In this document: positions 1-53,581 of the stretch, in pieces
Layout: every line of letters starts with the position of its first letter
How positions within the stretch are numbered: position 1 is the stretch's first letter
Origin: a virus
Lineage: Duplodnaviria > Caudoviricetes
Length of the DNA: 53,581 nucleotides
IMG/VR virus record: IMGVR_UViG_3300032223_002826
Location: 1 to 53,581 of that record
Reading direction: 5' to 3' (one strand)
The notes under the pieces: model-generated
What the model was told of the DNA's origin: nothing
Databases searched by the model: none
What the model saw: the letters and a program-made list of their open reading frames with translations, nothing else
Position numbers and translations under genes: made by a program

Positions 1-82
1 ATTTGCACGAACAAATGCATACTGAATAGTTGTTGTAACTAGCGATGCATATGCAGTAAATGTAAGCAAAAATCTTTGCCCA
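1..82. repeat. 82-bp terminal direct repeat (identical to 53500-53581); circular assembly overlap
   Basis: ATTTGCACGA...TTTGCCCA occurs at both ends, and the tail-fibre reading frame runs continuously across the junction. Confidence 0.95.
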
Positions 83-2646
83 ACAAACTGTGGCGTGAAA
101 CTAACTTCAGCACCTGTTAGTGCGTAATATGTTCCAGCGGTCGTGATTGTTGTGGCATCTGCTGAACCTGCCTTATCATAGTTTCCATATACTGGCGTTG
201 TGATTGCGAAGTTATTGCCAACAGTGAGACCTGCAAATGATGGTGTGCTGGCAGTAGCGATCGACTGCGGAAGACTTAGCGTTACGGCACCATTGCTTGC
301 GCTTGCAGTTACTTGATTGGAAGTTCCTGTAATAGATGTTACGCCAGCGTGAATATGATCTTCGCGGGCTGCTGCGGACCCAGTGCCAACGGTATTCGTC
401 GTGCCAACGCTTGATGGCGTTACGCTTGTAAGAGAGACACCAGAGGCGCCAGCATGCACATGGTCTGCTCGTGCAGCCGTAGTTGCCGTACCAACAACAT
501 TTGACCCACCAACGCTTTGAGGCGCAGTGCTAGTAAGAATGTTCGCGTGCACATGGTCTTCTCTTGATGCAGTAGTGGCAGTTCCAGCGGCAGCAGTGCC
601 AAGAGCAGCAGGTGTTGCTACGCCAACAGCAGCCTTGCCATTTGCCAGATCATAGGCAGACTTGACCGCAGTTGGCGTCGCTGCAATGGTGCTGCTCGTT
701 GTGCTTGTTGAATCAGATAGTTGCACAACTCCAGCAACCGTAGTGCTTGCAGCGGCTGCAGCAATAGTAAGGTTAGCAGATAGTGCTTGACCAGTACCTG
801 AAACACCACCAATGGTAATCGGTGCAGTTCCTGTCAGCGTTCTGGTAGCAGGCACAGCGGCGTTTGCTGTGGTATTCGCGGTGTTTGCAAGGTCATATGC
901 TGACTTTACAGCCGTTGAAGTGGCGGCAAGGGTGCTGCTAGTAGTCGATGTGGAGTCACTCAACTGCACGACACCAGAAGCACTTGTGCTCGCGGCAGTT
1001 GCAGCAATCGTCAGGTTAGAAGAGAGCGCTTGCCCAGTACCAGATACTCCACCAACGGTTACTGGAGCGGTACCAGTTAGCGTACGCGTATTTGGGACTG
1101 CAGCGTTTGCTGTGGTATTTGCAGTATTGGCTAGATCGTATGCTGACTTTACGGCAGTAGGAGTTGCCGCAAGGGTACTACTTGTTGTGCTAGTAGAATC
1201 TGACAACTGAGCAATACCAGCAACGGTAGTGCTTGCAGCAGCGACATCGACCGTAGGCGCGGTAGATGTTCCGCCAATCGTGACGCGTGCAGACCCTGCA
1301 GACACGCTTGCGACCTTTGATGTCGCAGTATCATAGGCAGATTTCACTGCCGTTGAAGTGGCGGCAAGGGTGCTGCTGGTCGTGCTGGTTGAATCGCTCA
1401 ACTGAACAACGCCAGCAACGGTTGTAGACGCGGCTGCCACATCTACGGTAGGAGAGGTTGAGGTGCCACCGATTGTTACACGAGAAGATCCAGCGCTAAC
1501 GCTTGCAACTTTAGATGTTGCTGCATCATATGCTGACTTTACCGCAGTTGGGGTAGCAGCGAGCGTGCTGCTTGTCGTGCTAGTTGAGTCGCTTAACTGA
1601 ACAATACCAGCCGTAGTCGTACTTGCAGAGACGGCGTTCAGCGTTACTGATCCAGATGTTCCGCCACCCGTAAGACCAGTGCCAGCAACAACGGCGGTAA
1701 TATCACCAGTAGGAGCAAGCGCCTTCCACATCTTGACGCTATTATCCCAAGTAAGAACATAGCCGTCTGTCGGATCTGACGGGATGGAGACATCGTGAAG
1801 TTCAGTGAGTTCCAATCCATTTTGAATGGCAACAAAGATGCTACCATTGCCAGTGCTATTTCCCTTTACAACAGTTCCGACAATAACACCGTGAGATGGC
1901 TGCGTTGGTCGGGTCGATACGAATGCTCCAGGGGTAGAGTCAGAAAGGAAGAGTAGCGTACCATCAGCAAATCCATGAGTATCTACTGGGTCAATGACGC
2001 CAAAGTTTACTACATAGCCATTATTATTTCTGGTAATGTCGTTTTCTACCATGGCAAATGTTCGCGCAGATGTCGTATCGCTGGTAGCAATCGCCAGTGT
2101 GATTGTTGGAACTGTGCCACTAGATCCGTTAACATACACGATAGAACCACGAGGAATCGTGGTCGTACCAGTATTGCGAACTTCGGTCTTTAGTTTATAG
2201 GCAAACCCATCAAATGTAGAACCCCCCGAAGAGGCAGACCAAGCAGCAGAGCCATCGGTCTGTCGCGTGAGAACCTGACCAGCAGATCCAATCGTTGGAG
2301 CAGCCGTTCCAGCGCCAGTATAGATAGCGCCATTGCTATAGTCAATGGCAAAGCGCTGATATGCGCTTGCGCCCCAGACATCAATAATCTGATTCTCGCG
2401 CGTGTCTTTGTTCATGCTTACGCGAACACGATCACCTACATTGAGTTTAGCCCAGTCAGGAATGCGAAAATCTGTGCCATAGTCAGAAGATCCGCTACCG
2501 TAGATATACACAGATGCAAGGCGACCATCGCCAGATACCTGAGCAACTTTACCCCAAGTGGTATCTGATGCTGCCTCCGTGCCGACAGCCGTATCAATAC
2601 GGCGATCCATAACATCTAAAATGCGAGAAGCATGATTCTTATTCAT
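1..2646 (-). CDS. tail fibre protein, N-terminal part (continues at 53499-53278; about 955 aa total)
   Basis: ATG at 2646 overlaps the upstream TGA (ATGA); begins MNKNHASRILDVMDRRIDTAVG; frame open to position 1; five copies of AASTTxAGxVQLSDSTSTTSSTLAATPTAVKSAYD, the classic phage tail-fibre repeat (PF03406-like). Confidence 0.85.
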   Translation of the reverse strand, partial: MNKNHASRILDVMDRRIDTAVGTEAASDTTWGKVAQVSGDGRLASVYIYGSGSSDYGTDFRIPDWAKLNVGDRVRVSMNKDTRENQIIDVWGASAYQRFAIDYSNGAIYTGAGTAAPTIGSAGQVLTRQTDGSAAWSASSGGSTFDGFAYKLKTEVRNTGTTTIPRGSIVYVNGSSGTVPTITLAIATSDTTSARTFAMVENDITRNNNGYVVNFGVIDPVDTHGFADGTLLFLSDSTPGAFVSTRPTQPSHGVIVGTVVKGNSTGNGSIFVAIQNGLELTELHDVSIPSDPTDGYVLTWDNSVKMWKALAPTGDITAVVAGTGLTGGGTSGSVTLNAVSASTTTAGIVQLSDSTSTTSSTLAATPTAVKSAYDAATSKVASVSAGSSRVTIGGTSTSPTVDVAAASTTVAGVVQLSDSTSTTSSTLAATSTAVKSAYDTATSKVASVSAGSARVTIGGTSTAPTVDVAAASTTVAGIAQLSDSTSTTSSTLAATPTAVKSAYDLANTANTTANAAVPNTRTLTGTAPVTVGGVSGTGQALSSNLTIAATAASTSASGVVQLSDSTSTTSSTLAATSTAVKSAYDLANTANTTANAAVPATRTLTGTAPITIGGVSGTGQALSANLTIAAAAASTTVAGVVQLSDSTSTTSSTIAATPTAVKSAYDLANGKAAVGVATPAALGTAAAGTATTASREDHVHANILTSTAPQSVGGSNVVGTATTAARADHVHAGASGVSLTSVTPSSVGTTNTVGTGSAAAREDHIHAGVTSITGTSNQVTASASNGAVTLSLPQSIATASTPSFAGLTVGNNFAITTPVYGNYDKAGSADATTITTAGTYYALTGAEVSFTPQFVGQRFLLTFTAYASLVTTTIQYAFVRAN
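649..1630 (-). repeat. five tail-fibre repeat units (approx. 649-760, 893-1000, 1136-1245, 1330-1445, 1525-1630)
   Basis: recurrent peptide QLSDSTSTTSSTLAATxTAVKSAYD with synonymous divergence. Confidence 0.85.
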
Positions 2647-3827
2647 CCGATGTCAAACACCCTTTGCACCTTGATCACTTGCTTTGATGTTGCAAGTGGA
2701 ATACTAATGCTACGAATACGATATTTATTTGAGATCTTTGAAAAATCAGATTCCTTGATGGTAACACAATCGTTTTCCATCAATGATGGATTGCAAATAG
2801 TTTCCATCTCGATATCTTCCGTTGTAAATCCAGCCTTGAGGAATAACTTGGTTGCAGCCTTCTTGGCGGCAGCGGTATCGGCGATTGCGGCACTTTGATA
2901 GACATTTGTTCGACGACCAATCTTCGCAATGCTTGTTGGAGATGCAGCATTGTTATCTTCAATCTCATAATACACATTGTCATTTGTTGTTCTGTTGGAG
3001 TTTGTTCCAATAACTACAACATGATTATAAAGATCTTGATCGTTATATGCTGCTCGAAGAGAAAGGAGTGTTCCATTTTGAGAAGAGTCAAATGTCCACA
3101 CAGAAGCAGCATCTGCAGGGTCACGGAAATCCTGAAGCGTCAATGTGCCATTGACATCAAAATAAATGTCAATGCCTTTGCTATCAGCAATAGTCTTAAA
3201 GAATCCACCGATTGGCTCATCTTGACGGAGACTATATGCAGTTCCAAGAGTTTTTACGCTAGTCGGCTGATCTGCCAAATCTGAAAGGTTCATCCTACTT
3301 GCTGGAATACCAGCAAGTAAAGCAAGCGTCTTTACGGTTGCCGCTACGCCTGCAGTTGAAGCAAAGTTGTAGATATTTCCAGTCGTAGCCTTAGATAGCG
3401 CCTTCCAGCCGTCGCTTCCAGAAAGAACAACTGTCGACATACCGCGATCAACGATAACATCTGCGCTATCAATATAGAATGTTCCGACCGTGCAGTATTC
3501 TACATGATCGCCAAAGTCAATCCCTCGTTCAATCCTAACCAATCGATTAACATAAAACAAGCCAGACCAACTTGTATTTGGTCCAAAGACACCATCCTTA
3601 TTGACAAGGGACATAGAGAATGTTCTTCGTGTTTCTCGAGTAACATCCACATCGACAGTGCCGTCAATAATATAGTTCTGAATAAATCGCTCTGAGGGGA
3701 CACCGCTATTGTAGAATGTTCCGCCTGCAACAGGGTTTAGATTTGTATCAAGAACCTGTGCGCGAACAACGCTTCTATGAACTGGCGAGATCAGGGCATT
3801 TTGAAATGCTTGACTTACAGGGAACAT
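2643..3827 (-). CDS. minor tail / baseplate hub-like protein
   Basis: position between the distal tail gene and the fibre; TGATG coupling gives start MFPVSQAF; motifs YNHVVVIG and GRRT typical of siphophage minor tail proteins. Confidence 0.7.
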   Translation of the reverse strand: MFPVSQAFQNALISPVHRSVVRAQVLDTNLNPVAGGTFYNSGVPSERFIQNYIIDGTVDVDVTRETRRTFSMSLVNKDGVFGPNTSWSGLFYVNRLVRIERGIDFGDHVEYCTVGTFYIDSADVIVDRGMSTVVLSGSDGWKALSKATTGNIYNFASTAGVAATVKTLALLAGIPASRMNLSDLADQPTSVKTLGTAYSLRQDEPIGGFFKTIADSKGIDIYFDVNGTLTLQDFRDPADAASVWTFDSSQNGTLLSLRAAYNDQDLYNHVVVIGTNSNRTTNDNVYYEIEDNNAASPTSIAKIGRRTNVYQSAAIADTAAAKKAATKLFLKAGFTTEDIEMETICNPSLMENDCVTIKESDFSKISNKYRIRSISIPLATSKQVIKVQRVFDIG

Positions 3828-4474
3828 CAGACCACCTGAATCCAGCCAACCGTCATCTCCAGTGCTCCGCGAACAAGATATCGCTTTGACGGCGTGCCAA
3901 ACTCTGCGCTCCAAACATCGCCAAATGGAGACTTGAGGATATGTGGACCAGTTGTATTTGTTAGATACTCAAATAGAATCTGACCGTCCCGAGCCTCAGA
4001 TGGCTCAAAGCGAACGGTAATGGTACCTTCAGCGCCAAGAACATTTCCGCGAACAATCGTTTTGCGCGATGAGCCAAGAGGCTCAAATACTTCTTGCTGA
4101 ACTGGAGTCTGATGGCTTTCTTCTGTAATAACAAGAGTGGCAATATGTGCACGAGCAAAGTCAGCGCCAATCACAGCCCAGTCGTCAACTTCAATGGAAA
4201 CAGTAACAATGTCCCCATCCCCAGATTCTAGCAATGTAGTCTTATTAAACTGTGTTACCTTGTATTCATATGTCTCATTGAAGCCAGCCCCATAGTCTCG
4301 AGTTGTCGTTACAACTTTTGAACTAATCTCTTGAATCTTAGCCCAAACCTGAGCCGCTGGCTCACCAGACGGTTCTCGGCGATAAACAAAATAGCCACCA
4401 AAGTCTGCGTCAGCAATCGTTGAAGCATCCCAAGAGAGAAGTACCGATGTACCCGGAGTTACAATAAGTGCCAT
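3827..4474 (-). CDS. minor tail protein (FN3-like N-terminus, distal-tail-like C-terminus)
   Basis: 215 aa, AGGAG RBS, tail module position. Confidence 0.6.
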   Translation of the reverse strand: MALIVTPGTSVLLSWDASTIADADFGGYFVYRREPSGEPAAQVWAKIQEISSKVVTTTRDYGAGFNETYEYKVTQFNKTTLLESGDGDIVTVSIEVDDWAVIGADFARAHIATLVITEESHQTPVQQEVFEPLGSSRKTIVRGNVLGAEGTITVRFEPSEARDGQILFEYLTNTTGPHILKSPFGDVWSAEFGTPSKRYLVRGALEMTVGWIQVV

Positions 4475-4483
4475 GTCTCCTCC

Positions 4484-7384
4484 TTAGTCTAGCGTAACAG
4501 AGAAGCCAGTCACAGACGCTGGTGGCGTCCACGAGGCATTTACTGTAGCGACATTTGAAACAGATGATACCAGATCAGTATCCTTTGTAACAAGTGTGAT
4601 TTTGTACTGAGTATTGTTCTGGATATATCCATTTGGAATAGTGGCATTTCCAGATGAAGAGATGACCTCGCCAGTGTCATATACCTTAGTATCATCTGCA
4701 GAAAGTGTTACAACAACTTGATATGTATATTGCGACTTACTTCCCGGGCTAGAGAATGACCAGTTGACTTGAACAATCGGAGACGATACAGAACTTGTTG
4801 GGCTAGTAATCGCGGCAGTCGGAATCTTTGTAATCCTAAACTGATTCGCGCTTGTCCAAGCACCAGCCTGCGACTTACTATCTGTATAGCGAACGCGCAC
4901 GCGATAAGTAGTATCATAGGCAAGCGTTGTTCCGCCAGCACCAGCAGTCGTAGTGACTCCTGTTGCTCCCCTAGAAAGACTATTCTGACCAGCAATCAGA
5001 CTTGCAGAGTTTGACATTGTGTACATGACGACGCTATCTGAGTCTTGAGAAACTTCTGCCTCAAATAGTGTTGGATAGTCGCCAAAAACATCTTGGTCTG
5101 CGTCAACAAAAACTGCAGATACAGTTGGGTTTGGAGTTGTGACAGTATCAATAATAATCTGATTTTGAGTTGGCACAAGACCAGTTGAAGGAGATGGAAG
5201 TGCATTAATCTTAAAAGTCTTCAATGCGCTATATGAACCAACTGGACCCGTTGACTTCGTATATCGAGCCTGCCAGTAATATCTGGTGCCAGCCTCCAAA
5301 GCAGTAGATCCGTTATACACCTTTGAGAATGATGTTGCTGCAGTTTGTGAGATATCTCCGCTATTCCAAATCAGAGTTGCTGCGTCACTTCCGTAAAGAA
5401 GAATCCTGTAGGCAGTAGCAGATTCGCTATTATAGGTTGTTCCGCTTAGCGTTGGTGTGAGCGTAGAAATCCAAGCATTGTCGGTTGGAGCAGTAATCGT
5501 TGGAATGCCAGCAGCGTCTGTTGTAAAGTCAACAACTCCTGAATACCCGCTGCCCCAAGTTGATCCGCTATCTGCAGATACGCGTACTTTCCAAGCATAG
5601 TTCGTATTCCAAGTAAGTGCAGTTGAGCCAGCATAAGTATACGACTTTGATGTTGCGCTGGCGTGAGTAACTGTTCCACTATCAAAAATAATGGTGGTAT
5701 TATCGCTTGCGTATACAATCAACTGGTATGCATTGAATGATGCAGTTCTGCTAAACTGGAATGATGGCGTGAGACTTGTGATTGGAGAACCGATTGGCGC
5801 AGTTTGCGTGATTGCGCCAGCCGCTGGAGTGACAAACGAAGAGAATACCGTATAGTCACTTGTTCCGCCAACTGAAGAAGTTACACGAGCCTTCCACTTA
5901 TATGTAGTTGAGTAAGATAGAGTTGTTCCAATATATCCAATCGAGAATGTCGAAGATGTAACTCCAGATGTAAGAACTCCGCTATCCCAGATAAGTGTTG
6001 ACTCGTCATTTGCGTACAAAAGAATCTGAACAGAAGTCAACGATTCGGCTGAAGAGGATCGGTCTCCAGTGAATGTTGGCGCGATGCTCGACGAGACAGT
6101 TGCTCCAGATGGAGCAAGATTGATTGGCGCTCCAGTCTTGTGCGTAGCAAATGACTGATCAGAAGAATAGTTTGATGTTGCATTATTCTGATCTGTTGTG
6201 CTCGCGGATACCTTATAGGATGAGCCCCATGAAAGATTTGGGGTTCCCGGGTATGCAAAGGTAATATTTTGAGCAGTCAGTCCAGTTGCAGTACTCGTTG
6301 CGATTGTGGACCCAGACGAATCTTTCCAAAGAACGGAATATGACTTGATGCTATCCGTCAGATCAGCATCGTTATTGGCAATATTGATTGATGGTGTCAA
6401 GGTTCCAAGGTCAGCAGACGGCTGCGTCGTAATAGTTACAACAGGAGCAGATGGGACATTATTGGCAATGAATGACTGCTGGGCAGAGAAGGCTCCAGCA
6501 ACACCAGCGGCATCCTTCGTTCGTGCTTGCCACTTGTAGGTAACATTACCAGTAAGCGATGAGCCGCCATAGATGTTGCTAAACGATGTTCCAGATGCGG
6601 CAACCCAGCCAGAATCATAAATCAGCGTTGTTCCATCAGATGCGTAGACTTGATAGTTTACTGCAGAAAGCGTATCGCCAGCATCTGGGTCGCTGAATAA
6701 GCCAGAGAGCGTTGGGGTAACAGAGTTAACAACCACACCGCCAGTTGGGGAAAGATTGGTTGGGGCATTTGGAGCAGTATTGGTGGTGTAGGTAATGTTG
6801 AGAGTTGGTCGATATGCTGAAGTCGTATTCTCCCTTGAGCCAAACTCCATGTAATGAGCAGTTGAAGTGAGGTTATTATTATAGAGAACAAATCCATTAT
6901 TTGCTGAGCCAGTAAACCAACTGCGAACAATGTCAGTGACAAGCAATGTGATGGTCGACCCATCAGTCTTTGACCCAATGGCAGTGGTATATGTCTGATC
7001 TGCCGTCGCGTAGTCGCTATCAGGCGTGTCGGTATAAAGATGGCTATTATATGTACCAGATGCATTCGTCCAAGAGTTTTCTGCGCCAGCCTGTTCTGTC
7101 CATGCGCGAAGGCTTCTAGCAGCATAAAGCGTCTTGTTGCTATTCGAACCAAAGGCTCCATGATATGAAGTGACTTTGAGCGTCAAGGTCGCATTAGTAA
7201 TACTCGTCATACCGCTAAAGGAAATAGGGAAATAGATCAATGAGCGGGCAGCAAAGGTTGAAGAGAATGCCCCTACGGGATGATGCTGGTCAAACCCGTT
7301 CCAGTCGGAAGTATAGTTGCTTACTCCGCTTGGGTCATAAATAGCGCTTGCGTCTTTAGTAGAACTATAAGTTACAGAAGCCAT
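4484..7384 (-). CDS. large Ser/Thr-rich minor tail protein: DNRLRE/CBM-like N-terminal domain plus about 6 Ig/FN3-like repeats
   Basis: 966 aa directly after tape measure; ARSLIYF..ITNATLTL..NNGFVL..EFGSRE..YRPTLNITY; repeated TYKWQAR/TYKWKAR/NYAWKVR/RYYWQAR. Confidence 0.75.
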   Translation of the reverse strand: MASVTYSSTKDASAIYDPSGVSNYTSDWNGFDQHHPVGAFSSTFAARSLIYFPISFSGMTSITNATLTLKVTSYHGAFGSNSNKTLYAARSLRAWTEQAGAENSWTNASGTYNSHLYTDTPDSDYATADQTYTTAIGSKTDGSTITLLVTDIVRSWFTGSANNGFVLYNNNLTSTAHYMEFGSRENTTSAYRPTLNITYTTNTAPNAPTNLSPTGGVVVNSVTPTLSGLFSDPDAGDTLSAVNYQVYASDGTTLIYDSGWVAASGTSFSNIYGGSSLTGNVTYKWQARTKDAAGVAGAFSAQQSFIANNVPSAPVVTITTQPSADLGTLTPSINIANNDADLTDSIKSYSVLWKDSSGSTIATSTATGLTAQNITFAYPGTPNLSWGSSYKVSASTTDQNNATSNYSSDQSFATHKTGAPINLAPSGATVSSSIAPTFTGDRSSSAESLTSVQILLYANDESTLIWDSGVLTSGVTSSTFSIGYIGTTLSYSTTYKWKARVTSSVGGTSDYTVFSSFVTPAAGAITQTAPIGSPITSLTPSFQFSRTASFNAYQLIVYASDNTTIIFDSGTVTHASATSKSYTYAGSTALTWNTNYAWKVRVSADSGSTWGSGYSGVVDFTTDAAGIPTITAPTDNAWISTLTPTLSGTTYNSESATAYRILLYGSDAATLIWNSGDISQTAATSFSKVYNGSTALEAGTRYYWQARYTKSTGPVGSYSALKTFKINALPSPSTGLVPTQNQIIIDTVTTPNPTVSAVFVDADQDVFGDYPTLFEAEVSQDSDSVVMYTMSNSASLIAGQNSLSRGATGVTTTAGAGGTTLAYDTTYRVRVRYTDSKSQAGAWTSANQFRITKIPTAAITSPTSSVSSPIVQVNWSFSSPGSKSQYTYQVVVTLSADDTKVYDTGEVISSSGNATIPNGYIQNNTQYKITLVTKDTDLVSSVSNVATVNASWTPPASVTGFSVTLD

Positions 7385-10047
7385 CAGCCCACCGCCGCCA
7401 TCTGCTCAAGCGAGCGTACAAGCGCACCAGACTCAATCGCGCCAGCAATCTGCGAAGCAGTAAGCGCATCGACAGCGCCGTCAGGCGAGGTCACCTCAAC
7501 CTTGAGGCTGATTGTTCGCGTATTGTCCGATACCACGCTATATCCTCCGTTTGTTCCAAGCCCAATGTTTGCGGTCGTAGAAGCCGCAGCCTGAGCCAAA
7601 GCCATTGAGTAATCCTGCATTGCAATCAATGCGGAGTCAGTATTGGTAATACCGTTAGCAAGACCTTGAACAATGTTTTCGCCAATGCCAGCCATCAACT
7701 TGCTTGGGCTCTTGATACCAAGGAAATCCTTGATTGGTCCCGGAATCACATCCTTGATGAACTGAGCCACCTTATCGATAAGCCAGCCAATAAGACCAGT
7801 AATACCGTTCCAAAGACCTTGCACAATCGCAGCGCCAATGTCAATAAATGTTTTGATCCCGTCAGTCAGGAACCATTTCATCAGGTTTCCAACAAGTTTT
7901 CCAAGAGCATCAAGCAAGAATGGAATAGCCTTTGGAACCCATGAAATAAATGCATCAATAAAGTTCAGAACTACTTTTTGGATTGTCGGAATATTGTTAA
8001 ACACCCAAATAATAATCATTCCCAAGAACTTGACAAGATTTGCAAGCAGCATTGGGATAGCGTCAACAAGCCACCCAACAAACGCCAAAGCCCATTCCAT
8101 CAACTGATTGACGATGTCCCCAGCATGATCACCAAGCCATGATAGCATACTGCTAAGGAAGTTGCCAATAGCAAGAAGCATGGGAGGAACCGCTTCAAGA
8201 ATCCAGCGGAATAGAGCACTACCTAGTTGCGCAAGTGCTGGCACAAGGGCTGAAAGGAACTCAGCAACTTTTGCAAGAAGATATTGGAATGCACCTGCAA
8301 GGGTAGTCCCCATCTGCGGCATTGCCTGAATGATCCAAACAACGAATGCGCTACCCCACTCAAGGAGAGCATTTGTAATGGCTGGGATTGCGTTAGCAAT
8401 CTCAGTCAAAATGTTTCCAATGAATGTTACAACATCCATCAGCGCAACGCTTAAGGTTGATCCAGCCTTCTTACCAGTATCCATCATGACACTTGCAACG
8501 ATACCGATTGCAATCCCAACTACCGCAAGGGCTGCGGCGAAAGCAAGGGCTGCCGCAATAACTTCTGGCGCAAGCAGCAGGTTCATTACAAAGGTTAGAC
8601 CAGCGACAATCCCAAGAAGACTGCCGATGACTGTAAGTAAACCACCAATAGCAACGGTAATAATGCCAAGGGCTGCAGCAAACCGAACAAGTTGTGGGTT
8701 TTTCTTAATGATTTCGTTAAGAGCAACAACCCACTCTTCAACCTTTTTGACGATTGGCGTTAGGTACTCGGCAGCAACGCGACCGACGGTATTCTTTACC
8801 GCTTCCCATGCACGATTAAGACCTTCGGTAACACCCTTCCAACTGTCAGAGAGCATTGAGAAGTCTTTATCGAGAGACTTTGTTGCATCAGTGCTAACTC
8901 CGCCAAGTACATCGATAGCGCTTGCGTAATCCTTAACATCCTTCTTGCCGCCAGCAAACAGTTCCATCTGCTTATTAAGCAGAGGCATCATCGTTCGAGC
9001 GGCGTTCTGTGTAAATAGTTGATTGATGAGGCGCTGCTTTTCTTCGTCGTTTAGACCCTTCATTGAGTAAGCAAGGATCTTCACAGAGTTGCGCAAACCA
9101 ACAAACTTACCAGCAGGGAAGATCATCTTTGAGAATGTCTTCGTTCCACCATAGACGCTCTTGAACAGTTTATCCATTTCTGTTCGAGCCTGCTTAGATG
9201 GGTTTGCCAACTTATTGAATACCTGGGCAAGTCCGCGACCAGCAATACCGCCTCGGAGACCAAGGTTTCCAAGTGCGCCAAGTGCGGCGGCAACATCCTC
9301 AAATGGAATCTTTAGGTTATGCGCGGCAGTACCAGCGTACTTGAACGCTTCAATCACATTTGGGAACTCGAGTGCGGTAGCCTTAGTGTATCCGTAGAGG
9401 AGATTCGTTACATCTGAGACATTCTTGATACCCTGCTCTGTTCCGTCAAAGGTCATGCCAAACTGCTGCATAACTCCCAAGACGCCCTTAGTTGCCAACT
9501 CGTAGTCAGTCTGAGTAAGCGCCGCCGCCTTCATCACTGGGATGAAGCGTGCCATCAGTTTTTGAATATCATTCTGCTTTGTAATCGTTTCGCCAGTTGC
9601 AGAAGCCCAGAAGTAAAGACCTTGAGCAACATCTGTTGCTGGGAACAACTTGAGTTGAATGGCAGCCTTATTGATGGCATCTTGAAGGTCAATCGTTGTC
9701 GCGGAACCATCCTTAGCCTTGCCATTGAAGAAGTTCAACGCACCAGCGGCTCGATTGACCATAAACTCGAAATCGCCAAACTGCTTTAGTGAATCAGTAA
9801 TCGGGGCAAGCATCGATTGACCAGCAGACATAATCTGTCCACCAAGAATCTGCATACGGAATCCAGCACGGAACACACCGTCAAGACCCTTTTGAGCATC
9901 ATTGACGGCGCCTAGGAATCCACGGCTTGCTCCTTGGGCATTCTCAGCAGCCTTGGAGGTACCATCGATCTGCTTCTTGACATTGTCAAGAGCCTTGCTA
10001 TTCTGGACCGATACCATTACCTTTAGCGCGATTTCGGGATTTGCCAT
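7384..10047 (-). CDS. tape measure protein (TP901-type)
   Basis: 887 aa, Ala/Gly-rich helical; GLRGGIAGRGL core, hydrophobic segment, Trp-periodic repeats, FLGIKSPSK motif. Confidence 0.95.
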   Translation of the reverse strand: MANPEIALKVMVSVQNSKALDNVKKQIDGTSKAAENAQGASRGFLGAVNDAQKGLDGVFRAGFRMQILGGQIMSAGQSMLAPITDSLKQFGDFEFMVNRAAGALNFFNGKAKDGSATTIDLQDAINKAAIQLKLFPATDVAQGLYFWASATGETITKQNDIQKLMARFIPVMKAAALTQTDYELATKGVLGVMQQFGMTFDGTEQGIKNVSDVTNLLYGYTKATALEFPNVIEAFKYAGTAAHNLKIPFEDVAAALGALGNLGLRGGIAGRGLAQVFNKLANPSKQARTEMDKLFKSVYGGTKTFSKMIFPAGKFVGLRNSVKILAYSMKGLNDEEKQRLINQLFTQNAARTMMPLLNKQMELFAGGKKDVKDYASAIDVLGGVSTDATKSLDKDFSMLSDSWKGVTEGLNRAWEAVKNTVGRVAAEYLTPIVKKVEEWVVALNEIIKKNPQLVRFAAALGIITVAIGGLLTVIGSLLGIVAGLTFVMNLLLAPEVIAAALAFAAALAVVGIAIGIVASVMMDTGKKAGSTLSVALMDVVTFIGNILTEIANAIPAITNALLEWGSAFVVWIIQAMPQMGTTLAGAFQYLLAKVAEFLSALVPALAQLGSALFRWILEAVPPMLLAIGNFLSSMLSWLGDHAGDIVNQLMEWALAFVGWLVDAIPMLLANLVKFLGMIIIWVFNNIPTIQKVVLNFIDAFISWVPKAIPFLLDALGKLVGNLMKWFLTDGIKTFIDIGAAIVQGLWNGITGLIGWLIDKVAQFIKDVIPGPIKDFLGIKSPSKLMAGIGENIVQGLANGITNTDSALIAMQDYSMALAQAAASTTANIGLGTNGGYSVVSDNTRTISLKVEVTSPDGAVDALTASQIAGAIESGALVRSLEQMAAVG

Positions 10048-10055
10048 TCTACCTC

Positions 10056-10117
10056 AAATAAAAAAAGGAGCGCACCTGTAAGCCGACCTTAGTCTCTTGG
10101 CTCCAAGTGCGCCCTCC
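10056..10117 (-). terminator. intrinsic terminator-like hairpin plus U-tract upstream of the tape measure gene
   Basis: minus strand GGAGGGCGCAC...GTGCGCTCC followed by TTTTTTTT. Confidence 0.6.
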
Positions 10118-10429
10118 TCAGCGCGACAAAATCTTATTGGCTGCGGTGACTTCCCCAGCCTTGAAATGCTCAAAAATATCCATTAGCCAGTTTGACTGAT
10201 CAAGCAGTCCCCCAGCCTTTGGTAGACAATGCAGCGCAACTGGAAAACGAACGATTTTTGTTTCGTTCTGCTTTCCACCGTTCTTGCTCACCTCAACGGA
10301 GAACACCTGCAGGGAACGGCACATGGTGTAGACAATATATGATTCGGCAATCCGAGGGTTCTTTGCCCGAAGGCTATCGGTCCTCAGACCCTCTGCGCTT
10401 AGGCGCGCGAGGTCGAAGGCGCTTTTCCC
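10118..10429 (-). CDS. tail assembly chaperone gpGT C-terminal portion (-1 frameshift product)
   Basis: G GGA AAA slippery site at 10429-10423; -1 frame GKSAFDLARL...YTMCRSLQ is open to the stop at 10118. Confidence 0.85.
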   Translation of the reverse strand, partial: GKSAFDLARLSAEGLRTDSLRAKNPRIAESYIVYTMCRSLQVFSVEVSKNGGKQNETKIVRFPVALHCLPKAGGLLDQSNWLMDIFEHFKAGEVTAANKILSR

Positions 10430-10752
10430 GCGTTGATATCCGGCGTCATCGACGAGAAGTGATCTGCAAGAACCTGATCAAGCGTTGCGCTTGACTCCTG
10501 AGCCAAGGCAAGGTAGTTATCTACATTTGGTTCAACATCAAGTGACCAGCCAAGGACAAGAGCCTCGAATAGCGCGCCTTGAAATGCTAGACCCTCTGAA
10601 ACGGTAAGACCTTCCTTCGAGACATCCTTATCGGGCATCTGACGAACGAGCGAGTTGAAATCGCCCTTGGAAAGATCAGACTTGACTTCGACCCAATCGC
10701 CGTCGCCAAGATCAATGCGCTTTTTTTCTACGGAAGCAATGCGAAGTGCCAT
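10399..10752 (-). CDS. tail assembly chaperone gpG
   Basis: 117 aa between tail tube and tape measure; GGAGGAGG RBS; slippery site near the end. Confidence 0.85.
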   Translation of the reverse strand: MALRIASVEKKRIDLGDGDWVEVKSDLSKGDFNSLVRQMPDKDVSKEGLTVSEGLAFQGALFEALVLGWSLDVEPNVDNYLALAQESSATLDQVLADHFSSMTPDINAGKAPSTSRA

Positions 10753-10778
10753 TTTGTACTCCTCCTCCAGTTTGGGGT

Positions 10779-10811
10779 GCAGCCGAGGGTATCGTATGTG
10801 ACCCTCGGCTG
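10779..10811 (-). terminator. stable stem-loop after the tail tube gene
   Basis: GCAGCCGAGGGT...ACCCTCGGCTGC 12-bp inverted repeat; no U-tract. Confidence 0.45.
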
Positions 10812-10827
10812 CTTACTCCCTTTTAGT

Positions 10828-11865
10828 TTACCAGTTCCAAGAAGTGCCAGTACCAGCGGTACCAACCTTCTCGTTTGTCGTGAGCACCGCGTCAAATGCA
10901 TTCAGCGAAAGATCAGGTCGGGTGACCGTGAACTCAAGCGACTGCGACAGGTGATCAGCGGCATTCAATGGCATGCTTGACGAGTTGATTCGAGCGTAAG
11001 GAATCGTAATCGTCAGGTTATGCTTTGCACCGCTCGTACCAGCAAGATAGCCACCGTCAAGAACGATAACAACCTTGACAGCCTGCTCATTGAGCAAGCG
11101 ATCAACGATTGGCGTAACGGACTCAGCAGCGGTATTGAAGTCAAGCGTAAGAGCCAACTTCACATCGCGCATACCAGCAGTCATGCGCTTGTAAGCGCGT
11201 GTCTGGCGGAGTGTTCCGATTCGCTCAAAGTTGTTGTTAACCGAGAACGAGAAGTCCTTGACCGTAAGAAGGTCAGAGACAGACGAACCAGCATCACCAA
11301 TCTGAACCTTAGCGCCGCTGAAGTGGAACGGGATAAGACCGTTCGCTGCAGTGCTAAAGGACTTGGTAAGACCAGTCTGAACGCTCTTCTTCTGTCGCGC
11401 AAGACCTTCAAGACCAACGGTTGCCATGACGATTTCGCCGTATGCACCCTTGATATCAAGCGTATTCGCTCGAACACCAAGATACTGCATCAAGAGAACA
11501 TCGTTAGCAGCCGATGACTCAAATGAAAGAGTCGCAAGCGTAGTAGGCTCAGTCGTAGGGGTAAAGGTGTAGGTGTAAGCACCCGAACCAAATGCCGCTG
11601 CAACATCAGCATGGAACGCCGACTTGAGGAGGTAGGCGATCGAGTTGGGAATCAACTCGAGGTCTACAGAGCCAGATACGGCATACGGAGCGGCAAGCGA
11701 AATGCCGGGATCGCGAACACCACGAATCTGGTTAGGAACAGTATAATCGTTGGTCTCGTCGAATGCAAACGAAGAAGCAGGGAGGAACTTGTCGATTGAC
11801 GACGCAAGCGTCCCCTCAGTGGCTTCCACGCCGTATGCAACATAACCAAGTGCGCCAAGGCTCAT
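10828..11865 (-). CDS. major tail tube protein
   Basis: 345 aa; N-terminal GYVAYGVEATEG and FSFSVNNN motifs; position. Confidence 0.85.
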   Translation of the reverse strand: MSLGALGYVAYGVEATEGTLASSIDKFLPASSFAFDETNDYTVPNQIRGVRDPGISLAAPYAVSGSVDLELIPNSIAYLLKSAFHADVAAAFGSGAYTYTFTPTTEPTTLATLSFESSAANDVLLMQYLGVRANTLDIKGAYGEIVMATVGLEGLARQKKSVQTGLTKSFSTAANGLIPFHFSGAKVQIGDAGSSVSDLLTVKDFSFSVNNNFERIGTLRQTRAYKRMTAGMRDVKLALTLDFNTAAESVTPIVDRLLNEQAVKVVIVLDGGYLAGTSGAKHNLTITIPYARINSSSMPLNAADHLSQSLEFTVTRPDLSLNAFDAVLTTNEKVGTAGTGTSWNW

Positions 11866-11885
11866 ATTACTTGGTACTCCTTACC

Positions 11886-12368
11886 CTATGCAACTCGGCT
11901 GTATTGTTTATTTACAGCCAGAGTAATGCGCGCGGACTTAGCAATAACTGAGCCGCGTACTTGAACCATGTAGTCGGTCTCAGAGACCACTACCTCACGA
12001 ACGCCAGAGAGACCTCCGAGCGTCCTGTTATGCGTCTGTCGCAGATACGACCGCAACGCTTGCATAACTGTTACCATCTTTCGATCGCCAGAAGCCTCAT
12101 CGACTCCAGCGTCAAAATATTCCCTTGAGTCAACGAGCAAGGTGATTTGGACCTCATGGTCTCGAATCTCATAGCCCGTATTCTCGCTTACTGGTGTATC
12201 CCTCACGGGGTCAACAGTAATGCAAGGATACAACTGCGCTGGAATGACACCGGGATCGCCAAAGTAGATCGCTTCTACCTTGAGCACATCCGAGCATCCA
12301 CCATTTGCAGCAGTCGTAGTAGTAAAAGTACTGAGGATTGCGATAATCTTGTCGATTACTTGCTCCAT
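11886..12368 (-). CDS. tail terminator / completion protein
   Basis: 160 aa directly upstream of tail tube; YPCITV motif. Confidence 0.65.
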   Translation of the reverse strand: MEQVIDKIIAILSTFTTTTAANGGCSDVLKVEAIYFGDPGVIPAQLYPCITVDPVRDTPVSENTGYEIRDHEVQITLLVDSREYFDAGVDEASGDRKMVTVMQALRSYLRQTHNRTLGGLSGVREVVVSETDYMVQVRGSVIAKSARITLAVNKQYSRVA

Positions 12369-12910
12369 TAGAACCTCAATACATCTTTAGAGACCCAGTC
12401 AAGTAGCCCATCTGCCGCAGCAAAGGCAACCGTTCGGTCAGAATACCAGAATGGTCGCTTTGGGCTATCCTTGGATCCATCATTGTGAACGAACTTCCAA
12501 CCTCGACCATGGAATGTAATCCATCCCTTGTCGCCAGTTGACTTGAACTCTGCGGCAACCTCAACAGGAAGACCGCGATAGTTATCGGTCTTGCTGACAT
12601 GGTACGGTCCATTGATCTTTAGCATCGATTCGATTGCTACAGACTTCAAATGCCCGCTTCGCTCAAGGATTGGAGAGGTTCCAGCAAAGCCAAGAGATTC
12701 TCGACTTCGAATAGTGCTCTCTGCAAGTGGATCCCAAGCCTTATACTTATGACCCTCAGACTCAAAGTTCTCTAGATACTTCTCGCCAGCCTTACGAGTA
12801 GACTTGACAAGACCTTTGTTGATATCCGACCGAAGTCTCTTGTGGATGAGGTTAATCGTTTCCTCAGCCCGCTTGGAATCAACAGTAACAGTAATCGTTG
12901 CGTACGCCAT
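12368..12910 (-). CDS. virion morphogenesis / tail completion protein (HK97 gp10 / Mu gpG-like)
   Basis: FESEG..WDPLAESTI..PILERSGHL and C-terminal PKRPFW motifs. Confidence 0.75.
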   Translation of the reverse strand: MAYATITVTVDSKRAEETINLIHKRLRSDINKGLVKSTRKAGEKYLENFESEGHKYKAWDPLAESTIRSRESLGFAGTSPILERSGHLKSVAIESMLKINGPYHVSKTDNYRGLPVEVAAEFKSTGDKGWITFHGRGWKFVHNDGSKDSPKRPFWYSDRTVAFAAADGLLDWVSKDVLRF

Positions 12911-13464
12911 TAGCCAATCCTACGGCGGCGATACGACTCCAGAAGTTCACCGATCTGCTGAGAAGTCAGTGTAACCAACTCAGGAGCATCGTTTGATGGA
13001 CCAGCATATGCTGGCTGCAGAAGTTCAGTGACCCAGAGTGCGGTAGCGTGCTGAACTGGACCGGGAATGGTATCATATCCAGCGCTGTAGGTGATGTAGT
13101 AGATACGACCCTGAAGGAATGGAGCAGGGAATCGCGTCAACTTCCACTCAATGATACCGCCGGGAAGGATACGAAAATCTGATGGATCATGCGTTCCAGT
13201 CTGACCAGTATCATCAGTCCAACTAATGCTTGTTAGTGAGATAACTGGATATTGCTCAAGGACTAATCGTCGCATGGTCTTCGTGTAATGCGGCTCATTA
13301 GTAATCGTATTAACATCAAACTGGCGATCGCAATACTTTCGAACCTGCTCAGAGGCAGTTGCAATAAAGTTATTGAGCGCAGTGTCGCTCAACTTCTCAA
13401 GCGTAGAAGTCTTGATGCCAAGTGGAAGGCTCTTGAAGTAGTCAAGCGTAATAAGATTACTCAT
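12910..13464 (-). CDS. head-tail adaptor (gp6/gp15-like)
   Basis: ASEQVRKYCDR, ITYSAGY..IP..VQHA and C-terminal LLESYRRRR motifs. Confidence 0.85.
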   Translation of the reverse strand: MSNLITLDYFKSLPLGIKTSTLEKLSDTALNNFIATASEQVRKYCDRQFDVNTITNEPHYTKTMRRLVLEQYPVISLTSISWTDDTGQTGTHDPSDFRILPGGIIEWKLTRFPAPFLQGRIYYITYSAGYDTIPGPVQHATALWVTELLQPAYAGPSNDAPELVTLTSQQIGELLESYRRRRIG

Positions 13465-13745
13465 GTTCTAGGCTTTGTCCTCTTTCGTCCCTTCACAATC
13501 AGGAGACCACGACGACCGCCCAGTGAGCGTGCCGTCTTAGCCTTGAGCCCGATTTTTGCTCGGCTTGTTTTAATACGAATAAGAAGTTTCGAAATGCTAC
13601 CATACTTGCGTTTTAGTCGCTGGCGTCCCTTGATCTGAAACCGCTTTTGCGATCGAGTAAGGCGCTTGACTACACCACCAACTGGGGCAAATCCACGCTT
13701 TAGTCGGCTACGGAGCGTACGGTTTGGCGTCCTCAATAGCGTCAC
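13461..13745 (-). CDS. small extremely basic protein (about 33 K/R of 94 aa, no D/E)
   Basis: GTG start 7 nt after AGGAG; fills the gap between the glycosyltransferase and the adaptor; stop overlaps the next ATG. Confidence 0.6.
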   Translation of the reverse strand: MTLLRTPNRTLRSRLKRGFAPVGGVVKRLTRSQKRFQIKGRQRLKRKYGSISKLLIRIKTSRAKIGLKAKTARSLGGRRGLLIVKGRKRTKPRT

Positions 13746-14880
13746 AAATCTTCTCCTGAAAGTCGCTCCAGTTCAACTCTGCTGCGCGCTTCAAGCCTGC
13801 TTCTCGCATGCGCTTGAGACGCTTAGGGTCTCGCTTAAGCGAAATAATCGTCTTCGCAATATCGAGCGGAGAAACATTTGCATATCGCGTTCCGCTCTTG
13901 TGAATCTCCCAGTCAGCGACTGGAATGCCAGCACCCTCAGCGCCGCGAGCAACTTCCCATCCAGCAGCATACTTAGTCACTGCAACGGGTGTGCCGCATG
14001 CCATCGCCTCGGCGATTGGCAGCCCAAATCCTTCTACCTGACTTGGCAGTACGAATAGGTCTGCAGCCCTGTAGAGATCTGGAAGCGTTGGCTTATCGCC
14101 ATCGCTTCGCTCTGGGATTCCGTCTCCGAAGTTCTCCATCTCAGGGTTGAACATAATCATATCCTCAACGCCAAGAGATCGAGCAACCTGCGGAAGGTGC
14201 CAGCCCTCAAGCCAGAACCTCTGGAACGGAACGGTGTGGTCGTAAAGTAGAATATCTTTTTGTTTGTAGACATCTCGCAAGATTCCCATAGCCTCAAAAA
14301 GGCGTGGGTGCTGCTTGCGTCTAACATTGGCAGCAACAGTGATTACAACAAACTTGTCGCTCCAGCCAAGGTTCTTTCTCACTTCATCCCTGCGCGTATC
14401 GTCTGGGCGGAATACATCAGTATCCACTCCATGGTAAGCCCAGTCAACTTCTTTGTTAAGCGACTGACGAACTACCTTTGCCCCGTACTCGCTGCAGGTA
14501 ATGAACTGAATCGTTGATAGGAGTGACCGCCACTCTTGAAGTGCAATCGGCTCGCCCTCAATCACGCAATATGCCGTAAACGGAATGCGTGCTGGAATAA
14601 CCATCGAGAGAGCAGATAGAGATCCCGGCTCTCCAGCCGAGAAGATGCGATCAGGCTTGAAATCCTCAATCGCTTCTGGTATTGTTGCCAGACCGATTGG
14701 GTCGTTACTTTTTGGTGCGTACTGTTTTACGGGCAGGTCGGTCTTCACTGGCGCTGTCTGCAGCCCCGTCACCGTTGCCACTTCCCAGCCCTTGCTCAGG
14801 AAGGCTTCCATCGCCATCCTGTGCACTCGACCGAACCCCGTCTTCGAGAATGGGCTGTCGCCCAGAATCAGTACTTTCAC
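13708..14880 (-). CDS. GT-B glycosyltransferase, family GT4-like
   Basis: VKVLILGDSP..TGFGRV, HGVD..F.P, RRKQ, ADLFVLPSQVEGFGLPIAEAMACGTPV; GTG start with AGGAG RBS. Confidence 0.92.
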   Translation of the reverse strand: MKVLILGDSPFSKTGFGRVHRMAMEAFLSKGWEVATVTGLQTAPVKTDLPVKQYAPKSNDPIGLATIPEAIEDFKPDRIFSAGEPGSLSALSMVIPARIPFTAYCVIEGEPIALQEWRSLLSTIQFITCSEYGAKVVRQSLNKEVDWAYHGVDTDVFRPDDTRRDEVRKNLGWSDKFVVITVAANVRRKQHPRLFEAMGILRDVYKQKDILLYDHTVPFQRFWLEGWHLPQVARSLGVEDMIMFNPEMENFGDGIPERSDGDKPTLPDLYRAADLFVLPSQVEGFGLPIAEAMACGTPVAVTKYAAGWEVARGAEGAGIPVADWEIHKSGTRYANVSPLDIAKTIISLKRDPKRLKRMREAGLKRAAELNWSDFQEKICDAIEDAKPYAP

Positions 14881-15112
14881 TCTTGACTCCTGCGCTCTTG
14901 GCACTCTGAGGATCTAAAGCCTCGATCCAAACATTTGGATCAACTTCAGCCCCGGTATCTGCGTCTAGACGATAGCCCTTATGGTATGCATTTAGGCACC
15001 ACTCTGGTCGATCGTCTGGGATCTCAACAACTCCATCTACTACGGGAACTTCCCCATCGTAGAAGTAAAGCGCTAGATCTACCTTGTACAACATGTGCTT
15101 TAACTTTGCCAT
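14705..15112 (-). CDS. hypothetical head-associated protein with disordered C-terminus overlapping the glycosyltransferase gene
   Basis: AAAGGAG RBS; directly after the capsid gene. Confidence 0.7.
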   Translation of the reverse strand: MAKLKHMLYKVDLALYFYDGEVPVVDGVVEIPDDRPEWCLNAYHKGYRLDADTGAEVDPNVWIEALDPQSAKSAGVKSESTDSGRQPILEDGVRSSAQDGDGSLPEQGLGSGNGDGAADSASEDRPARKTVRTKK

Positions 15113-15135
15113 CAGGTGGCTCCTTTCGCTGCGCT

Positions 15136-15161
15136 GGGCTGGGAGCCGAAGCCCCCAGCCC
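15136..15161 (-). terminator. UUCG-capped RNA hairpin after the capsid gene
   Basis: minus strand GGGCTGGGGGC-TTCG-GCTCCCAGCCC; no U-tract, so possibly a stabiliser. Confidence 0.5.
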
Positions 15162-15205
15162 GTAGCAACAACCTATCCTAGCACGCTAGGCTAGGTTTGA
15201 CCAAA

Positions 15206-16081
15206 TCACGAGACGGCGGTGAAGCCAGTCAGGACCGTTGGACGACCTTCGAGCGCGAACCCGAAGTAGCCCTTGATCATGAAGTCCGTGGAGTCCTTGG
15301 TCTTTGCCAGTTCCTCATAGGTGAAGTCCTGGTGAACAAGGAGTTTCGCATCCGAGCGGCGGACAAAGGCAATCTTGTCCGACTTCTCGTCATGCAGATC
15401 CGTAACGATCGGAATACCATCATAGGTCATGACGCGGAAGCCAGCGGCAATCTCAGTCTGATCCATGAAGCGCTGTTGCGCAACAAGGAGCGAGTTGATC
15501 TTGCGCTTGACAGCGCGACCAGCCACGATGAGGTCAACCTGACCAAGGGAAGCGTCGATCGCTGAATCGATCGCGGCGAGGGTGAGTGCACCGCTCGTCG
15601 TAACCGTCGAAGCGGCGTTGGCGCCGTCCGCATCAGTAACCTGCTGGTAGATACCCTTGATGCCATTGCCCGTGCCGTCGCCAGTGGCGAGGTCGGTTGA
15701 CAACTTCTCGGCAAGAACGCGGCTGTGAGCCTCGATCTCGAGCGCGAGCGCATCGATAAGCGAGCCAGCGGCGCGCTGAAGGGGACCAGTCACCTCACCA
15801 CGGGTGTACAGGTAAGCAACAGGAACAGCAACGCGGACATGCGTCGTGTTCGTTGCCGACGGAAGCGAGCCGCCGTCGGTCGCCCACGAAGCGGTTGGGT
15901 TAGCCGTGCGCTTGCGGACGAAATAGGTGTTCGTCGCCCAAGGCATCTTGGTGACGGCATTATAAAGAACAGGCTCCTTCGACACATAGTCGCGGATAGC
16001 CTCATCGATCACCAGAGGGATCAGATAAGCGCTAGAACCAGCGGCAATGTCGAGCGCCTTGCGAACGCTAGTGACATCCAT
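15206..16081 (-). CDS. major capsid protein (HK97 fold, no delta domain)
   Basis: 291 aa downstream of protease/scaffold; AYLIPLVID, GDGTG..IKGI, TYDGIPIV motifs; strong codon bias. Confidence 0.9.
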   Translation of the reverse strand: MDVTSVRKALDIAAGSSAYLIPLVIDEAIRDYVSKEPVLYNAVTKMPWATNTYFVRKRTANPTASWATDGGSLPSATNTTHVRVAVPVAYLYTRGEVTGPLQRAAGSLIDALALEIEAHSRVLAEKLSTDLATGDGTGNGIKGIYQQVTDADGANAASTVTTSGALTLAAIDSAIDASLGQVDLIVAGRAVKRKINSLLVAQQRFMDQTEIAAGFRVMTYDGIPIVTDLHDEKSDKIAFVRRSDAKLLVHQDFTYEELAKTKDSTDFMIKGYFGFALEGRPTVLTGFTAVS

Positions 16082-16105
16082 TTGGGTTATTTCCTTCTTT
16101 TATCG

Positions 16106-18433
16106 CTACTTGCGGTGAGCAAGAGCAAGACCCAGTCGCAAACGCTCAGAAGGCGAAATGCTGGCAAGATTTGCCATCACATCGTCCTGAGTCGTCTCAC
16201 CACGCTCAATGAGAGGCGGGGCTGAAACGGCAGGGCTATTTTCCAGTTCCACAATGCGAGCGGATGCCTCAGCAAGAGCACGCTTGAGTTCCTCAGTTTC
16301 GTCGACAACGGTTTCCTTCTCAGGTTCGATGGCGACTTCCTCAAGGTTAGACTCATCGGCGTTAGAGACCGACTTCGCAGTTTCATCTTCAACCTCTTCG
16401 CTAAGGAGACCAAACTCCTTTAGCGCAGCGGTCATTTCTTCGTGGAGGGCAAGGAGACGAGAGGCGGTCTCGGCGCTAATCTTGCGCCCAACCTTCTCTA
16501 CATCAGCCTCAACCTCAACTTCTGGGACAACTACCTCGGCACCGCACTCACCGCATTCGCAGGGAGTTTCATGCTCTGGATTGCTATCCTTTTCAACTTC
16601 GCCCTCAGAAACGACAGCCTCCTCAAGAGGTGCCTCTGCTGGCTCAGATGTTTCAATAACAGGAGCCTCAGGCTCGGCGACAACAGCCTCAGCCTCAGGA
16701 GCAACAACGGTCTCAACCTCTTCGGCTGGAACATCGTCGATCGCCTTGTGCAGAACCGTTCCGAAGGAAGGGGTCCACGCAGGTCGAGTGGTGTTGCTAA
16801 TCTCGTTCAAGGTCACATCGTAATAGGTACGAATGTTCTTGCCAAGATCTGGCATGAACTCATCCTTATACGATCGGACTGCTCCAGCAACGGACATGCC
16901 AAACTGCTTGCCCTTCTGGAGTTGAGCGAACAAATACATTGCTGCAGGATTCGCCTCATCAAGTTTGACCTCGACACCGAGGTGCATCTTATCGGTAATC
17001 CATGCACGGACGATCGAGCCAAGATCACGAAGAACGCCATCTTGAGCATGCGCATCGCGATATGGAAGAGGATTGGTCAATGCATTCTGGCTGATCTGCT
17101 CAGCGAATCGCTGAATAGCATCAGGAGCCATACGCTCATCAGTTGCATCAATCTCTGGACCAGAAGCCTCGCCAAGGATGTAGAATCCGTCAGCGCGCTG
17201 CTCAGCCTTCGAGATAGGGAAAGTAATCTTCCAAGGAGCATTGACGCTCTTAGCAATGCTTTTCATAGACATATCCTCTGGAGTGTTGACATTAGGATCT
17301 TCAACATCCTCCACAACTTCTACGCCAGAGGCGCGAAGTTGCCAAGTCCACTTCTGAAGCATTTCTGCTCGACCAGCAAGGAAGTTTGCAATGCCCTGCT
17401 CATTAGCAGCGCTTGCAACATTGAACATGCGGGTGGTCTCGGCGAGGAGAACATTCAATCGATTGAGGAGGTCCTCAGTCATAAGGTCAGGGTCATCCTG
17501 AACGCCAGTCTCATCTGCGGAAACAAGCCCAGCATCACCAATAGATCGAAGGGCAACAAAGTCTCCAAGACGGAATGGAGCGTCAACAGATAACTTCAAT
17601 AGGCTCTCGGCAATAGGGTCAACTGATTCATAAAGGTCGCTATAGATCTCGCCGAACAGTTCATGATACTGCGAGAAAAGTTCGCCTTTTGCATTCCAGT
17701 GATAGCCATGAGCAGTAAAGTACACGGTAACGGTATCGGACAAAAGTGCCTTGAGCCCATCAACAAGTTCAGGGGTCGCAGTCTTCTGCACTGATTCGCT
17801 CTTTGCGAGATCAGATTCGCTAATAATCCACAACTTACAAACCGCCTCTCCGGGGATTACCCCAGCAACGATCTCGCACTGACCGCCGTTTGCTGCGTCC
17901 CAAAAGACACAGTTCTTGCACATCAGTCCGGCATCCTTGAAGGGGTTCTTATCAGGCGGCGCATAGTGAGCACCGTTAGCCCCCTCTGTTTGGTCAAACT
18001 TACCGAACTCCGATGCAATCTGCTTGTAAGCAGCATACATCGCTTTCTGGCGCTCGTTCAGCATTACGCCCTCACCAAGATCTTTCTTGGTTGAGCCGCT
18101 GGCGACACGCTCAGCCCACGCTCGAGCACGGGCATTATCTGTCTTTGAGCCACCGCCCCAAAGGGCTGCAGCAACAACTCCGGGAGATGGATAGTCAGGA
18201 TGCCCACGCTTTGCAGCAGGAGCACTCATGTCAGGCTCATGGCGAGCAAACCATGCTGCCATACGCTTTGCCTTCTCTCGGCTGATTTTCTTGGACTGAA
18301 CAATGCGCTTCGCTTCAGCAACAGTCTTAGGCTTTAGCCCACTACCAGCCTTGCCCTGCGCATACCAGTTCAAACCATCATTCATGTTGGTAACAAGCCA
18401 ATCGGCTGCGGAAACGAGATCAGATTCAGCCAT
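16106..18433 (-). CDS. capsid maturation polyprotein: N-terminal domain + HiPIP-like CxxC-x10-C-x12-C + Dps/ferritin-like + prohead protease + acidic scaffold
   Basis: between portal and capsid genes; Dps signature HGYHWNAKG..F...HELF.E.Y...VD.IAE (aa 242-276); protease H462, GMSVAG, EIS..RPA; Glu-rich C-terminus. Confidence 0.88.
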   Translation of the reverse strand: MAESDLVSAADWLVTNMNDGLNWYAQGKAGSGLKPKTVAEAKRIVQSKKISREKAKRMAAWFARHEPDMSAPAAKRGHPDYPSPGVVAAALWGGGSKTDNARARAWAERVASGSTKKDLGEGVMLNERQKAMYAAYKQIASEFGKFDQTEGANGAHYAPPDKNPFKDAGLMCKNCVFWDAANGGQCEIVAGVIPGEAVCKLWIISESDLAKSESVQKTATPELVDGLKALLSDTVTVYFTAHGYHWNAKGELFSQYHELFGEIYSDLYESVDPIAESLLKLSVDAPFRLGDFVALRSIGDAGLVSADETGVQDDPDLMTEDLLNRLNVLLAETTRMFNVASAANEQGIANFLAGRAEMLQKWTWQLRASGVEVVEDVEDPNVNTPEDMSMKSIAKSVNAPWKITFPISKAEQRADGFYILGEASGPEIDATDERMAPDAIQRFAEQISQNALTNPLPYRDAHAQDGVLRDLGSIVRAWITDKMHLGVEVKLDEANPAAMYLFAQLQKGKQFGMSVAGAVRSYKDEFMPDLGKNIRTYYDVTLNEISNTTRPAWTPSFGTVLHKAIDDVPAEEVETVVAPEAEAVVAEPEAPVIETSEPAEAPLEEAVVSEGEVEKDSNPEHETPCECGECGAEVVVPEVEVEADVEKVGRKISAETASRLLALHEEMTAALKEFGLLSEEVEDETAKSVSNADESNLEEVAIEPEKETVVDETEELKRALAEASARIVELENSPAVSAPPLIERGETTQDDVMANLASISPSERLRLGLALAHRK

Positions 18434-19730
18434 TTTGCTTTGTCCCCAAACCAGTAATCAACGAAGAAGCCGAAGCATTCCCGTCAACAATCTTTTGACC
18501 AAGCGCTTCAATCAACTTGAGCGGAATCATTCCCGCCGCAGTCTGAACGAAGTGAATGTCTCCACCTTCGACATGCCCAAGACCAAGATCAGATCGAATG
18601 TCGTCAGCATTGAGAACACCCATCTTCTGAAGTTCAGTCAAGAACTTAGTATTTTCCATCTGGTCGCGTCGGCTAATCTCGCGATGAGCAAATACGACAT
18701 CATCCCAGCCAATCATGCGAAGAATCAACTTATTATTGATCTCTTCCTCAACGATGCTTTGAAGCGGAAGGATAGTTTCCTGACGGAATGAGTTATCCGA
18801 TTCCTTGCTGGTTGATCGGTTAGAGTTCTCTAGGAACCCAACCTTATCGGGTGGAATATCAAGAACAGAAAGGATCTCGTCTCGGTTAAACTTGCGACCT
18901 TCGACAAACTGCATTTCCTGAGGCGTAGAGACAGCCTTGGAAACCGTAATGTCACCTTCAAGAAGAAGAGGTCGGTGAGCATTAGCAGACCCGACATAGT
19001 TAGCCTCAAGCCACTCACGGTTTCTGAAAATCTCATCAACGCTGGCATTCTTCATGTTGAAGATGATGCCCGTCTGAGCGCTATTCTCGAAGAAGGAGCC
19101 ATTATATTCCTGAGCATATAGATCGCTTGCGACCGTTGTCTGAAGAGAATGAAGAAGACTTAGACCGTAGATATCGCTCTCAGGGTCATCCAACTTGAAA
19201 TCGCAGATATCCTCGATAGCATAGGTAATCGTTCCCGGCTCGCCATTGGCTCCGTACTTATAGGAGACAAGAACGCCATCCTTGACAACTTTTTCAATAT
19301 ACTTTGGATTCAGACGAAGGGACTCAATAGGCTTGCCAGACTTTGTCTTGCGAACAAGCCAGAATGCCTGACCGTAGATTACAAGATCCTTATATGTCAA
19401 TCGAAGCAACTGAAGACCATCGCTTTCGCGGAATAGTCGCTGCAGTTCCTTGATCTTGTCAGGACTGGTTGGATTCTCTGGATCAAGCGACTTGAACAAG
19501 AACCCGTTGGCGGTGGCAACCTTTGCAATCTTTTCGGTCGCAGCACGAACGACTGGGTGCGTGCTATACATTCGATAGTAAATATCGAGCAGACCGCGAC
19601 GAGCGTTAGTAACAAGAGTAGTATCCGTTCGATTGCCAAGTAGGGCAAATCGAGTTGCTACGCCGGGTGCTGATACTGAGACATCTGACTTCTTCATCTG
19701 TGGCTCTGTGACCTTCTTACGAGACGCCAT
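18426..19730 (-). CDS. portal protein (HK97-family)
   Basis: DLVIYGQAF, YGLSLL, YNGSFFENSAQTG, ILPLQSIVEEEIN, LNADDIRSDLGL. Confidence 0.95.
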   Translation of the reverse strand: MASRKKVTEPQMKKSDVSVSAPGVATRFALLGNRTDTTLVTNARRGLLDIYYRMYSTHPVVRAATEKIAKVATANGFLFKSLDPENPTSPDKIKELQRLFRESDGLQLLRLTYKDLVIYGQAFWLVRKTKSGKPIESLRLNPKYIEKVVKDGVLVSYKYGANGEPGTITYAIEDICDFKLDDPESDIYGLSLLHSLQTTVASDLYAQEYNGSFFENSAQTGIIFNMKNASVDEIFRNREWLEANYVGSANAHRPLLLEGDITVSKAVSTPQEMQFVEGRKFNRDEILSVLDIPPDKVGFLENSNRSTSKESDNSFRQETILPLQSIVEEEINNKLILRMIGWDDVVFAHREISRRDQMENTKFLTELQKMGVLNADDIRSDLGLGHVEGGDIHFVQTAAGMIPLKLIEALGQKIVDGNASASSLITGLGTKQNG

Positions 19731-19929
19731 TATTGTCCCTTTCAACATTCTTTTCGATTGTCATCTCGAGAGGGTATTTGACCATCTCGCCGCACTTTCT
19801 GCACGGACCTTCGACAGAACCACCACGGACCTGTCGGTAGACATCGCGATATTTCATATTCAAGACGCCATTTACTTCGATTCCGAAGAGGCATCCGCAT
19901 GCTGGGCAAAGAATCTTTTTAGGTGTCAT
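19717..19929 (-). CDS. small zinc-ribbon (Com-like) protein
   Basis: CPACG...CRKCG; ATGA coupling to terminase. Confidence 0.7.
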   Translation of the reverse strand: MTPKKILCPACGCLFGIEVNGVLNMKYRDVYRQVRGGSVEGPCRKCGEMVKYPLEMTIEKNVERDNNGVS

Positions 19930-21362
19930 AGGAAGGACATTCTCGCGGCATTCCGACCATGCCCGTAAAGCGCTAGGCAGAGAGACCAGAAGTAGTCGTC
20001 TCGCTTTGCCCCTGAACCGCCGGAGAACTTGTAGAATCCAGCCTCTGACTTTGTTCGGCGGATCCCATGGATCTGACGCATCAGATCGCTATGACGGGGA
20101 TATCGGACGGTCGGCACCCCCTGAAGTTCTCCCTTGAACTTCGTTGCCCAGCGCTCTTTGATCGCATTGGTGAATACTACACCCTCAATCATTGAGGAGC
20201 CAACTTGCGACTTTGCGCTTTCGACGAACATTGCACCAACGCCAGTTTGGTCGATAGAGACCCTTGTGGCTTTAGACTGCTTGATTAGTTTCAAAAGATA
20301 TGACAACTGTGAATCGTATGTATCCTGAGACGATTTCACCAGTCGAACATGCGCAGTTCGCTCGCCATCCTCAGCCTCAATAAACTCAACGACTGTAAAT
20401 ACAGACTCATCTCGTTCTTTTGCTAGGTCGACGCCGATAGCGACTGATCCCTGTGGCTCCCAGCCCGGTGGAAGTTCACGCCACATTGAATGCGTGTCAT
20501 CTACCGCATTGACGATAAGTTCCCACGGATAGTAGGCACTTGTTTCGTCTACGAATGTCGCCTCGTATTCCGTGGCGAACGACTGAAAGTCCCCTCCGAA
20601 GGAGCGTAGAATGGTGAGCAACTTTGGCGTACCAAACTTTTGTACTCGCTCGGCGGTACCCATATCCGCAGCGCTGGCGATGGCTTCCTCAATGAAGCCA
20701 TCCTTGACCATTGCTTGGCACTCCCACCACGGAACAGAGTGGCGAGAATACTCAGGATACGCATCTGAGTTGCTTGCGATATCGTAGAAAAGACCGCTTT
20801 GACCAAGCGGTGTAGAAACAATAGTTAGCCGTGAATCGCCGCGAGTAATAGCAGGGATCGCTGCCTGATACAACTTCTTGGCGTCGCGAATGTGCGCAAA
20901 CTCGTCAAAGTAGATATCTTTTCGACCACCACGAATGGCGGAAGAGGCTGGCTGGCTTACCATGGTCGCAACATTTGGCGGGCGATGGAACGAGAGTTCC
21001 TGTTCGGAGTCGTTCCAGAGCACGGGCTTGATTCCCGCTTCCCCGCCAAAATCGTCGCTAATAGAATGATAAAGATTACGAGCAATCTCAATCTTATCAG
21101 ACGCCTCGGTCTGGTTGACTGAAACATAGTTTGCTCGGTATCCCGGATTCATGATTGCCTTAGCAAACCCTTCGCCGGAAATAACAGTAGAGAATCCAAT
21201 CTGCCGTGACTTATTGACAATGCGGAAGTTGGAGTGATCATTCAAAAACCTGATCTGATACGGTTCCAACTTTAGTGGACCACCATTCAGTTCAGTCAGC
21301 GTCTCCAGAAACAGTGCTGGGCTCTGAGCCAACAGGATCTTGAGATCCTGAATCGTAGGCAT
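19926..21362 (-). CDS. terL: terminase large subunit
   Basis: LEPYQ, KSRQIGFST Walker A, YFDEFAH Walker B, VSTP, IGVDLA nuclease, IDQTGVG, DDYFWS. Confidence 0.95.
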   Translation of the reverse strand: MPTIQDLKILLAQSPALFLETLTELNGGPLKLEPYQIRFLNDHSNFRIVNKSRQIGFSTVISGEGFAKAIMNPGYRANYVSVNQTEASDKIEIARNLYHSISDDFGGEAGIKPVLWNDSEQELSFHRPPNVATMVSQPASSAIRGGRKDIYFDEFAHIRDAKKLYQAAIPAITRGDSRLTIVSTPLGQSGLFYDIASNSDAYPEYSRHSVPWWECQAMVKDGFIEEAIASAADMGTAERVQKFGTPKLLTILRSFGGDFQSFATEYEATFVDETSAYYPWELIVNAVDDTHSMWRELPPGWEPQGSVAIGVDLAKERDESVFTVVEFIEAEDGERTAHVRLVKSSQDTYDSQLSYLLKLIKQSKATRVSIDQTGVGAMFVESAKSQVGSSMIEGVVFTNAIKERWATKFKGELQGVPTVRYPRHSDLMRQIHGIRRTKSEAGFYKFSGGSGAKRDDYFWSLCLALYGHGRNAARMSFL

Positions 21363-21879
21363 TGCCTTCGATGACTCGAGGCTGCTCGCTGTATCCGATG
21401 AGGACACGAAGCCTGTCTGGGTCGATACCCCGGTTTGCGTAGATCCTGAGGAGCGGCTCTGAGCCATCGTCGACATTATCATCTCGCTTGTCAATCTGGT
21501 TCCTTAGCCCCAAGAGGCTGTTCAGAACCTTTAGCCGTTCCGTAACATCTTTTCGGAACTTTGGCTCTTCTAGTGGGTCGTCTTGCTTCATCTCTCCTAC
21601 GAGCGCAGGATAGAGGTTTCTCGAAAGAAGTAGGACAAGTGTGTCCAACTCTGACTTGGTAGAGATGGTCTTGCCTTGGAGGATCACACCCCGCATATAC
21701 TCAAAATGCTCGGGAGGAAGTTGATCCTTCATAGCCAGCAACATTTCATTTGCCAGTTCTTTGGGCACAAGGCTCTTAGGCTTATTAGACGAGCCCTGCG
21801 GTCTTCCGCGTTTTCCCCGTGATACGGCGCCCTCGCGCGACCCTTCGGTCGAGCGTGCTCCTGCGTTCTGCTCAGTCAT
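21292..21879 (-). CDS. probable terminase small subunit (AT-hook-like KRGRPQGSSNK)
   Basis: directly upstream of and overlapping terL. Confidence 0.65.
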   Translation of the reverse strand: MTEQNAGARSTEGSREGAVSRGKRGRPQGSSNKPKSLVPKELANEMLLAMKDQLPPEHFEYMRGVILQGKTISTKSELDTLVLLLSRNLYPALVGEMKQDDPLEEPKFRKDVTERLKVLNSLLGLRNQIDKRDDNVDDGSEPLLRIYANRGIDPDRLRVLIGYSEQPRVIEGNAYDSGSQDPVGSEPSTVSGDAD

Positions 21880-22066
21880 TTGAACCCTTTCGCGCCCAGC
21901 CGCTGCCGTGGTAAATCACAGCGGGGACTGCGTCGGAGAATCGGTAAAGTCGATCGCATACCTTGCCACATTCAGGGCAAAGTGCTGGGTCATCGCTATT
22001 GCACATTGGCTTGCGATCTTCAAATGTGCTGTCGCACACATCGCAATAATAGGCATATGTTGGCAT
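21872..22066 (-). CDS. FmdB-family zinc-ribbon protein
   Basis: MPTYAYYCDVC...CPECG...YHGSGW. Confidence 0.9.
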   Translation of the reverse strand: MPTYAYYCDVCDSTFEDRKPMCNSDDPALCPECGKVCDRLYRFSDAVPAVIYHGSGWARKGSND

Positions 22067-22114
22067 CTTCGTACCTTTAGATTAGTGCTAATAGGAATAT
22101 AGGGCGAAAGCGCC

Positions 22115-22153
22115 TCTACTTATATAGGTGGGTTGAAGGGCATTTTGTGACAT
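22115..22153 (-). promoter_or_regulatory. candidate late promoter (TGTCACAAAA ... TATATAAGTAG)
   Basis: AT-rich intergenic element upstream of the packaging/structural operon; single copy seen, so inferred. Confidence 0.35.
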
Positions 22154-22157
22154 ATGT

Positions 22158-22778
22158 TTAGATCTTTTTATAAACAAAGAATCTGCCAAACCAGTCGCAA
22201 TCCCTAAACATAGCGTCTAGAGCAGCCTCAGGCTCTGGTTGGCGAGCAAGCCCAGCCTGATCAAACCGCCAGCGCCACCAAGTCCGTGGCTGCATAGTAA
22301 AGTGGGTAGAGTCAGCATCGTGGGTATGTTCCTCAAAAGGAGCGTCTGAGACCCCAATCTTGAGCCAAAGTTCCCCACCCGGCTTCAGAAGTTTGATAAA
22401 GTTTTGAATCGTCTGGTCGATTAGATGGTCCTCAATATGCTCAAAGAACTCCCAAGCGCAAACAATATCCTTTCCAGAAACATGTGCCGGAAGCGGTTCA
22501 GTAGCGTCATGCTCATAAAGGTATCCCACAGCACGAGGGGCAGGATTCGATGTGGCATATTTGCTGATGTCATATCCAGTAACATCATTTCCTGCGGCTC
22601 TGGCATGGTGAACAAACCATCCTTTTGCAGCGCCAAACTCAATGATATCTAATCCTTTTCCATGATAGGTATCAATAATCTCCACAATACCAGCCCATCG
22701 CGAGTCATCGCCATAGTTAGTATAGTTTGATCCTTCAGCACGCTCGTAATATTCCTCTGGGTATAGATCGTTAGACAT
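22158..22778 (-). CDS. class I SAM-dependent methyltransferase
   Basis: IIEFGAAKGW motif I, GYDIS, DIV.AWEFFEHI, LLKPGG. Confidence 0.88.
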   Translation of the reverse strand: MSNDLYPEEYYERAEGSNYTNYGDDSRWAGIVEIIDTYHGKGLDIIEFGAAKGWFVHHARAAGNDVTGYDISKYATSNPAPRAVGYLYEHDATEPLPAHVSGKDIVCAWEFFEHIEDHLIDQTIQNFIKLLKPGGELWLKIGVSDAPFEEHTHDADSTHFTMQPRTWWRWRFDQAGLARQPEPEAALDAMFRDCDWFGRFFVYKKI

Positions 22779-23101
22779 TAGTCAGTCCCAGCATAAGGGG
22801 CATATTCTTGGTGAATGCTGGCATAGACAGGCATCCCTTCCTGAAGATATGCTCCCTCAATATTAAAGGAGATAAACTCATCAGCCTCTAGCCAGTGATC
22901 ACATTCGTCAAGGTCATGATCGCCACTTTCAATGCAGGAATCAGTAAACTCTTTGCAAAGATGTGAAGACATAAGGTCGCGATCGTAGATTGCAACCTGT
23001 TGAATACCCTTGCTTGTGAATGTCAAACCATGACCAATAAGGCAATGATCCCATCCTTCTGCATAGACTACATCGTCAATCAGTTCTACTGCCACGGGCA
23101 A
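22778..23101 (-). CDS. hypothetical protein
   Basis: 107 aa acidic ORF coupled to its neighbours. Confidence 0.7.
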   Translation of the reverse strand: MPVAVELIDDVVYAEGWDHCLIGHGLTFTSKGIQQVAIYDRDLMSSHLCKEFTDSCIESGDHDLDECDHWLEADEFISFNIEGAYLQEGMPVYASIHQEYAPYAGTD

Positions 23102-23531
23102 TCCTCCTCTGCTCGGATCTCTTCATATTCCTGACAACCCTAGCCGAGTCTGGGTAGTCTTTGATTAGGGTCTTAGTATACTCTACCATTTGATCTGGCA
23201 CATACTTTCTGTATAGGACCAGCATGCATCGTGCCCACTTTTTATTATGGTCTTCCTGAGACCATAGATGCGCGATTTCATGAATAGCAGTCTCTACACT
23301 GTTGTCGCAGAGCGAAATCTCTTTAGAGTCGAGATCTGCCCAAGCAAGACTATGATCGTGCTTAGGACTATTCTTATGGTTATGAAGCCTTACAGCCTTG
23401 ACCTTGATTGACATTTCTCGCGAGATTTTTGCGAGCATCGCAAGGGCTGGTTCCCACTCGGGAAGGTCGTCCTGCGTCATTGGTCTTGCTGGCTTTACTC
23501 TAAATGGCAAATCCAAGTGTGATGTGTCCAT
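23076..23531 (-). CDS. zincin-like HExxH metalloprotein
   Basis: TAIHEIAHL...H.KKW. Confidence 0.7.
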   Translation of the reverse strand: MDTSHLDLPFRVKPARPMTQDDLPEWEPALAMLAKISREMSIKVKAVRLHNHKNSPKHDHSLAWADLDSKEISLCDNSVETAIHEIAHLWSQEDHNKKWARCMLVLYRKYVPDQMVEYTKTLIKDYPDSARVVRNMKRSEQRRIARGSRTD

Positions 23532-23604
23532 TGATCACCTATCTTCTCGCCCAGCCTCGGGAAACCGAGGGTCAGTTGGTTGAGTTGTCGCTAGCAGATA
23601 CGCC

Positions 23605-23808
23605 TCAGGACGCACGGTCACCGCGCAATCGATAGAGTTCAGTCATCGGACCACCGCAGTTATCACAGGCGGGTCCCTTCTTCCACTTTCGATCAGAGTA
23701 TGCCTTGCCAAAATATTGGCTTTGCCCCTTGTCGTCCACCTTTTTGCAGCACGAATCACATCGTGCCCATACGCGCGGATCGTCAAAGTTCATGCGGATC
23801 TCGTCCAT
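23605..23808 (-). CDS. small zinc-finger protein
   Basis: GAGG RBS, start MDEIR; CDSC...CDNCGG. Confidence 0.6.
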   Translation of the reverse strand: MDEIRMNFDDPRVWARCDSCCKKVDDKGQSQYFGKAYSDRKWKKGPACDNCGGPMTELYRLRGDRAS

Positions 23809-23815
23809 CAAAACC

Positions 23816-24037
23816 TCACTTATTTGGGTCTGGGTTCTTCGTCTCACCATTGGCAGGATTGCCATCGGTATACTGCTCGCAGTTTTTTGCTGCGACATTG
23901 GCAACAGCAAAAGCACGGCTCTCGTTTTTGTTGCGCTTGTAATCGGCATTAAACGCTTCGCGGAACACTGTCTGGCAGCGTTCCTTGTAGTTGTCTCGAA
24001 CTGCCTGAGGCAGGTCGCTGTTCTTATCGTACGGCAT
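23816..24037 (-). CDS. chaB: ChaB-family protein
   Basis: MPY..NSDLP.AVR....CQ.VFREAFN......E.RAF.VA..A. Confidence 0.85.
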   Translation of the reverse strand: MPYDKNSDLPQAVRDNYKERCQTVFREAFNADYKRNKNESRAFAVANVAAKNCEQYTDGNPANGETKNPDPNK

Positions 24038-24038
24038 G

Positions 24039-24302
24039 TTACTCCTTTGTTAGCGCGTCTTTGATAAAGGCTGGATCGTTACGCGCGCCAACGATCCTTC
24101 CAATCTCTTTTCCACCAGCGTCAAGCATGACAACGGTCGGAACCGACCGAATGCCATACTCTTCAGCAAGTGGTCCTTGTTGATCTACATCCACCTTGAC
24201 GAGAGTGACTCCTGTCTCCTCTGCAACCTTGGTCAATACTGGACCGAAGACCTTACATGGGCTACACCAAGTGGCGGAGAAATACAACGCTCTCGCTGCC
24301 AT
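24039..24302 (-). CDS. trxA: thioredoxin
   Basis: FSATWCSPCK, KVDVD, YGIRSVPT; TAATG coupling to RNR. Confidence 0.93.
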   Translation of the reverse strand: MAARALYFSATWCSPCKVFGPVLTKVAEETGVTLVKVDVDQQGPLAEEYGIRSVPTVVMLDAGGKEIGRIVGARNDPAFIKDALTKE

Positions 24303-26569
24303 TAGCAGGCGCTCCATCCGCACGAGAGGCACTTCATGCACCCCTCTTCGCGAACAAGTGAAGTATTTCCGCACTCTGTGCACAGGTCAGCACTGACCTG
24401 CTTGGCTGGCTTTGGCGCAGCATCGACAGCCTCAACCGTTGCCCCGTCTTCCGACGACGCAAGGAGCGCCTCTCCAATCGCGTGCGGGATAGCCTTGGCG
24501 AACTTGCCAAACCCTCCGACACCGAGCAACTGGCTGCCCACCTGTTTCAGGGTCGCGCCCTGCTGCAGGCTAAGGCTGACCAGTCGCCCAAGTGCCTCCC
24601 CCAACTCCATTACATCGGAACCAGCCTTACCGATTGCAACGAAGACCTCAACAGGTCGCCCCTCATCGGAGTTCACTGTTAGGTACGCTGTGCCTGCATT
24701 GGTAGAGACCTTCGTTGTCTTACCATCAAGCACCGCAGGGCGCGTCCAAGACTTTGGAGCCGTAACCTCCGTAGGCTTCTTCGGCTCCTCCTTGTAGAGA
24801 ACTTGCGTTCGCCCACAACCGTCTCGGAAATATGCAACGCCCTTGAGACCAGAATCATATGCCAGCGTATATGCCTTCTCAACATCCTCAATGGTGTGGC
24901 TGTTTGGCGCATTGATCGTCTTGCTGACTGACGAGTCAATGTGCTTCTGAGCAGCAGCCTGCACTGCAATATGCTCCTCAACCGTCACATCGTTCGAAGT
25001 AACAAAGTATGGCGGGAATGGCTTGTCGCTATTGATCTCGCGCCAGTTATCTGCAGGAGGCGCATAAACCTTGTGCGTACCCGTGCGGTCAACTCGCGTA
25101 TACTCAAAGGCAAAATAGGGCTCGATGCCACTATTTACGCCTGCGAGGATCGAGGTCGTTCCCGTCGGAGCCTGCGTGAGCAAGAAGATGTTACGCAGTC
25201 CGCTCTCCACAATCTCGCGATGGATCTTATATGGTAGTTCGCTCAGGTATGGTCGCTGCAGCATATTGTTCTTCCATGCTGGAGCAGCACCCAGTTGACC
25301 AGCCAGTTTTGCCGACTTGGAAATCGCCTCAATCTTCATCAGTTGAAAAACGCGACTCGTAAAGGTCACAGCCTCAGATGAGCCATAGCGAATGCCAAGG
25401 GAAATCATGGCGTCAGCCAAGCCCATGACGCCAAGCCCGATTCGGCGCAGTTTCTTCTGAATGTCCTCATTGTCTGGAAGGAAGTAGTAGTTCTTGTCGA
25501 CCACCTTGTCGAGGAACTCCACTGCTGTGCCGATATCTTGCGAGAAGTTATTCCAGTCAAAGACTGAGCCCTCAGCGCTATGACGAACATATGCCGCAAG
25601 GTTCATCGCACCAAGGTTGCAGACAGAGTAGGCGCCAAGACCCTGCTCGCCGCACGGGTTCACGCAAATGATGCGCTCAACCGCTGCGCCAGTGGATTCC
25701 TTGTTGTAGCGGTCAAGGAAGACAATCCCCGGCTCGCCATTGTCCCATGCTGCCTCAGCAATCTTGCGCCAGATCTCACGCGCCTTGACAGTTGCATAGA
25801 CCTTGACGGGATAGCCGTTCGCACGCCACTTGGCAATATCGCCGTCCCACTCCTCATCATAGGCTGGGTGAGCCGTATCTGGGAAACAAAGATCCCACTT
25901 GCCGTCAGACTTGACCTGCGCCATGAAGTGGTCAGAGACCGCAACCGACACATTGGCGTTGGTGATCTTAGTCAGGTCGCGCTTTGCCTCAATGAAGTCG
26001 ATGACATTTGGGTGCCAGTCGTCAATCATGAACATGGCAGCACCACGGCGCGAACCGCCCTGCTCCACCTCACCGACCGCCTTCGACGCCACATCCATCC
26101 AGCCGATAGGACCAGACGAAGTACCATTGATGCGCTTCAGGTATGCACCCTTCGGACGAAGCACCGACCAGTTGATGCCGACACCACCGCCACGGGACAT
26201 AATGTCCACCATCACGCCGATAGTATCAAAGATCGCCTCGCGGCTATCGCGCCCCTTCTCGATTGTTACTTTATCGTTCTTGCGCGCCTCTCGATGGGAT
26301 CGCGTCTCGACAGGGATCACATAGCAGTTGTAGTAAGTAACTTCTGAGTTAGCGCCAGCGCCAGCAAGGATACGCCCACCAGGGACGAACTTAAAGTTCT
26401 CGAGGATGGCACGGAAGCGTGAGGACTGGAGGGAGTCTTCGCCGATCTCGGCAGCGACACGGTCCCACATTTCTTCAGGGGTCGACTCGACGGGCTGTCC
26501 GTCAGGACCCTTCTTGGCATAACGGTCGAGGAAGACCTTAGTTCGCTGGGCATTGAGTGAGACAGGCAT
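24302..26569 (-). CDS. nrdJ: class II (adenosylcobalamin-dependent) ribonucleotide reductase
   Basis: FVPGGRIL, NCYV, GGGVG, NPCGEQ, CNLG, APTGT, DSSVSKT, C-terminal CTECG..EEGCMKC..CGWSAC; no small subunit gene; AAAGGA RBS. Confidence 0.92.
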   Translation of the reverse strand: MPVSLNAQRTKVFLDRYAKKGPDGQPVESTPEEMWDRVAAEIGEDSLQSSRFRAILENFKFVPGGRILAGAGANSEVTYYNCYVIPVETRSHREARKNDKVTIEKGRDSREAIFDTIGVMVDIMSRGGGVGINWSVLRPKGAYLKRINGTSSGPIGWMDVASKAVGEVEQGGSRRGAAMFMIDDWHPNVIDFIEAKRDLTKITNANVSVAVSDHFMAQVKSDGKWDLCFPDTAHPAYDEEWDGDIAKWRANGYPVKVYATVKAREIWRKIAEAAWDNGEPGIVFLDRYNKESTGAAVERIICVNPCGEQGLGAYSVCNLGAMNLAAYVRHSAEGSVFDWNNFSQDIGTAVEFLDKVVDKNYYFLPDNEDIQKKLRRIGLGVMGLADAMISLGIRYGSSEAVTFTSRVFQLMKIEAISKSAKLAGQLGAAPAWKNNMLQRPYLSELPYKIHREIVESGLRNIFLLTQAPTGTTSILAGVNSGIEPYFAFEYTRVDRTGTHKVYAPPADNWREINSDKPFPPYFVTSNDVTVEEHIAVQAAAQKHIDSSVSKTINAPNSHTIEDVEKAYTLAYDSGLKGVAYFRDGCGRTQVLYKEEPKKPTEVTAPKSWTRPAVLDGKTTKVSTNAGTAYLTVNSDEGRPVEVFVAIGKAGSDVMELGEALGRLVSLSLQQGATLKQVGSQLLGVGGFGKFAKAIPHAIGEALLASSEDGATVEAVDAAPKPAKQVSADLCTECGNTSLVREEGCMKCLSCGWSAC

Positions 26570-26699
26570 CTGTGCTGGTTCCTTTCTGCTATAGGGGTTT
26601 TGAGTGGATAGGTAGTATATACGCTCTTTTTCATATCTCCAAATCCTGCCGGGCGAAGAGACTGATCTAAAATGATCCATTATCACGCATAATGCCTTG

Positions 26700-27005
26700 T
26701 ACGCTCTATACCCCTATACCAGTATAGTATATATAATATATATAACATAGTATAGGTATTAGTATGTATAACGCGTATAGCGCTTATATCCTTTATCTCC
26801 TTATCCCTACCTATCACCCTTATCCTCTTATTGCTATTAGAAGGGCTCATATGCTTAGTAGTACTTAGACACTATAAGCCAATAAACGCCTCTCCTAGGG
26901 CTTCCTAGGGGCTTCTGAGGGCATTATAACCCTAGGTCGTAAATACAAAAATAATACAAAAATAATCAATATCCCCTCGACTTTTAAAACGACATGTATT
27001 TTGTT
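26700..27005. other. AT-rich tract, candidate origin unwinding element
   Basis: TA runs, repeated TTATC(C/T) and AATACAAAAAT x2; sits between divergent transcription units next to the motif array. Confidence 0.45.
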
Positions 27006-28169
27006 TAGTCACCAGCGCACTAATAAATGGGGTGGTTTGGAGCCCCCCAAAGGGGGGCTAACCAAGCACGAAGGGATCACGGCTTACCTACGCCGACCCT
27101 TACAACGCGTGCAGGAGCGCGCGCTAAATACCATGACGCGCACGAAGGCAGGTGCGCGCGGAGCGAGCACGGTAGTTTTACGCGTGCGGTAATCGCGCAG
27201 GAAACTACGCGCCTAGGTAGGCGCCTCAAGGTATCCCGAAGGGATACAAACCGCGCGAGCGTAGCGCCTAGGGGTGCATGCGGGAATACCTTGTCGCGCG
27301 CTCAAGGCGTGCGACTTACCTTGTCGCGCACGCGAGGGTACGCGTGGTTTACCTCGTCGCGGGTAGGGGCGCATGGGGTTCCTTGTCGCGCGCGCAGGCA
27401 TGGGGTTTCCTCGTCGCGGGTAGGGGCGCGTTTCCTTGTCGCGGGCGTAGGGGTAGGCGCCTTGCGCGCGGTCAAGGATAAATAACACGCGCACGGAAAA
27501 CGGCGCCCGTTGTCGCGCAGGGTTTTTACGCCTAGGCGCGCAGGGATTCTTTGACGCGGGCGTAGGCGCCTAGGCACGCGCGAAAAGGAAATCAGGCGGG
27601 CGTGGTTCATTGACGCGGGCGCGTACACCCCCGCAGGCGCGGCAAGGAAAAACACGCGCGCAGGGTTCTTTGACGCGCGTATGGGCGTAGGCGCGCGCGG
27701 AGAATAGTAAACACGCGCGTAGGCGCCCAGCGCGCGGAAATGGATAAATAACACGCGTACATGCGCACGCGTAGAAAACCCTGCGCGGTTGATCTGCGCG
27801 GGGTTTTACGCCTAGGCGCGCGGCAAGGAAGTTGCCCGCACGGGATTCCTTGGCACGCGTGCGGGTATGCGCCTATGCGCGGCAAGGAAAACATGCGCCC
27901 GTGCGGTTCATTGACGCGCCCACGGGCATGCACGCGCACGCGTAGAAGGAAAACCGCAGGCGCAGGAAAACCGCGCAGGATTGATCTGCGCGTGGTTTTT
28001 ACACGCAGGCGCGTGATTTTCATTTCTGCGCGTGCAGGGGTAGGCATGCGCGCGCGTCAAGGAAAACCTGCGGGCGTGTATGCCTAGGGGCGCGTCAATG
28101 AATCCTGCAGGGGCATGGAGACCGCAGGGAGCAACGCCCGCAGTCTCCGTGCGCCGCGCGAAGGCAAAA

Positions 28170-28216
28170 CAACCCCCTAAAGGGGGTTGACAAACCAAAA
28201 TCCGCCGTGGGATGCT
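28170..28216 (+). promoter_or_regulatory. sigma70-type promoter with hairpin overlapping -35
   Basis: CAACCCCC-TAAA-GGGGGTTG, TTGACA 28187, 18 nt, TGn-GATGCT. Confidence 0.65.
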
Positions 28217-28276
28217 TGCAAAAGCAACGCCGATGACGGCGGAGCACAAGTCCCCCGAAGGGGGAAGGAGGGCAAC

Positions 28277-28549
28277 ATGACCGAAGCGAAGATGAGCACT
28301 AAGACCCTACGGGTCTTTTTCGGCTCGGCAAGCGATGACGGCGACCTGAACGAGACCGAAGGTCTCGCGGAGCGGCTTGCCGCTCGGATCGGCTTCTCCG
28401 AAGCCTATGAGACCTCTTGGGTTGATGGATCTCCGAAGGAGATCATGAGCAATGCTCGGTATCGTGAAGCCATCGCCGTGCTCTTTACTGGCGATGGCTT
28501 CGGCTTGTGCTTGATCCCCGAAGCCGTCGTCATGGCTCGCCTAGCCTGA
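28277..28549 (+). CDS. early hypothetical protein (90 aa)
   Basis: AGGAGG RBS, own promoter and terminator. Confidence 0.8.
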   Translation: MTEAKMSTKTLRVFFGSASDDGDLNETEGLAERLAARIGFSEAYETSWVDGSPKEIMSNARYREAIAVLFTGDGFGLCLIPEAVVMARLA

Positions 28550-28566
28550 TCCCCTTCGGGGATCCG

Positions 28567-28601
28567 CCCCCTGATCCCTTCGGGGATCAGGGGGTTTTTT
28601 T
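28567..28601 (+). terminator. intrinsic terminator
   Basis: CCCCTGATCCC-TTCG-GGGATCAGGGG then TTTTTTT. Confidence 0.9.
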
Positions 28602-29573
28602 ATTCCCTTCGGGAATAAAACACGCGCGTATACGCGCCTCAAGGATAGTTATCCTTGAGGCGCCCGCAGGCACATATACGCACGCGCCTCAAGGAATATA
28701 TATTCCTTGCCGCGTAGCGCGGGCGCTTTTCATTGCCGCGCAGCGGGCGCGCTTTTCATTGTCGCGGGCGCATACACGCGCCCCTGCACGCGTAAAAAAG
28801 AACACCCGTGCTTAGGCGGATCTGAAGACTTTCACTTTAGTGAAAGTCTTCTTTACGCACCTGACTGACTACCAGCGACGCGGCTAGGCTAAACCTTCGC
28901 GCGGAGATCAAACGCGCGAGGTTTTTACGCGTGTTTTTCCTTGTCGCGCGCAGAGGCACCGAAGCAGGCGCGAAGACTGAAATCCGCACCCTAAAAACGG
29001 CGCGGGACTAAGTCGCACAGGGTTTTGTGAAGCCATCCGAAGCGCTGCCAATGCCGACGGCGTGGTTTTGGATTCCCCTTAGGGGAATCTCCGAAGCGGT
29101 CGGCAAGGGCTGCTAAAACCCCCTGAAAGGGGGTTTTCCGACACGCTAAGCGGTGTTTGGGCTTTGGGTAGGGTTCTCCCCTTCGGGGAGAAAAAACCGC
29201 GTTTATGCTCGCTTTTCATTGTCGCGCGCTCAACGCGCCCGCGCACGCGGATAAATGAACCGCGCTCCAAAAACAGCGCGCAGTAAACGGCGCCCAGTTT
29301 TTGAGTAGCCACGCGGAAATCAACTAACGCGCGCAGGTGTATACGCGCGCACGCGCGTAAAAGGAAATAACGCGCGCTACTTAGACGCGCCAGCGAACAC
29401 ACCTAGCGACGCGCCCGTGCACATATATACGCATGTACGCGCGCGCCTAACGCGCGAGCGCAGGGCTACGGCTCGTAAAACTCCGCAGAGTTTTACAGCG
29501 CGCAGGGCTGAAGAGAGCAAAATCCTACGGATTTTGCGACTTCGCAACGCAGGCACGCGCGCGAGTATCCGAC

Positions 29574-29701
29574 CGCTTTTTCTTTGCGAAGAAAAAGCGA
29601 CTTCATCGCTATACCCTAAAGGGTATAGCGATGTCATCCCTTTACTCCAAGAGGAGTAAAGGGATGTTTTCTATTCTCGTGGCAATCGTAGATTGCCACG
29701 A
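29574..29701. repeat. four tandem perfect inverted repeats
   Basis: CGCTTTTTCTT/AAGAAAAAGCG; CATCGCTATACCC/GGGTATAGCGATG; CATCCCTTTACTCC/GGAGTAAAGGGATG; TCGTGGCAATC-GTA-GATTGCCACGA. Confidence 0.9.
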
Positions 29702-29906
29702 TAATAGGGATTTGCGGCGATTTGAGGCTGCCGACCCCCCTTTTTGGGCTGCCATGGCTCCCCCTTTTCCAAACGAGCCTATCCCTCGTTCTTTTACTTC
29801 GGTGTAAACACCTCGTAAAATAACTTCGGTCTAGGCTCGTTTGCGTGCGCGCTCGGGGGCGCAAAAGTTTTGCGCGCCTCATGATGCGCAAGCGCGTAGC
29901 GCGTAA

Positions 29907-29977
29907 GTGTGTGCGCGTGTACATGTGCGCGTATACGCGTATACATGTGCGCGTATATGTGTACATATGCGCGCGTG
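29907..29977. repeat. 71-bp perfect alternating purine-pyrimidine tract
   Basis: GTGTGTGCGCGTGTACATGTGCGCGTATACGCG...ATATGCGCGCGTG without a break. Confidence 0.9.
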
Positions 29978-30135
29978 GAAAGGCTGAATATTTTTCGTAG
30001 AAAAATATTTTATATGTGCATAATGCGAAGGGACGCCATGATGTGAGCAGCGTTCAGAATCTCTTTTTTCAGTAAGAAAAAGAGATTTTACTACGCGCGT
30101 ATTTATACGCATGCGACGCATACGCGCATCACACG

Positions 30136-30217
30136 GCGTGTCAATACTAAATACCTTCGGTATTTACCCTTACTTCGTAAGGGTCGTATTGACACGCGAG
30201 GAAGGCTCTGGGATTGT
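30136..30217 (+). promoter_or_regulatory. T-shaped palindromic element A plus promoter (TTGACA 30189, 17 nt, TGn-GATTGT)
   Basis: 12-bp outer arms enclosing two 19-nt triloop hairpins. Confidence 0.8.
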
Positions 30218-30265
30218 TGTTGAGGAAGCGGCGCCAAATCGCCGCATCGGATCGGAGGTCTCGCA

Positions 30266-30643
30266 ATGGCTAGGACAGCACGAACACTCGTCAAGCAGCA
30301 CACTCTGGTTGCAACCACATATGAGGCAGCGGTTCTCGCCGCAACTATTGCCCCCTACGGGGCAAATGCGATTGCCCTTGACACTGATGGGGTAATCGCC
30401 GCAGTAGTCTATAAGACTACTTGCGGTTGGCAGATTGAGCGTTCCGCCGATTGCCCTTGGGCAATCCGTGGTCTTGTGATGCAGTTTACTGCATCACATA
30501 TGCTCATGAAGGATGCGATTCGCCGCCTTCGCCAGATTCAGCGCCTCGCCGTTGCAGATCCTAATGAGGATCTGCATGAGTACGAGGAGGATGAGACCAA
30601 TACCTATAAGGTATTGTGCAACAAGTGCAACCAGTATGCCTGA
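30266..30643 (+). CDS. early hypothetical protein with C-terminal Cys/His motif
   Basis: GGAGG RBS; 125 aa. Confidence 0.75.
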   Translation: MARTARTLVKQHTLVATTYEAAVLAATIAPYGANAIALDTDGVIAAVVYKTTCGWQIERSADCPWAIRGLVMQFTASHMLMKDAIRRLRQIQRLAVADPNEDLHEYEEDETNTYKVLCNKCNQYA

Positions 30644-30707
30644 TCCCTTTGGGATCAGATACAATCGCCCCTCCCCTTCGGGGGAGGGGCAAGCAGGAGG
30701 TGTAAAC

Positions 30708-31085
30708 ATGGCGGAATCCCTTCGGGATTATGTTCTTGCAAACGGCGGTGCAACTATTCTCCTTGAGAATAGTTCGCCATACACTGCAGAAAACGGCTAC
30801 GCCGTTGGCGTTGCGACTGGCACATACTTTCGGGTACCAGTTGCTACAGCAACTGCAGAGCAACTTGGAGCGCTTGTGAATAATATCAAGGATATTATTC
30901 ATCTAGGCGGCACGATTCTTGACGAAGCCAACGCAGTTGGCTTTTGGGTGAATGATGGATGGATCCACATTGACCCAGTGCAGATCGTCCCTTCGGGACG
31001 AGACGCCATCAACCTAGGGTATGAGCGAAAGCAGGAAGCGATCTATGACTTCCGTAGGAAGTCAGAAATCTTCTTGCCCCGCTAA
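30708..31085 (+). CDS. early hypothetical protein
   Basis: AGGAGG RBS, start MAESLRDY; GFW..DG.I.ID...A...G..RKQEAIYD. Confidence 0.8.
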   Translation: MAESLRDYVLANGGATILLENSSPYTAENGYAVGVATGTYFRVPVATATAEQLGALVNNIKDIIHLGGTILDEANAVGFWVNDGWIHIDPVQIVPSGRDAINLGYERKQEAIYDFRRKSEIFLPR

Positions 31086-31105
31086 TCCCAAAGGGATTAC
31101 CAAAG

Positions 31106-31129
31106 CCCCGCCCTCTTCGGAGGGCGGGG
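31106..31129 (+). terminator. UUCG hairpin at operon end
   Basis: CCCCGCCCTC-TTCG-GAGGGCGGGG; no U-tract. Confidence 0.5.
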
Positions 31130-31353
31130 TGAGCACATATATGTAGAGGTGTGTGCATACACCTAGCCGTATGCACACACTCCTGCAGATATGCAGGCGC
31201 ACACACATACACGCGTGCGGGCGCGCACGCACGCACACACGCGTACATACGCGCGTAAAAACCTCTCCAAAAAAACAAAGTTTTTTTAGTAGGGGCAGTG
31301 CTAGTAGCGACGCGGATCGGAAGCAATCCCTAAAGGGATTGGGAAGGAGAAAC

Positions 31354-31644
31354 ATGCAGAAAAACGATCACAGTCAGGTAGGTTATACGCAGGAGCAAAT
31401 CAATAAGTTCATGGAAATGCATACCCTTGTCGTAGACAAGGAAGCGATGCAGGCTCTTCGTGATGAAGTCAAATGGCTTCGTGAGGTGATCGCCAATCTC
31501 CGTAAGGAGATTGATAACCTCCAAGCAGAGAAGTTGCCTATGGCAACTTGTGCCGCTTGCCACGAAGACTTTCCACATAACAAAGTTATGTGGGTCGCCA
31601 ATCGCTACGAATGCGAATGGTGCTACGAGCGCTTGTCCATATGA
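31354..31644 (+). CDS. coiled-coil plus zinc-finger protein
   Basis: AAGGAG RBS; heptad stretch; CAAC...CEWC. Confidence 0.75.
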   Translation: MQKNDHSQVGYTQEQINKFMEMHTLVVDKEAMQALRDEVKWLREVIANLRKEIDNLQAEKLPMATCAACHEDFPHNKVMWVANRYECEWCYERLSI

Positions 31645-31651
31645 GCGCACA

Positions 31652-31732
31652 CTTGTCAAGACTAAAACCCTACGGGTTTTACCTATACGAAGTATAGGTC
31701 GTCTTGACAAGCGGGAAGGGTTGCCGTACCTT
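31652..31732 (+). promoter_or_regulatory. T-shaped palindromic element B plus promoter (TTGACA 31704, 17 nt, TACCTT)
   Basis: 11-bp outer arms enclosing two 19-nt triloop hairpins. Confidence 0.8.
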
Positions 31733-31802
31733 GGAAATCGTCAAGCCGCCGACGGCAAACGGCGGAGATCGGTAAGTGCCCTAAAGGGCAAGGAGGTCGC
31801 TC

Positions 31803-32297
31803 ATGTCGCTCAACTGGAATGTTGCAAAGGTAGCAGACGGAGTCTGCTGGGAGCCTAAGTTTGACAGCAAGGGCAACCCCGTCATCGGAGATGACGGCAA
31901 GCAGGTTGAGACTATGCGTTGGGAAACGGATGCGCTCATCTGGCAGACGATGATAATCGGGCTCAACAACATTACCGAAGGTAATGTGGATGAATGGGTC
32001 TACCGATTGTCGCTTCTCGCGGTGTTGGACAACGGAGTTGGGACTCGCTTTGTTGATGACAAATGGGTTCGGACTTATCTGACGGAGTCAGATGTTCGCC
32101 GCCACATTGGGCTCTATACGAATGCGACGCAGCAAACTCGTAAAGAGTTTGAGAAGCGATTCCTTGAGTGGGTTCACGAAAGGGGTATCGGCACCCTTCG
32201 GGATGCCGAAGAGGATCAGGCAGACTTTGAGCAGCGCCACACCTATGTCGTAGACAAGGGATGGTACTCGGTTGAGAAGTTGGCGGAAGCAATCTAG
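31803..32297 (+). CDS. early hypothetical protein
   Basis: AGGAGG RBS; 164 aa. Confidence 0.8.
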   Translation: MSLNWNVAKVADGVCWEPKFDSKGNPVIGDDGKQVETMRWETDALIWQTMIIGLNNITEGNVDEWVYRLSLLAVLDNGVGTRFVDDKWVRTYLTESDVRRHIGLYTNATQQTRKEFEKRFLEWVHERGIGTLRDAEEDQADFEQRHTYVVDKGWYSVEKLAEAI

Positions 32298-32327
32298 CAA
32301 TGCCCCTTCGGGGCAAGGAGGTACAAC

Positions 32328-32882
32328 ATGACGGACACTGAAGTTCTACACCCTGAAGGGTGTAAGGTAGACGGCGCAACTTGTATCTCATGCAATGAGC
32401 ATGAGTGCGACACCTCTAGCACGGATTGGCAGTATGCCAATCGTCAAGAAGGTTGGCTCTGCTACTCCTGCTATTGCTCCGACACTGAACATGGTTCAGT
32501 GATCACGACGATTGAGCAGGACGGGACGGAGTCCCGTACGCTTATCGGGGATTATGTGGCGATGGACGCGGAGTTTGGCGACTTCGTGAATAGCGAGAAT
32601 GTGGTTCGCGAATACCATCGTACCGATGGTTGGCGAGGACACTACTGCACAACCCTAAAGGGTTGGACGGAAGTTGAGGATGGCGTTGCCCTTGCTGGCA
32701 TGCCGACTCCTGCTACTGATCTTGCAAGCAAGATCAAGGATGCACAAGAGGAGGGTTTCTTGCCTTGCAAGATTGCCATCATCTCCGATCCTACGAGCAA
32801 TGTGTTCTCGGTTGGCGTGTCCTTCTTCGTAGAAGAAGGCAATGAGGAAGTGTTTACCCAATGGGTAAAGGAGGTTGCATGA
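32328..32882 (+). CDS. early hypothetical protein with Cys-rich N-terminus
   Basis: AGGAGG RBS; CISC...CYSC. Confidence 0.8.
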   Translation: MTDTEVLHPEGCKVDGATCISCNEHECDTSSTDWQYANRQEGWLCYSCYCSDTEHGSVITTIEQDGTESRTLIGDYVAMDAEFGDFVNSENVVREYHRTDGWRGHYCTTLKGWTEVEDGVALAGMPTPATDLASKIKDAQEEGFLPCKIAIISDPTSNVFSVGVSFFVEEGNEEVFTQWVKEVA

Positions 32883-33094
32883 GCAAGGTTTTGTGCCATC
32901 GTTGCAATAAAACGATCCGTAAGGATCGTGTCTTCATGCTGTTGTTCACCCCATTCCATAAGGAATGTGCCATGATCTTCGGCGGGATGATGATTATGGC
33001 AACTCCCGATCCTATAGATCGGGATATTCTTACCCGTATTGTGTACGGCGACAAAGTCGCCGACAACATCAAAAACAAGGAGGTGCAAGCATGA
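32879..33094 (+). CDS. small zinc-binding protein
   Basis: ATGA coupling; CHRC...HKEC. Confidence 0.7.
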   Translation: MSKVLCHRCNKTIRKDRVFMLLFTPFHKECAMIFGGMMIMATPDPIDRDILTRIVYGDKVADNIKNKEVQA

Positions 33095-33354
33095 ATCGGA
33101 TCGCTATCATCATTCTGATGATTATGGCTGCTTTTGTTGGGTTCTTTTTGCCGCCATCAGCCGCCGTTGAGACGCTTCTCAACGGCGAACACTTCCGACA
33201 AAACTACCCTGATGGTAGTTTTATGGTTGGTGTTATCTACTACGACGAAGTCGTAGGGGATCGTTGCGCAATGGGAACAATGCACACCGCTGATGGCAAG
33301 GTTTACAACCTTGACAAGTGGTGCGGCGATGACCTACTCCCCGTTGGGGAGTAG
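33091..33354 (+). CDS. small membrane-anchored or secreted protein
   Basis: AGGAGG RBS; hydrophobic N-terminus MNRIAIIILMIMAAFVGFFL. Confidence 0.7.
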   Translation: MNRIAIIILMIMAAFVGFFLPPSAAVETLLNGEHFRQNYPDGSFMVGVIYYDEVVGDRCAMGTMHTADGKVYNLDKWCGDDLLPVGE

Positions 33355-33557
33355 CGCTTTGCTCACACCCCTGCCCTCTATGTGAGGGTAGGAGCGTGTG
33401 CAATCGCACATGGTGTATGTATATGCATACGCACATATACACATGGGCGCGCGTATACGCACGCGCTCGCTCGCGCACATATACGCGCGGGAAAAAGTTG
33501 GAAAACCAACTAGCATGACGGCATAGGTTAGCGACGCGTAAGAAAAGCGACGCAGCC

Positions 33558-33605
33558 CAATCCCCCTAAAGGGGGTTGACAACCAGTTTTTTGAGATGCT
33601 ATCAT
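33558..33605 (+). promoter_or_regulatory. sigma70-type promoter with hairpin at -35
   Basis: CCCCC-TAAA-GGGGG, TTGACA 33576, 18 nt, TGn-TATCAT. Confidence 0.85.
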
Positions 33606-33651
33606 GTATATAGGCGAGGGAAGTCCCCTTGGCAGATCGGGAGGTGCAAAC

Positions 33652-34074
33652 ATGAAGGTTCTGAAGGTATCGCTAAGCAACGAGGATGTTGCAGGCATTA
33701 TTCATACCGCCGTTGAGGGTGGTACGAACTACTGGGGCGAAGTGCGCGGCTACAAGTGGACGACTTGGTATGAACCAGACCCCGAAAAGTCGTACGACGA
33801 CGAGTATGGATCGTACAAGGCGGAGCGTGTCAAGGGTCTCCCCAAAGACTTTGTCTTTGTTGAGATTCGCGAGGATGAGGATCTTACTGATCCTGAACGC
33901 AAACCGAATACTTGGTTCCCTCTTACAAGGGAAGCGATTGAGCGAGGAGTTTGCATGGTTCTTGAGAACCATGGGCACCTTATCAACATTCGGGATGGCG
34001 AGATTGACACTGATGCCTACGGCGCCGATGCCATCGTTCAGATGGCAGTGTTCGGTGAACTCGTCTATGGGTGA
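33652..34074 (+). CDS. early hypothetical protein
   Basis: GGAGG RBS; EGGTNYW and DA..ADAIVQ.AVFGELVYG. Confidence 0.8.
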   Translation: MKVLKVSLSNEDVAGIIHTAVEGGTNYWGEVRGYKWTTWYEPDPEKSYDDEYGSYKAERVKGLPKDFVFVEIREDEDLTDPERKPNTWFPLTREAIERGVCMVLENHGHLINIRDGEIDTDAYGADAIVQMAVFGELVYG

Positions 34075-34243
34075 GCGATGGGAGCAGCGAGCGGCGGCGC
34101 GAGATGCCAAGCGCCGTCGCCGCAACAATCCGATGGACACCTTCTATCAGAAGGTATGGCACGATATTGATCGGCTACGAGCCGATCGCAACAAGGAGGT
34201 GCGACATGATCGTAAGGGCACACGCTCGTCAACGACTCGCTGA
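34067..34243 (+). CDS. possible small Arg-rich protein
   Basis: fills the gap between two genes; weak RBS. Confidence 0.35.
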   Translation: MGERWEQRAAARDAKRRRRNNPMDTFYQKVWHDIDRLRADRNKEVRHDRKGTRSSTTR

Positions 34244-34514
34244 GCGTCTATCTGCTGCAGAGCAGCAGCAGGCTATCAGTCATGCTGCTCAGATCGCCCC
34301 TTCCGTAAGGAAGGGAGATGGAGTGGCAGCCGTGCTTCTCCGACTGGAGAAGCGACGCAACAATGGCAAGCGCTCCGTTTCTAACGGAGACATGGTTGTC
34401 GGCATCATTCGGGATGGCGAACTTATCACCATCATGATGCGCCGCGCTAGTCAGGTATTGGACGCAGCGACGCTACGCGTTCAGCAAGTGGTTGATGCAA
34501 CATTGGCGGCATGA
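34206..34514 (+). CDS. HAxxRxxER-motif protein (possible RelE/DUF4258-like fold)
   Basis: AGGAGG RBS; HARQRLAER...VVGIIRDGELITIM. Confidence 0.6.
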   Translation: MIVRAHARQRLAERLSAAEQQQAISHAAQIAPSVRKGDGVAAVLLRLEKRRNNGKRSVSNGDMVVGIIRDGELITIMMRRASQVLDAATLRVQQVVDATLAA

Positions 34515-34518
34515 AAAC

Positions 34519-34567
34519 CAATCCCCCACAAGGGGGGTTGACAAGCCGAAAAACGGCAGGTTATCAT
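34519..34567 (+). promoter_or_regulatory. sigma70-type promoter with hairpin at -35
   Basis: TTGACA 34538, 18 nt, TATCAT 34562. Confidence 0.85.
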
Positions 34568-34573
34568 GTATAT

Positions 34574-34890
34574 ACACGAGACGGCTTCATCGGCTGTCTC
34601 GGATCGGCTCGGTACCAACAGGTTCCTAGGACTGCTGTTGGACTGAGCACGGGGTGAGATTGGACGAGCGAGCGATCCGCAGCCCTAAGTGCGGAAGAGA
34701 GGCATGGCAGAGCGATGGCAACTAGGACAGACGCTGTAAGTCTGGGAGTTGTAGGTGGTTCGGTTGTAGCCGACGGGCATGACAACCGAGCAGCCAACGA
34801 GCGGCGTATCGCTACCGACGGGTGGCGATGCGTTGCTCGGATCGTGGCGGAAGGGTGCATACGAAAGTTCAGCCCCTTCCGCCACCATTG
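34574..34890 (+). ncRNA. candidate structured non-coding RNA or long leader
   Basis: directly after a promoter; at least six helices with many G-U pairs; the first strong RBS is at 34907. Confidence 0.65.
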
Positions 34891-34918
34891 TTTGGAAAAC
34901 AAAAGTAGGAGGTGCAAC

Positions 34919-35197
34919 ATGGGGTACGCAACGGCAATCGGCATAGCCGATAGTGGATTGGATTTGGATGTTCAGTTGCAGTGGCATTTCACGAGCAACT
35001 GCTACCCGCCTATTCCGCTCGGAATGATTGAGCCAGCAAAGGCAGCCATTGCGCTTGCGCAAAGTGGCGAGTCGGACAAGATGGTAGCGATGCCAGAAGG
35101 CGTTGAGCACCGAAAGTATGGGACGCAGGTTCCTGCATGGGTGCTCATTCATTCGCTGCACTTGGAAGCATTCGCAGACGCAAGCGAGGAGGAGTAA
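34919..35197 (+). CDS. early hypothetical protein
   Basis: AGGAGGTGCAAC-ATG. Confidence 0.8.
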   Translation: MGYATAIGIADSGLDLDVQLQWHFTSNCYPPIPLGMIEPAKAAIALAQSGESDKMVAMPEGVEHRKYGTQVPAWVLIHSLHLEAFADASEEE

Positions 35198-35199
35198 GC

Positions 35200-35469
35200 A
35201 TGTATAAGCATATTGGTTGCAACAGGAACATTGGCGTTGGCTTGACAGCCAAAGCGATTGTCAACCTAACGACAACCTCATATGACAAGGAAAAGTTCTG
35301 GCTTGAAGAGCCAGAAGGCATGAGCGAAGATCTCGTAGAGATCATTGGTATTTATTGCTATGAGTGCAACGAAACAATCAAGGAGATTGAACCCGTTGAC
35401 CTTCAGACCTTTGAGAGCGAGATGTCCATTGGCGCGCATAACGATGTGCTAACATGGGACGCCGACTAG
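35200..35469 (+). CDS. hypothetical protein
   Basis: GGAGGAG RBS; HIGC...CYEC. Confidence 0.7.
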   Translation: MYKHIGCNRNIGVGLTAKAIVNLTTTSYDKEKFWLEEPEGMSEDLVEIIGIYCYECNETIKEIEPVDLQTFESEMSIGAHNDVLTWDAD

Positions 35470-35481
35470 TCGGCGTTTTGC

Positions 35482-35510
35482 TTGACAAGGTTTTTGGCAG
35501 ACTGTATCAT
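35482..35510 (+). promoter_or_regulatory. sigma70-type promoter
   Basis: TTGACA, 17 nt, TATCAT; preceded by GCCGACTAGTCGGC palindrome. Confidence 0.85.
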
Positions 35511-35554
35511 ATAGGTATGCGAGGGACAATCTCTCGCCAAGTAGGAGGTGCAAC

Positions 35555-35911
35555 ATGGATCGGAAGAATGGTCGCTATCGGGTTGGTAGCGTTGGAGTTG
35601 ATGCAGGTATGGTCATGGTCGGAGACCCTTGCTACCTAGACAAGTTCACAGATCACGACTTTGACGACGCAAAGGTAGAGGCGCAAAAGGCGAATGGCAA
35701 GTACGAATACTCGTACAGCGGCGCTTGCGCCGCAACGCTATCGGACAATAGCGCAGGTGAGTTGGGTAATGCTGATGCCGTTGCGGTAAGCAGTGGGTAC
35801 GGCGACGGGGTTTACCCCGTCTTCGCAACTTACAATCATGATGGTCGTATCGTCAAGTTGGAAGTCATCTTTGATGGCGACCATGGCGACGAAGACAGCG
35901 ACGAAAAGTAA
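35555..35911 (+). CDS. DUF4241-like protein
   Basis: VGVDAG.VMVGDPCY and VSSGYGDGVYPV. Confidence 0.7.
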   Translation: MDRKNGRYRVGSVGVDAGMVMVGDPCYLDKFTDHDFDDAKVEAQKANGKYEYSYSGACAATLSDNSAGELGNADAVAVSSGYGDGVYPVFATYNHDGRIVKLEVIFDGDHGDEDSDEK

Positions 35912-35925
35912 GCAGGAGGTGCAAC

Positions 35926-36249
35926 ATGGCTAACCCAGAAGACGCAGACTACACGCCGTGCCAGAAGTGCGGCAATGAGTGGGCTGAAACACTCCATCAG
36001 GAGTGTGGCATCGTTTGTGAAGAGTGCTACAACGCATGGAAGGAGCCAGACATGGGAACAACCTATAGGGTTGTGCGAATGTACTTTGAGGATCACCCTC
36101 GCAAGGTGATTGTTGCTGGCAAGACGCTGGAGGAGGTTCAGCGCTGGTGCAGCGACCCAGACACGAGCAGCAGCACGACAACGAGCGAAGCAGGAAAAGC
36201 CCATACTGAAAAGTATGGGGCATGGTTTGACGGATACGAGGAGGAATAG
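35926..36249 (+). CDS. hypothetical protein with N-terminal zinc finger
   Basis: AGGAGG RBS; CQKC..CEEC; TLEEVQRWC.DP.TSS. Confidence 0.75.
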   Translation: MANPEDADYTPCQKCGNEWAETLHQECGIVCEECYNAWKEPDMGTTYRVVRMYFEDHPRKVIVAGKTLEEVQRWCSDPDTSSSTTTSEAGKAHTEKYGAWFDGYEEE

Positions 36250-36251
36250 GA

Positions 36252-36542
36252 ATGTCGGCGGATATCAATCAAAAACGCTTCCTTGTGAAGTATCACACAA
36301 TGGTTGTCAAGCATCTGCTCGTTTGGGCGGATGACGAAAGCGATGCAGAGGGGCGCCTCATGACCACGGATTCGGAGTTGTTTTTCTCCCCTTCTGGGGA
36401 GGAAGATCTTCGTGCCCTTGGCATTGAGGTGCTCGGCGACGAACCCGCTGGTCATGGGTACGCAGAAGCGATATCCCTTGGCGAGGTTGACGAAAAAAAG
36501 TCAGTTGACAGCAATACGATTGTGGTCAAGGAGGGCGAGTGA
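36252..36542 (+). CDS. hypothetical protein
   Basis: operonic 96-aa ORF. Confidence 0.65.
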   Translation: MSADINQKRFLVKYHTMVVKHLLVWADDESDAEGRLMTTDSELFFSPSGEEDLRALGIEVLGDEPAGHGYAEAISLGEVDEKKSVDSNTIVVKEGE

Positions 36543-36787
36543 ACAGGCTCACATTGGACGGACAGAACAGCGTGCAGGTCATGGGCTTCACAGCCCATGA
36601 TGTGCAGGAACTTGCATACGAGGCAGGCTATGAGATCAGCCGCGAAGAAGCGAACGCGTTTCTTGCGCAGCATTCCATAAAGTTTCGCAACAAGATGGTG
36701 GAGTTCGGCAACGAACTCCTTGAGCAGATGATGTTTGGCGGCGAGCCGAACGATTTGACAGCAGCAAAGCAGGCTGCTAATATGTAG
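36539..36787 (+). CDS. hypothetical protein
   Basis: GTGA coupling, AGGAGG RBS. Confidence 0.7.
   Translation: MNRLTLDGQNSVQVMGFTAHDVQELAYEAGYEISREEANAFLAQHSIKFRNKMVEFGNELLEQMMFGGEPNDLTAAKQAANM
36755..36783 (+). promoter_or_regulatory. sigma70-type promoter
   Basis: TTGACA, 17 nt, TGn-TAATAT. Confidence 0.75.
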
Positions 36788-36826
36788 GTATCATGCATTT
36801 GCATGAGTAAGCATAGGAGGTGTGTT

Positions 36827-37300
36827 ATGGCAGGCGAATGGAAGAATATCCACGATGAGTCGCCACGGGGCGATATTACGATTTCGGTGCTTGCGACAAC
36901 CGTGGATGAGGATGAGTCGGACTACTGGTCAAACAACTACAATGTGTTGTTTGAGCGCAACTATCAGGGGATTGTATACTCGTACCATCTTACGATGGAG
37001 GATGCAATCAAGAACGAGCGCCCAGTGTTTGAGCAGTGCTATTACTATGACCTCTGGCTCTACGAGGGAGAGCCTTCGGCTAACATCGGCAGCAATCGCA
37101 ACAAGTATCTTGATGCGATTCATAAGTGCGGTGTTGAAGATGGCAACCCTAAGTCCTACGGACTTATCTCGCACGATTGCAAGGATTGCGCCTTGGCAAT
37201 CTGGTGGGAAGAGTACCAAGACGGCAATGCATCCTATGAGGATGCAGAAAAGTATATGGACGAGCATAAGTATGCTCTTCTCAAGGAGGTGCAATCATGA
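36827..37300 (+). CDS. acidic Tyr-rich hypothetical protein
   Basis: AGGAGG RBS, start MAGEWKN. Confidence 0.75.
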   Translation: MAGEWKNIHDESPRGDITISVLATTVDEDESDYWSNNYNVLFERNYQGIVYSYHLTMEDAIKNERPVFEQCYYYDLWLYEGEPSANIGSNRNKYLDAIHKCGVEDGNPKSYGLISHDCKDCALAIWWEEYQDGNASYEDAEKYMDEHKYALLKEVQS

Positions 37301-37554
37301 CGATCCTAACGAACGAACAGGTTCAGCGACGGTCTGAGCAGTTAGCGCTCGGCTTTGCGCTCACGGATTGGGGAGACCTAACCTATGAGCAGGCAATCAG
37401 CGCATTGGAAGCCGCAGGCAATGACAGTTTTGCGTTTCCCGATCCGATTGTGCCATGGGAGGCATTTGAGCATTGGAGCCCGCAATCGGTAGCCAACGAG
37501 ATTGATGGCATGCGAGCCGCAATCTATCTGGCTTTCAGCCAAGAAGAGGCGTAG
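37297..37554 (+). CDS. acidic hypothetical protein
   Basis: ATGA coupling, AGGAGG RBS. Confidence 0.75.
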   Translation: MTILTNEQVQRRSEQLALGFALTDWGDLTYEQAISALEAAGNDSFAFPDPIVPWEAFEHWSPQSVANEIDGMRAAIYLAFSQEEA

Positions 37555-37555
37555 C

Positions 37556-37729
37556 ATGAGTGGCAAGAAAACTGAGTGGGCGGAGCAACCAGATGAGCCG
37601 CGATGTCCGAACAACACGCGACATGGCGAACTTGTGCCGCACGAAAAGGGCGGATATGTTTGCCGCGATTGTGAGTCTGCCCACACCAAGCGCTCTCGTG
37701 TAGCGTATCGCTTCTCCGTGCCTAGGTAG
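37556..37729 (+). CDS. small zinc-ribbon protein
   Basis: CP....H...YVCRDC. Confidence 0.55.
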   Translation: MSGKKTEWAEQPDEPRCPNNTRHGELVPHEKGGYVCRDCESAHTKRSRVAYRFSVPR

Positions 37730-37872
37730 GCACTCGCCCCCTCGCGGGGGCGGATCGCGTGGTGCGCGGGCACTTCCCGCACCACGCATAACGCATGCAC
37801 TCGCGCGCGTTATATTTCTTCAATCAAACGCCTCCGCTGCAAAAGTAGCGACGCGGTGTTTTGCCATGCGGT

Positions 37873-37902
37873 TTGACAGGGTTGGAGTTGGGGTGCTAAT
37901 AT
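37873..37902 (+). promoter_or_regulatory. sigma70-type promoter of ardC
   Basis: TTGACA, 18 nt, TGn-TAATAT. Confidence 0.8.
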
Positions 37903-37945
37903 GTATGAGTAGGTGCTTACCTACGCAAGAGAAGGAGGTGCTCAG

Positions 37946-38818
37946 ATGAGCAACAAGGTTTACGAGGTGATCGCCGAAAGCATCACCAATGCACTGGACA
38001 AAGGCGTCGTGCCATGGCGCAAGCCGTGGAACGCGGAGCAGATGACGCCACGCAACATGAAGGGCGTGCCGTATCGTGGCATCAATGTGTGGTTGCTCAT
38101 GCTGCAGGGTCATGGTAGCCCGTATTGGGCAACCTACAAGCAGGTCAACGAGGCTGGCGGCACGATTGTGGCAGGCGCAGAAGGTACGCCTATTGTGTTC
38201 TGGTCGCGCTACGAGGTTGAAGACGAGAATGCAGGCGGCGAAAAAACCGTCAAGAGCATCCCTGTGATTCGCTACTACAAGGTGTTCAATCAGTCGCAGA
38301 TCAAGGGCATTGAGTTCCCTCCGCTGCCTACGGTAGGCAAGAGCGAGTTCTCGCCGATTGAGGCTGCAGAGCGTGTGATTTCATCTATGCCAAAGCGCCC
38401 AGACATTAGCGATAATGGTGGAGCCAAGGCGTATTATGTCCCCTCGCAGGATAGTATTCACATGCCAAGCAAGGATACCTTTGAGAGCGCAAATGGGTAT
38501 TATGCGACGCTCTTCCACGAGATGGCGCATAGCACTGGGCATTCGTCTCGCCTCGCTCGCAAGAGCGTTGATGAAGCGGCGCCATTCGGTAGCGACATCT
38601 ACGCTCAGGAAGAGTTGATTGCTGAGTTTGCTTCGGCGTTCCTCTGCGGAGAGACTGGCATCTCGCCGTCGGTGATTGAGAACGCTGCAGCATATATTGC
38701 TGGCTGGAAGCGAGCGATCAAGGACGACACCCGTGCCGTGATCTCCGCAGCAAGCAAGGCGCAGAAGGCGGCTGACTACATCCTCGGACGGGAGGATGCA
38801 GTTGCCAAGGCAGCGTAG
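37946..38818 (+). CDS. ardC: ArdC-family antirestriction / ssDNA-binding zincin protein
   Basis: GVVPWRKPW, YRGIN..LL, WATYKQ, VFN..Q, AYY.P..D.I.MP, TLFHEMAHSTGH, YA.EELIAE, AAYIAGW. Confidence 0.93.
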   Translation: MSNKVYEVIAESITNALDKGVVPWRKPWNAEQMTPRNMKGVPYRGINVWLLMLQGHGSPYWATYKQVNEAGGTIVAGAEGTPIVFWSRYEVEDENAGGEKTVKSIPVIRYYKVFNQSQIKGIEFPPLPTVGKSEFSPIEAAERVISSMPKRPDISDNGGAKAYYVPSQDSIHMPSKDTFESANGYYATLFHEMAHSTGHSSRLARKSVDEAAPFGSDIYAQEELIAEFASAFLCGETGISPSVIENAAAYIAGWKRAIKDDTRAVISAASKAQKAADYILGREDAVAKAA

Positions 38819-38963
38819 TCGCTGCAACACATGCTTCCGTCCGAGCGAAGGCTCGGAGTGCAGGAAGTGCAAAGGCAAGCGAGAGGCGGCGGAGATTGTC
38901 CGTCGCCTCATCGCAGAGTTAGAGAAGGAGATTCAGGATGGCAAACAGCGAGTTCAAGATTGA
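38796..38963 (+). CDS. small zinc-finger protein (55 aa, below the ORF-track cutoff)
   Basis: MQLPRQRSRCNTCFRPSEGSECRKCK...; start uncertain (alternative TTG 38802). Confidence 0.5.
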   Translation: MQLPRQRSRCNTCFRPSEGSECRKCKGKREAAEIVRRLIAELEKEIQDGKQRVQD

Positions 38964-39237
38964 GGATTTCATGAACGCAGTCGCAGAGGTTATGGGGTTC
39001 GGCAGCGCGTGGAGTAAGGACATTGACGGCACAATCGTGGAAGAGAATATCTTCTTCCATGGGGCTGAGGTATCCGATGATAATGGTCGCGTACATGTGC
39101 AGTTTGCGCTTTCATATCCAAGCCGAGAGCATTCGGAGGCTGGTCTTGCACTGCTCTTGACGGCAGGCGAGGCTCGTCAGTTCGCCAAGGTTTTCACCGT
39201 AGCGGCAGACCTGCTTGACGCGCAGGAAGGTATCTAG
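38938..39237 (+). CDS. hypothetical protein
   Basis: AAGGAG RBS; 99 aa. Confidence 0.7.
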   Translation: MANSEFKIEDFMNAVAEVMGFGSAWSKDIDGTIVEENIFFHGAEVSDDNGRVHVQFALSYPSREHSEAGLALLLTAGEARQFAKVFTVAADLLDAQEGI

Positions 39238-39243
39238 TACACT
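39215..39243 (+). promoter_or_regulatory. promoter of recombinase
   Basis: TTGACG, 17 nt, TACACT. Confidence 0.65.
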
Positions 39244-39307
39244 CGGGGGCAACCCCGATCGGGTGAGTCTGAGTGGCTCACAAAACGGGTATATAGGAGG
39301 GTGCAAC

Positions 39308-40186
39308 ATGGACATGAACGCAGCAGTCAGCCTATTCGTTAGCCAGCGGCAGTCAAGCGAGACGCGCCGTTCGTATGCTCAGGATCTTGCGCGATGGCAG
39401 TCGTGGCTGGATGAGAAGCAGTTGAGCCCGCAGATTGCGGTGGCGTATCGCGACTATCTTAGCGGCAAGTATGCCTCTGCGACAGCCGCCCGCGCGTTCC
39501 ATACGGTTCGCGTGTTCTATCGCTGGCTGCAATCCGCAGGCATTGTGGCGTCCAATCCGTTTGACGGCATTGAGGCGCCAAAGAAGGTCAAGAATCTAAC
39601 GCCAAAGGTTCCCGCAGATGCGGATATTGAGGCGCTTGTCGCAGCGTCTCTTCGCGAAGATGCGCCCGCTCGCTATGCGGCAGTGATCGCGTTGCTGCTC
39701 AACGGGCTGCGAGCCAGCGAGGTGCGTATGCTTCGCAAGGATGCGATTGAGAAGACGGACTACGGGACGATCCTGCGCGTGGTGGGCAAGGGCGTGAAAG
39801 AGCGCCTTGTGCCAGCAACCAGTGAATCAATCTATGCCTTGCAGCGCTATTGGAGCGACGCGGGAAGCAAGGAGATGAGTTCAGTCTGGGCGTTGCCTGA
39901 TACCAATGGCGAGATGCTCACGGTTCGTCAGGTGCAGCACGCAGTATACAAGTGCGCTGAGTGGGCGGGCATTCATGGGATGCATGCTCACGCCTTGCGG
40001 CATCACTATGCCACGCGGCTAATCCGCAATGGCGCTGGGGTGCTTCAAGTATCTAAGTTGCTTGGGCACTCTCGAGCAGATACCACGCAGGTATATGTGA
40101 CGCTGGACTTGGCAGACCTCGTAGAGGCAGCCAGTGTAGATCCAAGGGCGGTACCTGATAAGCCACGCCTTGTCGCTATCGCATAA
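39308..40186 (+). CDS. XerC/D-like tyrosine recombinase / integrase
   Basis: SAM-like N-terminus; GLRASE, GKG.KER, HALRH, LLGH, TTQVY catalytic set. Confidence 0.93.
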   Translation: MDMNAAVSLFVSQRQSSETRRSYAQDLARWQSWLDEKQLSPQIAVAYRDYLSGKYASATAARAFHTVRVFYRWLQSAGIVASNPFDGIEAPKKVKNLTPKVPADADIEALVAASLREDAPARYAAVIALLLNGLRASEVRMLRKDAIEKTDYGTILRVVGKGVKERLVPATSESIYALQRYWSDAGSKEMSSVWALPDTNGEMLTVRQVQHAVYKCAEWAGIHGMHAHALRHHYATRLIRNGAGVLQVSKLLGHSRADTTQVYVTLDLADLVEAASVDPRAVPDKPRLVAIA

Positions 40187-40188
40187 GT

Positions 40189-40226
40189 AAAGGGGCTGAG
40201 CCGCTTGGTGGCTCAGCCCCTTTTTT
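40189..40226. terminator. bidirectional intrinsic terminator
   Basis: AAAGGGGCTGAGCC...GGCTCAGCCCCTTTTTT between convergent genes. Confidence 0.9.
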
Positions 40227-40227
40227 C

Positions 40228-40716
40228 TTACTTGCGCTTTCGCGCTAACTGCTGTTGCTTCGTGTACGCTTTTATTTCAACATCTTGCTGGGGCTGTTCG
40301 CCCTCAATGTCGAGCAAGCGACGCTCTGCTTCAAGCAGTTCGCGATGGCGCTCCTCCGTGATGATGTGGAGATAAGGAATCAGTTTGCCATTTACATGTG
40401 TCGGCGATGCATTCGTCGGCTCAATGCGAATCAGCGGCTTCTTCCCGTTCTGAAAGGACACCTCATTGATGAGGATCCACCACTTCCACAACTTCGCAGG
40501 AACGATTACTTGCTTTGATTCACCAGCATAGGTTCGGCTCAGCGTATCAAAACGCAGAGCGGTAATGTGACCCACGCGCCCAGTACTGCTGACAGTCCCC
40601 ATCCCCGGACGCATCCGAGGATCGGGACCATCATAGGCGAGTAGCCATTTGCCCATTCGCCGCTCCGCGTCCTTTGATCGGCGCAACCTGCGCTTGATCT
40701 CGGACGCCTCGCTCAT
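40228..40716 (-). CDS. PD-(D/E)xK-like nuclease, possible Holliday junction resolvase
   Basis: AER..., FD.L....AGESK pattern; replication operon. Confidence 0.5.
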   Translation of the reverse strand: MSEASEIKRRLRRSKDAERRMGKWLLAYDGPDPRMRPGMGTVSSTGRVGHITALRFDTLSRTYAGESKQVIVPAKLWKWWILINEVSFQNGKKPLIRIEPTNASPTHVNGKLIPYLHIITEERHRELLEAERRLLDIEGEQPQQDVEIKAYTKQQQLARKRK

Positions 40717-41489
40717 CGGTGGATGCTGCGAATGCTACGCTTGAGGTGACCAAAGGTCTGGCGAAGAACCTCGACATCCGCATCGCAGTGTTCTGCGATG
40801 AGGTCGTAGGCGGTATTGTCGCCAGAGACAGCCCTGTCCCAAGTGACCACATCAAGTGGGGTCTTCTTGGCTGCAGTGCCAAAGTACTTGCTCACGGACT
40901 CAAGTGAGCGACGACCAATCCGCATGGATGAGCCGCTCGCCTGATACATCAAGTCGATGTGCATCCAAGGATCAAGACGCTTGCTTGAGCCGTGGAATGC
41001 TGTACGCCCATTAAGCACGGGAATATCAAACAACTTGCCGTTCCATGAGACAAGGATGTCGAACTGGTTTAGGCGATCAATATACGCTTCCACCAACTCC
41101 TTGTCATCGAGAAGACGATTCGTGCCAGGGAACATGTCACGGCTGAATCGCTCGACCTTACCCCACTCGTCAGTGACGGCGGCATAAAGGACGCGTGGCT
41201 GCGTCGAGAAGGTCGTCTCGATATCGAAGAAACCAATCGTGAAGCCGAGATAATCAGCCCCAGTCGCAGCGTTCTTCTTGGTCTTTGGGAGTTTCGCTGG
41301 CTTTAGCGTCTGGCTCTTGAGAGCCTTCACAGCCTGTGCCTCGAGATTCCCGTCTCGCTGCAACTTCCCCTTACGCTGCCGATAGGCATCGTAGGAGATG
41401 TCGGGATATCGAACCTTGAAGTCCGACCATCCAAGAACGGAGACAGCCTTGTCCTCGTCCTTAGCCCAGAAATGATTGCCATTTGGCAT
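40713..41489 (-). CDS. RNase H-like 3'-5' exonuclease (DnaQ/YprB-like)
   Basis: FFDIET, SWNGKLFDIP, HIDL, HCDADV; GGAG RBS. Confidence 0.88.
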   Translation of the reverse strand: MPNGNHFWAKDEDKAVSVLGWSDFKVRYPDISYDAYRQRKGKLQRDGNLEAQAVKALKSQTLKPAKLPKTKKNAATGADYLGFTIGFFDIETTFSTQPRVLYAAVTDEWGKVERFSRDMFPGTNRLLDDKELVEAYIDRLNQFDILVSWNGKLFDIPVLNGRTAFHGSSKRLDPWMHIDLMYQASGSSMRIGRRSLESVSKYFGTAAKKTPLDVVTWDRAVSGDNTAYDLIAEHCDADVEVLRQTFGHLKRSIRSIHR

Positions 41490-41493
41490 CACT

Positions 41494-41706
41494 CTACTCC
41501 TCTGCATCCTTACGCCTGAACAACCGAGACATAGGGATCTCCCTTCGGTAGACCACTCGTCGCTGTCGCTCCTCGCTGAGGACACCTACTTCGCGCAAGG
41601 ATTTTCCTTGCGCATTTGATGCCTGCGTGAGCAGGCATTCTGTCATTGCCTCCAAATCTTGGAGGTCAGGCATTGGCGGCATCGGCTTTACCTTGCGGCG
41701 TGCCAT
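41494..41706 (-). CDS. hypothetical protein
   Basis: GAGG RBS; fills operon gap. Confidence 0.6.
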   Translation of the reverse strand: MARRKVKPMPPMPDLQDLEAMTECLLTQASNAQGKSLREVGVLSEERQRRVVYRREIPMSRLFRRKDAEE

Positions 41707-42070
41707 CGTTCAACCTCTTTACCGCTTTCTTGGCGGCTCGACTGCGTCGCTGCCGTAAGGCAGCGGGGGTTGCAGTGGTGAAATCAGTAGCCTGCTCTGC
41801 CTTCAGGCTATCTGCCCACCCTGTAAGAGCCACTCTATCGGCGGTCGACATCTCCGTTAGCATTTCCTCTGCCTCAAGGAGGTCAAGATGAAAATCGTTT
41901 CCAATCGCTGACGGATACGAGAAGTCAATACCAACGCGATTGTATCCCTGAAGGATGATGCTGCCACCGTGATTCTTCAAGGCTGAGCGAATCGCGTGGC
42001 GCTCAGCAAGCAGGCGAAGAAAGTACTTCGTCGTGTATGAGAGCGCTTTGATTTCAGTTGCGTTTGCCAT
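41666..42070 (-). CDS. sigma-factor region-4-like HTH protein, possible late activator
   Basis: LDL.EA..ML..MS..DR..L......ATPAALRQRRSRAAKK. Confidence 0.5.
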   Translation of the reverse strand: MANATEIKALSYTTKYFLRLLAERHAIRSALKNHGGSIILQGYNRVGIDFSYPSAIGNDFHLDLLEAEEMLTEMSTADRVALTGWADSLKAEQATDFTTATPAALRQRRSRAAKKAVKRLNDGTPQGKADAANA

Positions 42071-42072
42071 AT

Positions 42073-43113
42073 CTATAGGATAACAGGTGCAAGGTGATAT
42101 GACCAACTTACATCAAGATCGGAGATCTTGATTGGCGTGGTCTTATCGTGGTTCCAAGAAAGGCGAATCTTCTTTCCAGAGAGCCCCCTGACGGCATCTT
42201 CAAGTAGGCTGGCGGCAAGCCAGATGGATCCGCGCCCATCGCTTGTCGCAGGCATGCGGATGGCGGCTCCTTCGTTTGCCTTTGGGAACAGCGTAAGCGT
42301 CTCGCTTTCGGCAAGCAATCGCACCCTGCCAAACTCATCGCCATTAGACGACATCTTTAGATTCTCAAGCAACGGCTTCCGATCGACAACCACACTGGCT
42401 GAATACTGATCTACCGATGGCAAAAGCGGAGGCGTGTTATCCAAGTCGGAACGATGGATTGCAAGATATTTACCAGCCTTGATGCTAGTCATTCGTTCGC
42501 CATGGTGCGTAGCGATACCAGCGCTATCAATCCCCTTGACTGACTTGCAAAACGATGCAAAAACAGCATGCAGTGGAGCATTACCGTGGCGTGCGTCAAC
42601 AGCAAGGGTATGCTTCAGGGCATAAAATCCAAGGCGATCAGCATACTCAAAGTATGCATACTTGCCAGTGCCAAACTTCTCCTCCACGCCATCTACAGCC
42701 TTTGCCAAAGTCTCAAGGAACCCAGCAGGAAATGGCGCAGAAGAAACTACGGTGCTAGGCGCTCGATTCCATTCAGATGGAACCTTATTATCACCGACGA
42801 TAGGGAGATCGACTGAGGCGGCGCCGAAGCGAAGGCGCACTCCAGTATTGCCGACCGTCAAGTCGACCTCCCCTTTCCCCTTGAGGCTCTTTGCTGCGGA
42901 CAGGAGCAGCCGAGCGGGGACAATAGCCAAACCGTTTTCTTTGGTCTCAGCGGCGTCAACGATAAGGGTGCTGCTGTCATCACCAGCGATGAACTTGAGT
43001 CGACCAGCCGCAGCCTGAATAAGGATGCGGTCTGTCGGCGTTGGTGCCTTCTCCCTAATCGCAGCAAAACGACCAAGGTTTTCGCAGACTTCACGCAGTT
43101 CTTCGACGAGCAA
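42073..43113 (-). CDS. divergent DNA polymerase III beta sliding-clamp-like protein
   Basis: 346 aa; ILI.A..G.L...A.D, G..IVPAR.L, V.R..L...LK, C-terminal TPI.I....Y.LAPV. Confidence 0.75.
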   Translation of the reverse strand: MLVEELREVCENLGRFAAIREKAPTPTDRILIQAAAGRLKFIAGDDSSTLIVDAAETKENGLAIVPARLLLSAAKSLKGKGEVDLTVGNTGVRLRFGAASVDLPIVGDNKVPSEWNRAPSTVVSSAPFPAGFLETLAKAVDGVEEKFGTGKYAYFEYADRLGFYALKHTLAVDARHGNAPLHAVFASFCKSVKGIDSAGIATHHGERMTSIKAGKYLAIHRSDLDNTPPLLPSVDQYSASVVVDRKPLLENLKMSSNGDEFGRVRLLAESETLTLFPKANEGAAIRMPATSDGRGSIWLAASLLEDAVRGLSGKKIRLSWNHDKTTPIKISDLDVSWSYHLAPVIL

Positions 43114-43156
43114 TGTTTACCCCCAATATGTTGTGTTGTTGACATCAATAACAATA

Positions 43157-43639
43157 CTAACGCCCGCCTTTTCGATCTCCAACTTTTCCATAGTCCCAGT
43201 CAATCCTTACATAGATAACGCCTCTGCCAAGACTGGCAAGTTGCGAGAAAGCAGTTGGAGACAAATCAATGATTCGAGAGTTCCTTGTCCATGGTCTTTT
43301 TGCCGCATCTGTTGCGCCTTGGCAAAAATCCCTTACGATGACAACAACACATCTGTTATAACCGATTCGGCAAACTCTTACTTTATATGGATGATTGGTA
43401 GAAAGCCTGTAATGAGCAACTGCTGCGTACATCACTAGTTCACCGCCACGACCACCCTTAGCCTTGCTTAAATATGGAGAACAAGTATTCCTTCTTCCAA
43501 GGTAAGTTTGATGATGCAAGCAATGAGCGCCATACCATGTTGCAGTGCCGTATTTATGCTCATAAGGATTGCCCTCTGCTGGTGTCCACACTCCTCCTGC
43601 CGCCATTGCAAGTGAAAGGATTGCGGCAACCATTGTCAT
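43157..43639 (-). CDS. secreted RlpA-like double-psi beta-barrel protein
   Basis: signal peptide; GTATWYG, V.V.VRDFC, RIIDLSP.AF..LA.L..GVI.V. Confidence 0.8.
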   Translation of the reverse strand: MTMVAAILSLAMAAGGVWTPAEGNPYEHKYGTATWYGAHCLHHQTYLGRRNTCSPYLSKAKGGRGGELVMYAAVAHYRLSTNHPYKVRVCRIGYNRCVVVIVRDFCQGATDAAKRPWTRNSRIIDLSPTAFSQLASLGRGVIYVRIDWDYGKVGDRKGGR

Positions 43640-44016
43640 CCTCCGTTCCTTCCAAGGAACTTGATTGCATTTATTGCCTGCTCGACTGAGTATAGCAGAT
43701 TCTTTAACTTTCGAGCCTTCTCATAAGCGCGAATCTCAGCCTTCTTATGATCGTATGTTAGCACAAGTGCCTTCGCATTGACCGACGATTCTGTGACCTT
43801 TTCGCCAGATACAGCCGCCTTATCGCGAATATCTGCCGCAGTCGTAGCCTCAGCATGCTTGCGTTCAGCCTCTGCCATCTCAGCATCTGACTCAGCCTGC
43901 GCCGCAAGATAGCCAATGTAGGTGTATTGCGAAACAAGGTAGTCAAGGTCTGCAGTTGTTGGACTTGTTGCAAGGATTGTCATCAACTGCGTTAGTTTAT
44001 CTTGATCTGCTGTCAC
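43636..44016 (-). CDS. helical coiled-coil protein (possibly UvsY-like mediator)
   Basis: Ala/Glu/Lys helical sequence, size and context. Confidence 0.45.
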   Translation of the reverse strand: MTADQDKLTQLMTILATSPTTADLDYLVSQYTYIGYLAAQAESDAEMAEAERKHAEATTAADIRDKAAVSGEKVTESSVNAKALVLTYDHKKAEIRAYEKARKLKNLLYSVEQAINAIKFLGRNGG

Positions 44017-44210
44017 TTGCCCACCTCATGCTTATGAATCCATACAAAACGGCTATGCCCACGCGGACCATCAAACATAATGGTTTTGATACGCGCGCTT
44101 TCTGCAAGGCTCTCAATGGATCCGCCGCACTTGAAGCAGTGCTGCATTCTCCAGCGCGAACCAGCGCCCTTGGCATCACTTGTTGCCGTCTTCTTTTTTC
44201 CTGGTGCCAT
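44013..44210 (-). CDS. small zinc-binding protein
   Basis: GGAGG RBS; CFKC...HKH. Confidence 0.6.
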   Translation of the reverse strand: MAPGKKKTATSDAKGAGSRWRMQHCFKCGGSIESLAESARIKTIMFDGPRGHSRFVWIHKHEVGK

Positions 44211-45491
44211 TTAGTCCTCCTCTCCTGCTTCCATCTCCGTGATCTTTCCAGTCGGAAGATCAAGGTGCGTAGGAACAACGCTTAGTTCACCATGTCGATT
44301 CTTGACAATATGGAAGTCAAGGATCGGGCTCTGCTTGACGCGATCGCGCTTGAGCATGATGCCAACATCAGCAGCATCTCGGATCGCACCGCTACCCTTG
44401 AATGAATAATAGTTATTGTCGCCGCCGTCCTGCTGGTATCGCGCCATTTCGTTTGATACCTGCGAGAAAGCAATGACCGTGCAGTTCAGTTCCTTTGCCA
44501 GCAACTGACTCTGAATCGCCACTTCCCGAGCATCGCCAACCTCATCGCCAGATGAGCCAGAGACATTCTGCAAGAAGTCAATCAGAAGGACATCAAGCCC
44601 CGTTGTTTCCTTCATGCGCTGAGCCTGCAACCGAATGTCCGCCATGCGATAGACCGTGTCAAAAACACGCAAGTTCGCACGGGCAATCTCTGCCTCTGCA
44701 TCCTTTAGCGCCTGCGCAGAGTCGAAGGAATCTGTCGGAAGACGATCACGAATGGCGCGTTGCGGTACATTAGAGATTAGGGATAAAAGTCGGACAAGAT
44801 ACTGCTCCTGCGTCATCTCTGTTGAGATAATACCCACCCAGCGACCACGCTCTCGCATGACATCGCGCACAATATTGCAGGCGACGGCACTCTTGCCAGT
44901 CGAAGAGAAGCCACCAACAACCCAGAAGTGCCCAGCATGAAGTCCGCCAGTCAAGGTCTGAATCGTGGGCGAGAAACGCAACGGAATGCCCGACGATGGT
45001 CCTGCTGTGCGCATGCGCCGCAGGATGTCTGTAGGGTCTGGGCTGCGCTCTGGTGCTGGCATTGCATCCCGAACCTTGCGGAGCATGGTTTCAGCCTCAC
45101 TGATAGCAGCATCGGTATCGCTTCGGTGCTCGCGGGCAATCTCAATAATGCCTGCACCAACACTCGCAAGTTCGCGACTGACCGCAAGCCCCTTGACTGT
45201 GCGTGCGTACTCAATCGCCTGAGGAACGCTTACCACAAGCGTTGATAGTCGTGCAAGATATTCATGCGTCGTTCCAGCATCGCTCACGCGAAGTTCCTCA
45301 AGGATCAGTGGCATATCTGGCTGCTTACGCTCGGATACAACCGCATCGATTGCCTTGAAGACGCGACGGTTCTCGCTGCCAAGGAAGTCTTCCGACTTTA
45401 GTGCGACCTCATTGATACTCCAGAATGCGTCTGGGTGTTTAAGCATGCCTGCCAGCACCAATGCCTCTGCTTCCTGATTGTATAGTTCCAT
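44211..45491 (-). CDS. dnaB: DnaB-like replicative helicase
   Basis: GGFSSTGKS Walker A, STEM, LLIDFLQ, SQVS, KGSGAIRDAAD, KNRHG; DnaB N-terminal domain. Confidence 0.95.
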   Translation of the reverse strand: MELYNQEAEALVLAGMLKHPDAFWSINEVALKSEDFLGSENRRVFKAIDAVVSERKQPDMPLILEELRVSDAGTTHEYLARLSTLVVSVPQAIEYARTVKGLAVSRELASVGAGIIEIAREHRSDTDAAISEAETMLRKVRDAMPAPERSPDPTDILRRMRTAGPSSGIPLRFSPTIQTLTGGLHAGHFWVVGGFSSTGKSAVACNIVRDVMRERGRWVGIISTEMTQEQYLVRLLSLISNVPQRAIRDRLPTDSFDSAQALKDAEAEIARANLRVFDTVYRMADIRLQAQRMKETTGLDVLLIDFLQNVSGSSGDEVGDAREVAIQSQLLAKELNCTVIAFSQVSNEMARYQQDGGDNNYYSFKGSGAIRDAADVGIMLKRDRVKQSPILDFHIVKNRHGELSVVPTHLDLPTGKITEMEAGEED

Positions 45492-45492
45492 A

Positions 45493-46464
45493 TTATTTCC
45501 TCTTCCCCTTCTCCTTCGCGCGATCGCGCGGTGGGATCTTCCCTACAGAGTTGCCTTTCTTCCACTCAGCCTCAGCCTCTTTTGCCGCAAGCGAATGGCA
45601 CAGATCTTTTGCTCGGCAATAGCCGCATTGCCAAAGATCGTCCGTTGGAACCATAGCATACGGCAGTGGTTTCTTTGCATTTTTGGTTGCCGCAAGCGTC
45701 AGCAGTCGGTCGTCAAGGAATGCATCTGCCTCCTCGTCCGTCCAGATCTGTCGTGGCTTTGCGCGACCATTTGCATGCGTGCCACCGTCCGTGAGAGGGA
45801 TCAACTTGACGCCCTCCATAGCGATGTACACAAACTCAATGTCGGTAATCTTCGGGTCAATGCGTAGAAGCCAACGATATAGGTTCCCCTGCTTCTGATG
45901 GCTTGGTGCCGCATAGTTATATGAAGGAAGTTCATTCTTTGTCTTCCAGTCGCGAATCAAGAACCGCGCCCCATCAGGAATCTTTGGCGCTTCTGGAATC
46001 GGCTGATTCTCGTTCTCGGCAGCATATGCCAAGTCGCACCAATCCAGCCAGCCCGCTAGGAACTCTTTTGCATTCTCAACGCCCGTCACGCGGACTGAGT
46101 CAATCTGACCGCTGATGGTTACGCCCTTATAGACGCGCCAAAGACGGCGCTCAACCACTGCATCCTCTGGCTTATTTGCCTCAAGCATGCTGTGTGCAAG
46201 CGTGCCGCGCCACATGATGAAGTTGCTTGTGGGCTCTGCATAATATTCATGCTGCTTCTCAAGGGTCACGGCGCGAGCACAGCCAAGAATCTGCGTGACG
46301 GAAATACCGTCAGGGCGATTCTTCTGCGTCATGTCCTTGTAAAGACCTTGCAGAATCTCATATGGAAAATCCAGAGCCGCTCCGTAGGCATTTGCCTCGT
46401 TAAGCCACTCTTCAAACGGCGCTTCTTTACCCGTTGCTGGGTCGCGCCAACCAATCTGTCCCAT
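45493..46464 (-). CDS. Cas4-like / PD-(D/E)xK exonuclease with Fe-S cysteines
   Basis: SVTQILGC, GT.AH, GQID, DWKT, Q..LY, CGYC.AKDLC. Confidence 0.88.
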   Translation of the reverse strand: MGQIGWRDPATGKEAPFEEWLNEANAYGAALDFPYEILQGLYKDMTQKNRPDGISVTQILGCARAVTLEKQHEYYAEPTSNFIMWRGTLAHSMLEANKPEDAVVERRLWRVYKGVTISGQIDSVRVTGVENAKEFLAGWLDWCDLAYAAENENQPIPEAPKIPDGARFLIRDWKTKNELPSYNYAAPSHQKQGNLYRWLLRIDPKITDIEFVYIAMEGVKLIPLTDGGTHANGRAKPRQIWTDEEADAFLDDRLLTLAATKNAKKPLPYAMVPTDDLWQCGYCRAKDLCHSLAAKEAEAEWKKGNSVGKIPPRDRAKEKGKRK

Positions 46465-46643
46465 GGTGCCTCCTTCTCGCTAGGTTGATAAGGTAGCATC
46501 TCGGCAAGAAACCACCAACTTCGTGCTGCATTTGGAGAAAGTTTCGACAAGCGTTATGATGTCGACATGCCAAACACGCTAGAAGCGTTTAGGTACTCAC
46601 AGGGAGTATCTAGTAAAGGCATTATAAGCCCTAGGAGGGTATA

Positions 46644-47225
46644 ATGGGATTTAACATTCCTAGCGAGCAGGAACTCGCAAGCCGTGGTAACGGAGGTAAC
46701 TATTCACTTCTGCCTGAGGACGAGTATCTCGTCGAAATCAAGCAGATTGATGTTGAGAAGCAGCCTGACACCTTTAATGGTGGGGCTCTTCGCGATGTAG
46801 CCAAGGTTCGCCTCGGCATTGTATCGTTTGCAGATGGCAGCCCTGCTGTGGATGTCGATGGTAAAGAGGCAAATGATCGCCTCTTCTTTGACTTCATTGA
46901 CATCAACAAGGTTGGCATGAAGCCGCGTCCGTCCAAGGCGCGCAAGTTCTTTGCTGCCTGCCTTAATCAGGCGGTCGGCGATGCGCTGACGCTTTCGTCG
47001 TTTGACGAACTGCTTGGCAAGCGCATTGTTGTTGCAACGATTCACCGTACCAGTCAGGCTGGCGTGACTCGCAACACCATCACTGAGTACCGTGCACAGC
47101 GTGCACGCACTCGCCCAACCCCTGCTGCTGGCACTACCACTGCGGTATCTGCCCCAGCCGAGCAGCCAGTCGATCTCGCTTCTAAGGCGAAGGAGATCTT
47201 TGGCAGCGAGGAAGTCCCGTTCTAA
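46644..47225 (+). CDS. putative ssDNA-binding protein (DUF669-like)
   Basis: YSLLPEDEY.VEI; acidic C-terminus EEVPF; AGGAGG RBS. Confidence 0.75.
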   Translation: MGFNIPSEQELASRGNGGNYSLLPEDEYLVEIKQIDVEKQPDTFNGGALRDVAKVRLGIVSFADGSPAVDVDGKEANDRLFFDFIDINKVGMKPRPSKARKFFAACLNQAVGDALTLSSFDELLGKRIVVATIHRTSQAGVTRNTITEYRAQRARTRPTPAAGTTTAVSAPAEQPVDLASKAKEIFGSEEVPF

Positions 47226-47244
47226 GAAACCCATCCTAGGGGGC

Positions 47245-47273
47245 TTGACGCGGGTCTGGTGGGCATGTACTGT
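47245..47273 (+). promoter_or_regulatory. candidate promoter
   Basis: TTGACG, 17 nt, TACTGT. Confidence 0.5.
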
Positions 47274-47305
47274 CAGACCCGCAACCAAGCAAAGAAGGAG
47301 GGGAA

Positions 47306-48160
47306 ATGAGGTATGCACTAACAGATGTCATTGAAGGCATCGTTGGACGACCGATTGCAGAACGGAGCGAAAACGCAATGGTGCGTTGCCCGCTTCACGA
47401 AGACCGACGACCATCGTTGTCGGTTAACTTGGAGTCGGGGGTATGGGTTTGCTTTTCATGTGGAGAGCGTGGGAAGACTGGCAAGTTAGCGCGCGTATTT
47501 GAGAAGCACTACGATTCAAGCGAGGTAGCGCTTCGCTCGGTACGCGGCATTGGCGAAGAGATCTCTGAAGAAGAGTCTGATTTTGCCGAACTTGCCAAGA
47601 GTCTTTATCAACGAGCACAAAAAGAAAAGCCACAGGCAATCATTTCCTACATTTCATCAAAGGGGCTTTCCCCTGCCGTATTCAACCATTTTCAAATGGG
47701 ATGGGATGGCAGCAGGATTGCCTTGCCGTATTGGGATGGGGATAAATGCGTGGGGATCAAGTACCGAAATCTTTTCGGGCAGAAGTCCTCAGAAAAAGGT
47801 AGCCGTAGGGCTATCTATAACATCGATGATATTGGCGGAAAGTCAGAGATCATTGTATGCGAAGGCGAAAGCGATACACAGGCAGTGTGGTCACACCTGA
47901 AGGCACAGGGAAAACTTGATACCATTGCGGCAGTAGGCGTCCCAGGTGCAATGGTGAGCAAGAGCCAATGGGAACTTTGGAATCTAGATTTCCTGTGGGC
48001 GAAGCGCGTACACATTGCGTGGGACGCAGATGATGCTGGTGACAATGGATCGGTACAGGCGATTCAGATCATTGGCGAGAAGGCAATCCGCATGCGCCCA
48101 ACAATGGGCAAAGACATGGCGGAACATTTGATGAATGGAGGAGATCTTGGAAACATCTGA
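47306..48160 (+). CDS. DNA primase (CHC2 zinc finger plus Toprim)
   Basis: CPLHEDRRPS..CFSCG; VCEGESD; WDADDAG. Confidence 0.93.
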   Translation: MRYALTDVIEGIVGRPIAERSENAMVRCPLHEDRRPSLSVNLESGVWVCFSCGERGKTGKLARVFEKHYDSSEVALRSVRGIGEEISEEESDFAELAKSLYQRAQKEKPQAIISYISSKGLSPAVFNHFQMGWDGSRIALPYWDGDKCVGIKYRNLFGQKSSEKGSRRAIYNIDDIGGKSEIIVCEGESDTQAVWSHLKAQGKLDTIAAVGVPGAMVSKSQWELWNLDFLWAKRVHIAWDADDAGDNGSVQAIQIIGEKAIRMRPTMGKDMAEHLMNGGDLGNI

Positions 48161-48530
48161 TTGGCAGAAACAGGTTGTTACATGGGAAATGCTGAGGAGC
48201 AAGCAGACATATATATCTCAGGCGCAGCCGATTTTTGATTGGCTAAAAGACATTGGCATTGTTCCTAGAGATGTTGAGCGAGTCAATGTTGCTCCTGCAA
48301 AAATGAAACTAGATCCATTGCACATTGAGGCTGGTTATATCGCTTCTTGTGCATACGAATGGGATTCGTGGACGCGAGAGGCTGGGGATGACTGGCATTA
48401 CCCAGTGCAGTTCCTTGACGCTATCGAAGCAGAGTTGGAAGGCAACGAGGCTAATGATACTATTAGGGAAATCCTTAGCGCATTAGGTCAACGAGAACCA
48501 GAGCCAGAAGAAGAGGTGGTAAATGCCTGA
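48135..48530 (+). CDS. hypothetical protein
   Basis: operonic acidic ORF; start uncertain. Confidence 0.6.
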   Translation: MEEILETSDWQKQVVTWEMLRSKQTYISQAQPIFDWLKDIGIVPRDVERVNVAPAKMKLDPLHIEAGYIASCAYEWDSWTREAGDDWHYPVQFLDAIEAELEGNEANDTIREILSALGQREPEPEEEVVNA

Positions 48531-48927
48531 GAATATGGTTGTTCGCGTCATGGAGTTGGGAAAGCGCCCATCACTCTGGACTAAGGCGCGTATGTTTGCG
48601 CCTCAGGGGGCGAAAGTATTTGCTGAGTTGTTTGAGCAACAAAACTTCGCAGAGGCTGCAATGATTATTATTGACTGGACAAACGAACTAAAACTGCAGC
48701 CAGTCGAGGCAGCAAAGCCAGTCTTGATTATGCGTATTGCAAATCACTATCAAGATCTTGAAGAGACGCTCACAGTAGAATCTCGGATTGACATCGATGA
48801 TGTCTTTGGTGGAGAAGCCATTGACCGCAGCCTTATGGTTGATTTGGTCAACGAGATGAAAATCAAAGTCGGTCAATCATATGATCGACGCAAGCATGAG
48901 AAGGCAGGACAAAAATGGCGGAAGTAG
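48523..48927 (+). CDS. hypothetical protein
   Basis: GAGGTG RBS; operonic. Confidence 0.7.
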   Translation: MPENMVVRVMELGKRPSLWTKARMFAPQGAKVFAELFEQQNFAEAAMIIIDWTNELKLQPVEAAKPVLIMRIANHYQDLEETLTVESRIDIDDVFGGEAIDRSLMVDLVNEMKIKVGQSYDRRKHEKAGQKWRK

Positions 48928-49262
48928 TTGGTTCGATTGTTCTAGCGATTATTGGATTCTTTGTAACGGCAGTTGTTGCGGGAATCAGCAGTGTTATTCG
49001 CGCTCATGTTCGGGATAAGAACTATGAGTTCCTTCATGCAGTTGCCCTAGACGCGGTTCATGCCGCTGAGCAGGGACACATTGCTGGCATTATCAAGAAT
49101 AAGAAAGAGTCTGCAATGCGCTTAGCGGTAGAGACCCTTTCTGCTAACGGCGTCAAGGTAACAATCAACCAGTTGGATGCTGCGATTGAGGCGGCTGTCC
49201 TTCGAGGTCTGCATACTGGAGGGAAGACAGCAGATGGAGCAGTTGACTCTTTGGACAAGTGA
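48915..49262 (+). CDS. LL-H-family holin-like protein
   Basis: N-terminal TM helix; AV.AAEQ......KK..A....L......T..QLDAAIEAAV. Confidence 0.8.
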   Translation: MAEVVGSIVLAIIGFFVTAVVAGISSVIRAHVRDKNYEFLHAVALDAVHAAEQGHIAGIIKNKKESAMRLAVETLSANGVKVTINQLDAAIEAAVLRGLHTGGKTADGAVDSLDK

Positions 49263-49291
49263 TGAACTAGAAAAGAGCGAGGAGGCAGAAG

Positions 49292-49732
49292 ATGTCGAAC
49301 GAGTTGAAGAATGCGGTGACTGAGCGAGACAATATGGCGATTGATGCAGGTCATCCACCATCGGCAGAGGGCTGGGTTTGCGTTGATTTTGATGGAACGC
49401 TGTATCCATTTGGATATCTTCTTGATGGTCCAGAGCCGCTTCAAGGCGCAGTCGCAGCAATGATGGCGCTACGCAATGAGGGATTCAAGATTGCGATCTA
49501 TACCAGTCGGCTATCACCGTCTTGGTACCGTTCAGAGGGCTGGGATCGCAATGAGGCAGAGATGGAACAGTTTGCTTATATCTCGCAAATCCTTACACGC
49601 GACGGAATCCCTTTTGACAAGATTACTTGCGAGAAGATTCCTGCTATTGCATATATTGACGACAAGGCAGTTGAGTTTAAGGGTGACTGGGGACAGACTC
49701 TTGAGAACTTCTTCAAGAAGGTAGATGGATAA
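49292..49732 (+). CDS. HAD-superfamily phosphatase
   Basis: CVDFDGTL, IYTSR, K.PA.AYIDDKAV. Confidence 0.85.
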   Translation: MSNELKNAVTERDNMAIDAGHPPSAEGWVCVDFDGTLYPFGYLLDGPEPLQGAVAAMMALRNEGFKIAIYTSRLSPSWYRSEGWDRNEAEMEQFAYISQILTRDGIPFDKITCEKIPAIAYIDDKAVEFKGDWGQTLENFFKKVDG

Positions 49733-50322
49733 TGCAAAACATTGCCATTACTGGATTGATGACATCAGGCAAAACGACTCTTGCTCGCGACATTGCAGAT
49801 GCAACTGATTACGAGGTCATCTCTTTTGCCGGAGCGCTAAAGCAGTTTGCAGCAGATGGTCTGAACTGGGGAAAGCCAATCGAGAAGAGTAAGACCTACA
49901 CTTTTGTTCCCTACGGCGCGGATGAAAACCTTATTCTTTCTGGCAGGGAAGTCCTGCAGCGATTCGGCGACGCAGTAAAGACCATTGATACAAACTTCTG
50001 GACTCGTCTTGTGTTAGCACAAACAATGAAGAATCCAACCAAGGGCTATATCATTGACGACCTTCGGTATCATTTCGAGGAGTATACACTAAAGGATATG
50101 GGCTGGAAGATTGTCCGAATAAATACTTCAGAAGATATCCGAATGCAACGGTATACTAATCTTTATGGTCGCACCCCAACTGCGGCAGAGATGAATCATT
50201 CATCAGAGCAGCAGATTCTTGAGATTGCTCATGATATCGAGATCGACGGCACAGCAGACCGAAGCGCTAATGCGGCATCTGTGATGAAATCATTGGGCAT
50301 TCTTGCTAGGTTGATGTATTGA
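49732..50322 (+). CDS. deoxynucleoside monophosphate kinase
   Basis: ITGLMTSGKTT, SFA..LK, RE.LQ.FG, IIDDLRY..E, HSSE. Confidence 0.9.
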   Translation: MQNIAITGLMTSGKTTLARDIADATDYEVISFAGALKQFAADGLNWGKPIEKSKTYTFVPYGADENLILSGREVLQRFGDAVKTIDTNFWTRLVLAQTMKNPTKGYIIDDLRYHFEEYTLKDMGWKIVRINTSEDIRMQRYTNLYGRTPTAAEMNHSSEQQILEIAHDIEIDGTADRSANAASVMKSLGILARLMY

Positions 50323-50395
50323 TTGAGTTGCCTCGTTTCCTTGTCGCAGGATTCCTGTTCTTTCAGTTTGTATTGCTACTAACAATCTGGCAGCA

Positions 50396-50447
50396 AATAA
50401 AAAAGGGGCAGGCTACGCAGTGGGAGGAGATCACCACGCAGCCTGCC
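50396..50447 (-). terminator. intrinsic terminator after the lysis gene
   Basis: minus strand GGCAGGCTGCG...CGTAGCCTGCC then TTTTTATTT. Confidence 0.75.
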
Positions 50448-50493
50448 TTAGAGAACGACCAGCCCGATTATGAGGACTGGAAGAAGTAACGAC

Positions 50494-51654
50494 TTACTTC
50501 TTGATACCGAACTGGGTTTGATTTGGGTCGAGGAACTTCACAACCGTCTGGAGAGCAGATGCAAGTCCAGCCGAGAGGATGACTCTGAAGTCACCACCTT
50601 GAATGTCAAGAAGCGGAATGCCAAGACCAAGTGCAACTGAAATGCTTACAAGCACGAATGCTCGAAGCGCGTCAAGCAATGCCTCGTCGACCTGAGTGTT
50701 TTTGAAGATCCAACCCATAGCAGCAACAAGTCGCTTCATAGGATTCTTTTCTCCTTTCGTCGCTTCGGCAGCATTGCCAAGCGTTTCCAATGCCTCTGCA
50801 CCAGCGTGCTCCCAATCGACCTTACTTAGGTCTGGCATCTCAATCTTGGGATAGTTGCGCGATTTAACCGCAGGCTTTTCCTCTTCTGGGACGATATCCC
50901 CAAGGGCAAGATTTCGCGACCCACCACCAGAAACTGGCTTAGGAGCGACTTGAGTCACTGGCACCGTAGGCTTAGGAGCCTCTGGAGCAGGGGCAGGAGC
51001 CACGGAGACAGGAGTTTCTGCCTTAGGAGCCACCTTGACAGGGTACTCAATAATAATGCAGTGCTTGTAGTCTGGCAAAGAATCAGACTTAGACACTCGC
51101 TTTGAGTCTGCGATGGCGCGAAGTTGCTCTTCAGTCACCTTAACTGCAAACTCTTCTGCGCCCTTACCGCTTCGCGTTGGGCAGCACCACTGCCAGCCCT
51201 CTTCAGGATCCCAGCCAGCAGAGGTCATATGCCCATACCCAGCCTTAACATGGCTTGGGTCTTTCTTGGACCAATACTTTGCCCACTTAACATGCCAAGC
51301 ACTTATTTCCTGTCCAGCAGGATAGCCAATAGGTTGCTGAACCCAGACGCCGATACCCGCACCGCGCTTGCCTGAATCAACAACATCTTGCCAAGATTTT
51401 GCATAGCGAGCCGTAGCGCCAAGAACCTTTGCGGTGGCAATCAACTGAGGAAGTGAAGACCCGTTATCCGAGACCCCATCCTTGTCGACCTGACCAGTTG
51501 CCTTGAACTTAGCCTTAATGCCATCGCCAGCCGACGGATCGAACTGGTACTTGGCTGCCCACGCGACGGCGGCAGCAACACTGGAAGGACCGCAATCGTC
51601 TAGAATGCCACCCTTCTCAATGTAATCAAGTTGTGACTTTACTTTGTACTTCAT
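50494..51654 (-). CDS. putative endolysin (C39/papain-like Cys peptidase) with Pro-rich linker and C-terminal holin-like TM domain
   Basis: SQLD...DDCGPSS..AA and GHM...G; AGGAG RBS; two C-terminal TM helices ending FLDPNQTQFG. Confidence 0.7.
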   Translation of the reverse strand: MKYKVKSQLDYIEKGGILDDCGPSSVAAAVAWAAKYQFDPSAGDGIKAKFKATGQVDKDGVSDNGSSLPQLIATAKVLGATARYAKSWQDVVDSGKRGAGIGVWVQQPIGYPAGQEISAWHVKWAKYWSKKDPSHVKAGYGHMTSAGWDPEEGWQWCCPTRSGKGAEEFAVKVTEEQLRAIADSKRVSKSDSLPDYKHCIIIEYPVKVAPKAETPVSVAPAPAPEAPKPTVPVTQVAPKPVSGGGSRNLALGDIVPEEEKPAVKSRNYPKIEMPDLSKVDWEHAGAEALETLGNAAEATKGEKNPMKRLVAAMGWIFKNTQVDEALLDALRAFVLVSISVALGLGIPLLDIQGGDFRVILSAGLASALQTVVKFLDPNQTQFGIKK

Positions 51655-51664
51655 ACTTCTCCTA

Positions 51665-51838
51665 CTACTCGCCAACGATCCTGAGCGGCATCGTTAGCAC
51701 CCAAACTAGCGTCATTCCAGCAAGAACACTCCCCACAATGTCGCGGGTAGCACCGTCCGGAAGGACAGCCCATGCAATAGCAAGACCAAAGATAGTCCAG
51801 CCTGTTGCAACAATCTCATTGATTACTCTTTTAATCAC
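51665..51838 (-). CDS. small two-TM membrane protein (57 aa, below the ORF-track cutoff)
   Basis: GTGA coupling; MIKRVINEIVATGWTIFGLAIAWAVLPDGATRDIVGSVLAGMTLVWVLTMPLRIVGE. Confidence 0.75.
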   Translation of the reverse strand: MIKRVINEIVATGWTIFGLAIAWAVLPDGATRDIVGSVLAGMTLVWVLTMPLRIVGE

Positions 51839-52923
51839 TTTTGCTTCCTCGTACTACTAGAACCAGACGACGGAGGCGTTGGTCGAGCCGCCAATCCAGC
51901 GGCTGCAACGGCTGCCTGCGCAACCTGAGTTATAATGATTGCGGGGAGCACGGCTTCTCGAGCCTTCTGCCTCTCTTCTGGAGACAGGTCCTTTCCTAGA
52001 TTGGTAACTGCAGATACTGCTTCGCCAACTGCTTGAGAGACTGCCTCTGCTACCGCAGCAACTTCTTGAGGGACTTGAATGTCAATCAATGGCTGCTCAG
52101 TTGGCATTGCGCTAGGCTCTGCAGATGGCAAAGTAGTCGGAACTACAGATGGCTCTACCGAAGGCTGCACAACGGGCTGTGTTGGCTCAGGAGTAGCCAC
52201 AGGAGTGGGATGAGCAGTAGGAACGACTGTCGGAGTAGCCACTGGCGTTGACTCGGGCGTCGGCGTCGGAGTGGGCTCGGGAGTCGCGGAAGGAGTTGGT
52301 TCGACTGTTGGGCTTGGCTCATTTGTCACCTCTGGAGTTTGCGTCGGCTCGGCAGTGGGCGTCGGCTCCACTGTTGGAGTCGGCGTTGGTTCGACGGTTG
52401 GCTCTGGGGTGGGCTCTGATGTTGGTTCTGGCGTTGGAAGAACCGATGGAATAGGCTCTGGAGAAGCCTGCGGCGGAGTCGGATCGAGAACGATTGGAAG
52501 GTTTGTGACAAGATCATAGTATCCGCCCTCGGGGAACGGAGCCTCTGGATGCATGCATGAGTTGTCGTAGCAAACAAACCGACCAGCACGAAGACGGTAG
52601 ACGCCTGCGCTCAACTGGATAGAAACAATAGAAGCCCATGAAACGCCGTCATCGTCGTCGGCGGTAATCATGTTTCCTTGCTCGTCATACAGCCAAAGGA
52701 CACTGTCGGTAAAGTGTCCGCCTTGTTCGGCGCGACGGCACCAGAGTTCCCCAGTGTCAGAACAGAGAAGCGTTCTAGCAGTAAACTGCGTTGGCTCATT
52801 GACCACGACAAAGAAGTCCATTGTGTGGTCAACGGTAACAGTATATTGCTCTTCCATCGCCATGATTGGCGCTTGGATTGAAAATAAAAGAATGGTTGCT
52901 ATAGCAACTCTGAGTAGGTTCAT
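51835..52923 (-). CDS. secreted surface protein: PPC-like domain, Pro/Thr stalk, C-terminal hydrophobic segment
   Basis: signal peptide; TDSVLWLYD..G..I..DDD....S......AG.Y.L; (PTPEPT)n. Confidence 0.8.
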   Translation of the reverse strand: MNLLRVAIATILLFSIQAPIMAMEEQYTVTVDHTMDFFVVVNEPTQFTARTLLCSDTGELWCRRAEQGGHFTDSVLWLYDEQGNMITADDDDGVSWASIVSIQLSAGVYRLRAGRFVCYDNSCMHPEAPFPEGGYYDLVTNLPIVLDPTPPQASPEPIPSVLPTPEPTSEPTPEPTVEPTPTPTVEPTPTAEPTQTPEVTNEPSPTVEPTPSATPEPTPTPTPESTPVATPTVVPTAHPTPVATPEPTQPVVQPSVEPSVVPTTLPSAEPSAMPTEQPLIDIQVPQEVAAVAEAVSQAVGEAVSAVTNLGKDLSPEERQKAREAVLPAIIITQVAQAAVAAAGLAARPTPPSSGSSSTRKQK

Positions 52924-52942
52924 AGTACCCCCTCAGGTGTTA

Positions 52943-53137
52943 TTACTTTCCTTGGCTGCTGATCCATGCGGTAATACCGCCAAGCCCAGAAAGACCAAGA
53001 AGCGCGATCACAAACTTGGCAAGTCTATATGCACCGCGCGTTTCCGCTAGTTCAACCTTGATCTCTGCAAGGTCGGTCTCAATGCGTTCAAGTCGCTCTA
53101 GAATCTGATCTACTTGACTCTTAGTCACAACAAACAC
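52943..53137 (-). CDS. small coiled-coil plus TM protein (XhlA-like lysis accessory)
   Basis: ILERLERIETDLAEIK then hydrophobic C-terminus; start possibly GTG 53128. Confidence 0.7.
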   Translation of the reverse strand: MFVVTKSQVDQILERLERIETDLAEIKVELAETRGAYRLAKFVIALLGLSGLGGITAWISSQGK

Positions 53138-53146
53138 CTATAAAGT

Positions 53147-53269
53147 TTATTCTGATGGCTTCTGATAAAGAGCGCCACACGACTCACAACAATACCATTC
53201 TTGAAAACCAATCGATTGAGGAATACCTTGCTTTTCGCAATCAGTAACTGTGCAAATAAGTTCCCACAT
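53147..53269 (-). CDS. 40-aa Cys-rich protein
   Basis: AGGAG RBS; MWELICTVTDC...CCESCG. Confidence 0.55.
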   Translation of the reverse strand: MWELICTVTDCEKQGIPQSIGFQEWYCCESCGALYQKPSE

Positions 53270-53277
53270 ATTTACTC

Positions 53278-53581
53278 CTAGTTCAATGACATAACTGTCA
53301 TTTGTGTATACGCAAGACTTAATGTTAATCCGTTAGTGGTTTGTGCGGTTCCGTAAAGTTTAAACTTGCGAGCACTTGTTGTATCTGCTACCCAAATCTT
53401 CGTAAAGGCAACTGCTGATCCACGACCAGACTGACCATAGTTATCAGATCGGCTAAATCCTAAGTCGCTTCCCACAATAGTATTAGAAGCATCAGTAATA
53501 TTTGCACGAACAAATGCATACTGAATAGTTGTTGTAACTAGCGATGCATATGCAGTAAATGTAAGCAAAAATCTTTGCCCA
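53278..53581 (-). CDS. tail fibre protein, C-terminal part
   Basis: in frame with 1-2646 across the 82-bp overlap. Confidence 0.85.
   Translation of the reverse strand, partial: GQRFLLTFTAYASLVTTTIQYAFVRANITDASNTIVGSDLGFSRSDNYGQSGRGSAVAFTKIWVADTTSARKFKLYGTAQTTNGLTLSLAYTQMTVMSLN
53500..53581. repeat. 82-bp terminal direct repeat (copy of 1-82)
   Basis: exact match. Confidence 0.95.

Follow-up and report, generated by a model that had tools for sequence, protein, structure and literature searches.

What is made from a strong phage promoter when about 350 nt separate it from the first strong ribosome-binding site (RBS)? The locus that raises this question lies in a 53,581-bp IMG/VR virus record with direct terminal repeats, and this whole stretch is called the window below; the promoter, the RNA described here and the downstream gene are all on its + strand. 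The promoter is of the sigma-70 early type (TTGACA-18-TATCAT, 34538-34567) and agrees with the consensus at 11 of 12 positions, so that transcription would start near 34574. Joined to its -35 box is a GC hairpin, CCCCC-ACAA-GGGGGG (34523-34537), listed in a promoter/hairpin scan; this hairpin module, placed before early promoters, forms the four-copy direct repeat family D8 (27044, 28173, 33562 and 34524). The segment 33000-36500 contains three TTGACA-type promoters, and the two sisters, at 33576 and 35482, have short leaders. Adjacent upstream of the RNA is P0001 (34206-34514), a protein with the motif HAxxRxxER; downstream are the RBS AGGAGG (34907-34912) and gene P0003 (34919-35197, ATG at 34919, 92 aa), which has no promoter of its own and whose 20-nt RBS block recurs at 35539. 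A first-pass annotation, made from the letters alone, had pointed to this promoter and to the lack of a strong RBS until 34907, both of which were found, and had proposed a possibly new structured phage ncRNA of about 320 nt.

Folding of 34574-34890 on the + strand gave an MFE of -165.3 kcal/mol, compared with -118.6 +/- 4.9 in 100 dinucleotide shuffles (z -9.48), none of which folded as stably; the - strand of the same segment reached -120.0 kcal/mol (z -3.72). The MFE structure contains 110 pairs, 12 of them G-U. When the whole window was folded in sliding 200-nt segments, 34701-34900 ranked third in + strand stability once GC content was allowed for, and its strand difference (-111.2 vs -78.6) was one of the largest among the segments listed, two of which, at 29801-30100, have comparable or larger differences. 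The helices drawn by eye in the annotation recur for the most part in the MFE structure, as 34577-86/34592-601, 34607-21/34635-48, 34754-67/34782-95, 34798-816/34821-39 and 34844-58/34872-85, the 19-bp stem 34798-816/34821-39 with its four G-U pairs being present exactly as described. The helix 34602-06/34673-77 did not survive: its register is wrong by one base, GGAUC pairing with GAUCC at 34674-78, and it neither appears in the MFE structure nor has a counterpart in relatives. Two helices of the family described below had been missed, namely P2 (34677-81/34690-94) and P3 (34718-23/34747-52 with 34728-32/34740-44).

Searches through the neighbouring genes did not lead to relatives of the RNA. 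P0003 and P0001 used as queries in IMG/VR gave no relative; none of the 17 loci with P0002 homologues and 65 loci with ArdC homologues carried the RNA by blastn and nhmmer, and the 15 metagenome loci returned by a P0003 alignment search were all without it. P0003 homologues are known in 17 loci (L006, L017, L084-L098), which have a short leader or a small ORF upstream in place of the RNA. No RNA run was among the six sequencing runs found for the stretch. Contigs from four DNA runs aligned on 34000-35500 revealed strains about 98% identical to the window, and also several short contigs that matched 34695-34755 only, with foreign flanks, and whose loose ends repeat the hairpin CCGCAGCC...UGCGG. 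A first DNA pattern, overly strict, had 0 matches; a degenerate pattern on this hairpin recovered 5 true homologues among 6 loci in IMG/VR, a second pattern made of three invariant blocks 13 out of 13, and a third, with the P1 loop optional, 17 out of 19. The family consists of 17 copies in 16 IMG/VR phage records and of the window copy, 18 in all. The carriers are uncultured lake phages, and the terminase of the window phage is at most 28% identical to that of any cultured phage.

A covariance model, R1, was built on an alignment of 17 sequences, the window sequence being one of them, with the structure written by hand. It scores all 18 copies at E<=1.8e-38, and the next best match, of 46 nt, is a chance one at E 4.9e-5; the window is matched at 34606-34836 over the full model (positions 1-239) with 110.1 bits and E 1.8e-38. 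On whole records R1 found 17 copies in 16 of 27 records, one of 83 kb having two copies, and it found nothing in 97 unrelated loci (965,141 bases) and none in 11 records, three of them 99-100% complete, of phages with homologues of P0002 or ArdC.

The family does not correspond to any RNA class in the collections searched. None of the 4227 models of Rfam 15 matched the window at the gathering score, and at E<=10 the segment 34400-35000 gave only chance matches to mir-1549 and asX2; scans of five relatives' loci (E<=1) and of two single RNAs (E<=10) gave look-alikes of a miRNA hairpin, SorX and His_leader, all far below the gathering score. A supposed resemblance to the c-di-GMP-II riboswitch was unsupported by the Rfam scans of single members. 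ARAGORN detected neither tRNA nor tmRNA in the window. The window copy and the copy L107 had no blastn match in 50,697 GenBank phage records. The second pattern, run on one genome each of 185,579 species, gave two loci, in Nonomuraea and in an Acidimicrobiales MAG, both chance occurrences that have no similarity to the family outside the pattern and were rejected as members. The main texts of papers on phage RNA kissing loops, on phage RNA motifs and with short sequence words of the RNA contained no description of the family. Judged by Rfam 15, GenBank phages and these main texts, the RNA family appears to be new.

The same five helices, P1 to P5, are present in 18 of 18 copies, and all 18 give P1, P3, P4 and P5 when folded singly. 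In the alignment of 17 sequences, 56 columns do not vary at all, and most of these fall in loops and junctions. The core occupies 34606-34839 in the window. It begins with P1 (34607-34648, pairing 34607-21/34635-48), a hairpin formed in every copy, whose length and stem sequence vary and whose apical loop reads A-U-CCUAGG-A-A, the palindrome CCUAGG being at 34625-34630. The joining strand that follows (34653-34672) includes GGUGAG (34653-58) and GACGAGCGAG (34663-72); in the 17-sequence alignment GACGAGCGA is invariant and GGUGAG is invariant or nearly so (>=90%). P2 (34677-34694) pairs CCGCA with UGCGG around the loop GCCCUAAG, has 100% of its cells paired in the family and four of five pairs that never vary, and in most relatives is extended below a bulged G by differing sequences, as read by eye. 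The second joining strand (34695-34719) is AAGAG..GCA..GCGAUGGC in the window and AAGAG..GCA..GCGAUGAC in the family, with GAG, CA and GAUG invariant.

P3 (34718-34752) is a two-part hairpin, with an outer helix and an inner hairpin and 95% of cells paired; of the six outer pairs, two have both partners replaced (C-G by A-U or G-C; G-C by A-U). P4 (34754-34795), supported by the MFE and by single-sequence folds, has the tip CC-GACG-GG in the window and is closed in the family by GG of a conserved UAGG and CC of a conserved CCGA. The last helix, P5 (34798-34839), is an uninterrupted stem of 13-19 bp that bears a GACG loop in 18 of 18 copies and in which 12 of 16 pairs change on both sides; it resembles a terminator in relatives, and in the window it is 19 bp long and lacks the U-run. 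The window copy carries the family blocks GGUGAG, GACGAGCGA, CCGCA/UGCGG, GAUG, CUA and GGAG, together with the GACG loop on its P5. Candidate extra helices noticed by eye (S1' with AAGAG, the P2 extension and a hairpin that would close the GACGAGCGAG loop) were left out of all counts, because their registers differ between copies.

Outside the core, two hairpins of the MFE structure are found in the window phage only. H1 (34577-34601), of 10 bp, lies 5' of P1; it is missing from all 17 relatives and, in those with a promoter there, the promoter abuts P1. H7 (34844-34895) consists of a hairpin, 34844-58/34872-85, with perfect GC-rich 12-bp arms and an 18-nt loop, and of the tail CAUUGUUUGG, which has 5 T in its first 9 nt in an interrupted U-run; it is absent from the terminator/hairpin listing of the scan, and H7 with its tail is a candidate 3' end, where termination may occur. 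The length of about 320 nt first assigned to the RNA fits the version of the window phage, with H1 and H7 added, and not the family, whose conserved core is about 235 nt.

Covariation in the stems was evaluated on two alignments, one fitted to the model (A5) and one made by MAFFT only (A3), and its counts are drawn from related sequences. In A5, 80.2% of cells are paired (67.1 +/- 0.9 shuffled), 29 of 47 pairs changed on both sides (18.0 shuffled), and the covariation score is 0.308 (0.134 shuffled), which none of 500 shuffles equalled and which compares with 0.153 for the best slid-partner control. The values in A3 are 76.6% paired (66.2% shuffled), 28 of 48 pairs changed on both sides (17.6 shuffled) and a score of 0.253 (0.127 shuffled; 0 of 500 as high; best slid-partner control 0.175); only the count of further pair types was not significant there, 52 of 500 shuffles being as high. 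The 20-24% of cells left unpaired in A5 and A3 come mostly from the seven type-B copies (the window, L099-101, L104, L106 and L112), because P1, P4 and P5 are misaligned in them, P1 being longer and P4 and P5 of other lengths.

Strain variation is in keeping with these results. Four variants fall inside helices, 34594 C>T in H1, 34619 C>T and 34646 A>G in P1 and 34884 A>G in H7, and all four, among the variants listed, turn a Watson-Crick pair into G-U on the + strand; since the same changes are A-C mismatches on the other strand, they favour a + strand RNA over a DNA element, and their agreement with a + strand RNA structure is suggestive. Two further variants beside the P4 stem, 34768 A>C and 34781 G>A, go together and lie at an unpaired position. 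The strand asymmetry, the 12 G-U pairs of the MFE structure and the variants that keep G-U bear out the early impression that the structure is at the RNA level; and with 17 further copies and a covariation score above all 500 shuffles, the proposed new + strand phage ncRNA proves to be a member of a conserved, covarying RNA family absent from Rfam 15. We regard it as very probable that the stretch is a real conserved structured RNA.

The way in which the RNA is embedded in the genome differs between the window and most relatives. In the 11 type-A copies a promoter of the form cTTGACA-17/18-(GATACT, GAGAAT, TATTGT and similar) ends 5-9 nt before P1, so that 11 of 18 copies have a sigma-70-like promoter immediately ahead of P1, or 12 with the window counted, in which the promoter is 39 nt from P1 because H1 intervenes. 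In the other six type-B copies a phage-specific motif occupies the promoter's place and recurs before the next cassette; these motifs are putative promoters. Of the 9 nt that follow P5, at least 4 are U in 15 of 18 copies, compared with 2 in the window, and in the type-A copies examined (e.g. L105, L107, L108, L111, L115-L119) P5 is followed by a palindrome framed by GTTC...GAAC and by a fresh promoter. This layout suggests that the family is mostly a self-contained small-RNA cassette, made of an early promoter, the RNA and P5 as putative terminator. The window does not have this organization, since its P5 is without a U-run and is followed instead by H7 and its tail, and it differs from relatives in four ways: H1 between the start and P1, P5 without a U-run, H7 with its tail, and P0003 without its own promoter. 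The absence of the U-run, the extra hairpin and the promoterless P0003 suggest that in the window the RNA probably has two roles, as a small RNA of about 320 nt and as leader of the P0003 message; the lack of a terminator-grade U-run after P5 also leaves room for a purely cis role in this phage.

The genes around the copies do not point to a partner. The neighbours are small same-strand early genes, e.g. for RadC/JAB-like proteins, whose order varies by phage, and no fixed companion gene and no protein partner was found among them; one P0003 homologue lies near another copy of the RNA, 3 kb away. In a presence/absence comparison of 13 genomes, the RNA-bearing phages had structural genes in common that did not link them to the RNA-free genomes, and the comparison is confounded because the RNA-bearing phages are each other's relatives.

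A possible mode of action is suggested by the apical loop of P1. Its hexamer is CCUAGG in 14 of 18 copies and UCUAGA in the other four (L115, L116, L118 and L119; three distinct, closely related sequences). First and last letters are switched together in the variant (C to U, G to A), so the hexamer remains self-complementary; the switch was probably one evolutionary event. The loop thus has the sequence features of a kissing-loop homodimer, a self-complementary hexamer in a hairpin loop that is palindromic in both variants, and, since the hexamer is too short for pairing inside its own loop, this is the simplest reading. Dimerization of the RNA through the P1 loop is therefore worth considering, at somewhat less than an even chance. 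Possible alternatives for the palindrome are a site for a dimeric protein and partial pairing with CUAGG in P3.

The reading that we prefer, to which we give a probability of about 0.6, is that of a conserved, uncatalogued, early phage RNA of about 235 nt that acts in trans, is also a leader in the window, and might work by dimerization through P1 and protein binding. Host RNA polymerase would transcribe 34574 to about 34895 from the early promoter at 34538-34567, giving a non-coding RNA with five helices around invariant joining strands. Invariant junctions and covarying stems are typical of RNAs with compact tertiary structure that bind a partner; here, the invariant junctions and loops, together with freely covarying stems, suggest a compact tertiary fold recognized by a partner. 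As the cassette is self-contained in most relatives, the family is read as a trans-acting RNA, and action mainly in trans is probable. In the window phage P5 would have lost its U-run and H1 and H7 would have been gained, the RNA doubling as 5' leader of the P0003 message. Two RNAs might be joined by a kissing loop through the P1 palindrome, and the RNA might bind or sequester a host or phage protein early in infection; a role as protein decoy can be suggested tentatively. It is doubtful, though conceivable, that the family represents a new class, an early phage RNA with a compact tertiary core whose kissing-loop homodimer captures or mimics a host factor, such as a defence protein or a nucleic-acid-binding regulator. 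If true, it would be a small, RNA-only counterpart of protein anti-defence genes and a mobile cassette, placed with the other shuffled early genes in a broad clade of uncultured lake phages.

Among other explanations, a cis-acting leader, riboswitch or protein-dependent attenuator, would have P1-P4 as sensor of a ligand or protein and P5 (together with H7 in the window) as conditional terminator gating read-through to the early genes downstream. The order promoter, conserved structured domain, hairpin with U-run and gene is indeed riboswitch-like, invariant junction nucleotides with covarying stems are aptamer-like, and in the window P0003, lacking a promoter, depends on read-through. However, the downstream gene differs among copies and is preceded, in the type-A copies examined, by the palindrome and fresh promoter mentioned above; no conserved antiterminator pairing between aptamer and P5 was seen in a limited search, all 18 copies have GACG as the loop of P5, a constancy unusual for an expression platform, and no Rfam riboswitch matched. 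We consider this explanation unlikely. A put-like antiterminator, which while still being made would bind in cis to the RNA polymerase at work on it and render that polymerase resistant to downstream terminators, shares with HK022 putL/putR the position directly after an early promoter. The put RNAs are about 70 nt long with two stem-loops, whereas this RNA has about 235 nt and five helices, and in 15 of 18 copies the RNA is closed by a terminator-like hairpin of its own; the new promoter after type-A copies leaves little to antiterminate. The same hairpin with its U-run, and the separate promoter of the next gene in type-A copies, speak against the antitermination leader that had been listed among the initial ideas, and a put-like element is very unlikely.

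The base composition of the RNA, purine-rich with 31-38% G and 22-29% A, its 6-12 GGA per copy and the AGGA within the CCUAGG loop would suit a sponge of the CsrA/RsmA type, whose many GGA motifs titrate a host translational regulator. Yet measured against dinucleotide shuffles none of the 18 copies shows an enrichment in GGA (z -1.5 to +0.9), only two A(N)GGA occur in the window, the loop AGGA is lost in the four UCUAGA copies, and conservation extends far beyond GGA, so that a sponge appears a remote prospect. Remoter still is a DNA-level element without RNA function, with hairpins and palindromes serving cassette shuffling or a dimeric DNA-binding protein at CCTAGG. The early cassettes of these phages are bounded by palindromes, and the window has 15 CCTAGG against an expectation of about 7, with 9 of the 15 clustered at 26894-28088; in the other family genomes, though, CCTAGG is unclustered and below expectation in six of seven, the invariant single-stranded blocks are not palindromic, and the strand asymmetry, the G-U pairs and the strain variants considered above argue for RNA. 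The least probable of all, hardly to be credited, is that the stretch is an RNA antitoxin or regulator of P0001, or codes for an N-terminal extension of P0003 from ATG 34715. Adjacency to P0001 and a 34715 frame open into P0003 are in its favour. The antitoxin role, also advanced in the first-pass annotation, found no support: no P0001 homologue turned up in IMG/VR or within about 4 kb of the other 17 copies. Type III toxin-antitoxin RNAs (ToxI-like) are tandem direct repeats next to a conserved toxin gene, and no internal or window-wide repeats of the RNA were found beyond the RBS block. As to coding, the copies differ by 1-2-nt indels between conserved blocks, the 34715 frame is broken in one strain by 222 nt that replace 16 nt between 34887 and 34904 (net +206), the P0003 homologues found start at MGY and align from residue 1, with upstream regions that are short or coding, and the translation of 34715-34918 has no match in Pfam.

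To our knowledge, apart from tRNAs only a few structured RNAs encoded by phages have been described, and most of these have no assigned function. The preferred reading, a trans-acting early RNA of about 235 nt, with a defined conserved core, a dimerization-loop candidate and a cassette of its own, makes this family a tractable candidate for RNA-based host takeover or counter-defence; the RNA is small enough for SHAPE, crystallography or cryo-EM, in at least 17 phage genomes it travels as a unit, from promoter to putative terminator, within an early region rich in anti-defence genes, and model R1 can serve as the starting point for an Rfam family and for searching all viromes.

Several known RNAs share single features with it. 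The dimerization initiation site of HIV-1, a retroviral packaging element, is a purine-flanked self-complementary sequence of 6 nt in a hairpin loop of about 9-10 nt; the P1 loop is alike, and its variants keep the palindrome (CCUAGG/UCUAGA), whereas the rest of the RNA is unrelated and dimerization would here be a prediction from the loop. The pRNA of phi29 (RF00044) is an early phage RNA that oligomerizes by loop-loop pairing between two different complementary loops and forms a ring on the portal of phi29-like phages. Both are phage-encoded structured RNAs from early transcription, which in our case is predicted, but this family has no Rfam match and no link to packaging. HK022 putL/putR are short RNAs that act on RNA polymerase in cis, and they share with it the location of a structured RNA directly after an early promoter; in contrast, the family described here usually ends in its own terminator-like hairpin. 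CsrB, RsmY and RsmZ are similar in size range, in having several hairpins, their own promoter and terminator, and GGA motifs, but here GGA is unenriched, large invariant blocks are other than GGA, and Rfam gives no match.

Other parallels come from phage RNAs and phage regulatory regions. ROOL and GOLLD, in the account of them given in PMC12286853, are phage or prophage RNAs with conserved complex folds, described there as without known function or protein partner, which self-assemble through kissing loops with conserved intermolecular pairs into 8- and 14-mer cages seen by cryo-EM (PMC12286853). The likeness is a phage-borne conserved fold, here with a palindromic loop that may support dimerization. 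According to that account ROOL and GOLLD have about 500-800 nt or more and are often near tRNA islands, whereas this RNA has about 235 nt and belongs to an early-gene cassette array; its one palindromic loop predicts a dimer at most, and there is no sequence or model match between them. The RNA motifs bound by Aca in acr-aca operon 5' UTRs, as portrayed in PMC13551039, are structured RNAs of early or anti-defence phage operons, placed right after the transcription start, with a palindromic hairpin that can be read by a dimeric HTH protein; as portrayed there, they are single short hairpins beside the cognate aca gene, whereas no conserved regulator neighbours the RNA described here. A parallel in context is offered by the PeSL regions of T4-type phages, in which, by the description in Arbiol et al. 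2010 (PMC2839356), small early units with a strong sigma-70-like promoter and a stem-loop terminator are shuffled as cassettes between relatives. The RNA fills one slot of this kind in its own phages. In that description PeSLs are the regulatory edges of cassettes for protein genes, whereas what the cassette carries here is a conserved structured RNA.

At six loci where the conserved RNA family occurs in other IMG/VR phages (L099-L101, L104, L106 and L112), the RNA is found without TTGACA promoters in the approximately 70 nt upstream and downstream of it; in their place, a motif of the phage's own recurs ahead of each cassette, examples being GTTAGGATCTAGGGTATATGGTAGG and GTAATG-N9-GGTGGATAGTGGAGG. 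A different sigma factor, or a phage RNA polymerase, may use these motifs as promoters. Two of these loci, L104 and L112, belong to a single 83-kb phage record (G005), where the two copies of the RNA, at positions 15372-15602 and 70873-71107, have diverged and are separated by about 55 kb.

In the window, one natural strain, represented by a contig of DNA run X5, has 222 nt replacing 16 nt at 34887-34904, between H7, the hairpin 3' of the RNA's P5 helix, and the ribosome-binding site of the next gene, P0003; this replacement could be an additional small cassette or a promoter. A 20-nt translation-start block, AAGTAGGAGGTGCAACATGG, is located at 34903-34922, 35539-35558, 35910-35929 and 34190-34209, two genes having identical copies and two more having copies at 80-95% identity. 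The same early region, 3-5 kb downstream of the RNA, also encodes an ArdC-like antirestriction/metallopeptidase protein (37913-38818) and a tyrosine recombinase (39215-40186). Elsewhere, a 775-aa protein with a ferritin-like domain (16106-18433) adjoins the portal gene.

Three proteins encoded on the minus strand, one of 393 aa (50494-51675) and two of about 60 aa (51665-51838 and 52943-53137), display 50-80% identity between phages whose portal proteins share just 23-46%. None of the three matched Pfam, and the two of them searched against PHROGs gave no matches; their conservation is unusually high for proteins without an assigned function.

The phage's most extensive gene-poor region, at 26890-31400, is dense in GC-rich direct and inverted repeats, among them a 31-nt unit with the core TTCCTTGTCGCGCGC, present in nine copies, and may be an origin or a regulatory region. 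It folds strongly on the plus and minus strands alike, which is the behavior of DNA palindromes. Of the 15 CCTAGG sites in the window, nine fall in 26894-28088, the hexamer being identical to the one in the P1 loop of the RNA. A second fold differing by strand is found at 29801-30100, in an area of GT-rich GCGCGTATACATGTG repeats; energies predicted in 200-nt windows were -96.7 and -82.3 kcal/mol for the plus strand versus -60.3 and -56.9 kcal/mol for the minus strand, and this segment could be a further plus-strand RNA structure.

Ahead of early promoters, a GC hairpin, CCCCC-N4-GGGGG, recurs joined directly to the TTGACA -35 box, at 28173, 33562 and 34524, with a weaker copy at 27044. This composite stem-loop/promoter module resembles the promoter-early stem-loop (PeSL) cassettes of T4-type phages.
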